Shown here in pieces: positions 1 to 64,000 of a stretch of DNA of 64,000 bases. The stretch comes from Paraphysomonas bandaiensis (Eukaryota; Protista; Chrysophyceae). The translations under genes were made by a program, and so were the position numbers. The DNA lies in assembly GCA_965644295.1 (NCBI GenBank), contig CBFFRP010000430.1:231729-295728 (forward strand), in the 5' to 3' direction. Under the pieces are notes generated by a model. That model saw only the letters and a list, made by a program, of their open reading frames with translations. It was not told the origin of the DNA and did not search any database. The stretch's first letter is position 1. Each line of letters opens with the position of its first letter.

Positions 1-953
1 GACCGCAGCCTCCACTGTAGTACAGTCATTGTGGAAAGCACACCCTGGCTCGGTGGTACTAGCAGTGCTGCTTTGCACACAGAACCCATACATGGCGAGA
101 TAGCGCACCGCAGATACAACAATACTTGATTCACGCAGTCATTGCGCCGGTATACGACATTGTTGTTCCTGACAAAAGTCCATAAATAGGCACTAGAAAC
201 AATTGTTCCGAGAAATGAGTGAAAAAATTGAACAATCCAGTACAGAAAAAACATCATCACTATTATGAGAGCTACACCTTGAGCAATGCTGACCTCTGAT
301 ATCAGGTAAACAAACAATACCCCCCACCATAGTAACACAAACATTTGCACCAAGACGACTACAAAACAAACAAGAGGAAGCATAGAATCAAAGTAATCGA
401 GAATTTCGATGGCCAAGTCCAAAAGAGACATCGTTGAATTCAGATTCTCTTTAGCGTGTTGGAACCTTAGTGAATCCCATACAATTGAAAGAAGTATTCC
501 AACACCAACGACCCAATAATCGGTCCAGATAAATATACTACCAACGCATAATTTCACAATAGCGGATAAGTATATTGCTGACGAGAAAAGAGAGTCCCGA
601 ACCCACCCAGGATACACCGTCACGCAATACAATGCAACCCCAGAAAAACTAGCTAGCAATGGAGCGATCATTATCATGGATGCCCAATTTCCGGCATATT
701 TCGAAGATATCAACGATTGAGAATACGCAGTTTTCCGAATTAAACATGACAACAATATCATGACAACAAAAATAGTGCCAAATGCAAATGTATATAAACC
801 ATCGCGTCTCTGTGAAGGGGGCTTCGATATTGGAGCCGAGCTATAGTTGCCAATAGCATGACCAGATGGTGTGGATGGTTGTATAGTTTCATCTTCATTA
901 TGATCATGGTGGGTGTCTTCAGTAGTAGCAACTTGAGAATACTGCATCATCAT
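1..953 (-). CDS. Choline transporter-like (CTL/PNS1 family) membrane protein, 3' end outside window
   Basis: Manual translation from ATG at 953 (MMMQYSQVATTED...) is open towards the window start. It has many hydrophobic helices and a 'YWIVQFFHSFLGTIVSSAYLW' segment resembling the CTL family YW..V...W motif. Not in the ORF track, probably because no stop falls inside the window. Confidence 0.6.
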   Translation of the reverse strand, partial: MMMQYSQVATTEDTHHDHNEDETIQPSTPSGHAIGNYSSAPISKPPSQRRDGLYTFAFGTIFVVMILLSCLIRKTAYSQSLISSKYAGNWASMIMIAPLLASFSGVALYCVTVYPGWVRDSLFSSAIYLSAIVKLCVGSIFIWTDYWVVGVGILLSIVWDSLRFQHAKENLNSTMSLLDLAIEILDYFDSMLPLVCFVVVLVQMFVLLWWGVLFVYLISEVSIAQGVALIIVMMFFLYWIVQFFHSFLGTIVSSAYLWTFVRNNNVVYRRNDCVNQVLLYLRCAISPCMGSVCKAALLVPPSQGVLSTMTVLQWRLR

Positions 954-1147
954 TATATATATATATGTATATGTCACAGCACAGTCAAATTACTCTACTA
1001 CTGAGGGGAATGATAGAAGAGAAGGTGCTCAACCTCCTTAGAGTGATAGCCGGTGAGAGTAGAGTTTATCGGGTAATAGCGAGTGCATTGGGAGATAATA
1101 CTCATATACTCGATGGCATATCCCCGCTAATACAGTATACGGCAGCT

Positions 1148-1464
1148 GTATGTATGTATGTATGTATGTATGTATGTATGTATGTATGTATGTATGTATG
1201 TATGTATGTATGTATGTATGTATGTATGTATGTATGTATGTATGTATGTATGTATGTATGTATGTATGTATGTATGTATGTATGTATGTATGTATGTATG
1301 TATGTATGTATGTATGTATGTATGTATGTATGTATGTATGTATGTATGTATGTATGTATGTATGTATGTATGTATGTATGTATGTATGTATGTATGTATG
1401 TATGTATGTATGTATGTATGTATGTATGTATGTATGTATGTATGTATGTATGTATGTATGTATG
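1148..1464. repeat. (TATG)n microsatellite
   Basis: Perfect tetranucleotide array; explains the MYVC/HTYI pseudo-ORFs. Confidence 0.98.
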
Positions 1465-1543
1465 TGGTATATTCATGCACTCATGCAATCAATTGTGTTC
1501 ATATACTGCAGCTCTCCATCCTATATTAATACATAACCACAGG

Positions 1544-3437
1544 ATGCTGCGCTATCATCGTATTGCAAAATCAGCTACTCCCTGCCGTCGTTTTCTAAGC
1601 ATCGGAACAGGAAGATCACCCAATGAGTCCAGTGGTGGATGGATATTAATCCCCACACTTGCAGTGTCAACAGCATTCGGCACTGCATATATGATTGAAC
1701 ATAAACATATTAATGAAGAAATTTCTGAGAAATTACGGTTTCTTGAACCAATACAGAAAGTGTTACGTGATGCTGGATATGGCAGACATGTTAATCATGA
1801 GCCTGTTAATGTGGAGAAGGAGTCAGAGGCTGATGATGAACATAATAAGCAAGTGAATGATCAGATCAATGCTGAATTGACGGAGTTAGAAAATGCTGTG
1901 GCAGAAGATATTGAATCTGAACCCGTTCAAGAGCAGGAAGAACAATCTACTGATTCGGATGACACTGATGCTGTGTCAACTCCCGATGATGTTGATGCTT
2001 CCCCTCAGAATCAGCACGAGAATGAAGAACAAAATCAGCAGGATTCAGCCACAGAGGAGCAATCGGAGGAGACTGTTCCTGAGCAAACAGAAAATGTTGA
2101 TGAGGAAAATGTAGCTCCATCTACTGACAACTCTTCATCCACCGCTGTCGCAGAGGAAGCGAAAGTCGTGGAGGAGCCCGTTTCAAAAAAGGATGCCGAA
2201 GTCGCAACAGAGAATAGCAAACCAGCAACTGATGCAGAACGCCTACTTGCTCTGCGCGTGTCTGCACTGGAGGAAGTGTTAGGCAAGGCAGCGCGCGACG
2301 CAGCTGATCTCCGTGGGGAGACAGAGCGCACATTGATTCGGGACCTGGAAGAGCTTGACACTGCAGCTCTCCGTTACCGCATCGCCCAGCTGACTACAGA
2401 GTTCTTTGATCGTGTCAAATGGGAGGGCGCCAGACAACAGCAAGCACTTAAGGAGGCTGAAGCTCTCTTCGCTCAGCGATACGGAGAGTTACTATCACAG
2501 CAGAGAGGTGAATTAACTGTGGAGATGGAGCGCCGCGTACTGGAAAAGGAACGAGAGTTGATGAATGTCTACCAGCAGAAGCAAGAAGAAATACAGCTAT
2601 CGTACGAGAAGCGTCTGCAGGAGGCGCTATCTACCCAAGCGGAGAAACTGTCTCGGGGCACCAAGGAGGAAGTGGAGAAGCGAGAAGCAGAGCTCAGGGC
2701 GGAGCTAACCGATGAACACACTCACGAGTTGGCGATGCTAAAGGAGCGTCACGTAAAGTCCCTTCTTGAGGTTCAGAACGAGGTCACTGCAAATAATGCT
2801 CAGCTTGCGGCCCTGCGAGATGTAGTAGATCAGGAATTCGGGCGCACTACTGTATCGTCATCCTCGCACGCTCTCTCAGCCGCTGTTCTCATGGCTGAGT
2901 CCGCGCTACGTTCTTCTTCTTCCGCCAAGAAAGAGCTCGAGGCACTAAGAGTTTATGCGGGAGGTAAACTGGTTTATTTTTATAAATGTCGCTGACTCTG
3001 TAGTTTTAGGCGATGAGCTAATTCTTGCAGTTGTGGACTCCCTACCTCGCGCGGCTTTCACCACCGGTGTACCCAACCTCCCCATCATCAAGGCCCGCTT
3101 TAGCGTTGCCAAAGAGGAGGCACGTAAAGCAGGGCTTGCTCCAGAGGGCGCCCCACCAATGTTGGGACAGATGATTGGCACAGCTTTAGCATATCTGTCT
3201 TTTGAGCCCACAGCTCCGGTGCAAGGGGAGGGAATCGAAGCAGTTTTGTCCCGTGCCGCTTCGCATGTTGATGTTGGAGATCTGCAGCTAGCCCTTGAGG
3301 AGATCGACAGTATCAAAGGCTATCCGCGAACTCTGTTGAGAGATTGGGAGGCGATGGTGCGAGATAGGCTTGTCGCAGATCAAGCGGCCAAGGCTTTACG
3401 AGCTGCTGCGTCAATTAAACACGCTCAGTTTATTTGA
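1544..3437 (+). CDS. MIC60: MICOS subunit Mic60/mitofilin
   Basis: Mitochondrial-type presequence MLRYHRIAKS, one TM helix, acidic region, coiled coil, and a C-terminal mitofilin domain (L.RA...V..GDL..AL.E...W...RDRL..DQA). Intron 2964-3009 (GT-AG) joins the two ORFs in frame. Confidence 0.85.
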
Positions 3438-4027
3438 CTTATTCAATTTTAGCTGAGTATGGTCTTATTGCTTACGTCGTAGTTGTTTGGAGATGATTTT
3501 ACTCTATTGGAACGCAGTATTGTAATTGCACACTAGGTATTTGTACACAGAATAAAGTCAATCAAGTTTCAATTCTTGCTGATAAATTTTGAGATAGAGT
3601 GCTAGAATATAGAATACCACTCAACATTTGAAGTAAGATAACTGAACGCTGAGAGCATCACACTCAATTAATCATTAATTATACACTGTTATAAACTACA
3701 AGTATCAAGTACTAAATTAGATTATTTAATTAATTAACTTCAAGAATTTTATTTGCTAGCGACTACAGAAATTACCAACATAGTAGTATTTCTGCGAGAT
3801 CATAGTCTAGCCACAGTATATTGCCGTATCATTGACGGCATTGTGAATTTGAATGTAACCGTACTAACAAGTAATTAGAAACTATCCTTGCCATACTAAA
3901 AGGAAATTAGACATTAGACAGCAACGAAAATAAAGTGAAGTAGGTCTAGTATATTGAAAAGTCGAAATACGACAACTTGATTAACTTATATCAATCACTA
4001 CATTGCAATCTAGATGCAAATACACGT

Positions 4028-4495
4028 CTAAGAACGAAATTTCCCCCAAATGTGAAGTATCACAACTAATCCAATGAAAATGAGGGAGCATGCGAGGACA
4101 GTAGTCGGGCCACTGTATATTACGATGATGTATGTAAGAAAATCTAATAAAACTCACTTACATTTTGAATCCAGGAGCATCATCCGTGTAAAAGCGAAGG
4201 ATTCCTTATATATATGTAATCATACGTACCATTCCAGTAATAATTAAATTACCTTGAGAGCTCTGTTGCGCAGCACGAGATGATGTATTCTCTCCCTCTG
4301 GTTTTGCTGCAGGACTATATGTATATGTAATAAAGGTCATTACTATATATACAGTATACTACCGTCTTCGTAGAGCTGATTGGCCTGCAGGCCCCTTTGG
4401 AGGACCTGGACGTGATGATGAAGGGTCAGATCCAGCTAATCTAGGCTGTATATTGAGTTAGATTAGAAGATGATGTGATTGTAGGTACGTACCAT
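4028..4495 (-). CDS. SEC61B: Protein translocon subunit Sec61-beta (5 exons)
   Basis: Manual splicing gives M|PRLAGSDPSSSRPGPPKGPAGQSALRRR...SSQ|GILRFYTDDAPGFKI|GPTTVLACSLIFIGLVVILHIWGKFRS*, the diagnostic Sec61-beta motif. Exon 1 is the ATG only. Missed by the ORF track. Confidence 0.93.
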
Positions 4496-5146
4496 TATTA
4501 TGGTGGGTTATATGGGGTGGACTTAGGTGAGTATGGTATAGTTATCTCCTGTGAAGAGCCTCATACTGTGATCATATATAGGCATCCACACATACCTATG
4601 TATACCCACACATATACATACTGCTGTGTACCTACCTACCTACCTACCTACCTGCATACATACATACCTACACATACAGACCTACACACACATACATACT
4701 CTGTACGTAGATATATACATACAGACATTCACACATACTGCTGTACATACAAACAGCAGTGTACATATCTACCAACATACTCTGTACATACGTACATACA
4801 TGCATGTAGATGCAGTACAAACATACTGCTATGTAATCTCTGTGTATATCCCACAAAAAACTATACAAAAAACATGCATATCTACCAACATACTCTGTAC
4901 ATACGTACATACATGCATGTAGTTTGGAAATAACGTATAGATAACAGTTGGTCCTACAGTACAGCCATCACACACATATGACGTGCACTCTGCATAGTAC
5001 ATGATCATTCACTGCTTTCTCAGCATTGTGTCATAATTTATTAAATATATGCTTTGAAAATATCATCAACATTGATTCTTTTGCAAAGTATTGATTGGTG
5101 AATGTGATTATATATAAGGAGATTGCATAGTACAGTGTTATCATAT

Positions 5147-7238
5147 ATGGATATTGGAGAAATAACACCGCAAGAAATTGCAGATCTAGAGCAAGAATGG
5201 AAAGAAGACAGAATGAAAATTACTCTATGGAAAAGACCCTGGCAAACCCTTGTTTTGTTTGGGTCTGCAATGTGTTCTGTAATCGACAAATCTATACGAT
5301 ATATGATGTCTCATCCAGTTGTTTTACGATTTCTTGGTCCGCTCTTTATGCTCTGGGTTTTATTGGAGTTTATTCCAGGGCCATACACCGAGTTTATTAA
5401 CGGTATTGAGTTTTGCATAGAGTACGTTATTTGGTGGGTTGGTTTGGGTATATTGTCGTCAATCGGCTTAGGTAGTGGCCTGCAAACAGGTGATGTAGTT
5501 GTACTGTACGCTATTATTCTGAGTTATCTATTGCTTAGGCGTACTATTCTTATTTCCACACATTATAAGAGTATGTCTGACTGCTCAGACTTGTAAATCA
5601 CTTCGCTTCAAATCATTTGGTGCGATTTGGTTTCGACGCACTCAAGATTTATTCAAGTGCATACCTCCAAGCGAGGGTGAATCAGAGGCCCCTACAGCTA
5701 GCTTTTTAGGTGATTTATCGTTTCTTATTCTCTCCTACCGCAGTCAATATTTTATGCACACAGGTGTTTGGTTGCTTGTATTGGTCCCTAGCTTTCTCCA
5801 GGCAACTGGTGAGAATGAGAATGTCTTCCGCTATATCAGCATCTCATGTAGTTTATTCTTAGGCACTGCAATTGGGGAAATCCCACCCTATTGGATGACT
5901 CGAGCCGCCAGGGAGGCCGCTATAGAGGCTGGGGATAAAGGAGAGGTATATTCTGTCTAATTAGCATATCTTCTGGAATATTTTATTGACTGTGGAACAG
6001 ATACCTGAAGAGCTGGAAACTAACTCCAAATACAGCCTTGTGAACAGAGTCAAGGGACGCATGATTCAGTTTCTCAGGGCCCACGGTTTCATGGGGGTGT
6101 TTCTAATGGCTGCCTGGCCGAATTTTGCTTTTGATCTCTGCGGCATATGCTGTGGACATTTTCTTATGCCGTTCTGGACGTTCTTTGGAGCCACGTTTCT
6201 AGGTGTGTTGTTCATGTTGCCTTTTGACACAGATGAAAGTTATAATATGCTACAGGAAAAGCTTGTGTGCGGAATACATATCAGACTCTGCTTATGGTTA
6301 CTCTTTTTAGGTACTATGATATGTGTGCCTATTTCTACTGTGACTTATATGACTGTATATACTAGTGAGCGGTACCTAGAGGTATTCATTCGGACTTTAC
6401 AGCGATTGGTGCCGGATCATTTTCATCTGGACACGTACATCCGGGAAGCCCTGGAGGAGTTCCAGGAAAGTTCACAGAGAGAAATGCAGAAGCAGGAAAT
6501 GGGGGAACCGACATCTGCACCCTCGGCGCAGAGTCATTCTGCCCTTTCCCACATCTGGAGTATTATGATGACTATAATTCTCATTTATTTCAGCCTTTCT
6601 TGTGTGCAGCACTTTGCACAATTTTACCAGGCCATGATCGACAAGGTTCGTCAGTCAATTCCCTAATATTTCTATAAAATAATAATAAATTCCTACAGGA
6701 TAAGTCAGACGCATACAAAATGAAACTCGCTCCTCATGTCCGGCGCGGCCTTACTTCTCCCGTCTCTGGTAGAATTAAACTGCCCCCTCCCACACCTAAA
6801 GGCAAAAAACGTCAATACACGTCAGCAACGCCGTCACCTCCGCGCCCTCAGGCCGCGGCGTTGCATCGCCCTTGTCCTGGTACAGCACCATCTGCCCTCG
6901 GCGAACCTTATTGCCGGTCTTCTCCGCCGGCTCATGAGCGTTTCTGCTGTGGCGATACGAGTACCCCATGTCGAGACCCCCATAACGAGGACTATAGTAG
7001 TTGCGACTCTAGTCCTGGAGTTGACGGCGAGATACCGTCTTACTCCCCTTCACCACCTCGAAGGGGAATCATCAAAGGAAGAGTTCTCTCTGCCGTTGAT
7101 AGAAATAAAATGCGCTATAGCAGTTATTCGGAGAACAGTATGAGCGCCCCCAATATCACAGACAGCTCCCCCGTAGCCAAGGTGGAAAGAGTAATGTCTA
7201 GACAATCAGAAGAAGAAATTGAAAATAAATGCAAATAA
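5147..7238 (+). CDS. VMP1: Vacuole membrane protein 1 (VMP1/TMEM49, DedA family), multi-exon
   Basis: Motifs WWVGLGILSSIGLGSGLQTG, GTAIGEIPPYW, PNFAFDLCGICCGHFLMPFWTFFGATFLG; Ser/Pro-rich C-terminal tail. Confidence 0.9.
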
Positions 7239-7819
7239 AATAAACGTACTTGACATTTTCATAGACCGTGTAATGGACTAGTCAAACCGAGATGTAGCTC
7301 TGAGGTGGACTCTACACTATGTTTTGGATTTAATAATACAGTTTAACAGTTTTCATGGACTTTCTCGTACAATGTGGAGCGTTCTTGCGTCGATTAATAG
7401 TATTCTGTCTGTCTGTTATGCATAAACAGCAATATGAAAATATACCATAGATGGACTTTTATTAAAATAGAATTACGACTAAATTGTCTTATGTTGAAAT
7501 AACAGTGTGATAGAAGCATGAGACACGCTTTGCTAATAACTAACGTGCAAATGAATTGTTATATACGTGCGCGCGATATCAGTCAACAAGTAACCAGCTT
7601 TCGTCACGCTGTAAATACGAATAGTACTGCCAAGTAATTGAATAATGCCTAAATTGTTCGACCATCATATAGAAACTTGTTTTATTCGTTTCTTCCTACT
7701 TGCTGAAACTGCAGGTTATCATGTAAAAATTCAAACCACAAAGTAAGAAAAACTGTCAGAGGTCACACAACTACATTATTATTAGTATATAATTTCGGAA
7801 CAATCTGTACGAATGCACA

Positions 7820-8113
7820 TCATGGGGTCTGCTTCCTCTCCAAAGGTCTGTAACCCAATTCAACACGTCTCTGATTAACTTCCTCATAAAGAGAATCCTC
7901 CCAATTGTTGTAATTATAACCAACATACGCACCCACTCCAATATGAGCAATCATAAGCCATGGTTCTATATAAAAATATATATAAAATAAATAATAATTT
8001 AATTTATTTATTGACTTACGATAGAGATAACGCTGCTTATGGAGGGCATTGGAGAACATGCGGATACCCATACCACACAAGGCTCCTGCAGCTGCATTAA
8101 TAACGGTGCTCAT
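7820..8113 (-). CDS. Complex I accessory subunit B14.5b/NDUFC2-like
   Basis: GALCGMGIRMFSNALHKQRYLY|EPW..HIGVGAY resembles plant-type B14.5b (GALLGLG.QMYSNALRK.P...PW). An in-frame AT-rich intron lies at about 7965-8018. Confidence 0.7.
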   Translation of the reverse strand: MSTVINAAAGALCGMGIRMFSNALHKQRYLYRKSINKLNYYLFYIYFYIEPWLMIAHIGVGAYVGYNYNNWEDSLYEEVNQRRVELGYRPLERKQTP

Positions 8114-8689
8114 GGTAAGTACTGTAAATAAATGAGATATAAGTAAAGGAGGGTAAAGAATTACTATGAACTCGAATTAATGACAGGGAGACAGTCAATT
8201 GACGATATAGAGAGAGATGTGAGTGTATGTAGAGAGGAGTGTAAGTTGTATGTATGTATGTGTGTGTATGTATGTGTGTGTATGTATGTGTGTGTATGTA
8301 TGTGCTGTGTATGTATGTATTTGTGTGTATGTATGTGTGTGTATGGTATGGTTATCTTGCACCAATATTATGGAGTGTGTAGGAGATGAGTTGCTGTGTA
8401 GTAAGGAGATGGATGATGTGTATTGAATACTGGTATACTCTTCACTGTATTCATCGTAGTGTAACATTTCGGGTAAAAAGTAACATTTTCTCTGTAATAT
8501 GGAGAAAAATAATACTTAGAAGTATAAAAAACAGGGTTTTTATAGATATTCGAAAGCCTGCTATGTAAATTAGTGTAAAATTCTATGTACAGAAGATGTA
8601 CATAATCATATATATACCACACGCCACACTGCATGAGGATATGATAGACTAACTAACTCTGAGTTGCACACCTCTGCTGCCTTATCTTA

Positions 8690-8910
8690 AAAGAAATGTT
8701 ATTTATTGAGATTGGTATAATGCTGTTAGTGGTAAAGACTGAACATATAGATTACATGGACATGGAGGGTCCTGTGAACGAAGCCATCTAAGAACATCCA
8801 AGTGCCCACCCTCTGCAGCAGCTGTGCAAGTCGAGGCCCTCCAAGTCCATGGAATAAAAATACTTGCGAAGCTGCTGCAAGAGGTGGGCCCTTGGATGTT
8901 CTGGATTGGA
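8690..8910. pseudogene. Two oppositely oriented fragments of the DPPCPW ankyrin-repeat gene family
   Basis: About 8757-8835 is the reverse complement of the 81-bp repeat unit of the gene at 11360; about 8835-8900 matches 11711-11778 on the + strand. Confidence 0.75.
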
Positions 8911-9007
8911 TGACTTCCTCAAATGGCACAAACACGAAAAAACACAAAATGCTTGTGACGCGACACAAATTGCGTCGCTGCTGTCATATATATATATATA
9001 TATACAG

Positions 9008-9806
9008 ATGAGAATTAGCAAATATATGATGTTAGGGTGGTTGTTTAATATGAGAAAACGTCAGAGGATGCGGAAGAATTTGACACTGATAAGAATCCGC
9101 ATGACTCTTCCGGAAAGAAACTATTTGAAACTAGCTGCTCTAAGGCAGATAAGAGAAACAGCTTGGCGACATCTTTATAATTACGGTGATGACAGAGATT
9201 TTCTGAATACGTGCAATGGGGGCTTAAGGTACAAGCCCTTTACCCAGAAATTGAGGGCAGATGGGGCTTCATCGACGGAAAGAACTACAAAGTTCAAAAA
9301 CCATCGCAAGCAGATCTGCAGAACGCAATGTACAATGGCTGGCTACATGCTACTATGGTAACAGGATGTCTATGTTTCGATGTAAGTGGATGCATATGTT
9401 GGGGCAAACATAATTTCGTTGGTTCTTGGAATGATGGAGAGATGTCAAGAGCATTCCAGGAAAAACTATGCCGAGACGAATTCTGTTTAGAGGGTCATGG
9501 AGTGGTATCCGATTCAGTATATCCTGTTTCTGGAAAATGTTTTGGCCGCATAATTAAGGATGGTGATATTGAGAAAGCACACCCCTTAGCGAGGCCAGTT
9601 TTGCTACGTCGTAGTAGGAAATAACTTCTTTACGACAAGCTTGTGAGTGGGGCATGGGTGCCGTAGAGAAGGTGTACAGGCGTCTACTACTGCCGTTGCC
9701 TTTTAACCAAGTAACTCGTGCTACTAGACTAGCTTGTATTCATAGATTATATAACTATCGTGTTCGCACCACTGGTATAAGTCAGATTCGTAATACTTTC
9801 TTATAA
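9008..9806 (+). pseudogene. PIF/Harbinger (DDE_Tnp_4, HARBI1-like) transposase, deleted and frameshifted
   Basis: Motifs WGFIDG, QNAMYNGW, GSWND, VVSDSVYP and (after a frameshift near 9620) TSLRQACEWGMG; frame break or internal deletion near 9210. Confidence 0.85.
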
Positions 9807-9877
9807 GCATACATATTAACTCGAAATTTGCATAACTCTAGTAATAACTTAAACTATTATAATCTGAAAATCCTTTC

Positions 9878-10623
9878 TTATTTATCACTACTTTCTCCTT
9901 TCTTTAACAGGGACATCATGAAAGTCATCATCATTTGTTGTTGGACCATAGCTGCCTCTTCTCGTCGTCGATCCATTTCTTGCCGACGTCGTTCCATTTC
10001 TTCTTCACGTCGTCGTTCCTCTTCACGTCTTCTCTCTGCTCGCTCCTCTTCGCGGAGCCTGTGAGCTTCGTCTCTTTGTTGCATGTACATCATCATGTGA
10101 AGCATATTATTATCTTCAGATTTTTTCCTTCAAAGCACGGTCTATACTGAACTTTGTTGTAGTCACCGGTGACTGTCGCTGAGCAGAATTAATCAACTGT
10201 TGCTAAGTTAAACCAGCTCTTCCCGTGGTAGATGGTCGCTGTGTTGGACGTTTCCTTTTTGAAGTACGAATACTCATTTTTGGCCCAGTTTTTGCAGCTT
10301 CAGTTATTGATTCAACATCTGATATTGAGTGGGATCTCCTATATACACAATAAATACTTGCAATCGAAACAAATATGCTTTAAACGCACCTGTGGGTTTG
10401 GATACATTTTACAAAGCTTTAAATTTTCTACGAAGTTGGTCACTTTCTCTAGGATTGGACACTTTACCATTGTATTCAAGCGTTAACGCATCCGGCCTAA
10501 TGGCAGCATCTCCTTAACCAAATCAAGCAGTACGGCCACGTCTGCTGATGTATATGACGCTCCTCTGCCTACTTTATCTTTCCTCATCCTCTTCTTTACT
10601 TGATTTTGAGTATTTAGGGCCAT
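9878..10623 (-). pseudogene. Harbinger accessory Myb/SANT-like (DUF6818-like) DNA-binding protein, disrupted
   Basis: Manual translation from ATG 10623: GRGASYTSADVAVLLDLVKEMLPLG...R.SDQLRRKFKAL..VSKPTG|DP, then a C-terminal R/E coiled coil and Q/M tract. Tail-to-tail with the transposase; has stops and frameshifts. Confidence 0.65.
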
Positions 10624-10709
10624 ATATATGGATGGTAAGTTCCTGCTGTCCTAAATTGTGTCATATGACAGTTGTGGAAGTATTTGATGTATTATCCAGC
10701 CAAAAGATA

Positions 10710-10860
10710 CGTATCGGCCTCCTTCGTTTATTTTTGTTCCAAGATGCCTCTAATATTGAGGCAATAATTATGTGTAATCCAGCCGTAGTTGTAGTTCAGT
10801 AATATAGAAGAATTTTGCTTCAATTTATTTCCGCAAAATGAGATGCTGACTGCCGATATG
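10710..10860 (-). repeat. ~150-bp dispersed element, copy A
   Basis: Reverse complement of 11060-11210; ends CGTATCGGC...GCCGATA(C/T)G. Confidence 0.85.
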
Positions 10861-11059
10861 TATACGACGGTTGAGGAAGGATCCTCCATGTCCATGTGAT
10901 GAATGGACTTGCTGTGCTGCGGCAAAAAATGGTATTTTTTGAAGAATTGTGTTATGCCATTAGAAAAGTGGCGGTTTTTACAAGCCCAAAACCTGATTTT
11001 TTATTCCACTCGTATAGCATCATATACCGGTACAGTATACAGTATTCTGTGACCCCGGA

Positions 11060-11210
11060 CGTATCGGCAGTCTGCATCTTATTTTTCGGGAATAAATTGA
11101 AGCAAATATTTTCTATATTACTTACATACAACTACGGCTGGAATACACATAATTGTTGTCTCTATATTAGAGCCATCTTTGAACAAAAATACACAAAGGA
11201 TGCCGATACG
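11060..11210 (+). repeat. ~150-bp dispersed element, copy B
   Basis: CGTATCGGCA...TGCCGATACG 10-bp terminal inverted repeats; core CAACTACGGCTG.AATACA.ATAATTGTTGTCTC.ATATTAGAG.CATCTTTGAACAAAAAT. Confidence 0.88.
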
Positions 11211-11359
11211 GAAATGTCCTCAGCAGTATGGGCCAGTACGGGCTCCTACGTACAGTGCAGTGTATACGTGTCCTTGTGCTGTATATGCATGTATGTATAG
11301 ATATGAACTCATCTCATAATCATCTGCTGTATTAACACTCTATCAGCCCCATATAAACC

Positions 11360-12268
11360 ATGAATGAAATCACTCTATCTGATCTCAATGATGATGTTCT
11401 TCGTCTCATCATCTCGATGATCCCACACACGGCTGTCCTTCCAGTGATAATGACTTGTAAGAGATTTCACGATATAGTATACACTGACAAGAGGAGAGTA
11501 CAGTCACATGCATCTCACTACTGTATGACCAACTCAATGGTCTCATGGGCTCTGGCTATGGGCTGCCCATACATCAAACTAATGAATACATGTGCACTAT
11601 ACGGCAGACTACAGCAGATGATACACTTATCCACACATACGTATACACACACACATAATACAGAGTATGCTTCTAGTGAATTGGATGCACAAGAGTGGCT
11701 TCGTTCACAAGGCCCTCCAAGTCCATGGAATAAAAATACTTGCGAAGCTGCTGCAAGAGGTGGGCACTTGGATGTTCTTATATGGCTTCGTTCACAGGAC
11801 CCTCCATGTCCATGGGATGACTCGACTTGCACAGCTGCTGCAAAGGCTGGGCACTTGGATGTTCTTATATGGCTTCGTTCACAGGACCCTCCATGTCCAT
11901 GGGATTGCTCGACTTGCGAAGCTGCTGCAGAGGGTGGGCACTTGGATGTTCTTATATGGCTTCGTTCACAGGATCCTCCATGTCCATGTGATGTATGGAC
12001 TTGCATTGCTGCTGCAAAGGCTGGGCACTTGGATGTTCTTATATGGCTTCGTTCACAGGACCCTCCATATCCATGGAATGAATGGACTTGCATTGCTGCT
12101 GCAGAGGGTGGGCACTTGGATGTTCTTAGATGGCTTCGTTCACAGGACCCTCCTTGTCCATGGGATTGCTCGACTTGCAGGGCTGCTGCAAGAAGTGGGC
12201 ACTTGTTTATTTTGGATTGGCTTCGTTCACAGGACCCTCCATGTCCCAGTTTATTTTGCTTTAATTGA
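11360..12268 (+). CDS. F-box-like N-terminus plus ankyrin repeats (algal/giant-virus 'WLRSQDPPCPW' type)
   Basis: LSDLNDDVLRLIISMI...CKRF F-box-like motif; about seven near-identical 27-aa repeats TC.AAA.GGHLDVL.WLRSQDPPCPW; single exon. Confidence 0.85.
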   Translation: MNEITLSDLNDDVLRLIISMIPHTAVLPVIMTCKRFHDIVYTDKRRVQSHASHYCMTNSMVSWALAMGCPYIKLMNTCALYGRLQQMIHLSTHTYTHTHNTEYASSELDAQEWLRSQGPPSPWNKNTCEAAARGGHLDVLIWLRSQDPPCPWDDSTCTAAAKAGHLDVLIWLRSQDPPCPWDCSTCEAAAEGGHLDVLIWLRSQDPPCPCDVWTCIAAAKAGHLDVLIWLRSQDPPYPWNEWTCIAAAEGGHLDVLRWLRSQDPPCPWDCSTCRAAARSGHLFILDWLRSQDPPCPSLFCFN

Positions 12269-12847
12269 TATGCTTCTCTGCTGCATAGTATGGACATTTG
12301 GATGTTTTCACATTATGCATTATGGCATAGCTGTAAGAAGGTGTCTAATGTTATAATCAGACAAGATATAATAACAATCTCATGATTATTTTGTATATGG
12401 GTAAAGAGAGCATTTTTTAAATCCAAACCGAGTGTATTACATATAGGGGGATTCGAAATACGAAATTAACAACTGTCCGATGTTCGATGAATGCTATGCG
12501 AATTTAATATTGATTCATATGAACAACCCTTATATATGATGGAATACGTATGTTTCTCTAAGATAGTACTTTAAAATAAGGTGAATACAATGTGATAAAC
12601 TGTAATACGTAGTCAAACATACTATATAGCTATAACTGCCCTCAACAAAGTCGGAGTAGCACCTTTTCGTGGTGTTTAGAGGGATAAGTACCGGAGAGAT
12701 TCTCGCTGGGATATTAACGTGAGCCGCAAACATAGACAGCAAATATTGTTCTGCCCACTCATAGCCGAATGCTTGTGTGGTACAAGGGACACCAATAAGT
12801 GTCACTTGTGTAGACGTCTTTGGGCTCTGACGAATCTAATTATTTAA

Positions 12848-12942
12848 TGACTAGGCTTTTCAACCATTAGACTAGGTTTTTACTCCAATTTTGGTGTGAC
12901 TAGAAAATTCCACCATTTTGACTAGGTCGAAAAATAGATCCC
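12848..12942. repeat. Transposon-end-like segment with repeated GACTAGG motifs
   Basis: Four GACTAG(G) motifs about 21-28 bp apart, ending in ...ATCCC; related segments at 29275-29395, 59738-59792 (inverted) and 60091-60208. Confidence 0.6.
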
Positions 12943-13594
12943 ATTGTACCACGTACCACCCCTGTACAAGATACGGAAGTTGATCAGTGGTTGCTTTTTT
13001 TGTGTGTTTGGTATGCGTAGATATATAGGGACTGGGGTGTGCCCCATACTGACAGCGTAACTATTCACTGCGTGCGGCCCTCTAGTGTCGTTTGTATTTC
13101 GATATTGAGGCAGCTAGTGCCATATATTAACGTCTTCTGGTGACCAACTTTTCCTACTGAGGAACTTATGCTGATACCGCCAAGTCAAAGCGCTTTATGG
13201 TGTTGGTACGCTTGAGTACTCACTGTTACTCATCCTTGCCTGGATTCATGGCATCAGTCGTAATGTATGCACAACCTGCACCGACACCAGCTTCCTGCTC
13301 AATATCTTCTCCGTTATGAGTAGAGTTGGTATATTCAAATGGCTTTTTCTTCTATGCTAACTATGTTTTGATTGATCTTCATCAATTGATATTACCGCAA
13401 GTGATATATATCTTCGGCATCTCTAGTGTACTTCATTGCCACACCATTGCTATCTGTTACCAAAGCCTAACATAGTCGTCTGTATTTCATAACTGGTTAC
13501 TATTTTACATTTCGAAAGGTACTGTTTCTTTCCTCTTGATCTTGAGCTACAAGACTAAGTTCAGCTCGACCCATAGTGTGTATTGTATGTTATG

Positions 13595-16500
13595 TGTTGA
13601 GAAACGCTCATTTTACACTAGATCACAGAGAGAATTTGTCGTAAGACTAGATAGATTTATTAATATCGTTTACACGAAGTTGTGATAACCAACACTAACT
13701 CATTATAATCCCTGCATAATATCCTACATATGCGAACCTCTCGTTACTGAACATATCTTGAACGATCAAACTATTTCAGTTTCTCAATATCATCACAGCA
13801 TTTGTACATCACTATATTTCACTGTATTCTCGTACATTGTCTTGAAGTGACATACTGAATATACTAGAATAAGATCCATATTATTCTAATACTCCCACTC
13901 AATGTAGAATGCAGTGAGATAAAACAACAGTGATCACAATAATCTGATAATGCTATGACTATCTAGTCCCATAGGTAAAAACAGATGTGAAATCTTTTAA
14001 AGATACATATATATCTAGCAGTCAACTAGATATACAGTTATGTGGGATTTTCACCCACTAAAACACACCTTTAACCTCTTCGGGGTCGTTTCTTCTGCTG
14101 CTCCTCCACACTGTTAGACACACTCCTCTTAACCCCGGTAATCGTTTTCTCATGACGGCTGAAGATCTTCGTGGACAACGCCTTTGTAAAAATATCGGCC
14201 GCCATATCATCCGTAGATACATGAATCAACTTTGCTGTAGGAAATTTGCCATTAACATGTTCTCTTATCCAGTGATACTTGATGTCAATATGCTTCGACC
14301 TCTTATGATACACTGGATTCTCTGAAAGATCCTTTGCACTCTTACTATCCATAAAGAATGGAGTCGGCTTCGCTACCAAGAGTCCGAGCTCCTTGAACAC
14401 CCCCCGAAGCCACACCAGTTCTTGCAAAGCCGCATACTCCGCCATATACTCAGATTCCATGCTCGAAGTCGCAACTGTGGTCTGAAGCTTGGACTGCCAG
14501 GCCAAAGCGCCCGCACATAAAAGCACGATGTATCCCGTTGTGGACCGCCTAGTCATCCTATCACCAGCCCAGTCTGAATCACTGAATACATGTAAATCAA
14601 ACTCACTCCCACTGAATCTGATTCCCTTATCAACTGTACCACGTAAATATTTCAACAAATGAATAGCTAATCTGCAAGTCGCATATGTTGGAGAAGTACT
14701 AAATCGAGCCAATAACCCCACAGCGTAAGCCAGATCAGGTCTAGTGTGAATCGCCAAATGCAACACCGCTCCAATAATTCCTCTATACGGAAATGATTCG
14801 ACCCACAGCTTCTGCTCCTCCGTCAGCTCACGTTGCTCTGCCAACAAATCCTGAACATTGGTAGGTAGTGGAGTCTCCTTATTCTTACTGCTCTTCCCCA
14901 TAAACGAATCGAATTTCTTTACAATATTCTTGGCATATTCCGATTGATCTAACATGTACCAGTCCTCTCCTCTCGTGATTCTGATATTCAGAAACCGTTT
15001 GCACACACCCAGATCGTGCATTTCAAACGTTTCGCAGAACCTACGTTTAACACTTTCTAAGTAGGTGAGATCAGCAGATGCAATGATAATATCATCAACA
15101 TATATCAGCAATAAGTGCAATTGACCATTACTCCATCGCATATACAAGCATGTATCTAAAATGCAAGCAGTAAAATGTAACGATTTGATAAACTTGTCAA
15201 TATGCTTGTTCCACTGCCTCGGTGATGACCGCAAACCATATAAGGCCTTGATCAATTGAAAACACCACCCCGCTGGCAACTCTTCATCAGGTGGAGGTGC
15301 CATATACACATCCTCTTCAAGATCGGCATAACAAAACGCTGATGATACATCCAACTGATGTACATGCATATGGAACATAAACGCAATCGCGAGGACCAGT
15401 CGAATGGTTATTCCTTTGACCACTGGAGCAAACGTGGACTGCTCCTCCTCCGTTTTTTCTTGTAGATTCCCTAATGCAACCAGCCGCGCCTTATACTTGA
15501 CTACGTTCCCCAGAAGGTCTCTCTTCACCGTGTGAACATACTTTGCTCGCACCAACTTCACTCCTCGTGGAGTCCGCACAATCTTTAAGACACGTCTCTT
15601 CAGTAGTGAGGTCTTCTCCACCTTCCGAGCTTCTCTCCACTTCATGTACTGTGGAGATCTCTCTGCTTCAGCATAGGAGTCTGGTGTCTTAAAATCATCG
15701 TGTTGAAACTCTGCATGTTTAAAGTTAACAGTGCATGCATCTGGCACCTCAACCATATTTATTTCTCCTAACACCGATGCGTTCGCCAACCTACGCTGTA
15801 GCCGTTTCCGCCGTACACGACCATCACCATCTAGTTCAATAGGTCGTCTAGTAGTTATATACGAACCCATACCTTGCTCATCCTGAGCCCGCAAATCTTG
15901 CGGTGTGGGAGGAGCCCCGCTCGCATCCCCAGACCCATGGTCTGTCGAGGTCTGCAACCTCACGACTGTCTGTTGACAGGTTGGGTCAGGACTCTCCTGG
16001 AACCCTCCAGGTCTTCCCTGGTCCAGCTCCCTGGCTGGCGTAGTACTCAGGGCGTCCCCCTTTCCTATGTACCCGGTATTCCCGGGGGTTTCTGCAGTCA
16101 TACGCACCACGTCTTCGACGTGTATAGGCACCCGGTGCTCTATATGCTCGCGACCTGCAGTAACAAGTGAACGGTATGCTACAATCACACCCTTACGTTC
16201 TACAACTCTTGTTGTCTTATACAGAAGTCCGTCCTCATCATCAATATGATACGTTCCTTCTAAGCTGGCATAGTCGGATGCAAGCTTGGGTCTAGCGGCC
16301 TCCCGCACTCGAAGAGCATCAATCTCTGCAAAATACTTCTCTGATCGTGATGGCGTTGACTCATCAGTCAATATATGGACTGTAGTCACCACCTTGTTTG
16401 ATTCAGGAAGATATACATGGTATCCTACCTTCTCATCAGAGTAACCCATTAAATATCCAACTAGAGCCTTATCCTCCCAATCCTTTCGTCGATCCGCCTT

Positions 16501-19105
16501 CGGTGAAAGAACATAAGTTCGACACCCCCATACCCTAAGATATCTCAAATTTGGAGGCTCGCCCGTTAGAAACTCTATAGGAGACATATACCCTTTATCT
16601 GTTTTCGTTGGCAATCGAATCAAAATATATCTGGCTGCCATGTATGCATCCAGCCAAAATTGCGGTGGCAGTCCAGATTGGATTAGCATTGCAAGAGTCA
16701 TCTCTCCAGCAGTTCTGAACTTCCTCTCCTCTATGGCATTCATTTCTGGAGAGTCTGTTGAGCTCCACGTATGTTGATAGCACTCCTGTGTCCTAAGATA
16801 CTGACGCAGCTCTTCACTGATTAATTCTCTTGCACCATCTGCATGATAGTGCTCCATCTTGAGCTTGTACCTTTTAACATCTCCTCTAAATAGCTCTTTG
16901 AAGACTTCTAAGACCGCTTCCCCAGTTCTGTGGACTAAACCCGTCGCCCAGAACATTTTGCTGGCATGATGCGTTATCTTTAACACATACCTCTCACCTC
17001 CTCTAGCAGGACAATTTAAGTACACTGCGATATCTGCTGAAAAATTCGGTCTAACGGAATTCTCGTCCTTCGTTCGGAAGCTGACTCGGGTTATCTTAGA
17101 CCTGGCACACACATCACACAAACACTGATTTTTGTGTACCTTGGCTGTGAGGTGTTTTCGTTTCAACCCTGTACCCATGATGAGCATCCTCTTATGTGCC
17201 TCCACTAAAGCATGTTTGTTGAAGTGACCCGCTCTCCGATGCAGCAACTCCAGCTCGTCCTCACCAGTCCTATCGCTAAGATTTACTTCACAATTACTCG
17301 GTGTAGACACATCTGGAAGCTCCAACAGCTGCTGAGTTGGAACTGCTGTCATGCCATTCTTCATGGGTCCCTCCAGTACTAGCTCACCAGTATTACAATC
17401 ATATATTTGGATGCCATACCAAACCGTGAATCTATATCCCATTTCGTTCAGCTTACGTCCGGAGCACAGGCATCGATTGATCTGATCTGAAATTTCAATG
17501 TCTCTCCATGCTCCACGGGAACCCACACTTGTGATATGAATCTCTGATCCCTTCTTAGAGCCGTTTATCACCTTTGATGTATTCATATGAGTGTCAAGCA
17601 TGGTCACATCATTCATCAAGAACATTGATGATGAACAGCAGGTGTCAATATATGTATAATGCATGTCATCATTTACACTACATATATTCGTTTCATGTAT
17701 ATTGCATGACAATTTCATAACATCCTCGATCATATTAGCTTCATCTTCATCAGAGAAATCTGCTGGTTCTCCACGCCGTATATTCTCTACTGTCAGCAAC
17801 CGTTTGTCCGGCTTCCTACCATGATTCTTCCCTTTCTCTCCTCTTCTAGAATGCTTTTTCTTCGTCGTTGGACAATCAGCAGCAAGATGTTCCAGAGACT
17901 TGCAATTTCTGCATCCCGTGTACTCCGCACTTCCAGGACGCTGCCCTGATATCTCTCCATCCTTCTTCCTCTGCTTCCTCCTGCACTGTTCAGTTGAATG
18001 GCTATGAGGAATTCCTTCTTTCCTGCAATATCTACAGTTACCCTTCTTACGCTTATCCCGTTCCGTTCGAGACCGTTTGCTCTTTTCAATGAAATTCAGC
18101 TCCTCCACCTTCTTGCGTTTCCGCTCTAACGCAATCCTTCCAGGAATGGTATCATCATACCGTTCTATCTTCCTTGATAATGTTGCATAATCAACATCAT
18201 CAGGCATCAAATACAAAGCAACATTCAGAGGAGCATATTCTTCATTCAACAGACCTTCTCGTAACCGTGTTATTTTTGAGAGCTCCGATATGTCCTGCTG
18301 CTGCTCCTGTAGCTCTTTCAGCAGTATTTCAAACCGTATTATATAGTCCTTCGCAGTCTCCTCCGGACGCATACGGAAAGATCCATACTGAGTCAACAGC
18401 TCACTGATCTTGTTTTGCTTCCCTCCAGCAAAGCACTTCTTCAACTCATCAATCATAATATGCGCCTTAAACCTGTTGCTTCCTTTTCCATCAGCCTTGA
18501 ACCCTTTATGTAGAAGATGGAATTTCTGAAGCGCCTTCGAAGATGTTTGCACTGCCTCTCTGCAGTACGAATACGCTATGGCATTCGCCTTCCAGTACTT
18601 CTTCACAGCCTGTCTGTAAGACTTCTCCTCCATTAACGTGAGTGGCTGTTCCCCGAAGTCGCTCTCCTTCGGTGGTGGCTCCACCGCTACTTCACTTTGC
18701 TCTTTCCTCATGAGGAATGTTTCGAAGTCCTCAATCCATTGTTCAACATTGCTCTCATTAAACTGTGGCACTACTCCTCTATCCTCCTTCTCTCCTCCTC
18801 GCTCGCTACCATGTTGAGAAACGCTCATTTTACACTAGATCACAGAGAGAATTTGTCGTAAGACTAGATAGATTTATTAATATCGTTTACACGAAGTTGT
18901 GATAACCAACACTAACTCATTATAATCCCTGCATAATATCCTACATATGCGAACCTCTCGTTACTGAACATATCTTGAACGATCAAACTATTTCAGTTTC
19001 TCAATATCATCACAGCATTTGTACATCACTATATTTCACTGTATTCTCGTACATTGTCTTGAAGTGACATACTGAATATACTAGAATAAGATCCATATTC
19101 TAATA
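13595..19105 (-). mobile_element. Full-length Ty1/Copia LTR retrotransposon
   Basis: LTRs at 13595-13891 and 18812-19105; 5-bp TSD TTATG (13590-13594 and 19106-19110); PBS-like TGGTAGCGAG right after the 5' LTR; PPT-like TGAGTGGGAG before the 3' LTR; intact single ORF. Confidence 0.97.
14071..18828 (-). CDS. Copia Gag-Pol polyprotein (gag, zinc knuckles, protease, integrase, RT, RNase H)
   Basis: CRNCKSLEHLAADC knuckle; YIDTCCS protease; H.R.GH...CDVC and D..D..E integrase; YVDD RT; DSDWA/ESEY/ADIFTK RNase H, in copia domain order. Confidence 0.97.
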   Translation of the reverse strand: MSVSQHGSERGGEKEDRGVVPQFNESNVEQWIEDFETFLMRKEQSEVAVEPPPKESDFGEQPLTLMEEKSYRQAVKKYWKANAIAYSYCREAVQTSSKALQKFHLLHKGFKADGKGSNRFKAHIMIDELKKCFAGGKQNKISELLTQYGSFRMRPEETAKDYIIRFEILLKELQEQQQDISELSKITRLREGLLNEEYAPLNVALYLMPDDVDYATLSRKIERYDDTIPGRIALERKRKKVEELNFIEKSKRSRTERDKRKKGNCRYCRKEGIPHSHSTEQCRRKQRKKDGEISGQRPGSAEYTGCRNCKSLEHLAADCPTTKKKHSRRGEKGKNHGRKPDKRLLTVENIRRGEPADFSDEDEANMIEDVMKLSCNIHETNICSVNDDMHYTYIDTCCSSSMFLMNDVTMLDTHMNTSKVINGSKKGSEIHITSVGSRGAWRDIEISDQINRCLCSGRKLNEMGYRFTVWYGIQIYDCNTGELVLEGPMKNGMTAVPTQQLLELPDVSTPSNCEVNLSDRTGEDELELLHRRAGHFNKHALVEAHKRMLIMGTGLKRKHLTAKVHKNQCLCDVCARSKITRVSFRTKDENSVRPNFSADIAVYLNCPARGGERYVLKITHHASKMFWATGLVHRTGEAVLEVFKELFRGDVKRYKLKMEHYHADGARELISEELRQYLRTQECYQHTWSSTDSPEMNAIEERKFRTAGEMTLAMLIQSGLPPQFWLDAYMAARYILIRLPTKTDKGYMSPIEFLTGEPPNLRYLRVWGCRTYVLSPKADRRKDWEDKALVGYLMGYSDEKVGYHVYLPESNKVVTTVHILTDESTPSRSEKYFAEIDALRVREAARPKLASDYASLEGTYHIDDEDGLLYKTTRVVERKGVIVAYRSLVTAGREHIEHRVPIHVEDVVRMTAETPGNTGYIGKGDALSTTPARELDQGRPGGFQESPDPTCQQTVVRLQTSTDHGSGDASGAPPTPQDLRAQDEQGMGSYITTRRPIELDGDGRVRRKRLQRRLANASVLGEINMVEVPDACTVNFKHAEFQHDDFKTPDSYAEAERSPQYMKWREARKVEKTSLLKRRVLKIVRTPRGVKLVRAKYVHTVKRDLLGNVVKYKARLVALGNLQEKTEEEQSTFAPVVKGITIRLVLAIAFMFHMHVHQLDVSSAFCYADLEEDVYMAPPPDEELPAGWCFQLIKALYGLRSSPRQWNKHIDKFIKSLHFTACILDTCLYMRWSNGQLHLLLIYVDDIIIASADLTYLESVKRRFCETFEMHDLGVCKRFLNIRITRGEDWYMLDQSEYAKNIVKKFDSFMGKSSKNKETPLPTNVQDLLAEQRELTEEQKLWVESFPYRGIIGAVLHLAIHTRPDLAYAVGLLARFSTSPTYATCRLAIHLLKYLRGTVDKGIRFSGSEFDLHVFSDSDWAGDRMTRRSTTGYIVLLCAGALAWQSKLQTTVATSSMESEYMAEYAALQELVWLRGVFKELGLLVAKPTPFFMDSKSAKDLSENPVYHKRSKHIDIKYHWIREHVNGKFPTAKLIHVSTDDMAADIFTKALSTKIFSRHEKTITGVKRSVSNSVEEQQKKRPRRG

Positions 19106-19957
19106 TTATGCTCAAAACTTTTCTGTTTTAAGATATCTCTGAGTAGCTTGGAAATCATATTAAATATTACGGATCCTGTATAAAGGATACTGCAGAACTG
19201 AAGTGTACTGTGAATTCTGACGTAGAGCAGTATTTACGTGGTTAACTCTTTACTGTTTTCTTCTTTCGTAACCAGGGATATTTAGATACTTACATACGGG
19301 TTAATTCATATTTATAGTACAATGTATACTTCTAAGACTAAACTATAATAATATGTAGAATAATAGTGTACATGCAATGAAATTTGTAAGTTTTAAACTC
19401 TATATTCTCACTACTACCAAACACTATCTATATTATAAATGAGATAGACACGATCTTATACCTTATACGGCCAATAGATTCAGTTTGCCTAAACTATCTC
19501 ATAGCATATTATCAAAATAATATAATACTGTCTCTAATTACTAAGGTAATGGATATAATATAAAAACCTTATAATACAGCTTTTAATTGCTCCAAAAGGC
19601 AATACTCGACACAGCGTAAATTGTGAAGTAAACTAAGTCTTGAACTAAAAGTATATAAATCACAACCCACAACTTACGTATATTTGCAAACATATTAATA
19701 AGTTTATAATTACTAGATCTAATCTCTTGGTCCGGAAGCAAAGTACAAATTAGCCAGAATGGCAAACATTATTATATTATAATCTCCTCGAATTAGATAC
19801 ACACGCACTGCAGCTACAATATCAATGTGATATAATTCAACCTCCATAATATATTTTACGCACTTTATATGCTTGAACAGACGTTATACCAGATATAAAC
19901 TACGCACATGGGAAGGTTCAACAGATTTCAGCAGCAGTCGGGTCATTACGAGCCGCA

Positions 19958-20779
19958 CTATTCGTTGCGAACAATGGCCTTAGGCAAGACAGTGGTCCCA
20001 CCTTTAGGATTTTGAACCATTGCGTTTTTAGCGAATTCATCCCAACAAATACCCCCTGATTTATTCAGATCGAAGTAGGCAAAGAGTGCAACCACCTGCA
20101 CGTCATCCAAGTAGCAGTTGCTCAACTCTAAGAATTGCCTAAATTCGTACTCATCAAGAGTTTTGCTGTCATCGAAATCAAAATACTCAAATATTTTTCT
20201 GATACGAATAATTTGTTGCGCATAACTGCGAACCCTTTCCGATAACTTACTTTGAACGATATTGAGCAAACCCTTCTGAGTCTGTCCACGCTCATGTAGC
20301 TTGGTTATCGCATCGTTGTAGTATTTCATCATTTCGTCATGACTTCCATATCTCTTGGCAACAAACTCTTCGTGTCCCGGGCGCAGATTCCCGTGCATTG
20401 GCAAAGTGCACGAGTACTTGCATCTTGGTAGGTTATGTAATTGGCTTGCTTTCTTGACAGGAGAGTACATCCGTTTCTGCATTTCTTCTCCGGGAACAGT
20501 CGGATGGCCACATACATCTAGAGATCCAGGAATATGTCCAGTATACCCTCTAATCTTATATCGTATCGGACTAGTTGGTACTGGTGGCTGATTAAACTGT
20601 GGAATATGTCCAGTATATCCCCTTGTAGCAGATGCTCCTCTTGAAGGTGGTCGACTGTCAGGTGATTCAACTTCAGGAAATATTTTTCTTCTATTCTCTC
20701 TTGCACTTCGAAATGCTTTAATTGAATTATATTTAAGAAATTCCATTCGTGGAATATCAACAGATTTTGTTCGTTTCAT
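19958..20779 (-). CDS. EF-hand protein with GYTGHIP repeats (ciliary microtubule-inner-protein-like)
   Basis: Two GYTGHIP motifs; EF-hands DFDDSKTLDEYE and DLNKSGGICWDE. Confidence 0.7.
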   Translation of the reverse strand: MKRTKSVDIPRMEFLKYNSIKAFRSARENRRKIFPEVESPDSRPPSRGASATRGYTGHIPQFNQPPVPTSPIRYKIRGYTGHIPGSLDVCGHPTVPGEEMQKRMYSPVKKASQLHNLPRCKYSCTLPMHGNLRPGHEEFVAKRYGSHDEMMKYYNDAITKLHERGQTQKGLLNIVQSKLSERVRSYAQQIIRIRKIFEYFDFDDSKTLDEYEFRQFLELSNCYLDDVQVVALFAYFDLNKSGGICWDEFAKNAMVQNPKGGTTVLPKAIVRNE

Positions 20780-21317
20780 TTCTAATGTTTTACTTTTAAT
20801 ATTATTAAAACATTCTTATGATGAATACTATAAAGACGGTCCTGAATAGATATATCAATACAGGACAATGATATCAATGAATCCAACTGTGCTTATAATG
20901 AAACAATATACGAACTAGACTGGTATTAAAAGATTTCCACCAGTGTTGCGTATATGGATCATATAAGTGGGATTGTTTAGAGGAAGTTACTGTGTATGGT
21001 GTATATGTGAGTCCATGTAGAGTGAAGGGAAACATGAGTCCATGTCATACATAGATATACATACACATACATCCATACATAGTACATACATATCCATACA
21101 TACCTCCTATAGATACACACCATACATATAGAGTATCATGTATGTCTTACGTCAGTCACTGGAACTGGCAGTTTCATCAAAATGTGGTTGTTATCCCTTC
21201 ATGATACCGGGCGAAAGAGACGGTAACGGATTGCTGCCCGGTGGAATGGGACAATGGGCGGAAGGAAAGATATGTATGTATGTAGGATGTAGGTACTGCT
21301 GTAGGTACGAAGTAGGT

Positions 21318-21670
21318 AGCATCTTATTTTTCGGAAAATAATTGAAGCGAAAAATGTCTAAATTAATGCAATCTAACTACGGCTGAAATACAGAGATTTG
21401 TTATCTCAATATTTGAGGCATCTTTGAACAAAAATATACAAAGGATGCCGATACGTGGTTGGCAGGTGTTTATATGTACGTATATTGTACACGACCATCA
21501 GTGTTACTCCTTCATATGTCGTATCGGCAGTCAGCATCATATTTTTCGGAGATAAATTGAATCAAAAATACTCTACATTACTGCAATACAACTACGGCTG
21601 AAATACAGATAATTGTTGTCTCAATATTAGAGGCATCTTGGAACAAAAATATACAAAGGATGCCAATACG
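21318..21670 (+). repeat. ~150-bp dispersed element, copies C (21318-21455) and D (21520-21670)
   Basis: Same core and TGCC(G/A)ATACG end as copy B; tandem, same orientation. Confidence 0.88.
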
Positions 21671-21764
21671 CGTTAAGTACAAGTGTCGTCCATCCACAAC
21701 TCGCTACTAAACAATCCACACACAATATACACAACTAACCCTTCCATAATTATACTATAAAACA

Positions 21765-23039
21765 ATGTCTCATTATGATGAAGAAACATGTACACAAATA
21801 CCTTCAAATAAACTCATTAATTCACTAAGTTTCTCATGTGGTGGCTGGTTGTTTATATATATGTTTGGTGTTGCAAAATGTTTACAAGATCATAAATTAC
21901 ATAAGAATATTACATGTATTGGATGCTCAGCTGGTGCTCTTACAGCTGCTGGATTATGTTTAAATGGTAACTTTGACAAAGCTACTGAATTTTGTCGTGT
22001 GGAGTGTGTTCGTCGGGCATATAGCTCGATATTTGGAATATTTAAAATAGCTGAGTATGTATCAGAGTGTTTAGATATTTCAGTTGATTTAAAGAAGTGT
22101 GTAAATCTAGAAGAAGGACAATTGCGTGTTGCATACACTGCTCTTCCCTTCATGGAAAAGAGACAAGCAATGTCTTATACTTGTGGTGATGATTTAAAGA
22201 AGTACTTACTTGCTTCGTCTGCAGCTTTTCCACTTGCCCCATTGGTCTATCATCGAGGCGAGTGGCTTGTAGATGGGGGCTACTCTGATTTCCAACCATT
22301 AGTATCTGATAGCACTATTACTGTATCACCACTGTACTTCTCCACTGCGGACATTCGACCTTCCAGATACGTTCCACTCTGGTGGGCATTTCTTCCCCCT
22401 TGCTGTGAGAGCACAGTGGACTGGCTGTTCGAGCTTGGGTACTATGACACTGTGAAGTGGCTGCAGGAAAGGAGGGTTGCAGGGATTTCACCGACTCTAC
22501 ACTTTCCGTCATTGCAGCCGAGGAGGAGCAAGCACCCGAGCCATCCTTATCACACTCCCGGACAGGTTACAATGCACCGCTTCTTAGGTTTTGATCCTGG
22601 AGAAATTATGCACTCGTACTTCACACTGCTTCTTGACCTTGGCCTCTATATACTCGTCACCTGTGTGTGGCGCCCACTAGCCGTTTCCCTAATATTTGGA
22701 GAACTGCTAGTAATGTTGGTAGTGCACTTATGCTACTGCATTTATGCTGAGCTGTACAACATTTGGTCACCTTTACCGTATTTGATTGGGGCTATCACGC
22801 CACAGCTCTGGACGTGTTATATGTTGACATTTGTGCTGGTTCTCACGAAAGCGATTTCAATTAGCGAGTGCAGAGAAAGCCGACTCGCAGTAATTTTGCA
22901 GCATGGCTCGTGTATATTCTCATTGTCACTAATGAGACGATACATCCCAGTCATAAATACCCCTTATTGTCCTCTGAATAAGCATGTGTATTTGTTAAAA
23001 TTATCTTTTGTGTACAGACTTGTGCGACACTTTGTATAA
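21765..23039 (+). CDS. Patatin-like phospholipase (PNPLA/ATGL-like) with C-terminal membrane region
   Basis: SFSCGGW oxyanion loop, GCSAG nucleophile, DGG acid; hydrophobic C-terminus. Confidence 0.9.
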   Translation: MSHYDEETCTQIPSNKLINSLSFSCGGWLFIYMFGVAKCLQDHKLHKNITCIGCSAGALTAAGLCLNGNFDKATEFCRVECVRRAYSSIFGIFKIAEYVSECLDISVDLKKCVNLEEGQLRVAYTALPFMEKRQAMSYTCGDDLKKYLLASSAAFPLAPLVYHRGEWLVDGGYSDFQPLVSDSTITVSPLYFSTADIRPSRYVPLWWAFLPPCCESTVDWLFELGYYDTVKWLQERRVAGISPTLHFPSLQPRRSKHPSHPYHTPGQVTMHRFLGFDPGEIMHSYFTLLLDLGLYILVTCVWRPLAVSLIFGELLVMLVVHLCYCIYAELYNIWSPLPYLIGAITPQLWTCYMLTFVLVLTKAISISECRESRLAVILQHGSCIFSLSLMRRYIPVINTPYCPLNKHVYLLKLSFVYRLVRHFV

Positions 23040-23215
23040 TAATTATCTCAGTATATAGTCGAACATAACTTATTCAAAGTAGCGAGTGCTATTATTTTTT
23101 CTGAAAGGAGTAATATGATGTATATTTTGCAATTGAAATGAATTAATGGTATGCGAAGCTAGTTCCGTAGAAGTAAATTCAATTGCTGATATCAGTGATG
23201 CATGTCTATATATCT

Positions 23216-23323
23216 CAGGGCTGCGTAACACTTAATTGTATTGCAATTATAATTGCGCGAGCTATAACTAATAATTGCAGTTTAATTTGCAATTAAATTG
23301 CAATTAATTGTTACGCAGCCCTG
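23216..23323. mobile_element. hAT-type MITE
   Basis: 15-bp TIR CAGGGCTGCGTAACA/TGTTACGCAGCCCTG; 8-bp TSD ATATATCT on both sides. Confidence 0.92.
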
Positions 23324-24404
23324 ATATATCTATACATGATGTTTAGGAATGTGGGATTGACTGGTGAACGGTAAACATATTCTATGTTCACCAGATGTTA
23401 TATTATAAATACTATACTAAGTATTTAGATTAATAATAATAAGTTTTTCTTGAAAGTACATTTTGTGTAATAACGTAGCTTGAGGTTTACGTTGTACACG
23501 ATTAACGTCAGTGAAAGCAATGTGAAAGATATTATGATGAATTTTGACAAGTATTAGACTGAGAAAAAAAGATTAAAATTTATTTGGGCAGAGCAATAGT
23601 AGTGAATGTCTGATTATTTGCAATAGGCGTGTAAGAGTCAGTACTAGTGTAGCAAAACAATTTGACTAAAGAGTGCTTAACTCTGATATCCTACAAATAT
23701 TAGACTGAGAAAAAAGATCAATATTGTTCTAAGTAGAGCAGTATATCTTGTCGTTAGTTTCCCAGAGTTATTCACCCCGGTACTTATTCCCCTGAACACC
23801 ACGAAAAGCTTCAAAACTGACTATGTTGAGGGTACCACTTTCCTAAACCCTAAATCCATACAGCGGTCAATGAAGATGAAATGAAGATCGTCCATGATGA
23901 TCCATTCCAACCACTTATAGATATATATATGTCGCTTTCGCATAAAAATGTACCACGTATTTGAAGCACCTCCATGAGAGTAAAAATTAGCAAGGAGATT
24001 GCTGTAGCCTGTCCCTGCACGCTGCTTTCGAGGTTTTGCTCTTAACAAGCAGTAATTGCAAAACCATTTTTGTCTTTAACTTCTGAATGATGTGTGTAAA
24101 ATGTTGTATTGTGACCAAAGTGGGCGGATATGTGATCCTTTTGCTGGCTTTTACAGATAATGAGAAAAATATATACTCGGTCAGTGTTTAGTTGTACGAT
24201 GAGGGCATTTACTATTTCCGTAAATAGCTTGACAAAGGCTATTTCAGTACGAATTCTAATCAATATAAAACTTTAATAGCGTTCTTCGTTTCAGGTAATT
24301 ATTAGGATAGAAGCACTATTACAAGTACAATCGACTAGTGTACTACATATTCGCATACTTCTGAGGCATTCTTTACGTTTAATTGGAATCCTGGTACTTT
24401 CAAG

Positions 24405-24535
24405 TAGGGATAGTAATGTAAAACAATATAGTGCAATACTATTGTTATATAGCGTTCCATCAATAATAGTGGTGGAGTTTTTCAACTGACCCAACAATAC
24501 AATTGCATTCAATAATATATTGCTCCCTAGCCCTG
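24405..24535. mobile_element. Short derivative of the hAT element at 60286-60950
   Basis: Shares AACAATAT...CAATACTATTGTTA.ATAGCGTTCCAT and the TATATTG.TCCCTA.CCCTG end. Confidence 0.6.
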
Positions 24536-24806
24536 ATGTAAAGAGGTTTCTGTTCCTTAGTCTAGGTGTTTGCATATCTCAATCTATGTAGCGCATTCTG
24601 ATACTTACCCTAAGTCGTATATGTATACTCTACGCGCAATTGATATACATAATGTTCCACATATTTAATAATAATTAAACCATATATATAATATATATGA
24701 CTAATATAACGAGTCGGTAGAAGTTTACTAGTAAGTTGGAAATACACCCTAACAAATGAACACGGTATAAAGGATCTTCAAATAAATTTTACGTAATTGA
24801 TATCGC

Positions 24807-26709
24807 TTAAGCAAGAATGGTCTGATATTCACATCTGGTGCCATAGTAACCGTGGAAGCAAGTACATGTGCCATCCGTATAGTCGCAGAGACCACGACCA
24901 GAGCAATCACGACCAGCTTCGTTACCATATCCCTTCAGAACATCCGCTCCAGACGGGCACTCCACTGAGCCCAACAAATTAGAAATATACTATATAATAT
25001 CACAACAACCATATACAATACTTACCAAGTGAACAATCCGGTCCACGACGGCCGAGATCGCAAATACATCCGACGTGCTTCTCAGCATCCCAAGGAGTGG
25101 TGTAAAGCCTTCCAGCCTCAGCAGCCAGTTGAAGCTGAGTGAAACAAACACCAGCATCGCTGCAAGAGTTAGGACAAACGGTCCTCTCGCAGGCAATACC
25201 TTCGTAGTTCTCGAAACAAGAACACTCACCAGTGGATCGACCACAAATACCCTTATTAGAGCATTCAACCACGGGGTGGGCATCGTTTGCCCCCTTGACA
25301 GTGCCAATCCAAGCTGTAGACTTGGGGCATGTGCGACCAGAGCAGTCAGCAAAAGTCCATGCGGGCTCGCCATCTATTCTAGCATAGCATGTGCACTTAC
25401 CATAGGATCCACAAGTACCGTGACCACTGCACCCATTGGGGCAATAGGCAGTAATGACGCTGTGTTGAGGGATAGAATACGATGGCGCCCTGTAGCCAAA
25501 TAGCATAGGCTGCGAATTAGGAACAGAAGTGGGATTCGATGTAGGAATTGCAGTGGGGATTGAGGTGGCCGGTTGCAAAGTGGGATTCGATGTGGGATTT
25601 GAAGAAGGGATTGACGTGGTCGGTTGCAAAGTGGGATTCGATGTGGGATTTGAAGAAGGGATTGACGTGGTCGGTTGCAAAGTGGGATTCGATGTGGGAT
25701 TAGAAGAAGGGATTGACGTGGTCGGTTGCAAAGTGGGAATCGATGTGGGAATTGAAGAGGGGATTGACGTGGTCGGCTGCATTGTAGGATTCGGCAAAAC
25801 GTTAATAATCTGCAATCCTGAAGTACCATCGGTAACATACGCCACATCATTCACCACATACACCCCATGCGCATAATTAGGTGTATCGTAAGAACGCAAT
25901 AGCAATGGGTTGGTCGAATCACTCACGTCAATAATCAGCAGTCCTGAAGTACCATCGGCAACATACGCCACATCATCCACCACATACACCAAACGGGCAA
26001 TATCAGGTGTATCGTAAGAACCCAATAGCACTGGACTGGCCGAATCACTCACGTCAATAATCTGCAATCCTGAAGTATCATCGGTAACATACGCCACATC
26101 ATTCACCACATACACCAAACGGGCAATACCAGGTGTGTCGTAAGAACCCAATAGCACTGGGCTGGCCGAATCACTCACATCAATAATCTGCAATCCTGAA
26201 GTATAATCGGTAACATACGCCACATCATTCACCACATACACCCCAATGGCACGACCAGGTGTATTGTAAGAACCCAATAGCACTGGACTGGTCGAATCAC
26301 TCACGTCAATAATCTGCAATCCTGAAGTATCATCGGAAACATACGCCACATCATTCACCACATACACCACACGGGCAATACCAGGTGTGTCGTAAGAACC
26401 CAATAGCACTGGGCTGGCCGAATCACTCACATCAATAATCTGCAATCCTGATAAATAATCTGCAACATACGCCACATCATTCACAACATACACCCCAAAG
26501 GCACGACCGGATGTAACGTAAGAACCCAATAGCAATGGGCTGGTCGAATCACTCACGTCAATAATCAGCAATCCTGAATTATCGTCGGCAACATACACCA
26601 CATCGTTCACCACATACACCCCACGGGCAATATCAGGTGTATCGTAAGAACCTAGAAGGCTCTGGCCTGCCGTGGCTAGTACGTGTATTGCAATAATGAT
26701 AAGATACAT
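24807..26709 (-). CDS. Secreted chimera: 7 LVIVD repeats, PT-rich stalk, Sig/mastigoneme-type EGF module
   Basis: Signal peptide; seven 42-aa GL.IIDVSD repeats; [10 protein letters not shown] repeats; CPNGCSGHG...ECSNKG...YEGIACER...PWDA.K..GC.CD. Intron 24965-25025 leads to last exon [25 protein letters not shown]...YQTILA*. Confidence 0.88.
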
Positions 26710-27124
26710 GTCTATCTATGATTTCCTTAACCGTTTGTCTGGAACCCCAACAGACAGGTTCGGGTTAACGTAGAGTCCAAACAATGCCCGAGTATGAAAA
26801 TCTATGAGTGATGGAGAAATATGAACAGAGGATTATGAAATCTAAAGATAGATTTAAGGTGTTTGCTTCTTGCTTGCTCTGCACCACAGCAGCCGACAGG
26901 GTTTGCATGGCTGCTTGTCCTCTAAAACGTTTTGAGTAGTCCTCGTAGTGTTTTTTCATCATTTTTATTATGGAAAAATGGTGAAATATGCAAAAAATCC
27001 GGAAATTTGAAACAAGTGACACTATTCCACTGTTCTGATTGGTTAGAAACGGTCCACTAGTAAGAATATGTAGAGATATATGGACGATAATACCACTGTA
27101 TCTTCATGATCAAGTACAGAGTGC

Positions 27125-27483
27125 ATACATACATACAATCATACATACATACATACATACATACATACATACATACATACATACATACATACATACATAC
27201 ATACATACATACATACATACATACATACATACATACATACATACATACATACATACATACATACATACATACATACATACATACATACATACATACATAC
27301 ATACATACATACATACATACATACATACATACATACATACATACATACATACATACATACATACATACATACATACATACATACATACATACATACATAC
27401 ATACATACATACATACATACATGCATACATACATACATACATACATACATACATACCTACCTACCTACCTACCTACCTACCTA
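27125..27483. repeat. (CATA)n microsatellite ending in (CCTA)n
   Basis: Direct inspection. Confidence 0.97.
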
Positions 27484-27846
27484 CTACAGGGATATCAGTG
27501 CACGCTGAGGTTTCGCAGTGGATTGTTTAGGATATTTGTGGCATGGATATCCACAATTGATGAAAGTAATCGTATCATCGTATCAGATGTAGTATTGCTG
27601 CATTTGATTCAATTCATAGTTATAATGGTATGTAACCCTCTCCGATGATGGTGTCTGTCCTTCTTATTGCTTCTGTTAGGCTGATGGATTCCGCTACAAC
27701 GATGCCCATATTGGTGCAGACGTGTTGGATGCTTTTCTTTGGAATGCTGTGACTGGAGACCTTCGTGAGGTACCTATAAAAATTTATTCGCTGTTAATGA
27801 TGAATAATCCATGAGTCGTTATACTTACCAATGAACCTCATTTCTA

Positions 27847-28803
27847 CACTCATGATGCTGTAAGACTGATGACACACTCATGATGATGCTGTAAGACTGA
27901 TGACACACTCATGATGCTGTAAGACTGATGACACACTCATGATGATGCTGTAAGACTGATGACACACTCATGATGCTGTAAGACTGATGACACACTCATG
28001 ATGATGCTGTAAGACTGATGACACACTCATGATGCTGTAAGACTGATGACACACTCATGATGCTGTAAGACTGATGACACACTCATGATGCTGTAAGACT
28101 GATGACACACTCATGATGCTGTAAGACTGATGACACACTCATGATGCTGTAAGACTGATGACACACTCATGATGATGCTGTAAGACTGATGACACACTCA
28201 TGATGCTGTAAGACTGATGACACACTCATGATGCTGTAAGACTGATGACACACTCATGATGATGCTGTAAGACTGATGACACACTCATGATGCTGTAAGA
28301 CTGATGACACACTCATGATGCTGTAAGACTGATGACACACTCATGATGCTGTAAGACTGATGACACATGATGCTGTAAGACTGATGACACACTCATGATG
28401 CTGTAAGACTGATGACACACTCATGATGCTGTAAGACTGATGACACACTCATGATGATGCTGTAAGACTGATGACACACTCATGATGCTGTAAGACTGAT
28501 GACACACTCATGATGCTGTAAGACTGATGACACACTCATGATGATGCTGTAAGACTGATGACACACTCATGATGCTGTAAGACTGATGACACACTCATGA
28601 TGCTGTAAGACTGATGACACACTCATGATGCTGTAAGACTGATGACACACTCATGATGCTGTAAGACTGATGACACACTCATGATGATGCTGTAAGACTG
28701 ATGACACACTCATGATGTTGTAAGACTGATGACACACTCATGATGCTGTAAGACTGATGACACACTCATGATGCTGTAAGACTGATGACACACTCATGAT
28801 GCT
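27847..28803. repeat. Minisatellite of 28-bp and 31-bp units (ACACACTCATGAT[GAT]GCTGTAAGACTGATG), roughly 33 copies
   Basis: Contiguous near-identical tandem units with no unique spacers. Confidence 0.97.
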
Positions 28804-29274
28804 GATGTTCTGATGCTGCTCTACAGTCCACTTCAATGATGCTGCTTTTAGAAGTTTGTTCCCTGAAAACCTCCTTTTTTTTCCGTTGGACTAAAAATAG
28901 GGAGATTTATGCACCCCTGAAAGCCAATGCAGCAATCGAAGTCATTCATTCAGTGAAGGAATGAAGGAAAGTGAGCGCCATCACTCCCAGCATATGAAGA
29001 TCTCAAGATGTCCTGCGGATCATAGAGTGAGTTATGCCCACAGCTTCATGGACCCTCCTCCCCATAACACTCACAGGGACCCATCGCTATATACATACAT
29101 GCTACAGATAGGCTAGATAGACATACACGTACATCTGTGTTATGTAGATATGTATATATGAGCTTATTGTTATGTTCGAGTGTTTGTTGTGATGCTCTGT
29201 AAGCCACTAATATATTGTGTGGTGTGAGATGGTATCTTAGACAGTCACAGTGTGTAATCAATGGATATAGGAAC

Positions 29275-29395
29275 GACTAGGTTGAATACCAAAGTTGACT
29301 AGGTTGAGTCATTTATTACTTTGACTAGGTTATTCCACCGAAAATAGCGTGACTAGGTAATTCAACCAATTTGACTAGGTTGAATAATATTTCCC
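29275..29395. repeat. GACTAGG-repeat transposon-end-like segment
   Basis: Five GACTAGG motifs, ending AATATTTCCC as at 60208. Confidence 0.6.
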
Positions 29396-29424
29396 AAACA
29401 GCACGGCTGAATTTTAAATAAAAC

Positions 29425-29772
29425 TGTTGTCATTTAGAACGTCAACATTAAACTGTGCAGACAGATGTGCAGTAAGCAGGGCTGCGCATCAATTAATTGT
29501 CCATTACTGAATTTGCAATAATTGAAATTGAAACAGCAAGTAACAATTGCAATTATAATTGACTACAACCTGCGTCAATTAATTGACAAGTGATACGCAG
29601 CCCTGGCAGTAAGGAGTCCAATAAGTTGTGATGCCTTACTATTACTATTCACTTTTGACTGCTATAGATACAGAGTGGCAAAACGATGAGGAATGGATTT
29701 AATAACATCATATATTAATTGTTTATAAACAGATATGTGACATGTAGTCCCAACCAGGTAGAGAATACAATA
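29425..29772 (+). repeat. Left copy of ~340-bp direct repeat, containing hAT MITE 29477-29605 (TSD GCAGTAAG)
   Basis: Aligns with 36974-37308 apart from a few substitutions and a 12-bp indel. Confidence 0.92.
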
Positions 29773-30281
29773 CAATACCTCTCAGACCACACGCCTAACA
29801 ATATGTACACTCAGAACATTACTACAGAACCCTGTACCACCACACAGCCCGGTGGAATCTCATCCCAAGGGGAGACCCCCTGTTCACATCTGCCAGTGAG
29901 TCCTAGGGCACACGACCACGGCGAACCTCACAATCAACATTAAGAACGGAAGTGGTCGCACCTTCTTGGTGCTTGCGGCGACGTACAAGCAGCTTCTGTA
30001 GCGCTAAATAGTAGGATAATAGAGTCTGTGCTGATTAGCTATAGGTAGAGGTCTAAATAGTCTTTCTGGCATTCAACAAGCCACTACATTGGTGCAGATT
30101 TTTAACGCCTATTGCTAAATAATATAATAATAAATAATAAGACTCTCAATATATCAACATTTAAATAGTAATTAACTTTAACATAGATGTATTCAAATAA
30201 GTACTCATATGACACTTTTCCACATATGAAACTTATTGAAATCACTTTGCCAGATTTCACGATATTAAAAAAGCAAGATGA

Positions 30282-31098
30282 TTAAGTAGCTGAGCTACCC
30301 GAGTCTTTAAAGTGTCGAATGGACTTTACCAGGATATCAAGTTCAGCACCGGTGTATATTACGAACTCGCGCTCCGAGTAATATAGTTTTTTCTTCTCAT
30401 GTTCTCGGTAAAACTCTTCTTCTGTTTTGTTTTTCTCTTTACAAATCAAATTCTTCGCGTGTTTTGCTATCTTTCGTCTTTTATCATCTCCTATTGGAAA
30501 TTCATCTTTGTATCCGTACACTATGATAACTTCATGAAGTGTAGCACTGTCAAAACAGTGGTCAATCTCATAATCAGTAACTTCTTCGGTATTGTCAGGA
30601 GAAGATTTCCTTCGTTTTTCAGCCATAATTGATATCGTATATTTAGTCAAAGCAATTATCAGTCCATCGACTGTTTTAGTAGGGCTCATCCTCGTAATAC
30701 TGAACATTTCCTCATCAAGTGAGAAACTCAATGATTCGGAAAAAGCAAGATGATTAAGTAGTTCAACAACCCGATTTTCTTTATCACTTTTAATTGTTTC
30801 ATTACCATCATGTGATTGCTTCATACGTGCTGTCGCATTTGGATTCAGGATAGTGATCATATCTTTAGAATATCCTTTTTCACGATAAGGAATACATGTA
30901 ACATCAGGATTACACTCATGAGTTTGAAAAATATCTTGTATGGTTACTGCTTTCCCTCCATCTTTTATTTTTTTAATTAGATTTGATATTTTTTCCCTTG
31001 TAATATCCGTGTATTCATATTGACGCTTTGGCTGTATATACAGTATAGTACTATAAGATTAAGAGTCGTGTATGTTAATCAGAGAATACACTTACCAT
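30282..31098 (-). CDS. Orphan lysine-rich protein (~250 aa), divergent from the NTase gene
   Basis: ATG-only first exon (31096-31098) and intron 31032-31095 (GTAAGT...CAG) extend the 192-aa ORF in frame (M|PKRQYEYTDITREK...). Confidence 0.65.
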
Positions 31099-31240
31099 TC
31101 TGTTGACTTTCTGTAAGATATACAGTGTAGATATAGTGTTCCTTCAGTGATATCCTGCTATATAGATTGAGTTATTATGACTATAGATATATATGTATGT
31201 GACTATATATATATATGCCTGTATGCCTGTATGCCTGTAT

Positions 31241-31610
31241 TCGTATATATTTGTTCAAAGATGTCTCTAATATTGAGACAATAATTATCTCTATTGTAGC
31301 CGTAGTTGTATATCAGTAATACGGAGTAATTTTGCTTCAAAGATTTCCCGAATACGGCCTGTATGATTATGCTGGACCATAGCAGGCTCTACAGTAGACC
31401 GCGTATACACTACACAGCAGTAGGAATTCCTGTATATATCTGGATAGTTCCAAGAAATTCCTAGTTCTTTCAGCATCTTATTTTTCGGAAATATACTGAA
31501 GCAAATATCAATTATATTACTGCAATATAACTACGGCTAGAATACACATAATTATTGTCTCAATATTAGAGGCACCTTTGAACAAAAAATATATGAAGGA
31601 TGCCAATATG
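31241..31610. repeat. ~150-bp dispersed element, copies E (-, ~31241-31353) and F (+, 31471-31610)
   Basis: Same core as copies A-D; inverted pair in the divergent promoter. Confidence 0.82.
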
Positions 31611-31785
31611 CGAAATAGTCCAAACCCTGGACAAAAACAATCAGTATCCACCACTGTATCATACAGTACCATATAGATAGATATACACACTACATACCAC
31701 ACACATAGCTATATAGCAGCATTTCAGTGGCAATTACAGTAAGCACAAGAGTTCATTCATCTACTTCACACTGTTATTTACAAGT

Positions 31786-33382
31786 ATGGTTGAATATGAT
31801 ATACCAGAACATCTCATGAATAATAAAACACTTCATGGACAATTCGAACGTTTTATTAACACGAAATCATCATCAATCGATGAGAAAATCATCCACAGGG
31901 TCATGGATATTGTAACCGAAGTGGTTCATACGCACAAGACCAATGCGAGATATGCTGGAAGTTATTATAAAGGGACATATGTGGGGCTCTATTCTGACGT
32001 TGATATCGTGGTGGCAATTCCTGTGGACGAGAATAATCCTAATCCTGTGACAAAGAAGCAACGTATTCCTGTGACAAGGAAGCAATGTAAGAAAATCGCG
32101 AACGAGGTAAGGGAAAAATTGAACGAAGATGGATTGAAAGTTAAGCGAATGATGTACCACCGAGTGTCGGTACAGTTTGACCTTGACAGTATTTCGTTTG
32201 ATCTGGTGTTTGATGTGCCACCCGTAGAAAAAATTGATCCTAGCACTGCACGTGCTATCCGAGCCCTGAAATTTTTATCCAGGGAGGTAGTAATAAATTA
32301 TAAATCACTAATTCATTACTGTATATATAGAATCCAGTAATATTTCCTCGTGTAAGTGGTTTTGAGCTGGAAAACTTTGTCGTGGAAGTGGAGAAAGAAT
32401 TGAATAAGAGCGAAAGGTCCACAGACACAAGTGGATTTATTCTGTTTCTAAAATGCCTGAAAGTACTTGCCAAAGAAGAATGCAAAATTAAATGTGATTG
32501 GAGTAGCGGTGCTGCCAACATACTACATTTTATTAAGCAGACGGATTTGACCAAAGAAGATTGTTTGCTAAGTAAGTTTTGAGATCAGTCAACTACTTTC
32601 ACTAATATTTACAAGTGTTGTCGACTATGTTATACCAAGCAATGTGCCTCACGAATTATAAAAGAGTCCACGGACAGTTCGAACATTACGTTAACTCGAG
32701 AGCATCATTAATCGATGAGAATATCATACACAGGGTCATGGGTAGTGTGAACAAAGTGGTTCATAAGCATAAGACCAATGCGGGATATGCAGGAAGCTAT
32801 CGTAAAGGGACATATGTGGGTCGCTATTCTGACGTTGATATCGTGGTAGGTATTCCTGTGACAAAGAAGCAACGTAAGAAAATCGCGAATGAAGTAAGGG
32901 AAAAATTGAACCAAGGTGGATTGAAAGTTAAGCAAATGATGTACAAACCAGTGGCGGTACTGTTTGACCTTGACAGTATTTCGTTTGATCTGGTGTTTGA
33001 TGTGCCACCCGTAGAAAAAATTGATCCTAGCACTGCACGTGCTATCCGAGCCCTGAAACTTTTATCCAGAGAGGTAATTTTGAATAAAAAATAATTTATT
33101 TCATTACTATATCTATAGAATCCAGAACGATTTCCTCGTATAAGTGGTATAAAGCTGGAAAACTTTGTTTTGGGAGTGAAAACAACATCGGGTTCCACAG
33201 ATACAAGCGGTTTTATTCTTTTTCTAATATGCTTGGCACAACTTGCGGGAAAATGTAGATTTGAAGTATCAAAGGACAAGAAACGCACTTGGAGAATTAG
33301 TGTAGCCGAAACTCTAAAGATTATAAAGACGATGGATTGGACCAACAAAGAGGTTTGTTTCGAGAAACTATTCAAGCGCTAA
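31786..33382 (+). CDS. Tandem two-domain OAS/CD-NTase (SMODS)-like nucleotidyltransferase
   Basis: Each unit has GSY.KGTYVG.YSDVDIVV, FDLV, RAIRALK and SG(FE/IK)LE. Predicted exons 31786-32286, 32331-32571, 32616-33073, 33119-33382 total 1464 nt, i.e. 487 aa. Alternatively two separate genes. Confidence 0.85.
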
Positions 33383-33854
33383 GAACACAGATGTAAAGCG
33401 ATTCTTCCTCTTTAAAATTCCCGAAAGGAACACTTATCATGGTTTTGTGGCTACTGGACTTTTACTGAAATGTATAGGCAATAATGTTAGAGTTGAAAGA
33501 GTGACCCTTGGAGTACTCAGTACTCAATATTAAATTGATTGCTATTGTGATACTTTTCTCACCTTTCCTTTCAACTTGCTGTACTGATTAGCTTCCATAG
33601 AGTTAAACAAAACTTAACGTTACCTCATTAACGTCTATCATCTACTAATAATCTAATATCTAACACCTTCTTTGACCTTAATAATGTAGAATTCAAGAAC
33701 AATAAAAAACTATAAAAGTATTTGGAGAAGTGGTGCTGTCGGCCAGGGCCTGATAACCATTAACGGGTTATTAATTGTAATGCCATTATAATCACCGGGA
33801 ATTGGGCATCTATTAACGGAATTTTATGGTACCTGATATCCTGATATATGCTAT

Positions 33855-33982
33855 AAAGAATTAAGTGGTTTTAAGATATAGAATCTCCTCTATTCTAGGA
33901 AGTGTCGACACACTAGATGTTATTAAGCAGATGGATATGACCGAAGAAAATTATTTCCAATCATTGTTTAAATGTTGTTAAA
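33855..33982 (+). pseudogene. Relic of a third NTase unit (C-terminal part)
   Basis: TAAGTGGTTTTAAG and TLDVIKQMDMTEENYFQSLFK match the unit ends ILHFIKQTDLTKEDC and TLKIIKTMDWTNKEVCFEKLFK. Confidence 0.6.
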
Positions 33983-35202
33983 AAGTGCGCAGATTTTTCT
34001 GCTTTGACATTCCTGAAAGGAACATATATAAATGTATGGTTTCTATACTTTTCGTGAAGTATTGGGTTGTAATATTGAAATATATATTCAATGATATTAT
34101 TATTGACAATCATAGAACTGCTACAATTCTGCTGTGCGTTCCACCCTATACGTGATAACACTAGCTACTTTCCTGTCTGGGTTGACTTTTGTCCGACAAG
34201 AAATTTGTAATTGTGCATGTGTGATGAATATGCAATACACATAAGTTACTGGTTCAAGATAATGGCACTTTCGCAATTATGACCGATCCTACTTGGTAAG
34301 TATGCTGGAGCAAAGTTTGTATAAGTATTATTACTACTAGGTTTTGGTGGTGTATTCATAAGCGCGATAACATAGTTCAAAGTATATACACCACAAAAGC
34401 GATTAAAATACAGAATCCGAACAGACTACCCACAAGTATAATTGACACAACTACAAAAAGAGTAACATTGAAACATATTTACCTCAGCGTTGAGAACTTT
34501 TTGGCCGTCTGATCAACTTCAGTATAACACTCCGGAGTAGAGGACCCTATTCGACAAATTGAATGCTCCAAAAGATTAGAAAGAAAGTAAAACATAGATA
34601 TCAAACAGTGTGTAACTATATATTCTCATATAGTTATTAGATTACATCCAGTTATTAGTGTTATCTCTATAGGGATATGTATGTATGTATATGTATATAT
34701 GGAGGATAGCTATATCAGAGACTCATATCATCACCTGTAGGGTGATTGAATTAAATCAATGGAATGAAAATGATAGACAATATATGGTTAACTGACATAT
34801 ATGTCTAGATGTTTGATTAGATATGAGACTGCTGTATGTGTGTGTGTGTATGCCTTATATCTAGATATCACTCATTACGGCACGAGTATAGAAGAGTTGT
34901 GTAAACTCATATGATATCTCAAAAAATACATAGTTTTATCAGAAAATAGTGGATTTTCATAAATACAATGTTAAAACCACCCCAAATCATTAAATTTCAG
35001 CATATTGGCATCTAAAATATAAAATATCATATTTTTAGTATTTGTTCTAAATGTCTTGCATTTTAGGGATATACTCTACACCGAAAGGGAATAAAGATAC
35101 TGCCTTTCCTGCTTCTAAAAATTTAGAATATCTAAGATTTCTCTACAACTTCAACACATCTATACATTTCATACTCACAATTCAGAGAACATACAGACGA
35201 CC

Positions 35203-36480
35203 ATGATGCGTTTAGTTCCTGCAATACTCTTCCTAATCATCTCAGTGCAATCCACTCAGGGTTTGGACATAGACCTTGACATCCAGGTCAACAAAGGAGA
35301 CAAGGAAATTTCTTTCACTGGAAAAGATACATCAGTCACTGGTATCACCTTCCACACTAAGCGGAACGAAGATGTCTCCAGCATTTCGTTATTATTTGGC
35401 AATAAAACTGTGCATTGCAGCATTGACGACTCTGTCAAGCGCATAGAGTTGACGGCTGAAGTCACCTCATCTCATCTTGTAACCAGCTTATCATCCAACG
35501 ATAGGGCACGCTTATTTCTATTGTCTGAGACCATTATTACCACTACTCAATTTGCTACCTTAAAGAAAACTGACCGCCGACTTTCAGATGTTTTCCTTGG
35601 TGTACTGCATCTTCTTAGCAAGGCGCCAACTGACTATGTGATGAATATCACCATCGGGTCTACTGATGTACAGGGCACCTACACATCTATTTGCAATGAG
35701 ATAGGCAGTACAGGCACAGCACAATTTACTGTGAACGACACAGTATACCAAGAAGGTGTGACGGTTGGTCCGGTGTGTTACACTCCTCCGGCACTAGGTC
35801 GATGTGGTGCAGGGGGTGGCCCTGATCCGTGGGCTGGAATGATGCAACGATTCACTCAGGAATGCTTGAACCACGACCAATGTTGTGTTGTGAATTCCGA
35901 TGGAGAGGAGAGGCTTCCAATGACTGGAAACTCAGATGGGTACATGGCTGTCAATATATGCGGAAAGGATTGTGCAGATGAGTTTGCGGCCGCCATATTT
36001 GGGTTCTTGTATGCGCACGATTGTGCCACCACAGATGGAAACTGGGAGTTCATAAGCGGGTTTCCAGGTATGCGATTGGATATTACCGGTGGCGTGAGTT
36101 CAGGCGACCCAGAGTACTTCGATGGGGATGTGACTGAATCTATTCAGAACGATCCCTGTACAGACTTCTTAGCCAATGCCATAATACGGAATGGTATGAG
36201 AACTGGCCAGGACGTTTACTATGAATTGCTACAACCGGAGAGCTGTGACTATGACGAAGTTTACTCGTGCTGCAATCAGCCAGACGGAGTCTGCTGCTAC
36301 ACAAAATTCTCTTTTACAGGAAAATTTTCGGATTGCAATGTTGCAGCTGGCGAGGTAACTAATCCGATGAATGCAATATGGCCATGGGATTGGAGACGCG
36401 ATGTTGCCAACAAAGAAAAGAAATATATTCAGAAAGCGATTTCATCCTCTTTCTTTGGATTTAGAAAGACTCAAAATTGA
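35203..36480 (+). CDS. Secreted cysteine-rich protein with GRCG and CxxHDxC motifs
   Basis: Signal peptide, 425-aa intronless ORF, LGRCGAG...TQECLNHDQCC...CADEF. Confidence 0.75.
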   Translation: MMRLVPAILFLIISVQSTQGLDIDLDIQVNKGDKEISFTGKDTSVTGITFHTKRNEDVSSISLLFGNKTVHCSIDDSVKRIELTAEVTSSHLVTSLSSNDRARLFLLSETIITTTQFATLKKTDRRLSDVFLGVLHLLSKAPTDYVMNITIGSTDVQGTYTSICNEIGSTGTAQFTVNDTVYQEGVTVGPVCYTPPALGRCGAGGGPDPWAGMMQRFTQECLNHDQCCVVNSDGEERLPMTGNSDGYMAVNICGKDCADEFAAAIFGFLYAHDCATTDGNWEFISGFPGMRLDITGGVSSGDPEYFDGDVTESIQNDPCTDFLANAIIRNGMRTGQDVYYELLQPESCDYDEVYSCCNQPDGVCCYTKFSFTGKFSDCNVAAGEVTNPMNAIWPWDWRRDVANKEKKYIQKAISSSFFGFRKTQN

Positions 36481-36973
36481 TTTCCTGGAAAAGAAGGACT
36501 AAAATGTTTGAATAACCACTATTTTCATTGCGATGCTGTAATTCCAACAAAGCAATAGTTTGGATTGATTTCAGATAATACTATTATAATATTAATATCA
36601 TCACTTGCATTTGGCGTTTTATGGTGCTAGTTTATATAATGAAAGCGAACAGTTTTCCTTTCCACATTTTAGTTATTACAGGTAGAAGAAAATAACATAA
36701 TTCATCTGTGTATACGCACACATTTTATTAATGCACAATCAGTAAATATAATGAAACACTAGTCTAAAGTAATACCTCTGTATGAAATATCGAACTTGAT
36801 TGTTCTATAGTTATAGTTTTATGCATATATATATATCATGATAGGTTTCATCTAAGTTTCCCTTATTATAAAAATTGATGCTCTTACACAAAATCGACCT
36901 ATTCACTAGCTTCCTATACTCCATTTTATGTGTCCAAACTATAACGGTTGGTTTTTAAGTAAAACCCCAGGAT

Positions 36974-37308
36974 TGTTGTCATTTAGAACGTCAACATTGA
37001 ACTGTGCAGACAGATATGCAGTAAGCAGGGCTGCGCATCAATTAATTGTCCATTACTGAATTTGCAATAATTGAAATTGAAACAGCAAGTAACAATTGAC
37101 TACAACCTGCGTCAATTAATTGACAAGTGATACACAGCCCTGGCAGTAAGGAGTCCAATAAGATGTGGTGCCTTACTATTACTATTCACTTTTGACTGCA
37201 TAGATACAGAGTGGAAAAACGATGAGGAATGGATTTAATAACATCATATATTAATTGTTTATAAACAGATATGTGACATGTAGTCCCAATCAGGTAGAGA
37301 GTACAATA
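36974..37308 (+). repeat. Right copy of ~340-bp direct repeat, containing hAT MITE 37026-37142 (TSD GCAGTAAG)
   Basis: Aligns with 29425-29772. Confidence 0.92.
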
Positions 37309-37429
37309 TTATGGTAAAACAAATATACATTAAATACCACAAAATGAGCACAAATCAGAACGGTGGAGGATAGCTCAGAGCATATGAACGTCAGCTGGTG
37401 ATAAATTCAAAGGGTAATATGAAGTGTGA

Positions 37430-38284
37430 TTACTTTCGAGACAAAATTATTTCAGCTTTTACTCTTTCATGTTTTTCTCGTTCTGACCTTTTCATACGCA
37501 GTAAGCGAATTTCCTCAGCACTTAATTTGTGCTCTTTGTCTGACGGAGATCGATCGCGCTTTCTCTTTTTACTCTTTCTTACATCCTTATGATCCTTCTT
37601 TTTAGACTTTGATCTTTTATTATGCTTCATGCTTGCATCCCCTGTTTCACCGCCGGATTGCAAGCTTTGATCTGATAATTTTAGTTGGCTAATTAGCTTA
37701 CGTTTTTCACTCTCAGCATCGTTCGTATCCAAAAATCGTGCCATTGGGTCTGCAGCAGCCTTTCGTGCTAAATCTCTGTCCATTGCTGGTAGCGCCTCGT
37801 CTCCAGACAACTTGCGGCCGCCTACCATCACGCTCCTACTATCTGCATTGGACACATCCATATACCACGGGGTTATTTTTTTTAATTCTGCAGACCCTTC
37901 ACCAAGAGCCCATGGAGCAGATCCCTCTCTTCTTTTTTGTAGCAATTCTTTTTCTTCTTTTTCTTTTTTATATTCTTCATTTGGAGCACAATATTTTTGT
38001 TCTGATTGTAATAATCGACTATCCCTCTTATCAATCACACCATCCTCACCCCTTCCGTCTCTACCCCCCACCTCTCTACTCCCCTCCTCTCTCCCCTCCT
38101 CTCTATCCCCTGTACCCTTACGTAACATCTCCATAATATGTTCAGCATTTGTATCTCTTTCTTTCAACTTATTAGCCTCAATCTCTTCTCTATGCAGTCT
38201 CTCATCTCTCTTAACTTTCTCAATATTATCACGATTCCATACATTCCATCTTTTATGACGTAATATAATCAAACGACCTGACAT
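37430..38284 (-). CDS. Cir_N-domain splicing-associated protein, LENG1/CWC25-like
   Basis: N-terminal IL.HKRWNVWNRDNIEKVKRDE, then PWY and DPM motifs and a basic coiled-coil end. Confidence 0.75.
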   Translation of the reverse strand: MSGRLIILRHKRWNVWNRDNIEKVKRDERLHREEIEANKLKERDTNAEHIMEMLRKGTGDREEGREEGSREVGGRDGRGEDGVIDKRDSRLLQSEQKYCAPNEEYKKEKEEKELLQKRREGSAPWALGEGSAELKKITPWYMDVSNADSRSVMVGGRKLSGDEALPAMDRDLARKAAADPMARFLDTNDAESEKRKLISQLKLSDQSLQSGGETGDASMKHNKRSKSKKKDHKDVRKSKKRKRDRSPSDKEHKLSAEEIRLLRMKRSEREKHERVKAEIILSRK

Positions 38285-39502
38285 GATATGGATAGTTTTA
38301 TATAGATCGTATATATGTATATTGTGTTATTGAGTGGATTGATGTATGTATGTATGTTTAAGGAGCGTATGTGTGCTGTAGAGGCATATATAGACATATA
38401 TGAACATGTATGTATATTCATTTTATATAGGAGGAATACGGAATATATAATAAAATCTCAGAAATATAATACAAAAAGTGCCCTAAATATCCGAAATTTG
38501 TATATACCGTTCGGAAATTCCAGTTTTATAGCAGAACACTATTATTTTCTGAAGTGGGACAGAGGACATAGAGCTCTATCCATATCAACAGATGCAGGAA
38601 AAGATGCTATGCATCCTATGCTTTAATGGAACTTATATTTCACATAAACAAGTGTACATCGAGGCTATTGCAAGGCAGCTAATGTAACATGCTACAAAAT
38701 TTAATGATACTATCTACATCTTCTGCACTGCAATATCAGTCGTGGCTGCGCTACTAGAACCACAGCACGTGAATGCACTCACAACAAGACCACCAAACAG
38801 TTCCAGCGTATAATATTCACTTCAGTTATCACTGTGCCCAAATGACTTATGATTGGCAATATTATAGTGGTATAGATTATGGAAAACGGAAGATGTCTGA
38901 ACACGGAATAGGAACCACAGTTAATTAGGAAGAATATATAAGTTTTACATGAATTTCGAACTTCAAACCTCTTCTATGAGATAGTATTATATATATATGA
39001 TGTCATTTAAAAAGTATATTCAGAACGGTGTAGCGTAAAGAGTACGTTGATTAGCAAAAGTTATCAAGTGTACAGTGACAAGGAGTAAGAGAGTACGAGA
39101 TTATATATAGTTTATTTGTAGTGATAAGATAACTATCTAAACTGTTGATAAAAATTTTATTTGTGCCAAAACTTGTGAGTACCGTAGAGGGTGTAATATC
39201 TAATCACCAGAGACTACAGATTGCATCGAAATGCTGATATCATGAGAAGTAATGTCACGGCACAGTGTATTATTATTGCTAATATCTTGCATCGTACAGT
39301 TGCAATAAACGAAATTCTTCCTTCATATAATTGTGCTAAGTAAAATATCGATGAAAATCTGAGTTATAAGAGTTACGAGTTATAATACGTTTGACCGTAG
39401 TAACGACACAAAGAAATGATAGACCCTATTGGCAGAGCAACTCGACTTGATATGTAAGTGCAGGACCAGCATATAAAGCGCACTCTAAATACAGAATTCG
39501 CT

Positions 39503-40535
39503 TCACTTTGACTTCTCTCGCCTCCACTCAACATACTCATCGAGTAGTAACGGCCCTATAGAAACAAAATTACTACAACATCAGAGAGCATGTTAACATC
39601 TTACATGCACCATCGTCGTCATAGTGCGCTAAATCGACTCCAACGGAATCCTGAAACTGAAGAAAAGAGTCCCACTGGTCAAGAGTTATCACAGTGTGGT
39701 TACAGCTCTCCAAGAACTGCTGATAGTCATAACAAATATTGTATGTAGACAGAGACACACCTGTAAGAAGTACTCTAAGTGTGGTGCCCTATTGCGGTCA
39801 AGAACTATAGGCAGCAAAGAGGCCACTATCTCCTTCTCTAAAAATGAAAAGTTGATTGCGAATAAAATACAACCTTGCACATACCAATCGTTTTGTGTGT
39901 ACCCTCACGAGAAAACTGGAATACAAATCGAAAGAAATCTACAGCACGAGCCAAACAATAAATATGCGACTCATGATATCGACTGACAATAACCTCTGAA
40001 ATCGCCTTTGTCCAAAAATCCAGGGTCAAAACTGGGGCTCTTGTTGATCAAATCTGTTACAGTAGAGGCACTACAGCACAATAGATAAGAAATAATACCC
40101 GCAATATTTATCATACCCGATATCCTTCATTCCCTTTACGAATTCGGTCTTAGTAATGCACCCCGGTTTCTGGGAACTGCCCAGTCTCCACAACAACACC
40201 AAGAGGCGCACCTAAATAGAATCATCAACAGGAAAATAAACAATTTATAGGAATTACATCAGAGCTCGGGTCCATATCTAGGGCCTCTCCAAGACGCCCT
40301 ATACCATCTGCATATATTATCATTTAAACAACTGTATATGTGTCATATATCCATTTCTGAACCTAGTGACATTATCTCCGGATCATCTTCATCTATACAT
40401 ATATGTTATATACGTATAAACCATATTCATTATATTGCCTGCAAATGTATGGAATGTTTGCAGTATTTCTTCTTCTAGAGCAGCATCTACCTCATTCCGG
40501 GATGATTTTGACTTTGATTTCTTTCTAGAGAACAT
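39503..40535 (-). CDS. DCN1-like cullin neddylation protein, multi-exon
   Basis: DDPEIMSL.GI.RL.EAL.MDPSSDVRLLVLLWRL; FFRFVFQFSRE; ITLDQWDSFLQF...YDDDGA(W)PLLLDEYVEW. Confidence 0.85.
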
Positions 40536-41005
40536 GGATGTTTTATCTTACAGAAGTATTTGGACGAGTTATTAATAATACCAACCAGTCTAGTGTTTAA
40601 GTGTGTGTAAACATACACATACGGCCGGTTCATATATACATACATGTACACACCACATCCCATAATTCTTCTATAGCATCCTATCGTAGTGTACAAAAGT
40701 ACATAAAAATCATGGAAAAACAAGAAAAATGCTATTAAAAAGTATGAAAGTACTAATATCCGGAAATATTACATAATTTGACAGTTTTTATATCGAAAAG
40801 TATATGACAACACATAAAAAGCAAGGATTATAGACAATGTAAAAATTAGATATAGGGAAGTTAGTTAAAATGAGAAGATGTAATTGTCCTGCCAGAGATG
40901 TTGATATATATGCACTACTGAGGCAAGATATCATTCCATAATACTTTCATGAACAGTGTTAACAACACTGTATGTATGGAATCAAGTTAGTAGTGATAAT
41001 TTGTA

Positions 41006-41737
41006 ATGTTCTTTCCTTATCGCTCCAATAGATTCTCTCTATGGCAGTTAGCTCTATGTATAGTAATCACTGCTGCGTTATCCGATATATGTATGTCTCA
41101 AACTACAGGAAAAATTGAAAAATGCCTTGTAGACAACATTGGACATGCATTGCTTTCATGCTTGATGTGGGTATCGGCGTTGATTCCGAGAGATGGTTCC
41201 ACAAGTCGTACTATTCCAAGTAAGGGATTAGATTCTCATGGAGGAAGTTCGAAACATAGTATATGGTATTTAGAATTAGGAGCTGCTTTTGCACTTGGAA
41301 GCCTTTTAGATATTGATCATTTTGTTATGGGAGGATCGTTATCTCTAACATCTGCGACCTCCCTACCTTCAAGGCCGTTTGGTCATTCAGTGGCATTTGT
41401 CATCGTTATGTCTGTAAGTTCTCTTACTACTGCATACTTCTATTCACACTTTTTCTAGTTTTTTGCTATGCTATTCACTGGACGATACCGTTATGCTTTA
41501 CTTACTTTTGTGTCGCTCCTTACCCACCAGCTGAGAGATGCTACGAGAAGAGGTCTTTGGCTGTGGCCACTGGGAAGCACACCCCCTATTTGGTATGCCT
41601 TATATCTATTTATCCTAGCTCTTGCTGTTTTTGTGATTCACAATATGGCAGCTATGTATTTTTTGTCTGCTCATGTTAGCCCTCTGCCTGGGAGCAATCT
41701 CGTAGAAAGAAGTCGTTCACAGCTACAGAATGTGTAG
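41006..41737 (+). CDS. TMEM267-like membrane protein
   Basis: DNIGHAL..W, LLDIDHF...SL..ATSLPSRPFGH, HQLRDATRRGLWLWP; one intron near 41413-41458. Confidence 0.85.
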
Positions 41738-42007
41738 CTTTACATTAGTATGTTATTCCTTTATTATTCTTACAAGGTGTAGAAAGTTTAATCAAGTCTT
41801 TATTCTCATTCGTTGCTCAATTACTATGTACTCTATGCGACTATAATATGAAAGACTTCAGTTAATATACACGAAAGAATCTGTAGTGTATGTATAGAGT
41901 ATTAAATGTTCATACAAGTCAGAGGGTGGGCGTATACGCGTATACAGATGATAAACCTTAATTACAGAATTTCTTCTTTCGTATATACATCAGCAAACAC
42001 TATTCAC

Positions 42008-43286
42008 TTAGAAGCCTGCAAACAGTTGTTGATCAGAATCAGATATTTCAGAAGAATCTACATGATCTGACGGATTCAGTATGTCTAAAAAGCCTAGTCG
42101 CTCATCAAAGTCTATCGGTGGCATGGTTCCGGCTTCGACAGCGTTCCAGTCAATGGAGGCTAAGAAAGACGAGGACATAATCTGCGAAAGTACTCACAAA
42201 AAATGAAAAAATAATGCACACAACACCTGTTCTTCGTCCCATATACCCCAGCGCCTTTCCAGATTAATCACCAGGAGTTTCCTTGCCAAGTCAATAGCAC
42301 TTTGCACCTCGGGAGTCTCTGCAGAACTCATTCCACACTGGTCGCAGAAGCTGTTACAGTCATCGGGGGAACTTATACTAAGTGCAGCCAAATCATCTTC
42401 AGAGGGAAGCCGGCCATGAATCATCTCAAGCAGAAGCACGCCCAGTGACCACCAGTCTACGCTAAGTCCATAGCCACTGCATCTATTTTCCAGAGACTGC
42501 TGTTGATTACAACGGAGCATCTCTGGAGGCATACAATGTGGCGTTCCAATCACAGTGAAAGTGCGTGGACACTGCGTAACACCAGCAGCAACCACTGCAT
42601 CAAATTCGGAAGGGTGGAATAGAGACTTCGATGAGCCAAAATCACATATTTTTAAGTGTCCTCTGGAAGTGAGAACACAATTGCTGGCTTTCAAATCTCC
42701 TGCTCATGACGGGGTATTAATAATAACCCACACAATGGCGTATAAACTTGTAGTACTTACGGTGTATACACCCCTGTCGAGCCATATGTCTCAATGCAGA
42801 TATGATCTGGGCAAGATATAGAGAGGTTGTAGCTGTCCCGAAGCCACAGCTTTCTCGTATATGGATGTGTAATGGACCTCCAAGTGCAGCCTCAATGTAT
42901 AAGTAAAGGTTTAACTCATCCTTGCCTGTGTCCAGGTATTTCACTATATAAGGATTCTGGTATATTGGTTCGTTATTTCCCTATATAAGGACAAAGATAC
43001 AGTATACCGATAGCATCTGCAAAACACTCTTCTCAGCTAATATTCTTTCAATTCGTCCATCTGCAATTGATTTCTGTCTATCATAAGTCTTACATGCTAA
43101 TTGAAACAGTAAATAATCAATAACCAAGTAGTATATACACCAGCAGTACATACCTCTATACTCTGAGCCCCCGACTCTCACACAACTGATCCTGGAGATA
43201 ATAAACATCACAGCTATCGTTGTTAACAGATATTATAACCTGGCGAATTTACCCTCACCGAGGGTTGCAACTGGCGTACCATTCAT
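42008..43286 (-). CDS. AGC-group Ser/Thr protein kinase, multi-exon
   Basis: LGEGKFAR, LACK, EK.VL, IHR(DLK)ASN, DFG, GTP.CMPPE, DWWSLG and a C-terminal LFAGF*. Confidence 0.88.
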
Positions 43287-43345
43287 GGTCTAGAATCTAG
43301 TTAGCTTAAAATTGCAACACAAATTCTGCTTATCTGAATGGGAAC

Positions 43346-43895
43346 GTACATACATACATACATACATACATACATACATACATACATACATACATACATA
43401 CATACATACATACATACATACATACATACATACATACATACCTACATACATACATACATACATACCTACCTACATACATACATACATACATACATACATA
43501 CATACACACTACACATACATACATACATACATACATACATACATACATACATACATACATACATTCATACATACTTACATTCATACATACATACATACAT
43601 ACATACATACATACATACATACATACATACATACATAGATACATACATACATACATACATACATACATACATACATACATACATACATACATACATACAT
43701 ACATACATACATACATACATACATACATACATACATACATACATACATACATACATACATACATACATACATACATACATACATACATACATACATACAT
43801 ACATACATACATACATACATACATACATACATACATACATACATACATACATACATACATACATACATACATACATACATACATACATACATACA

Positions 43896-43927
<32 letters not shown>

Positions 43928-44302
43928 CATAAATACATACATACATAAATACATAAATACATACATAAAGACATACATACTTACAGACAGACATACATAC
44001 AGACACACATACATACAGACACACACAGACACACATACATACATACATACATACATACATACATACATACATACATACATACATACATACATACATACAT
44101 ACATACATACATACATACATACATACATACATACATACATACATACATACATACATACATACATACATACATACATACATACATACATACATACATACAT
44201 ACATACATACATACATACATACATACATACATACATACATACATAATGTACATACATACATACATACATACATACATACATACATACATAATGTACATAC
44301 AT
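43346..44302. repeat. Long compound (CATA)n microsatellite
   Basis: Direct inspection; about 950 bp with interrupted blocks. Confidence 0.97.
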
Positions 44303-44398
44303 AGCTAATACCTTCATATATATATCCTCCACAAGTCATTGTTATCTTGTAGGGTCACATTCCATATCACTTCACACTTCATACTTCACTCTAATCAA

Positions 44399-45969
44399 AT
44401 GATTAAATTCACAAAGAACGCATTTCATAGTAAATCACTGTATCGTTTTAAATCCACAGTGGTGGATATTCATTCACATTTCTTACCATATTCATGGCCT
44501 GATTTCTCAAAGAAATATGGTGATAAAGATGGTAAATGGCCATGGATGAGACATGATGGGACTCTTCCTAGTACATGTGATGCGATGTTAATGTTAGGGG
44601 ACTCTGATTTTCGTCCAGTACAATCTCGTTGTTGGAATATGTAAGTTATACACTCCTATAGATGAATACAGTAGTTGATATGATATATGGATGTTGTTGA
44701 TAGGTCTCAACGTATTGAAGACATGGATAGAGATGGTATTGACTGTCAGATCATATCAAATACTCCCATATTGTTTCAGTATCATCGACCTATTGAACAG
44801 GTACTGTGTTCTATAGGCTTATATGAGGTGTGATATGACTGATTTATTGTTTAGACAATTGCAGTTGCACGACATTTTAATGATCATGCACTTGAAATGG
44901 TGTCTGAGAGTAATGGACGACTGGTTACTCTAGCTCAGGTACCACTTCAAGATACGGATGCGGCTTGTGAGGAAGCATCCCGTGCAATGAAGACTGGACA
45001 TCATGGAATTCAGATCGGTAATCATGTGGGTCCGATGGACCTCGATGCCGACAAGTTAGTAGCATTTCTGCACCATTGTGCAGATGATAATGTGAGTGAT
45101 ACACATTGTATTCGATATGATCTAAAGTACGATATTCAGATCCCTGTATTGGTGCACCCGTGGGACATGTTCGGTGTTGACAGAATGGAGAAGTATATGA
45201 TGGCTTGGACAGTTGGTGAGTTGGACGACAAAGCCTTACATGTGGGCTAATTATATATGCTGTGTAGGAATGCCGGCTGAGACGCATCTCTCAATAGTGG
45301 CCATGATTTTGAGTAAGTCTTAACTAGTGATGAACTAGTGTTAATGAACTCAATGTTGACACGTGTTGTGCACAGGTGGGGCCTTCGACCGTCTTCCGAA
45401 ATCCCTTAAATTGTGTTTTGCTCACGGAGGGGGAGCATTCGCATTTCTTCTACCTCGACTGGAGAATGCCTACCTTCATCGAGATATTGCCCGAGGGAAT
45501 GCTAGTATGCCTCCGTCCCACTACGTTGACAGGTAGATATATGTATAAATATTCCAGTTACTCCATAGATTACTTTCGGAACAGATTTTCGGTTGATTCA
45601 GCTGTGTTTGGCACTGACTCTTTGGACCTTCTCGTGAAAACAATGGGTGCAGAGAGGTCTGTTTTGATATTGTTGTCTCGTGCTGGCATAATTACTGGCA
45701 TTCTTCAGAGTAATGCTTGGGTCTGACTATCCATATCCCCTCGGTGAGCAACGCGTCGGTAATCTAGTGAGAGAAGCTTTTACGAAAAATGTTTTGACCG
45801 AGAGTCAGGTGTGTAGCTCTGACTATGTTGCATTGATATTTCTAATATATTGCACTCTATTAGAGAGATCAAATTCTTGGGGAAAACGGTAAGTTATGTC
45901 AGGTCGTTTGTTTTTGTACTTACGTGACTGCTTTGTTTAGCTCTTCGATTCTGGGGTATCAAACACTAA
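44399..45969 (+). CDS. ACMSD: 2-amino-3-carboxymuconate-6-semialdehyde decarboxylase, multi-exon
   Basis: [47 protein letters not shown] amidohydrolase motifs. Confidence 0.92.
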
Positions 45970-46718
45970 ACGCAGCTAATTATATTTTGTGTCAACTAAA
46001 TTAATGTACACTTTTTTACTGATAGTATCCGTTAGTGGCACACACACTAATAGCGGGCACTTATAAATTCACATAGTAGTTATAATGGGATTTGTCCGTC
46101 GATATGTGCTTTGTAAACCTGTCATCGCGTAGGTGCCAATCTACATTCGCTATTCTAGTTGAAATATATAGATCATTTCATCGTCTCCAAATCGATAACT
46201 TCATTCGCTTTCCACTTTTATGTATTGACCTAGTTAGCCTTTCATGACAGTAGATCGTTATATCAGGAAAGATGCCAACACACCAACACCAGTTATATTT
46301 TCAGTACATATGTTTCAGTTTCAATTTGTGCTTTGGAAGACACTGTGTTTCGCTGAATTATATATAATATATATTAGGAGCGATAGTGTGATAGTAGCAA
46401 CCTGGGATAGGGAACAATATCCTAAAAAGAGAATTCACTGGGCAGTGTCAGGTTCTCATCAAATTCTCGGACCAATTCATTAAGTTTTTGTACCGTGTCA
46501 TAGTATTTCTCGCTATTACTGTACATGCATCGCAATTTCATTTGTACTTAACAAAAATAAAGTGGCGTATGAAGCCAGTTACTTATAAAATATGCGAGTA
46601 TTCACAGCCTGCATTCTTACATATTTCAGGATTACACACTATACACAGGGCTATATATATGACAGTTGCTACAAACGTACACTATGATAACATACTACAC
46701 ACATAGCGTATACTAGCA

Positions 46719-49170
46719 TCACGCATCGTCTTGCTCGTACTCTTGGTAATGTTGACGGTACCATTTTTCAAATATGTGAGCAGGTATTCGAGGAAGATGA
46801 GTATTCTCTTCGCCGTTAGCTAGTGCAATGAGGCACTCTTCAACATCTCCACTATCTACCGGTATAGGCGCACGCAGAGCCACTAAAACTTTTCGTACAG
46901 TATCGGGCCCAACACATCCATCGCACGGAAGTCCATCATCTCGTTTTCTTTCTATAACACTGTCTATCTTCTCTCGTACTGCTGTCCACGCACATGTACA
47001 GTTGCCAGAGGTTCTGCAGTCACATGTGTCGGTACGATCCTTTCTTTTACGGAGGTACAGCACTAGTTTTCTACTACGCACACATCTTCTAGCACAAGCC
47101 ATACATACGGCTGTGAGTCCCAGAGCAGGACACTCGTAAGCGCACTCCAGACCCTTTCTCCGCCACTTAAGCTGAGGAATCTGTTCGCGCGTATCCATAC
47201 AGTATCTGCACCCAGTATTGAGTAAACGAATAAAATAGTTTACATACTCACTTGAGTCCTTCCTCGAAGTCCTCATTTGGAATTTCCTCGTCAGTTTTAC
47301 CGGCTTGACCCTCCATGACTTTATCAGGGTTATCAAGCAGAGAGGGATCCATGCCATGTCGCTTCAGCTCCAGTTTCAGCCGGTGCCTAATCAGCTTGCT
47401 TCCGCCCTCCTACATCATCAGTAAGCTATATTCACATAAACCACCAATCCTTCCTACCTCTAATATCTTGAAGAAGTCTCTCAGCATCGGTTGGTCCCTG
47501 ACAAGCAACGGCTTGTGAGAAGTCACAAACAACGTGTGCCTGTCCCCTGCACAAGTAGTCAACAAAAGAAGGGGCGTGGCGACATATCATCTTCTTCATA
47601 CTAACCGGCAGACACGCTTGTTACTCGCATGCGTCTACAGGCGGTCAACAGTACGGGTTGAAGACGTATATCTGTGTCGCCTAGTCCTAGCTGACCGTAG
47701 CTGTTATCGCCCCACACCCATACATCAGGAATACCATCTGAAAACGAGAAAAGCGAGGTTACGAATAATAATTCGCAGATTGTCCGCGCACCTGTTCCAC
47801 CAACTCCGGCAACAGCAACAGAGTGGCGCATACCCGCCGACATCTGAATTACATTCTTCACATTTGGCACAACCTGTGGCTTGGGATTATCCCAAGCAAA
47901 TCCGTCCCCCAGCTGACCATATTCCCCTGCGCCCCAAACCACTATCTGCCGAGCAGGCAGAAATAGAAGCATATTATGATAACCCCCACATACAATGTGC
48001 AATGGTTTGTAGGAATATTTTTCAAGATATTTCATTACCCATCGCAGATGCTGGGGCTTGCTCGAGAACCGGATGTCAGCTATATAAGGTAAAACAAGAC
48101 TACATTAGACAGTGACATATGAACGACAAGTCCGCATACCAGAGCTGAGCTGACCCTGTTCGTGTGCACCCCAACCATAGACACAATCATTAACGCTATT
48201 ATCTCGACGCTTCACCTGCATCGTGTGGTCAGAGAGTGAGCTACACATATATGTAGAATAGAGAGACAAGCATACCCTGACGATGGCAAGTGAGTGGGCG
48301 ACGCCACAGGCTACTTCTAATACGCAATCCCTCTCTGTGTTTATCTCTGCTGCTAAATCTGGTTCAACTTCCATTCGACTAACATGCCCCCGCCCCAGCT
48401 GTCCTTGATCATTTCTTCCCCAGGAATACAACTTCCCGTTATACGTCAAGCACAGCGCATGGAATTTTCCCAGTGCAACCTATGCAAGAAATAACATCAA
48501 ATACTAATAAAGTTTCATAATCATAAAATCAGTGCACCTGTTTTACACGTTGTCGTTGTAGAGACATTATCTGACGTGGTATTTGCCATGTTTCATCATC
48601 TCCATGTCCTAATATGCCAAATTTTCCAAGACCGAAGCTGTATACATTCCCACCTGCGTATATAAGACTGCGTTAATATCAATGACTTTAAATATTCTCT
48701 ACATTACTTTTTGTTATTACAAAACAATTCCCATAACCAGCTATAACATCTATAGGTGGTTCTTCTTCATCCCATTCTACATCCTCTGGTGTTAACACAC
48801 CCTCTTCTTCACATAACATCCCTTGATTTAAACCAAAAAACATAATTTTCTTGGATTTTCTACCAAATCGTCCTTTTTCAGGGATATAATTAATCATTAA
48901 GAGGATTGTATGCCTACTTCCTGCAGATGATTTTTTACATACATATTGACGTCCTTTTGTATCAATTGGCCGATATATACCACTAACTGGACGTGGACAT
49001 AGTTGTATATATGAGTTTGTAGGGGGATCATTCATGTAGCCGCATCTACCGTCTTCCATCCATCCACATGAGAATAAATTAATGACAGGTTGATATGAAC
49101 ATTCCCATTGTTCTTCATCGGATGAAAAATATTTATCTTGTTTAGGTATAATTGTGTTCATAGTATTCAT
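46719..49170 (-). CDS. RCC1-repeat protein with a C-terminal Cys-rich (UBR-like) region
   Basis: SAGSRHT, YSWGRNDQGQLG, WVWGDNSYGQLGLG repeats; C..C..C...CDC at the C-terminus. Confidence 0.85.
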
Positions 49171-49908
49171 TATGTATGTATATGTGTGTATATATATATG
49201 AGTGTGTATGTGTGTGTCTATGTATGTATGTGTATGTGTGTGTGTCTATGTATGTATGTGTATGTATGTGTGTATGGTACTTATATATAAGTGAAGTTGT
49301 TGATGAAAGTGTTTCAGTTTATTCACACTGAAGTTAATGGAAGAATCCACTGGACTTCCTTCTATTAGGAACCTATTCAACACTATCTCATAGAGGATCA
49401 CTTCATAAGTAACCTAACTGCTATACATACACATGTACATACAGCAGTATATATATATTCATATGAGATTTATCATACAACTCCATTACAGTTACTTTTT
49501 CCTCTATTTCTCAAATTCTACTTATTTTAGTACCATATATCGGGATATTCTAAGTTTTCAGACATAAATTTCCTGATTATCTGATTGTAGATTATCTCAT
49601 ATGAGTGTTTACAGTCCACATACAGTAGGAAACCCCTGGATTTAGTGATATAGGGGTGGATTATAAAGGGTTTTTATATACAAATGCTATAAAAATTGAT
49701 TTTGTATAAAAAAGAGGAGATATTTTGGTACCATGAATTACAAATTTCAAATGCCTTAAAAGCCTCCCAGTCAAACCATTCATCTCATATACAACATCTA
49801 TTAACAAGACAAAGAATCTCATTCATTTATCTTACAAAACAGTGCAAACTATCATAAAATCAATTATAAATACATTCTCTAGTAGTCTGTATAACGAAAT
49901 AGGTTGCA

Positions 49909-52095
49909 ATGGATATAAGACGTGAAATATTTAAAGCCTTTAAGTCTCGTGGCTTGTCTGTACGTGCGGATGCAAGTAAAGCTATGGAGAGTATACTTCG
50001 GAGGTAACTGAACAACACTGTGATTATTATACATATCCATATATATAAATATCTGTATGTATATATACATGTATGTGTGTTTATATCTGTATGTATGTAT
50101 GTATGTGTAATATATTTAGCTGTATATATATGTATGAATATATTTGATGTCTTCGTATATTACTATCAGTGAGGAGGATGCACTCGATGCTTTATATAAT
50201 ATACTGGAAGCAGTTGAAAGCAGGATAGAGAAGCGAGAGGGTATGTATACACTCTGTGTTTTTATTAAGTGGACTTATTATCTTATTAGTGACATCTAAT
50301 GTCATTGACGTCCAAACTGTGACTGATATAGTGGCGGAGCTGTCATCTACTGATGATGATTTGTACAAAGAGAGTACTGAGGTGAGTAGGTCGATTTATA
50401 AGCGTGCGCTCTACTGACGAAATAACTGTGTTTGAACTAGCTCTTTGATGCTTATCATTCCCCGAAATTAGTCTTTGACGAAAAAAACAAGACTTATAAA
50501 GTGTACGAGTACCTTTTGCTTTATTTCAGTTAATACTTATTGGAGTGTTTGTCTGCAGTATTCCTGGTTCGTCCGTGAAATGTGATCTCTTCGGAGATAC
50601 AGAGGATAGAGCGAACATGTACAGGGAGAGACTTTCTATTGCACTTCATCGAATGCTTCGGAATGGACTATTCACCGCGCGGGGTTTATCGGGATCGGGG
50701 CCTGTAGACACTACGCCGGAAGGGGGAAGCAAGCACGAGGTAAAACACATTTCAATGAGTGCACACATAGCATGACCTAAGATTCATAAACTGTAGATCT
50801 CCACTGTGGCATCTCTTCTAGGCTCAAACGGAACCAGTGTCTTGCTCGGCATCATCACACAGGTTGCGATCTCGCACAATGAAATAACTCTGGTTGACTG
50901 ATTTGATTATCTATTGTGTGTGTAGCCCGAGGAAGGAGGATGGTATCTGGAAGATTTGTCTGGATCTATTCAACTAGATCTCTCTGAGGCACTGCAAGCT
51001 TCCCCAGTACTTGTCACTGAAGGAAGCATCGTTATCGCGGAAGGTGTCCTTGGACCTGGGGGTCACTTTTTGGTTAAGATATTGGCTTTCCCACCAGCAG
51101 AAAAACGGGAGGTCTCTTTGGCAGCAATTGGTGTGACAGATGTCTTCGGTGGTGGGTGGAGGCCTCAACATATGGCGCAGATGCAAAGCTTGGAAGCGAA
51201 ATCGGTATCCTCTACTTTTGTCGTTCTGTCGGACGTGCACTTGGATAAGCCACACGTGTGCGACAAATTGCAGGAGGTTTTTGATGGGTTTGAGGGTTCT
51301 GGCTCGAGCATAGTGTTCATTCTCATTGGGTCCTTTATTACTAAGCCAGTAGTTGCCCCGGGTGGACGGGAGAGTGCTATATCAGCCTTCAGCGCACTCG
51401 CCGACATGATTTGTAAATGTCCAAACCTTGCCGCTTTCGCCAAGTTCGTTCTAATTCCAGGTTACTAATTCTAAAGTTGTGCATTACTTGCCCTGATGAT
51501 GTGCGTAGGCCCCTTCGACCCCGTGGTGGGCACTGCTTTTCCCAGGCGTCACTTGCCGAAGATATTCACGAAGGAACTAACAAATCGAGTGGCCCATATT
51601 TCTTTTGCCTCGAATCCCTGTAGGGTGCGCTTCTTTACCCAAGAGATTGTCATCTTTCGTGAAGACCTCCTTCGTAAAATGATGCGACACCTAGTTGTTC
51701 CCTTACAGGGGGGGGATGATCAACCTGAAATTTCGCAGCAAATTGTGAGGTCAATAGTGGACCAGGCCCACCTTTGCTCCCTACCTGCTCACTGCCAGCC
51801 GGTGTACTGGCAACTCGACCATAGCATGCGACTGTTCCCCTTGCCGCACCTGGTATCCACCTGCTGTTATAGTTACTAGTGCCTCATATTTGCTGTGTAG
51901 CTTATACTTGCAGATCACGCTGAACAATACGAATATTTCTATGAGGACTGCGCTGCGGTTAATCCAGGTCGGTAATAGCAAGCCTGCCTTCGTTTTTCAT
52001 GGTATAACTATGTAGGATCATTTGCGAGTGACTACTCGTTCGTTGTGTACAGACCTGCCTCTCAGGAAATACAGCTAAGCAAAGTTCCATCGTAG
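49909..52095 (+). CDS. POLE2: DNA polymerase epsilon subunit 2 (Dpb2), multi-exon
   Basis: YLEDL.G.I.LDLS, FVVLSDVHLD, ILIGSF, PGP.DP, SNPCRV.FFTQEIVIFREDL, YWQLDH..RLFPLP, NPGSF. Confidence 0.93.
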
Positions 52096-52465
52096 TTAGG
52101 TCTTTATGTGAATGATTTGTTGTCCGGTGTACAAACGTCGTTCTCCTTGTGCAGCAGAACTGTCATGTTGTTCACGAACAGTTTTCGCGTTTCTAACTAG
52201 GCTGTATGTATAATAGTATATAGTAATAATTATTAAGCTTTAACATTTAACATATAACAAAGAGAAAGCACGCTATGTACCTAAATTATGTTCCTTGTTC
52301 ACTATCTTCTCAATGCATTCTAGAGTTAGAGAATAGTTTCCTGAGCAATATCCAATATCCATAGCAACGTAAGGTATATTTTTAAATCGAATAATTAATA
52401 CGAAAGTATCAAAACATCAGAACTGACAAGAGGGTGGCTAAAAAGTGCGAACAAAATACGAATTA

Positions 52466-53788
52466 TTAGTTAGCTGCGTCTAAGAAATAGACAAGAAGTA
52501 AAGAAGACTTATTCACGTCGTTGCTTGCTTTCTTCCTCTCCTCCACGACCACTTTCTTCGGCGAAAATATCCGGCTGTACTGCAAGTTAAGACAGTATAT
52601 ATACAAAACGAAGAATGACACCTCATCAATAGTGCGTATGTGTTCCTCGTCCACACGTTCACCAATGCTCACAAAGTACGCCCGCGAAAGCTGCTTCAAT
52701 CCAAACTCTACATGGAACCGCGAGCCAAGTGTATAGACCTTTGACGAGGGACCAGAAGATTCAGCAACATTATCCTTGGACTCTACCAGATACCCTTCCT
52801 ACCAAATCCGATTAACAGCCTATCCATTAACACAGGTCTAGAAAGGTGGTACCTTGACCATACGTTGTAAAAGCGACAAAAATCCATGCTCATTGAGGTC
52901 CTCTATACCCGAGGAGTCTTTCTTTCTCCCAGTGGCGGATATACTAGACTCTGCAAATCTCGGGTCAATCCTGGACAAGTTAATAACAAGGTCAAAAACA
53001 TGTAGACGTAGGTGCAACAGCGTACTTCCGAATCATCCGAAGAAGTGATCCAAGATCACAAGATCTAGAGGGAGATGTCGCAACAGCCATCAAAACTGCT
53101 GCACAAAATCCCCGATATCCAGCCTCTCTATCGTTCGCAGACAAGATGCGTAATAGAGCAGGACTCCTAACAAAATCATTGATATCACAGAAGAATTATA
53201 ATACATGCCATATCTCACAAATATATCATACCGTAATTCATTTACAACAAATATATTACTCATATCTCGGCACATGACATTATAACCAAGTGATTGTTGT
53301 AATAAGTTCTGTGCAACTTGTAAAGCACTCTGTGAATGTGATTTATATTCTGATTGCTCATGTCCAATTGCATCTTTCACATGATCCATTGTAACTTTAT
53401 CTTTATTCCCTCCTTTAAAAAGTAATAATCTTCCTGTAATTTTCGCTAACTTGTCTTTTGTTTCTTGTGGAAGTCGTTCCCATTTATTTTGCGTATGTTC
53501 CCTTACTTGTATTGGAGGTGCCTCTTTAAGATATCGCAATGAAGTGATTGAATCATAATGATTATTGTCAATTCTCTTATTTGAATGATCTTCATTATCA
53601 CCATCATCATCAGTATCAGTATCAGATGGTAGGGATTGACGTCGTGTAGATCTACGTTCATGTTTAACTCTTGTAGATGATTCTGTATGATCTGAGGAAG
53701 GAGTTTGACCAGTAGATCTACGTTCATGTTTAACTCTTGTAGATGACTCTGTATGATCTGTTGAGGGTGTTTGACGACGTCGTTTCAT
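52466..53788 (-). CDS. MAGE/Nse3-like winged-helix protein
   Basis: RLLLFK...ALQVAQNLLQQSLGY and Y.LG.R..VEFG pattern of the MAGE domain; N-terminal 21-aa duplication. The 3' end is uncertain (52466 or 52509). Confidence 0.55.
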
Positions 53789-54685
53789 GGGTTTGATGTG
53801 GGGATTGAGTGGTGGTTGATGTGACTTAAATGGTGGGAGTTGTAAGATGGGGTTGTATGAATTATTGTGTAGAGTTGGAGTGTTGTATGTGAATGTGTGT
53901 GTATATAGCATATGAGAGGATGGGTATGTATGTTATGTATGTGTATGTATGTGTATGTACAGGGTACGTCCGCCTACACTCTAGTAGTAGACGTGGACAT
54001 AAGCATTTTGTGTACATGTACACACAGCAGCATGAGGTACGCCAAATAGATACTGACTGCTCCGTATACCGTATACCGGTATAGTATATTTGAATATTTG
54101 AACTAATTTCTATCTACAGACTTTTAATATGAAACCCAGAATATCAGGATATTTTGAAAAACCTTATTTTCTATGAAACAATTTAGAGTTTTTGAAGATC
54201 CTGGAGCTATTGTATACACAGTGGAATACGTCCGTATATTCCTAATAATCCCTACCTACCGTACTGGTATACGTTACATCAGGTGTATATGTATGTGCAG
54301 TTTGCAGCAGTATGTATGTGTGTACTCTGTATGTGTATATGTGTATTGATATTCGTATGTATGTATGTATGTGTGTGTACCTTCTATAGTATGTACCGTA
54401 CCGTATATATAAGAATAACATACACATACATACATACACACACATATATATACATACACACATACATATATATATATAGGGAGAAGCTCTCATGTAATCA
54501 AACCACACACGATGTAATTCTATTCATCTCATTCCTATCATTTAATTCATCTCAATATACTCTCTTCTCTCTCCCCTTCACTCCAACCCATCACTCTATA
54601 CACTCATATACATACATCTCAACGATCTACTTCCATGTAATTCAATTACAGTCATATCTAGATACTAAAATAAACATTAGAAGCA

Positions 54686-55776
54686 ATGAAAACAACGTGG
54701 GATCATATTGTGAAATACTCTCCAAAGCCTGAAGTGGATGAGATCGCACGGATTATAGGCAGAAAGATTATCGATAGGAATGAGGTGTGTATGTATATGT
54801 ATATAGAGTGTGTATATATATACTAAGAGTGATCATACAGGATCTCTGTACAGAACTGAACTGTCTTAAAGAAATCGTAGGAGATTTCTTGACTCATCAG
54901 TTCAACACTGTAAATATTCTAGGCGATTCTTCAACTGGAATTAACACACGAGATGTTGACACGAGACACAATGAACATATAAATGTAGACACTTCCATTG
55001 AGGGTAGCCCACACGGAAAGTATTCCGATTGCTCAGTACATGGAATTGAGTTTGTTGAATCAATAAAGGTTAATACGTTTACACTTTGTCACTACAATGA
55101 CTAAATATTCTCGTTCATAGGAGCATCTTTGCTTGAATAATATCCATATTGTAGCCGATGCTATTCGTCAGGCTTTAGAGGATGAGAAAGATGACCTTGA
55201 GGCCGAAATTCAGGTCGACACAACTATTTGATCGTTATCTGGCGTAACGAGTATGTAAATCAGGTGTTACAGTCAACAATGGACTTAGAAGCGGAGGTGC
55301 AGTCCAGAGGAAACACACCCCGTGCCCCGCAGCCGCCCCAAGGTCCCTTGGAGACTGCATCATCTCCCAAAATGCACCCAATGAAAGCGAGAGGAGTAGA
55401 CTTAAGTACCGCTGCGCGATATTTGCAGGTTTGTTCATCCTGCGGCGAACAGCTCCCTGTGGTGGGGGGTGCGTTCTGTGCTCCTGGAAGAGTGCGGAAA
55501 AACCACCGAATGAAACCCCATCATAAGGAAGACAGTCCAAGTACACCGCTACTTTGCGTCCTTTGTGTGTCGGGATATGGTCATGGCAGTAGTGACAATA
55601 GCGTCTATGGCAATGGTGCGGATCATTCTCTATCAGTGGATAGGAATATGAAAGAGCATGTTGAAGACTCATTAGAATCCCGTCCTGTAAGTAGAACGCG
55701 GAGCAGAGTTCGAAATAGAATCGAATCTGCTAGAGATGAGCGTTTTTTGTTGGATGAAGATATTTTTCTCCATTGA
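54686..55776 (+). CDS. CCDC24-like coiled-coil protein, multi-exon
   Basis: TWDHIV...PEVDEI.RIIG...N|EDL..EL..L.EI and NIHIVADAIRQALEDEK..L..EI..LQ..MD. Confidence 0.55.
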
Positions 55777-56444
55777 CACGTGTATAGAGTAGCTGTCGTC
55801 TTCATGTGGGTTTCTTGGTGCACAGAAGTTCTGTATATGTACCACCAAATGTTCCTTGTGTATTGCATAAGATTAATAAGTCATCAATATCTCTGCTTGT
55901 CGATGTGGACCGTCAGTATATTATATAAACTAGTAAGTGTTACTAAGTAATATTAACTACAATTTTTGAAGAAAGCAGCTGGAATTTCGAAGTGAAATAG
56001 GCTAAGATGTAAGGAGTGCTATAGTATATTACACATTAAACTATGGGGAGCTAACGGATAGTGCCTTTCAGATTAGTAAGCTACTTCTACAGCAGCTTTT
56101 ACTGTTACTCAATTAGTATGCAATATGCAACGTAGGAAATTTTAAATAAGTAAAAAACAACAGAAATACAATACAAAATATAGTACTGTGCGATAGCGAT
56201 TATGGAATCTTAAGGACATGCAATAAATAAAGCGTGCATATGTGCATATCATTCTTTAACGTTTGAAAAGACATACAGCTCTTAGAAGATATCGAGATTT
56301 AATTAATATGAGGATAAACATGTTTGCTGTTATATATATACTTTCATAAGTAGCTGCCAAAGTCACGACTGCTGACATATATTGACAAGGTACTACAACA
56401 ATATACATTTAATATTCCCGTAATCCAACTTCCAGAGTGTCATA

Positions 56445-58456
56445 CTAAACGATCGTAGTGTGTTTGTCATATAGACCGCTTTCTGTGGTGCCTCTGTTCA
56501 ACTCACCTACTATGGGACCATCAGAGTGCACTCTGGTGAGTGGTCCCCTGAGATCAATATTCTCTTCATCATCTTCTTCTTCACCCGCAGCAAGCGGCAG
56601 AGAATGATAAGTACTTGCTGCGTTATGTTTGCCATCAACCGCAGGGGTAGCTATGGCCATATCCGGGGGTACATATGGCTGTCCTCTTCCATCACCTGAC
56701 GACAACTCCGCCTCAGGATAAAATTTTCGCCACTTGGTAATAAGTGCATCGAAGAGCTCCGGATGGTGGGTCTGAAGAGAAGCAGGGTTCTCAGCGAAAC
56801 ACACGTACACAGTAGCCGTAGCAGAAGAAATGACGTTGAGCGTGAGCATGCACATGAAAAAACCAGCCACAAAGCCTGTCGCTACCAGCACGAACGTGTT
56901 CGGAGAGCTACCTCGGAACCCGACTGCAGCAGCATACCCATAGGCGATCAACATACATAGAACGCCTACAACCATATGTCCCAGACTCAGTACATTATCT
57001 AGTAGATTGTCGTTCACTAGAGTAGTAAACCCCTTTTTGCAGAATAGACTTACCACAGCTCTGCGACACGTAGAAATTAGTCAACGTACAAACAAAACAA
57101 GAAGTAACAACAAAAGCACCCACCCGGAAGCTTCCACGAAGCCTAGATCATATATGGAAACGTAGCAGAATGCATAGTGATTAAAATATTGTACAGCGCG
57201 GTCCAGGGCTGCTAACGCTGTCAAAAGGCAGTCGTTACAAAACTTGGTCAGACGGGTCGCCGGGCTTGTTGACCTTGAGGACCCGGAAGAGCTCTCAACA
57301 GCCAGTGCTTTGACCCACACGTGCAGCATTGATCGTGTAGTACGTATGACTGCTACAACCAAGGAACCAAAGCAAACAGGGCCGAGAAGCGCAGTCACTG
57401 TCCGCAGGATGCTGCTTCTCACAAGGCCACTGCTACTTACCGGTGTTCCATGGAACCACCAGACAGCTACTGCTCCAGCAGTGGCACAGTGCACGATGTT
57501 CGATAGAACTGCACTGGTCCAGTAAAGGCTCAAAAGTAAGGCAAAATATTTTCCATAGGAGACAGAAGGTGAGAAGCAGGAAGACGACGTTTTGACCACT
57601 TCACCCTCACATATGCATAGCGAGCACCAATCATGAGAACAGTACAGTGAGACATCACCAAGGTTGAAGTCCTGCAAATAAACGTGTGAAAAATGAAAAT
57701 TTACATTTAGGCGGCTATACCTCTTGATACTTGTACGTCGTACAGGAAGAGAGATCGTATGTATGCCCTGCTTTGCTCAACGTAGTAATAGATTCGTTTG
57801 TGGCAACTCCGTAAGCAGCCATAAACCAGAGCACGCACCACAGTATCTAACAAATTTGTTAAGATATAAAAAAACTGGGATTGACATACCTGAACACCTA
57901 AAACAACAATGGCGTAAAGAATTATTGAGGGCATAGACAGGACTGCTTTGCACCCAACTTTCAAGTTGGCGGCAACAAAATCAATTCGAGAACGAACATA
58001 GAGAAAAAATACAAACGAGAATAGGGCAAAGAGAAGTAGTGCTAGCCCACCAAGAATGCTTCCCATGGCAAACAAACCCACTCCCCCAAAAACGTTAACC
58101 AGGATAACCGAACTTAACGAAAGGATAACAATCTTTGACGCCATGGTAGCGGTAATATGAACCCATGCTATGGAGAAGAGACCACCCATTACGACAACAA
58201 GGAATATGCCTCCCATTATTTTTCCAGAATCACTGTCATGATCAGTCGATTTCTTATTGCCATCTTCGTCAATCTTCACCACATCAGGGTTATCTGACAC
58301 CAGTGCTGTAATGCCAAAGGAGAAAGCAAGCCCGATTATAGTAATTAACTGACAGAGAAACAAAATACTGAATGCAATATCTTTATATTGTAAAACACTA
58401 GCAAATGTAAACGATCGACTCGTAAAGTCCTGTATATCTGATGTTATCTTCTTCAT
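56445..58456 (-). CDS. Choline transporter-like / PNS1 protein
   Basis: LSLYWTSAVLSNIVH..AGAVA.WWF, GPVCFGSLVVA, YFNHYAF.YV.IY..FVEAS, VYVCFAENP. Confidence 0.9.
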
Positions 58457-60090
58457 ATTGATCCTGTTTTCCTAATTGATCCACTGCAATGTTATATTTA
58501 TATTCTAATCAATAGATATCTGAAGTATAGAGAATATTTCCTAATCTCAGGAATAAGAACAGACGTTTCTTAAATAAAAGAATCAATACACTTCATATAT
58601 ATACATACATCTTCATGTTAACTTCATATATATATATATATATTCCTTATGATAGACTGTGTATGTGTGTATAGGAGGAAGTAAACTTCCGGAGCGAGAA
58701 GCAGTGCGGTGATTTGACTGAGAAATACAATACATCTCTTCCTATAGACACTTTTCTAGATAGAAATACATGTATTTATAGGGACTACATACTTATATAC
58801 CCCTGTTTCTAACAGTGGAGATGGATAAAATCTCTGCAATTTATAGATAAAATCCCTAGATCCATCGGAATATGTCGATCCAGATAAAAAATCGACCTTT
58901 TTTCGTTATTTCTCTGAAATATATTCGTCAAAAAACAACATGCATCAAAAAAACCTGGATTTTTTTGCTGGATCGACTTATTCCCACAGACAGAACTGCC
59001 ATTCAAGCATATGCATCTTGTCCACCACATCGTTAACATGCATCACAATAGAGTGAATCCACATCATGACCCTTAGAACACTTATATACACCACTCCCTA
59101 CACCTGAATATGCATTACCACCATAGTATCGATGCTCTGATGTATCTGATGCCCTCATTGTCCCTCATATGGTGTGTGTGGCACAATGGGCTTGCTAACA
59201 TAACTATGCATTGCCTATGCAATTGATGTGTAGAGTATGCTACCATGTTTGAGTGATTCTATGGAATACCATATAAACACCTTCTAGTCAACCAGGCTAA
59301 GGAACAATATACTGCAATACTATTGTTAGGTAGCGTATCGTGCATGATATTAATTGAGTTTTTAAACCGATCCAACAATACACACAAGAAGGAAGCAGGG
59401 ACGACTGGACGCTTGAGCCGCTTAAGCTTTCTTTTTGAGCCAGAAGGGTGTTTTATTACTCTTTCCTTATCACTCTAATATTGTACAATACTTAATAATA
59501 ATATTTAAACTCTAAACGGTATTGCAATATGGTAGTATCGCTATACACACAGAGAGGAGGAACCGGAGCGCTTGTTCCGCCTAGGCTTCCCTCTTGCACC
59601 GGAAGGACGCTTCATATCGTAATAAAACAAAACACATAGACAGGCGGAAGGACAGTCGGGCACTTGTGCCGCTTATGCATCCTTCTTGCGCCTGGAAGGC
59701 ACTCCATATCGCAATAAAACAAAGATTCCCTTTAAGTTTCCTAGTCACACTAAATTGGTGTAAAAACCTAGTCAAGTAATTGAAAGCCTCTAGTCATATA
59801 AGAGATCAGTTTACAATGACTACGTTAACTAGGTGTTTTAGGGTATTCACCTTGTCAAAAATAATAATTTCCACTTAAACATGGGAGCATACTATAATCA
59901 TCAATAAATGAAAATGCAACCATTGTACACATGCAATACATCACATTTCATCTTTGCAATCAAACGAGAAATGGGCATCGAACTCAACATTCTTAATGCG
60001 GGAAGGGATGTCATCAGGGGCATCCGAGAACCGACACCTGCTGTGTGATTTCATTGTTCTTTCATGTGTAGTTATATGCGAGTACAATTT

Positions 60091-60208
60091 GTGACTAGAT
60101 TTATAACTAAAATTGACTAGTAAAGTTGAATCATTTGTTACTTATTTAAACCAGAAATAGTGTGACTAGGTAATTCAAGCAATTTGACTAAGTTGAAAAA
60201 TATTTCCC
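60091..60208. repeat. GACTAGG-repeat transposon-end-like segment
   Basis: Similar to 29275-29395; an inverted relative lies at 59738-59792. Confidence 0.55.
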
Positions 60209-60285
60209 TTCTATATAATAATATTAATAATACTATACGTTCAATAATAATAACTATCTCATATATTTTATAAATAACTTTTAAA

Positions 60286-60950
60286 CAGGGCTAGAAAACA
60301 ATATATCGCAATACTATTGTTAGATAGCGTTCCATATTACTATTGACGGAGATTTTAAACAGGAGGTCACTTGATAATCAGACCCACTACTCTTAGCTGA
60401 TTAAAAGTTTCCTCATACTCATTCTCTGAGCCATCATCACCACCATATTCATCCCATATTAATTGAAATATGCTTGCATCCGGCCACAACTGTCGGTTAG
60501 CTTTCAGAAACAAAAGTATATTAAGTGTAGTAGGATGCATACGTTTGCGCAACACTTATATAATCAGTTTTGCTGCGCTGAACAGGCGTTCACATGTATT
60601 GCAAGTACATAGTACATGACTCGTGCACCTGTACTTAGATATTTCAACTTTCCGTTTCTTAAATTTTTGAGCTGATTGAAGAATTTTCTCCGCATATCCA
60701 ACTTCAGCTTCATCATCCTCTATATTGCTGCAATAATCACTGTCTGAAGGGAGATTTATATACATAGACTTATATTTTTTACCCTACAGTGAATATCTTT
60801 CTGTATATGACTATCATAATATTGATTGCAATATATTGTGAGCTACTTTAACAGAAACAATATTGATGGAATATTTGACCAATCCACCAATCAATATATA
60901 AATATTATTTTACAATATATTGCACTACATTATATTGTTCCCTATCCCTG
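60286..60950 (-). mobile_element. Internally deleted hAT transposon
   Basis: Imperfect TIRs CAGGG.TAG..AACAATATA; remnant hAT dimerisation domain CERLFSAAK...RKRMHP..LN.LLFLKAN..LW (60367-60765) with a stop; no intact TSD. Confidence 0.8.
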
Positions 60951-60971
60951 CCTAATAGTACATAAACTTCC

Positions 60972-63900
60972 TATTAGAATATGGATCTTATTCTAGTATA
61001 TTCAGTATGTCACTTGAAGACAATGTACGAGAATACAGTGAAATATAGTGATGTACAAATGCTGCGATGATATTGAGAAACTGAAATAGGTTGACCTTTC
61101 AAGATATGTTCAGTAACGAGAGGTTCGCATATGTAGGATATTATGCAGGGATTATAATGAGTTAGTGTTGGTTATCACAACTTCGTGTAAACGATATTAA
61201 TAAATCTATCTAGTCTTACGACAAATTCTCTCTGTGATCTAGTGTAAAATGAGCGTTTCTCAACATGGTAGCGAGCGAGGAGGAGAGAAGGAGGATAGAG
61301 GAGTAGTGCCACAGTTTAATGAGAGCAATGTTGAACAATGGATTGAGGACTTCGAAACATTCCTCATGAGGAAAGAGCAAAGTGAAGTAGCGGTGGAGCC
61401 ACCACCGAAGGAAAGCGACTTTGGGGAACAGCCACTCACGTTAATGGAGGAGAAGTCTTACAGACAGGCTGTGAAGAAGTACTGGAAGGCGAATGCCATA
61501 GCGTATTCGTACTGCAGAGAGGCAGTGCAAACATCTTCGAAGGCGCTTCAGAAATTCCATCTTCTACATAAAGGGTTCAAGGCTGATGGAAAAGGAAGCA
61601 ACAGGTTTAAGGCGCATATTATGATTGATGAGTTGAAGAAGTGCTTTGCTGGAGGGAAGCAAAACAAGATCAGTGAACTGTTGACTCAGTATGGCTCTTT
61701 CCGTATGCGTCCGGAGGAGACTGCGAAGGACTATATAATACGGTTTGAAATACTGCTGAAAGAGCTACAGGAGCAGCAGCAGGACATATCGGAGCTCTCA
61801 AAAATAACACGGTTACGAGAAGGTCTGTTGAATGAAGAATATGCTCCTCTGAATGTTGCTTTGTATTTGATGCCTGATGATGTTGATTATGCAACATTAT
61901 CAAGGAAGATAGAACGGTATGATGATACCATTCCTGGAAGGATTGCGTTAGAGCGGAAACGCAAGAAGGTGGAGGAGCTGAATGGAGGAGCTGAATTTCA
62001 TCGAAAAGAGCAAACGGTCTCGAACGGAACGGGATAAGCGTAAGAAGGGCAACTGTAGATATTGCAGGAAAGAAGGAATTCCTCATAGCCATTCAACTGA
62101 ACAGTGCAGGAGGAAGCAGAGGAAGAAGGATGGAGAGATATCAGGGCAGCGTCCTGGAAGTGCTGAGTACACGGGATGCAGAAATTGCAAGTCTCTGGAA
62201 CATCTTGCTGCTGATTGTCCAACGACGAAGAAAAAGCATTCTAGAAGAGGAGAGAAAGGGAAAAATCATGGTAGGAAGCCGGACAAAAGGCTGCTGACAG
62301 TAGAGAATATACGGCGTGGAGAACCAGCAGATTTCTCTGATGAAGATGAAGCTAATATGATCGAGGATGTTATGAAATTGTCATGCAATATACATGAAAC
62401 GAATATATGTAGTGTAAATGATGACATGCATTATACATATATTGACACCTGCTGTTCATCATCAATGTTCTTGATGAATGATGTGACCATGCTTGACACT
62501 CATATGAATACATCAAAGGTGATAAACGGATCTAAGAAGGGATCAGAGATTCATATCACAAGTGTGGGTTCCCGTGGAGCATGGAGAGACATAGAAATTT
62601 CAGATCAGATCAATCGATGCCTGTGCTCCGGACGTAAGCTGAACGAAATGGGGTATGGATTCACGGTGTGGTATGGGATCCAAATTTATGACTGTAATAC
62701 CGGTGAGCTGGTACTGGAGGGACCCATGAAGAATGGAATGACTGCAGTTCCAACTCAGCAGCTGTTGGAGCTTCCAGATGTGTCTACACCGAGTAATTGT
62801 GAAGTAAATCTTAGCGATAGGACTGGTGAGGACGAGCTGGAGTTGCTGCATCGGAGAGCGGGTCATTTCAACAAACATGCATTAGTGGAGGCACATAAGC
62901 GGATGCTCATCATGGGTACGGGGTTGAAACGAAAACACCTCACAGCCAAGGTACACAAAAATCAGTGTTTGTGTGATGTGTGTGCCAGGTCTAAGATAAC
63001 CCGAGTCAGCTTCCGAACGAAGGACGAGAATTCCGTTAGACCGAATTTTTCAGCAGATATCGCTGTGTACTTAAATTGTCCTGCTAGAGGAGGTGAGAGG
63101 TATGTGTTAAAGATAACGCATCATGCCAGCAAAATGTTCTGGGCGACGGGTTTAGTCCACAGAAATGGGGAAGCGGTCTTAGAAGTCTTGAAAGAGCTAT
63201 TTAGAGGAGATGTTAAAAGGTACAAGCTCAAGATGGAGCACTATCATGCCGATGGTGCAGGAGAATTAATCAGTGAAGAGCTGCGTCAGTATCTTAGGAC
63301 ACAGGAGTGCTATCAACATACATGGAGCTCAACAGACTCTCCAGAAATGAATGCCGTAGAGGAGAGGAAGTTCAGAACTGCTGGAGAGATGACTCTTGCA
63401 ATGCTAATCCAATCTGGACTGCCACCGCAATTTTGGCTGGATGCATACATGGCAGCCAGATATATTTTGATTCGATTGCCAACGAAAACAGATAAAGGGT
63501 ATATGTCTCCTATAGAGTTTCTAACGGGCGAGCCTCCAAATTTGAGATATCTTAGGGTATGGGGGTGTCGAACTTATGTTCTTTCACCGAAGGCGGATCG
63601 ACGAAAGGATTGGGAGGATAAGGCTCTAGTTGGATATTTAATGGGTTACTCTGATGAGAAGGTAGGATACCATGTATATCTTCCTGAATCAAACAAGGTG
63701 GTGACTACAGTCCATATATTGACTGATGAGTCAACGCCATCACGATCAGAGAAGTATTTCGCAGAGATTGATGCTCTTCGAGTGCGGGAGGCCGCTAGAC
63801 CCAAGCTTGCATCCGACTATGCCAGCTTAGAAGGAACGTATCATATTGATGATGAGGACGGACTTCTGTATAAGACAACAAGAGTTGTAGAACGTAAGGG

Positions 63901-64000
63901 TGTGATTGTAGCATACCGTTCACTTGTTACTGCAGGTCGTGAGCATATAGAGCACCGGGTGCCTATACACGTCGAAGACGTGGTGCGTATGACTGCAGAA
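60972..64000 (+). mobile_element. Second copy of the Copia element (5' LTR 60972-61265), frameshifted, runs off the window
   Basis: Near-identical to 13595-19105 in the opposite orientation; a 13-nt duplication GGAGGAGCTGAAT at about 61971-61996 truncates the ORF that starts at 61249. Confidence 0.96.

Follow-up and report, generated by a model that had tools for sequence, protein, structure and literature searches.

The locus at 31786–33382 of the window (by which we mean the whole 64-kb stretch of Paraphysomonas bandaiensis DNA that was analysed) is probably a tandem gene for a ~250-aa nucleotidyltransferase (NTase), whose two units are fused by splicing and could together form a two-site enzyme of 487 aa. 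Established here are the units themselves, the splice that joins them, the common frame and the motifs, as well as the fold of the family, the latter on a homologue.

The two homologous units, each of ~250 aa, occupy 31786–32582 and 32616–33382 of the (+) strand. Their DNA is 84% identical over about 790 nt, and they match each other at E 2e-67 (tblastn); judged by these sequence comparisons, the likeness is far above the chance level. All indels between the units are in frame. The initial annotation had described two such units with a shared set of motifs, and its coordinates and features hold, apart from small corrections. Each unit is interrupted by a GT..AG intron, of 44 nt in unit 1 (intron 1) and of 45 nt in unit 2 (intron 3). 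The frame of unit 1 starts with the ATG at 31786, reopens at 32331 and closes at the TGA at 32580–32582, while that of unit 2 is open from 32615 to 33073 and again from 33119 to 33379, up to the TAA at 33380–33382. The four exons (Table 1) total 1461 nt, or 487 codons.

The duplicated segment also includes ~40 nt upstream of the unit 1 ATG, hence the stretch between the units, 32572–32615, is largely a copy of the unit 1 leader. At the place homologous to the unit 1 ATG, unit 2 has GTT in the unit-to-unit alignment, in line with the loss of its ancestral start codon proposed earlier. No other copies of the units were found in the 62.5-Mb genome. As for the surroundings, the gene sits in a 7.9-kb stretch between 345-nt direct repeats, and a high-copy inverted-repeat element at 31250–31586 adjoins it. 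The ORFs neighbouring the tandem gene yielded no Pfam family, and the scans of the 64-kb window for Rfam families and tRNAs no match.

Table 1. Features of the tandem gene and its vicinity, in window coordinates.
Feature	Coordinates	Strand	Remarks
5' untranslated leader	31702..31785	+	X1 RNA contigs begin at 31702; the related-strain contig L003 begins at 31656
Exon 1, unit 1 N-lobe, 167 codons	31786..32286	+	G58-S59, S70-D71-x-D73, D139, RAIRALK helix
Intron 1, 44 nt	32287..32330	+	GT..AG, CACTAAT, frame-shifting; at the conserved intron position of the family
Exon 2, unit 1 C-lobe	32331..32571	+	begins with NPVIFPRVSGFELE; family-invariant F, S-G, L-F, L and W kept
Fusion intron, 44 nt	32572..32615	+	GTAAGT..CACTAAT..AAG; holds the unit 1 TGA (32580-32582)
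Linker segment	32616..32642	+	part of the exon in the window's strain, spliced out with the intron in the related one
Exon 3	32616..33073	+	junction codon A/TG, linker, unit 2 N-lobe with intact GS, S-D-x-D and D
Intron 3, 45 nt	33074..33118	+	GT..AG; removed in X1 and X3, kept in X9 and L003
Exon 4, unit 2 C-lobe and TAA stop	33119..33382	+	
3' untranslated region	33383..33501	+	RNA contigs end at 33477 and 33501; L003 extends to 33576
Third-unit C-terminal tail remnant	33898..33969	+	81% DNA identity to 32513-32566; without RNA contig coverage

The RNA runs were examined as assembled contigs, which show the presence of a form, not amounts or whole molecules, and from which minor isoforms are dropped. 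Two of them, X1 and X3, are polyA metatranscriptome runs of one sample, with contigs identical to the window. In both, a 706-nt contig joins 32242–32571 to 32616–32991, skipping 44 nt bounded by GT..AG, with 255-nt flanks and no mismatches. A fusion intron at exactly this place had been predicted from the letters, along with its length of 44 nt, its CACTAAT and the stop codon of unit 1 inside it. All these properties, including the same length as that of intron 1, are as claimed, and the RNA across 32571/32616, where the initial annotation had proposed to look, shows the junction with the stretch removed; the intron is thus real. Its removal gives CTA A/TG TTG (the slash marks the junction), in frame with unit 2. 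A second contig from the same two runs joins 33073 to 33119. In total, RNA contigs tile 31702–33501, the sole break being a stretch identical in both units, and their depth increases from the 5' to the 3' end (38, 78, 97), which is the pattern expected of a single polyA transcript. PolyA RNA of the locus is present in several independent studies.

A second variant type of the locus comes from the RNA run X9, the JGI contig L003 (reached through P0001, the sole close database protein) and the DNA-like run X18. The RNA of this strain lacks 71 nt (X9) or 68 nt (L003), counted from the same GT as in the fusion intron. The respective acceptors lie after 32642 and after 32639, 27 or 24 nt downstream of the 44-nt acceptor; both junctions are in frame, and an uninterrupted 214-aa ORF crosses the one in L003. 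Run X18 has the same variant letters as X9 and L003, and as its depth is even (~107) over exons, introns and spacers, we read it as genomic DNA. The stretch missing from the RNA is kept in X18, with two substitutions: 32615 G>A removes the acceptor of the 44-nt intron, and a new AG arises through 32642 A>G. Together with the junctions in X9 and L003, these letters indicate that the second strain has lost the old acceptor and uses neighbouring ones. A genomic deletion would also have explained why L003 and X9 lack this stretch, but it was rejected, since X18 of the same variant type retains the stretch. Three different junctions in two strains are hence all in frame, which by chance would occur in about 1 case in 9; this supports, only modestly, selection for maintenance of the fused frame.

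On the claim of a single 487-aa protein, the RNA points both ways: X1 and X3 lack the fusion intron as well as intron 3, but intron 1 (32287–32330) is retained in all four RNA assemblies (X1, X3, X9, L003), and in X1 and X3 it is kept in the same contig from which the fusion intron has been removed. Reading through intron 1 leads to a stop at 32338–32340 and a 184-aa product consisting of the N-lobe only; thus, the main assembled isoform does not encode the 487-aa protein. Nevertheless, intron 1 is a true intron, as follows from three observations. Exon 2 starts with NPVIFPRVSGFELE, exactly where the contiguous homologues go on after LKLLSKK; a GT..AG intron is present at the same codon in three distant homologues; and the C-lobe exon of unit 1 keeps all family-invariant residues, with no stop or frameshift in either strain. 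The truncated ORFs of homologues were also considered as a sign that retention of this intron in RNA is itself conserved; this was rejected, as at least one of the contigs comes from a DNA metagenome, and only the intron position is conserved. The 487-aa product was absent from three protein searches, two of them blind to proteins of that length and the third covering cluster representatives only. We consider the two-domain protein plausible.

Both units keep the complete motif set, that is, G-S, S-D-x-D, the third Asp in F-D-L-V, the RAIRALK helix and SGF/I..LE, in agreement with the earlier statement that both catalytic triads are intact. In the numbering of unit 1, G58-S59, D71-x-D73 and D139 are present in both units, in columns that are invariant or nearly so in 29–34 family members. 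Over the family columns, S59, S70, D71 and D73 are invariant, and G58, D126, F129 and K161 are nearly so; neither unit deviates at any of them. Neither unit has a frameshift or a stop in either strain. The dN/dS ratio between the units is 0.63 for the N-lobes and 0.52 for the C-lobes, and that of unit 2 between the strains is about 0.5. Such values (0.5–0.6) indicate no more than mild constraint and would suit a rapidly evolving defence gene as well as relaxed selection.

The natural ORF that crosses the junction in L003 was used as the query of an exhaustive HMMER search, which retrieved 27 remote homologues (30–48% identity) from marine metagenomes and metatranscriptomes. None of these 27 has a Pfam family for the NTase-like domain; four carry an N-terminal GTPase of the MMR_HSR1 type, and one has a weak C2H2 zinc-finger match below the Pfam cut-off. 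All sequence searches were run on exon pieces or natural ORFs. With the exon pieces, Pfam yielded weak matches to NTP_transf_2 (E 3e-5 and 9e-4), and two further models stayed below their curated thresholds: SMODS (PF18144) with 17.6 and 15.6 bits against 26.5, and the NCBIfam model CBASS_cyclase_b with 23 bits against 200; the complete homologues fail these thresholds too. There was no OAS1_C, Mab-21 (PF03281), PAP_assoc, PAP-OAS1 or DZF match in the exon pieces and/or the 34 family members. When the family profile was compared to all PDB sequences, all 11 matches (E from 1e-3) were to OAS1, OAS2, CdnC, CdnD and CdnE. Cyclase models of PADLOC match 22 of the 34 members, with E down to 1e-8; among the NCBIfam models, CBASS_cyclase_b matches 15 members and cca_archaeal 12, and SMODS is the commonest Pfam family among the weak matches (6 of 34).

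The fold of a complete unit was modelled on the natural homologue P0025; a single-sequence AlphaFold model of exon 1 (pLDDT 40.8) was unusable and was set aside. The AlphaFold (AF2) model of P0025, built with the family alignment (pLDDT 86.4, pTM 0.83), is two-lobed, with an NTase core and a C-terminal helical lobe, to which the window's exon 2 pieces align. Among solved structures it matches two-lobed template-independent NTases with Z 14–16 over ~225–235 residues: the DZF domains of NF45/NF90 (15.5–16.3), yeast PAP (15.1), Cid1 and OAS3 domain I (14.9), CutA and CdnD (14.7), and OASL, GLD-2, CdnG and DncV (14.4). The bacterial CdnD, CdnB, CdnE, CdnG and DncV taken together have Z 13.8–14.7 over ~225 residues, and CCA enzymes are absent among the best 50 solved-structure matches. 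For this model, the PDB scores of DZF, PAP, Cid1, OAS3, CdnD and DncV are effectively tied. In the ESM Atlas, the top shapes are bacterial SMODS clusters (TM 0.73 and 0.71/0.72, the second being a 253-aa protein), and SMODS is carried by 29 of the 30 clusters nearest by language-model features. The structural comparison with OAS and Cdn enzymes, made on the homologue model, thus goes both ways: SMODS proteins come out on top in the Atlas, but the scores against solved structures are shared with PAP, Cid1 and DZF.

As to the origin of the family, an alignment of exon 1 retrieved no related loci from metagenome and viral contigs, and tblastn against plasmids gave at best a generic nucleotidyltransferase with E 0.7. 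The search of BFVD revealed no close viral relative, the best match being a Hyperionvirus ORF with TM of only 0.53; on this ground a viral origin was dropped. No bacterial relative was close enough to be retrieved, and the spliceosomal intron, being conserved, speaks against recent acquisition from bacteria. In the window's genome, Pfam SMODS had no match; prok_STING and SAVED had none either, but the controls were equally silent.

The assignment to OAS/CD-NTase enzymes made in the initial annotation is hence supported in one respect and weakened in another. The nearest relatives by sequence and predicted structure are SMODS/CD-NTase and OAS proteins, but the curated thresholds are missed, OAS1_C and Mab-21 are lacking in the searches described above, and the PDB scores are level with those of PAP, Cid1 and DZF. 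On balance, we tend to regard the units as members of a divergent family of eukaryotes that belongs to the OAS/CD-NTase group or is adjacent to it.

With OAS1 (porcine, 1px5, and human) the family profile aligns without gaps over GS-x11-D-x-D and the third Asp (E 0.0015 for 1px5), and the GS-to-DxD spacing of the units is that of OAS1; it differs, as we take it, from the spacing in PAP-type enzymes. The scores of OAS3 domain I and OASL reflect the common two-lobed template-independent NTase fold. On the other hand, the units are ~100 aa shorter than OAS and have no OAS1_C domain (PF10421; E up to 1 for the exon 2 pieces and up to 0.1 for the 34 members). OAS2 and OAS3 likewise carry the unit repeated in tandem within a single polypeptide, with inactive N-terminal domains. 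In contrast, here both units keep the catalytic residues, and the duplication is recent and lineage-specific.

The bacterial CD-NTases/SMODS (CdnB, CdnC, CdnD, CdnE, CdnG, DncV) are the best matches by PADLOC, by CBASS_cyclase_b and by Atlas features and shape, and the small bacterial SMODS proteins, at ~250 aa, have the same size as the units. Unlike these, the gene is eukaryotic and a tandem fusion, has an ancient conserved spliceosomal intron and is accompanied by no CBASS-type operon or recognisable effector, and all its scores are under the curated thresholds. Three eukaryotic CD-NTase superfamilies have been described, eSMODS, OAS-like and cGLR (Culbertson and Levin 2023, PMC10732462), whose respective criteria are SMODS as the best-scoring hmmscan domain along with PF01909, OAS1_C, and Mab21 (PMC10732462). 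The eSMODS reported there come from Amoebozoa, choanoflagellates, Ancyromonadida and a sponge; stramenopiles are not among the sources, and no tandem form is mentioned in that study (PMC10732462). The present family is likewise eukaryotic, protist-borne and CD-NTase-like, whereas SMODS never reaches the threshold in it and OAS1_C and Mab21 are absent; hence its membership in OAS, cGLR or eSMODS, as defined there (PMC10732462), is not demonstrated.

The highest Z among solved structures belongs to the DZF domains of NF45/NF90 (ILF2/ILF3), over 229–235 residues. These domains pair, the matched entries being NF90–NF45 dimerisation-domain complexes, which recalls two units held together. DZF domains are described as catalytically inactive; the two units, in contrast, have GS, DxD and D intact, and give no DZF_N or DZF_C match in Pfam. 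Finally, Cid1, GLD-2, TUT7, Trf4 and canonical PAP share the two-lobed fold (Z 14–15), and there are weak matches to an MTPAP-like palm; in contrast to these enzymes, the family lacks PAP_assoc (PF03828) and PAP-OAS1 (PF26180), and they are absent from the PDB-sequence matches of the profile.

Three other explanations of the locus have to be weighed, two concerning the fate of the transcript and one the chemistry of the product. If the locus yields nothing beyond single-unit or truncated proteins, the 44-nt intron would be a leader intron of the unit 2 message, and the in-frame junction would have no consequence for the protein; translation of unit 2, if any, would start at the junction ATG or at the ATG at 32627, either through reinitiation or on shorter transcripts. 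The retention of intron 1 in X1, X3, X9 and L003, with the fusion intron removed from the same contig, would then be expected, as would the creation of an ATG by the splice, followed by in-frame ATGs at 32627 and 32642, and the lack of a full-length product in the protein searches. The depth over 31702–32204, half of that downstream, fits as well, although the gradient can equally be explained by 3' bias, and minor spliced forms are hidden in contigs. What makes this explanation rather unlikely in our view is that the three junctions of the two strains are all in frame, that the boundaries of intron 1 restore the family sequence exactly, and that the C-lobe exon of unit 1 keeps its invariant residues with neither stop nor frameshift, which would be unexpected in a leader. 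Alternatively, the locus could be a decaying duplicate, still transcribed and spliced, in which at least one of the units is turning into a pseudogene and the splicing of intron 1 has been lost. Intron retention in the RNA assemblies and the dN/dS of 0.5–0.6 could be read in this way, as could the third-unit remnant, the transposon-like repeats that flank the locus and the lack of further copies in the genome. We consider decay quite improbable, given that in two strains both units lack stops and frameshifts, all invariant residues are kept, the unit-to-unit indels are in frame, the second strain replaced its lost acceptor with new in-frame ones, and polyA RNA is seen in independent studies.

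The units might also be RNA 3'-end tailing enzymes of the non-canonical poly(A)/uridylyl transferase type, in which case the tandem would be a duplicated RNA-modifying enzyme. In favour of such a function, yeast PAP, Cid1, CutA, GLD-2 and TUT7 (Z 14–15) are level with OAS3 and CdnD; in addition, 4 of the 34 members weakly match MTPAP-like_central, and a cluster with an MTPAP-like palm and ankyrin repeats is among the top Atlas shapes. However, a Pfam match to PAP_assoc or PAP-OAS1 occurs in 0 of the 34 members, the PDB-sequence matches of the profile comprise OAS and CD-NTases only, with no PAP or TUTase, the Atlas language-model features and top shapes point to SMODS, and ~250 aa is the size of small bacterial SMODS proteins. 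A tailing function thus seems to us a minority possibility.

Under the preferred reading, that of a fused tandem gene with a potential two-site product, a gene for a ~250-aa two-lobed nucleotidyltransferase of the Pol-beta type was duplicated in tandem, and a single polyadenylated RNA, extending from about 31700 to about 33500, is transcribed from the copies. The 44-nt GT..AG intron at 32572–32615 arose from the duplicated upstream leader and encloses the stop codon of unit 1; its splicing joins the C-lobe of unit 1 in frame to unit 2 via an ATG codon made at the junction. Each unit comprises an N-lobe, with a GS loop and three Asp for the binding of metal and NTP, and a helical C-lobe. If intron 1 is removed as well, the product would be a 487-aa enzyme with two potentially active sites, while the abundant assembled isoform, which keeps intron 1, would stop after the first N-lobe. 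We infer translation as a two-domain protein, template-independent condensation of NTPs and a role in signalling; each unit would bind two metal ions and an NTP and condense nucleotides without a template. A messenger-synthase or antiviral role, suggested by analogy from family resemblance alone, is possible, though doubtful. More speculative, and in our opinion unlikely as a whole, is a scheme in which the family forms an undescribed branch of the OAS/CD-NTase group, born in eukaryotes and living in marine protists, and the tandem is a two-site messenger synthase acting in antiviral or anti-prey-derived sensing of nucleic acids, with its output gated by retention of intron 1. As long as this ancient phase-0 intron of the family stays in the message, the protein would end behind the N-lobe.

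To our knowledge, nucleotide-messenger immunity (OAS, cGAS, CBASS) is a matter of animals and bacteria and is almost unstudied in free-living protists. The locus provides a specific candidate, and an expressed one, from a marine flagellate of the chrysophyte type; its family is missed by curated domain models. A stop codon within a very short intron is enough for gene callers to split this one gene into four pieces. Two intact catalytic units make up an architecture not found in OAS2/OAS3, and the re-invention of the splice site, in frame, in the sister strain argues that selection keeps the fusion. If the product tails RNA, the locus would be a modest curiosity of gene structure; if it makes a messenger, its receptor and effector in stramenopiles would be new.

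The two nucleotidyltransferase (NTase) units differ overall by 16%, although a stretch of 97 nt (32175-32271 in unit 1, 32962-33058 in unit 2) is identical in both, and RNA assemblers merge the two copies into a single contig of double depth. In the second strain, the N-terminal part of unit 1 resembles unit 2. Taken together, the identical stretch and the unit-2-like start of unit 1 in that strain suggest that the two units have undergone gene conversion with each other. Downstream, a repeat at 33748-33881 (depth approximately 5,200 in X18, a DNA-like run of the second strain) is followed by the remnant of a third unit (see the table), and no RNA contig covers this remnant.

The NTase gene lies in a 7.9-kb island between direct repeats, together with a minus-strand 192-aa ORF and a 425-aa ORF, whose hydrophobic N-terminus may be a signal peptide. 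Both ORFs lack a Pfam family, and neither a transposase nor a reverse transcriptase was seen. The 192-aa ORF lies within the span of a spliced gene: contigs of the polyA RNA runs X1 and X3 skip 64 nt (31032-31095), with minus-strand borders GT..AG (CT..AC as read on the plus strand). In the arms of the inverted-repeat element preceding the NTase gene, X18 depth is 48,000-120,000 vs. approximately 107 elsewhere, so that the element appears to be a MITE-like repeat whose copies number from hundreds to roughly 1,000. Further upstream, the LVIVD repeat occurs six times (E 9e-50) in the 569-aa ORF, along with a Pro/Thr-rich linker and EGF domains of the teneurin type.

Features of the window and of homologue loci (L009-L011)
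Feature	Position	Strand	Remarks
569-aa ORF	25000-26709	minus	domain matches
Two long tandem arrays	27044-27600; 27764-28900		periods 8 nt and 28/31 nt; upstream of island
Direct repeats	29425-29772; 36974-37308		345 nt, 97-98% identical; flank island
Spliced gene	30282-31145	minus	weakly expressed; X1 and X3 contigs
192-aa ORF	30282-30860	minus	no known family; within span of spliced gene
Inverted-repeat element	31250-31586		immediately 5' of NTase gene; arms 72 nt, 89% complementary, spacing 193 nt
Third-unit remnant	33898-33969		C-terminal tail; 81% DNA identity to 32513-32566
Family intron	L009 ~1820-1920; L010 ~3477-3545; L011 ~2945-3000		three distant members

Among the distant homologues of the NTase unit, P0004, P0005, P0019 and P0021 (loci L008, L009 and L010) carry an N-terminal small GTPase of the MMR_HSR1 type. 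In P0006, a C2H2 zinc finger is weakly matched 5' of the NTase. In P0016, a similarity of the upstream sequence is visible by eye, without any Pfam match. The GTPase-NTase and zinc-finger-NTase architectures are apparently undescribed. In three distant members of the family and in both window units, an intron directly follows the ALKLLS-K-x helix at the same codon; this phase-0 intron is ancient in the NTase family.
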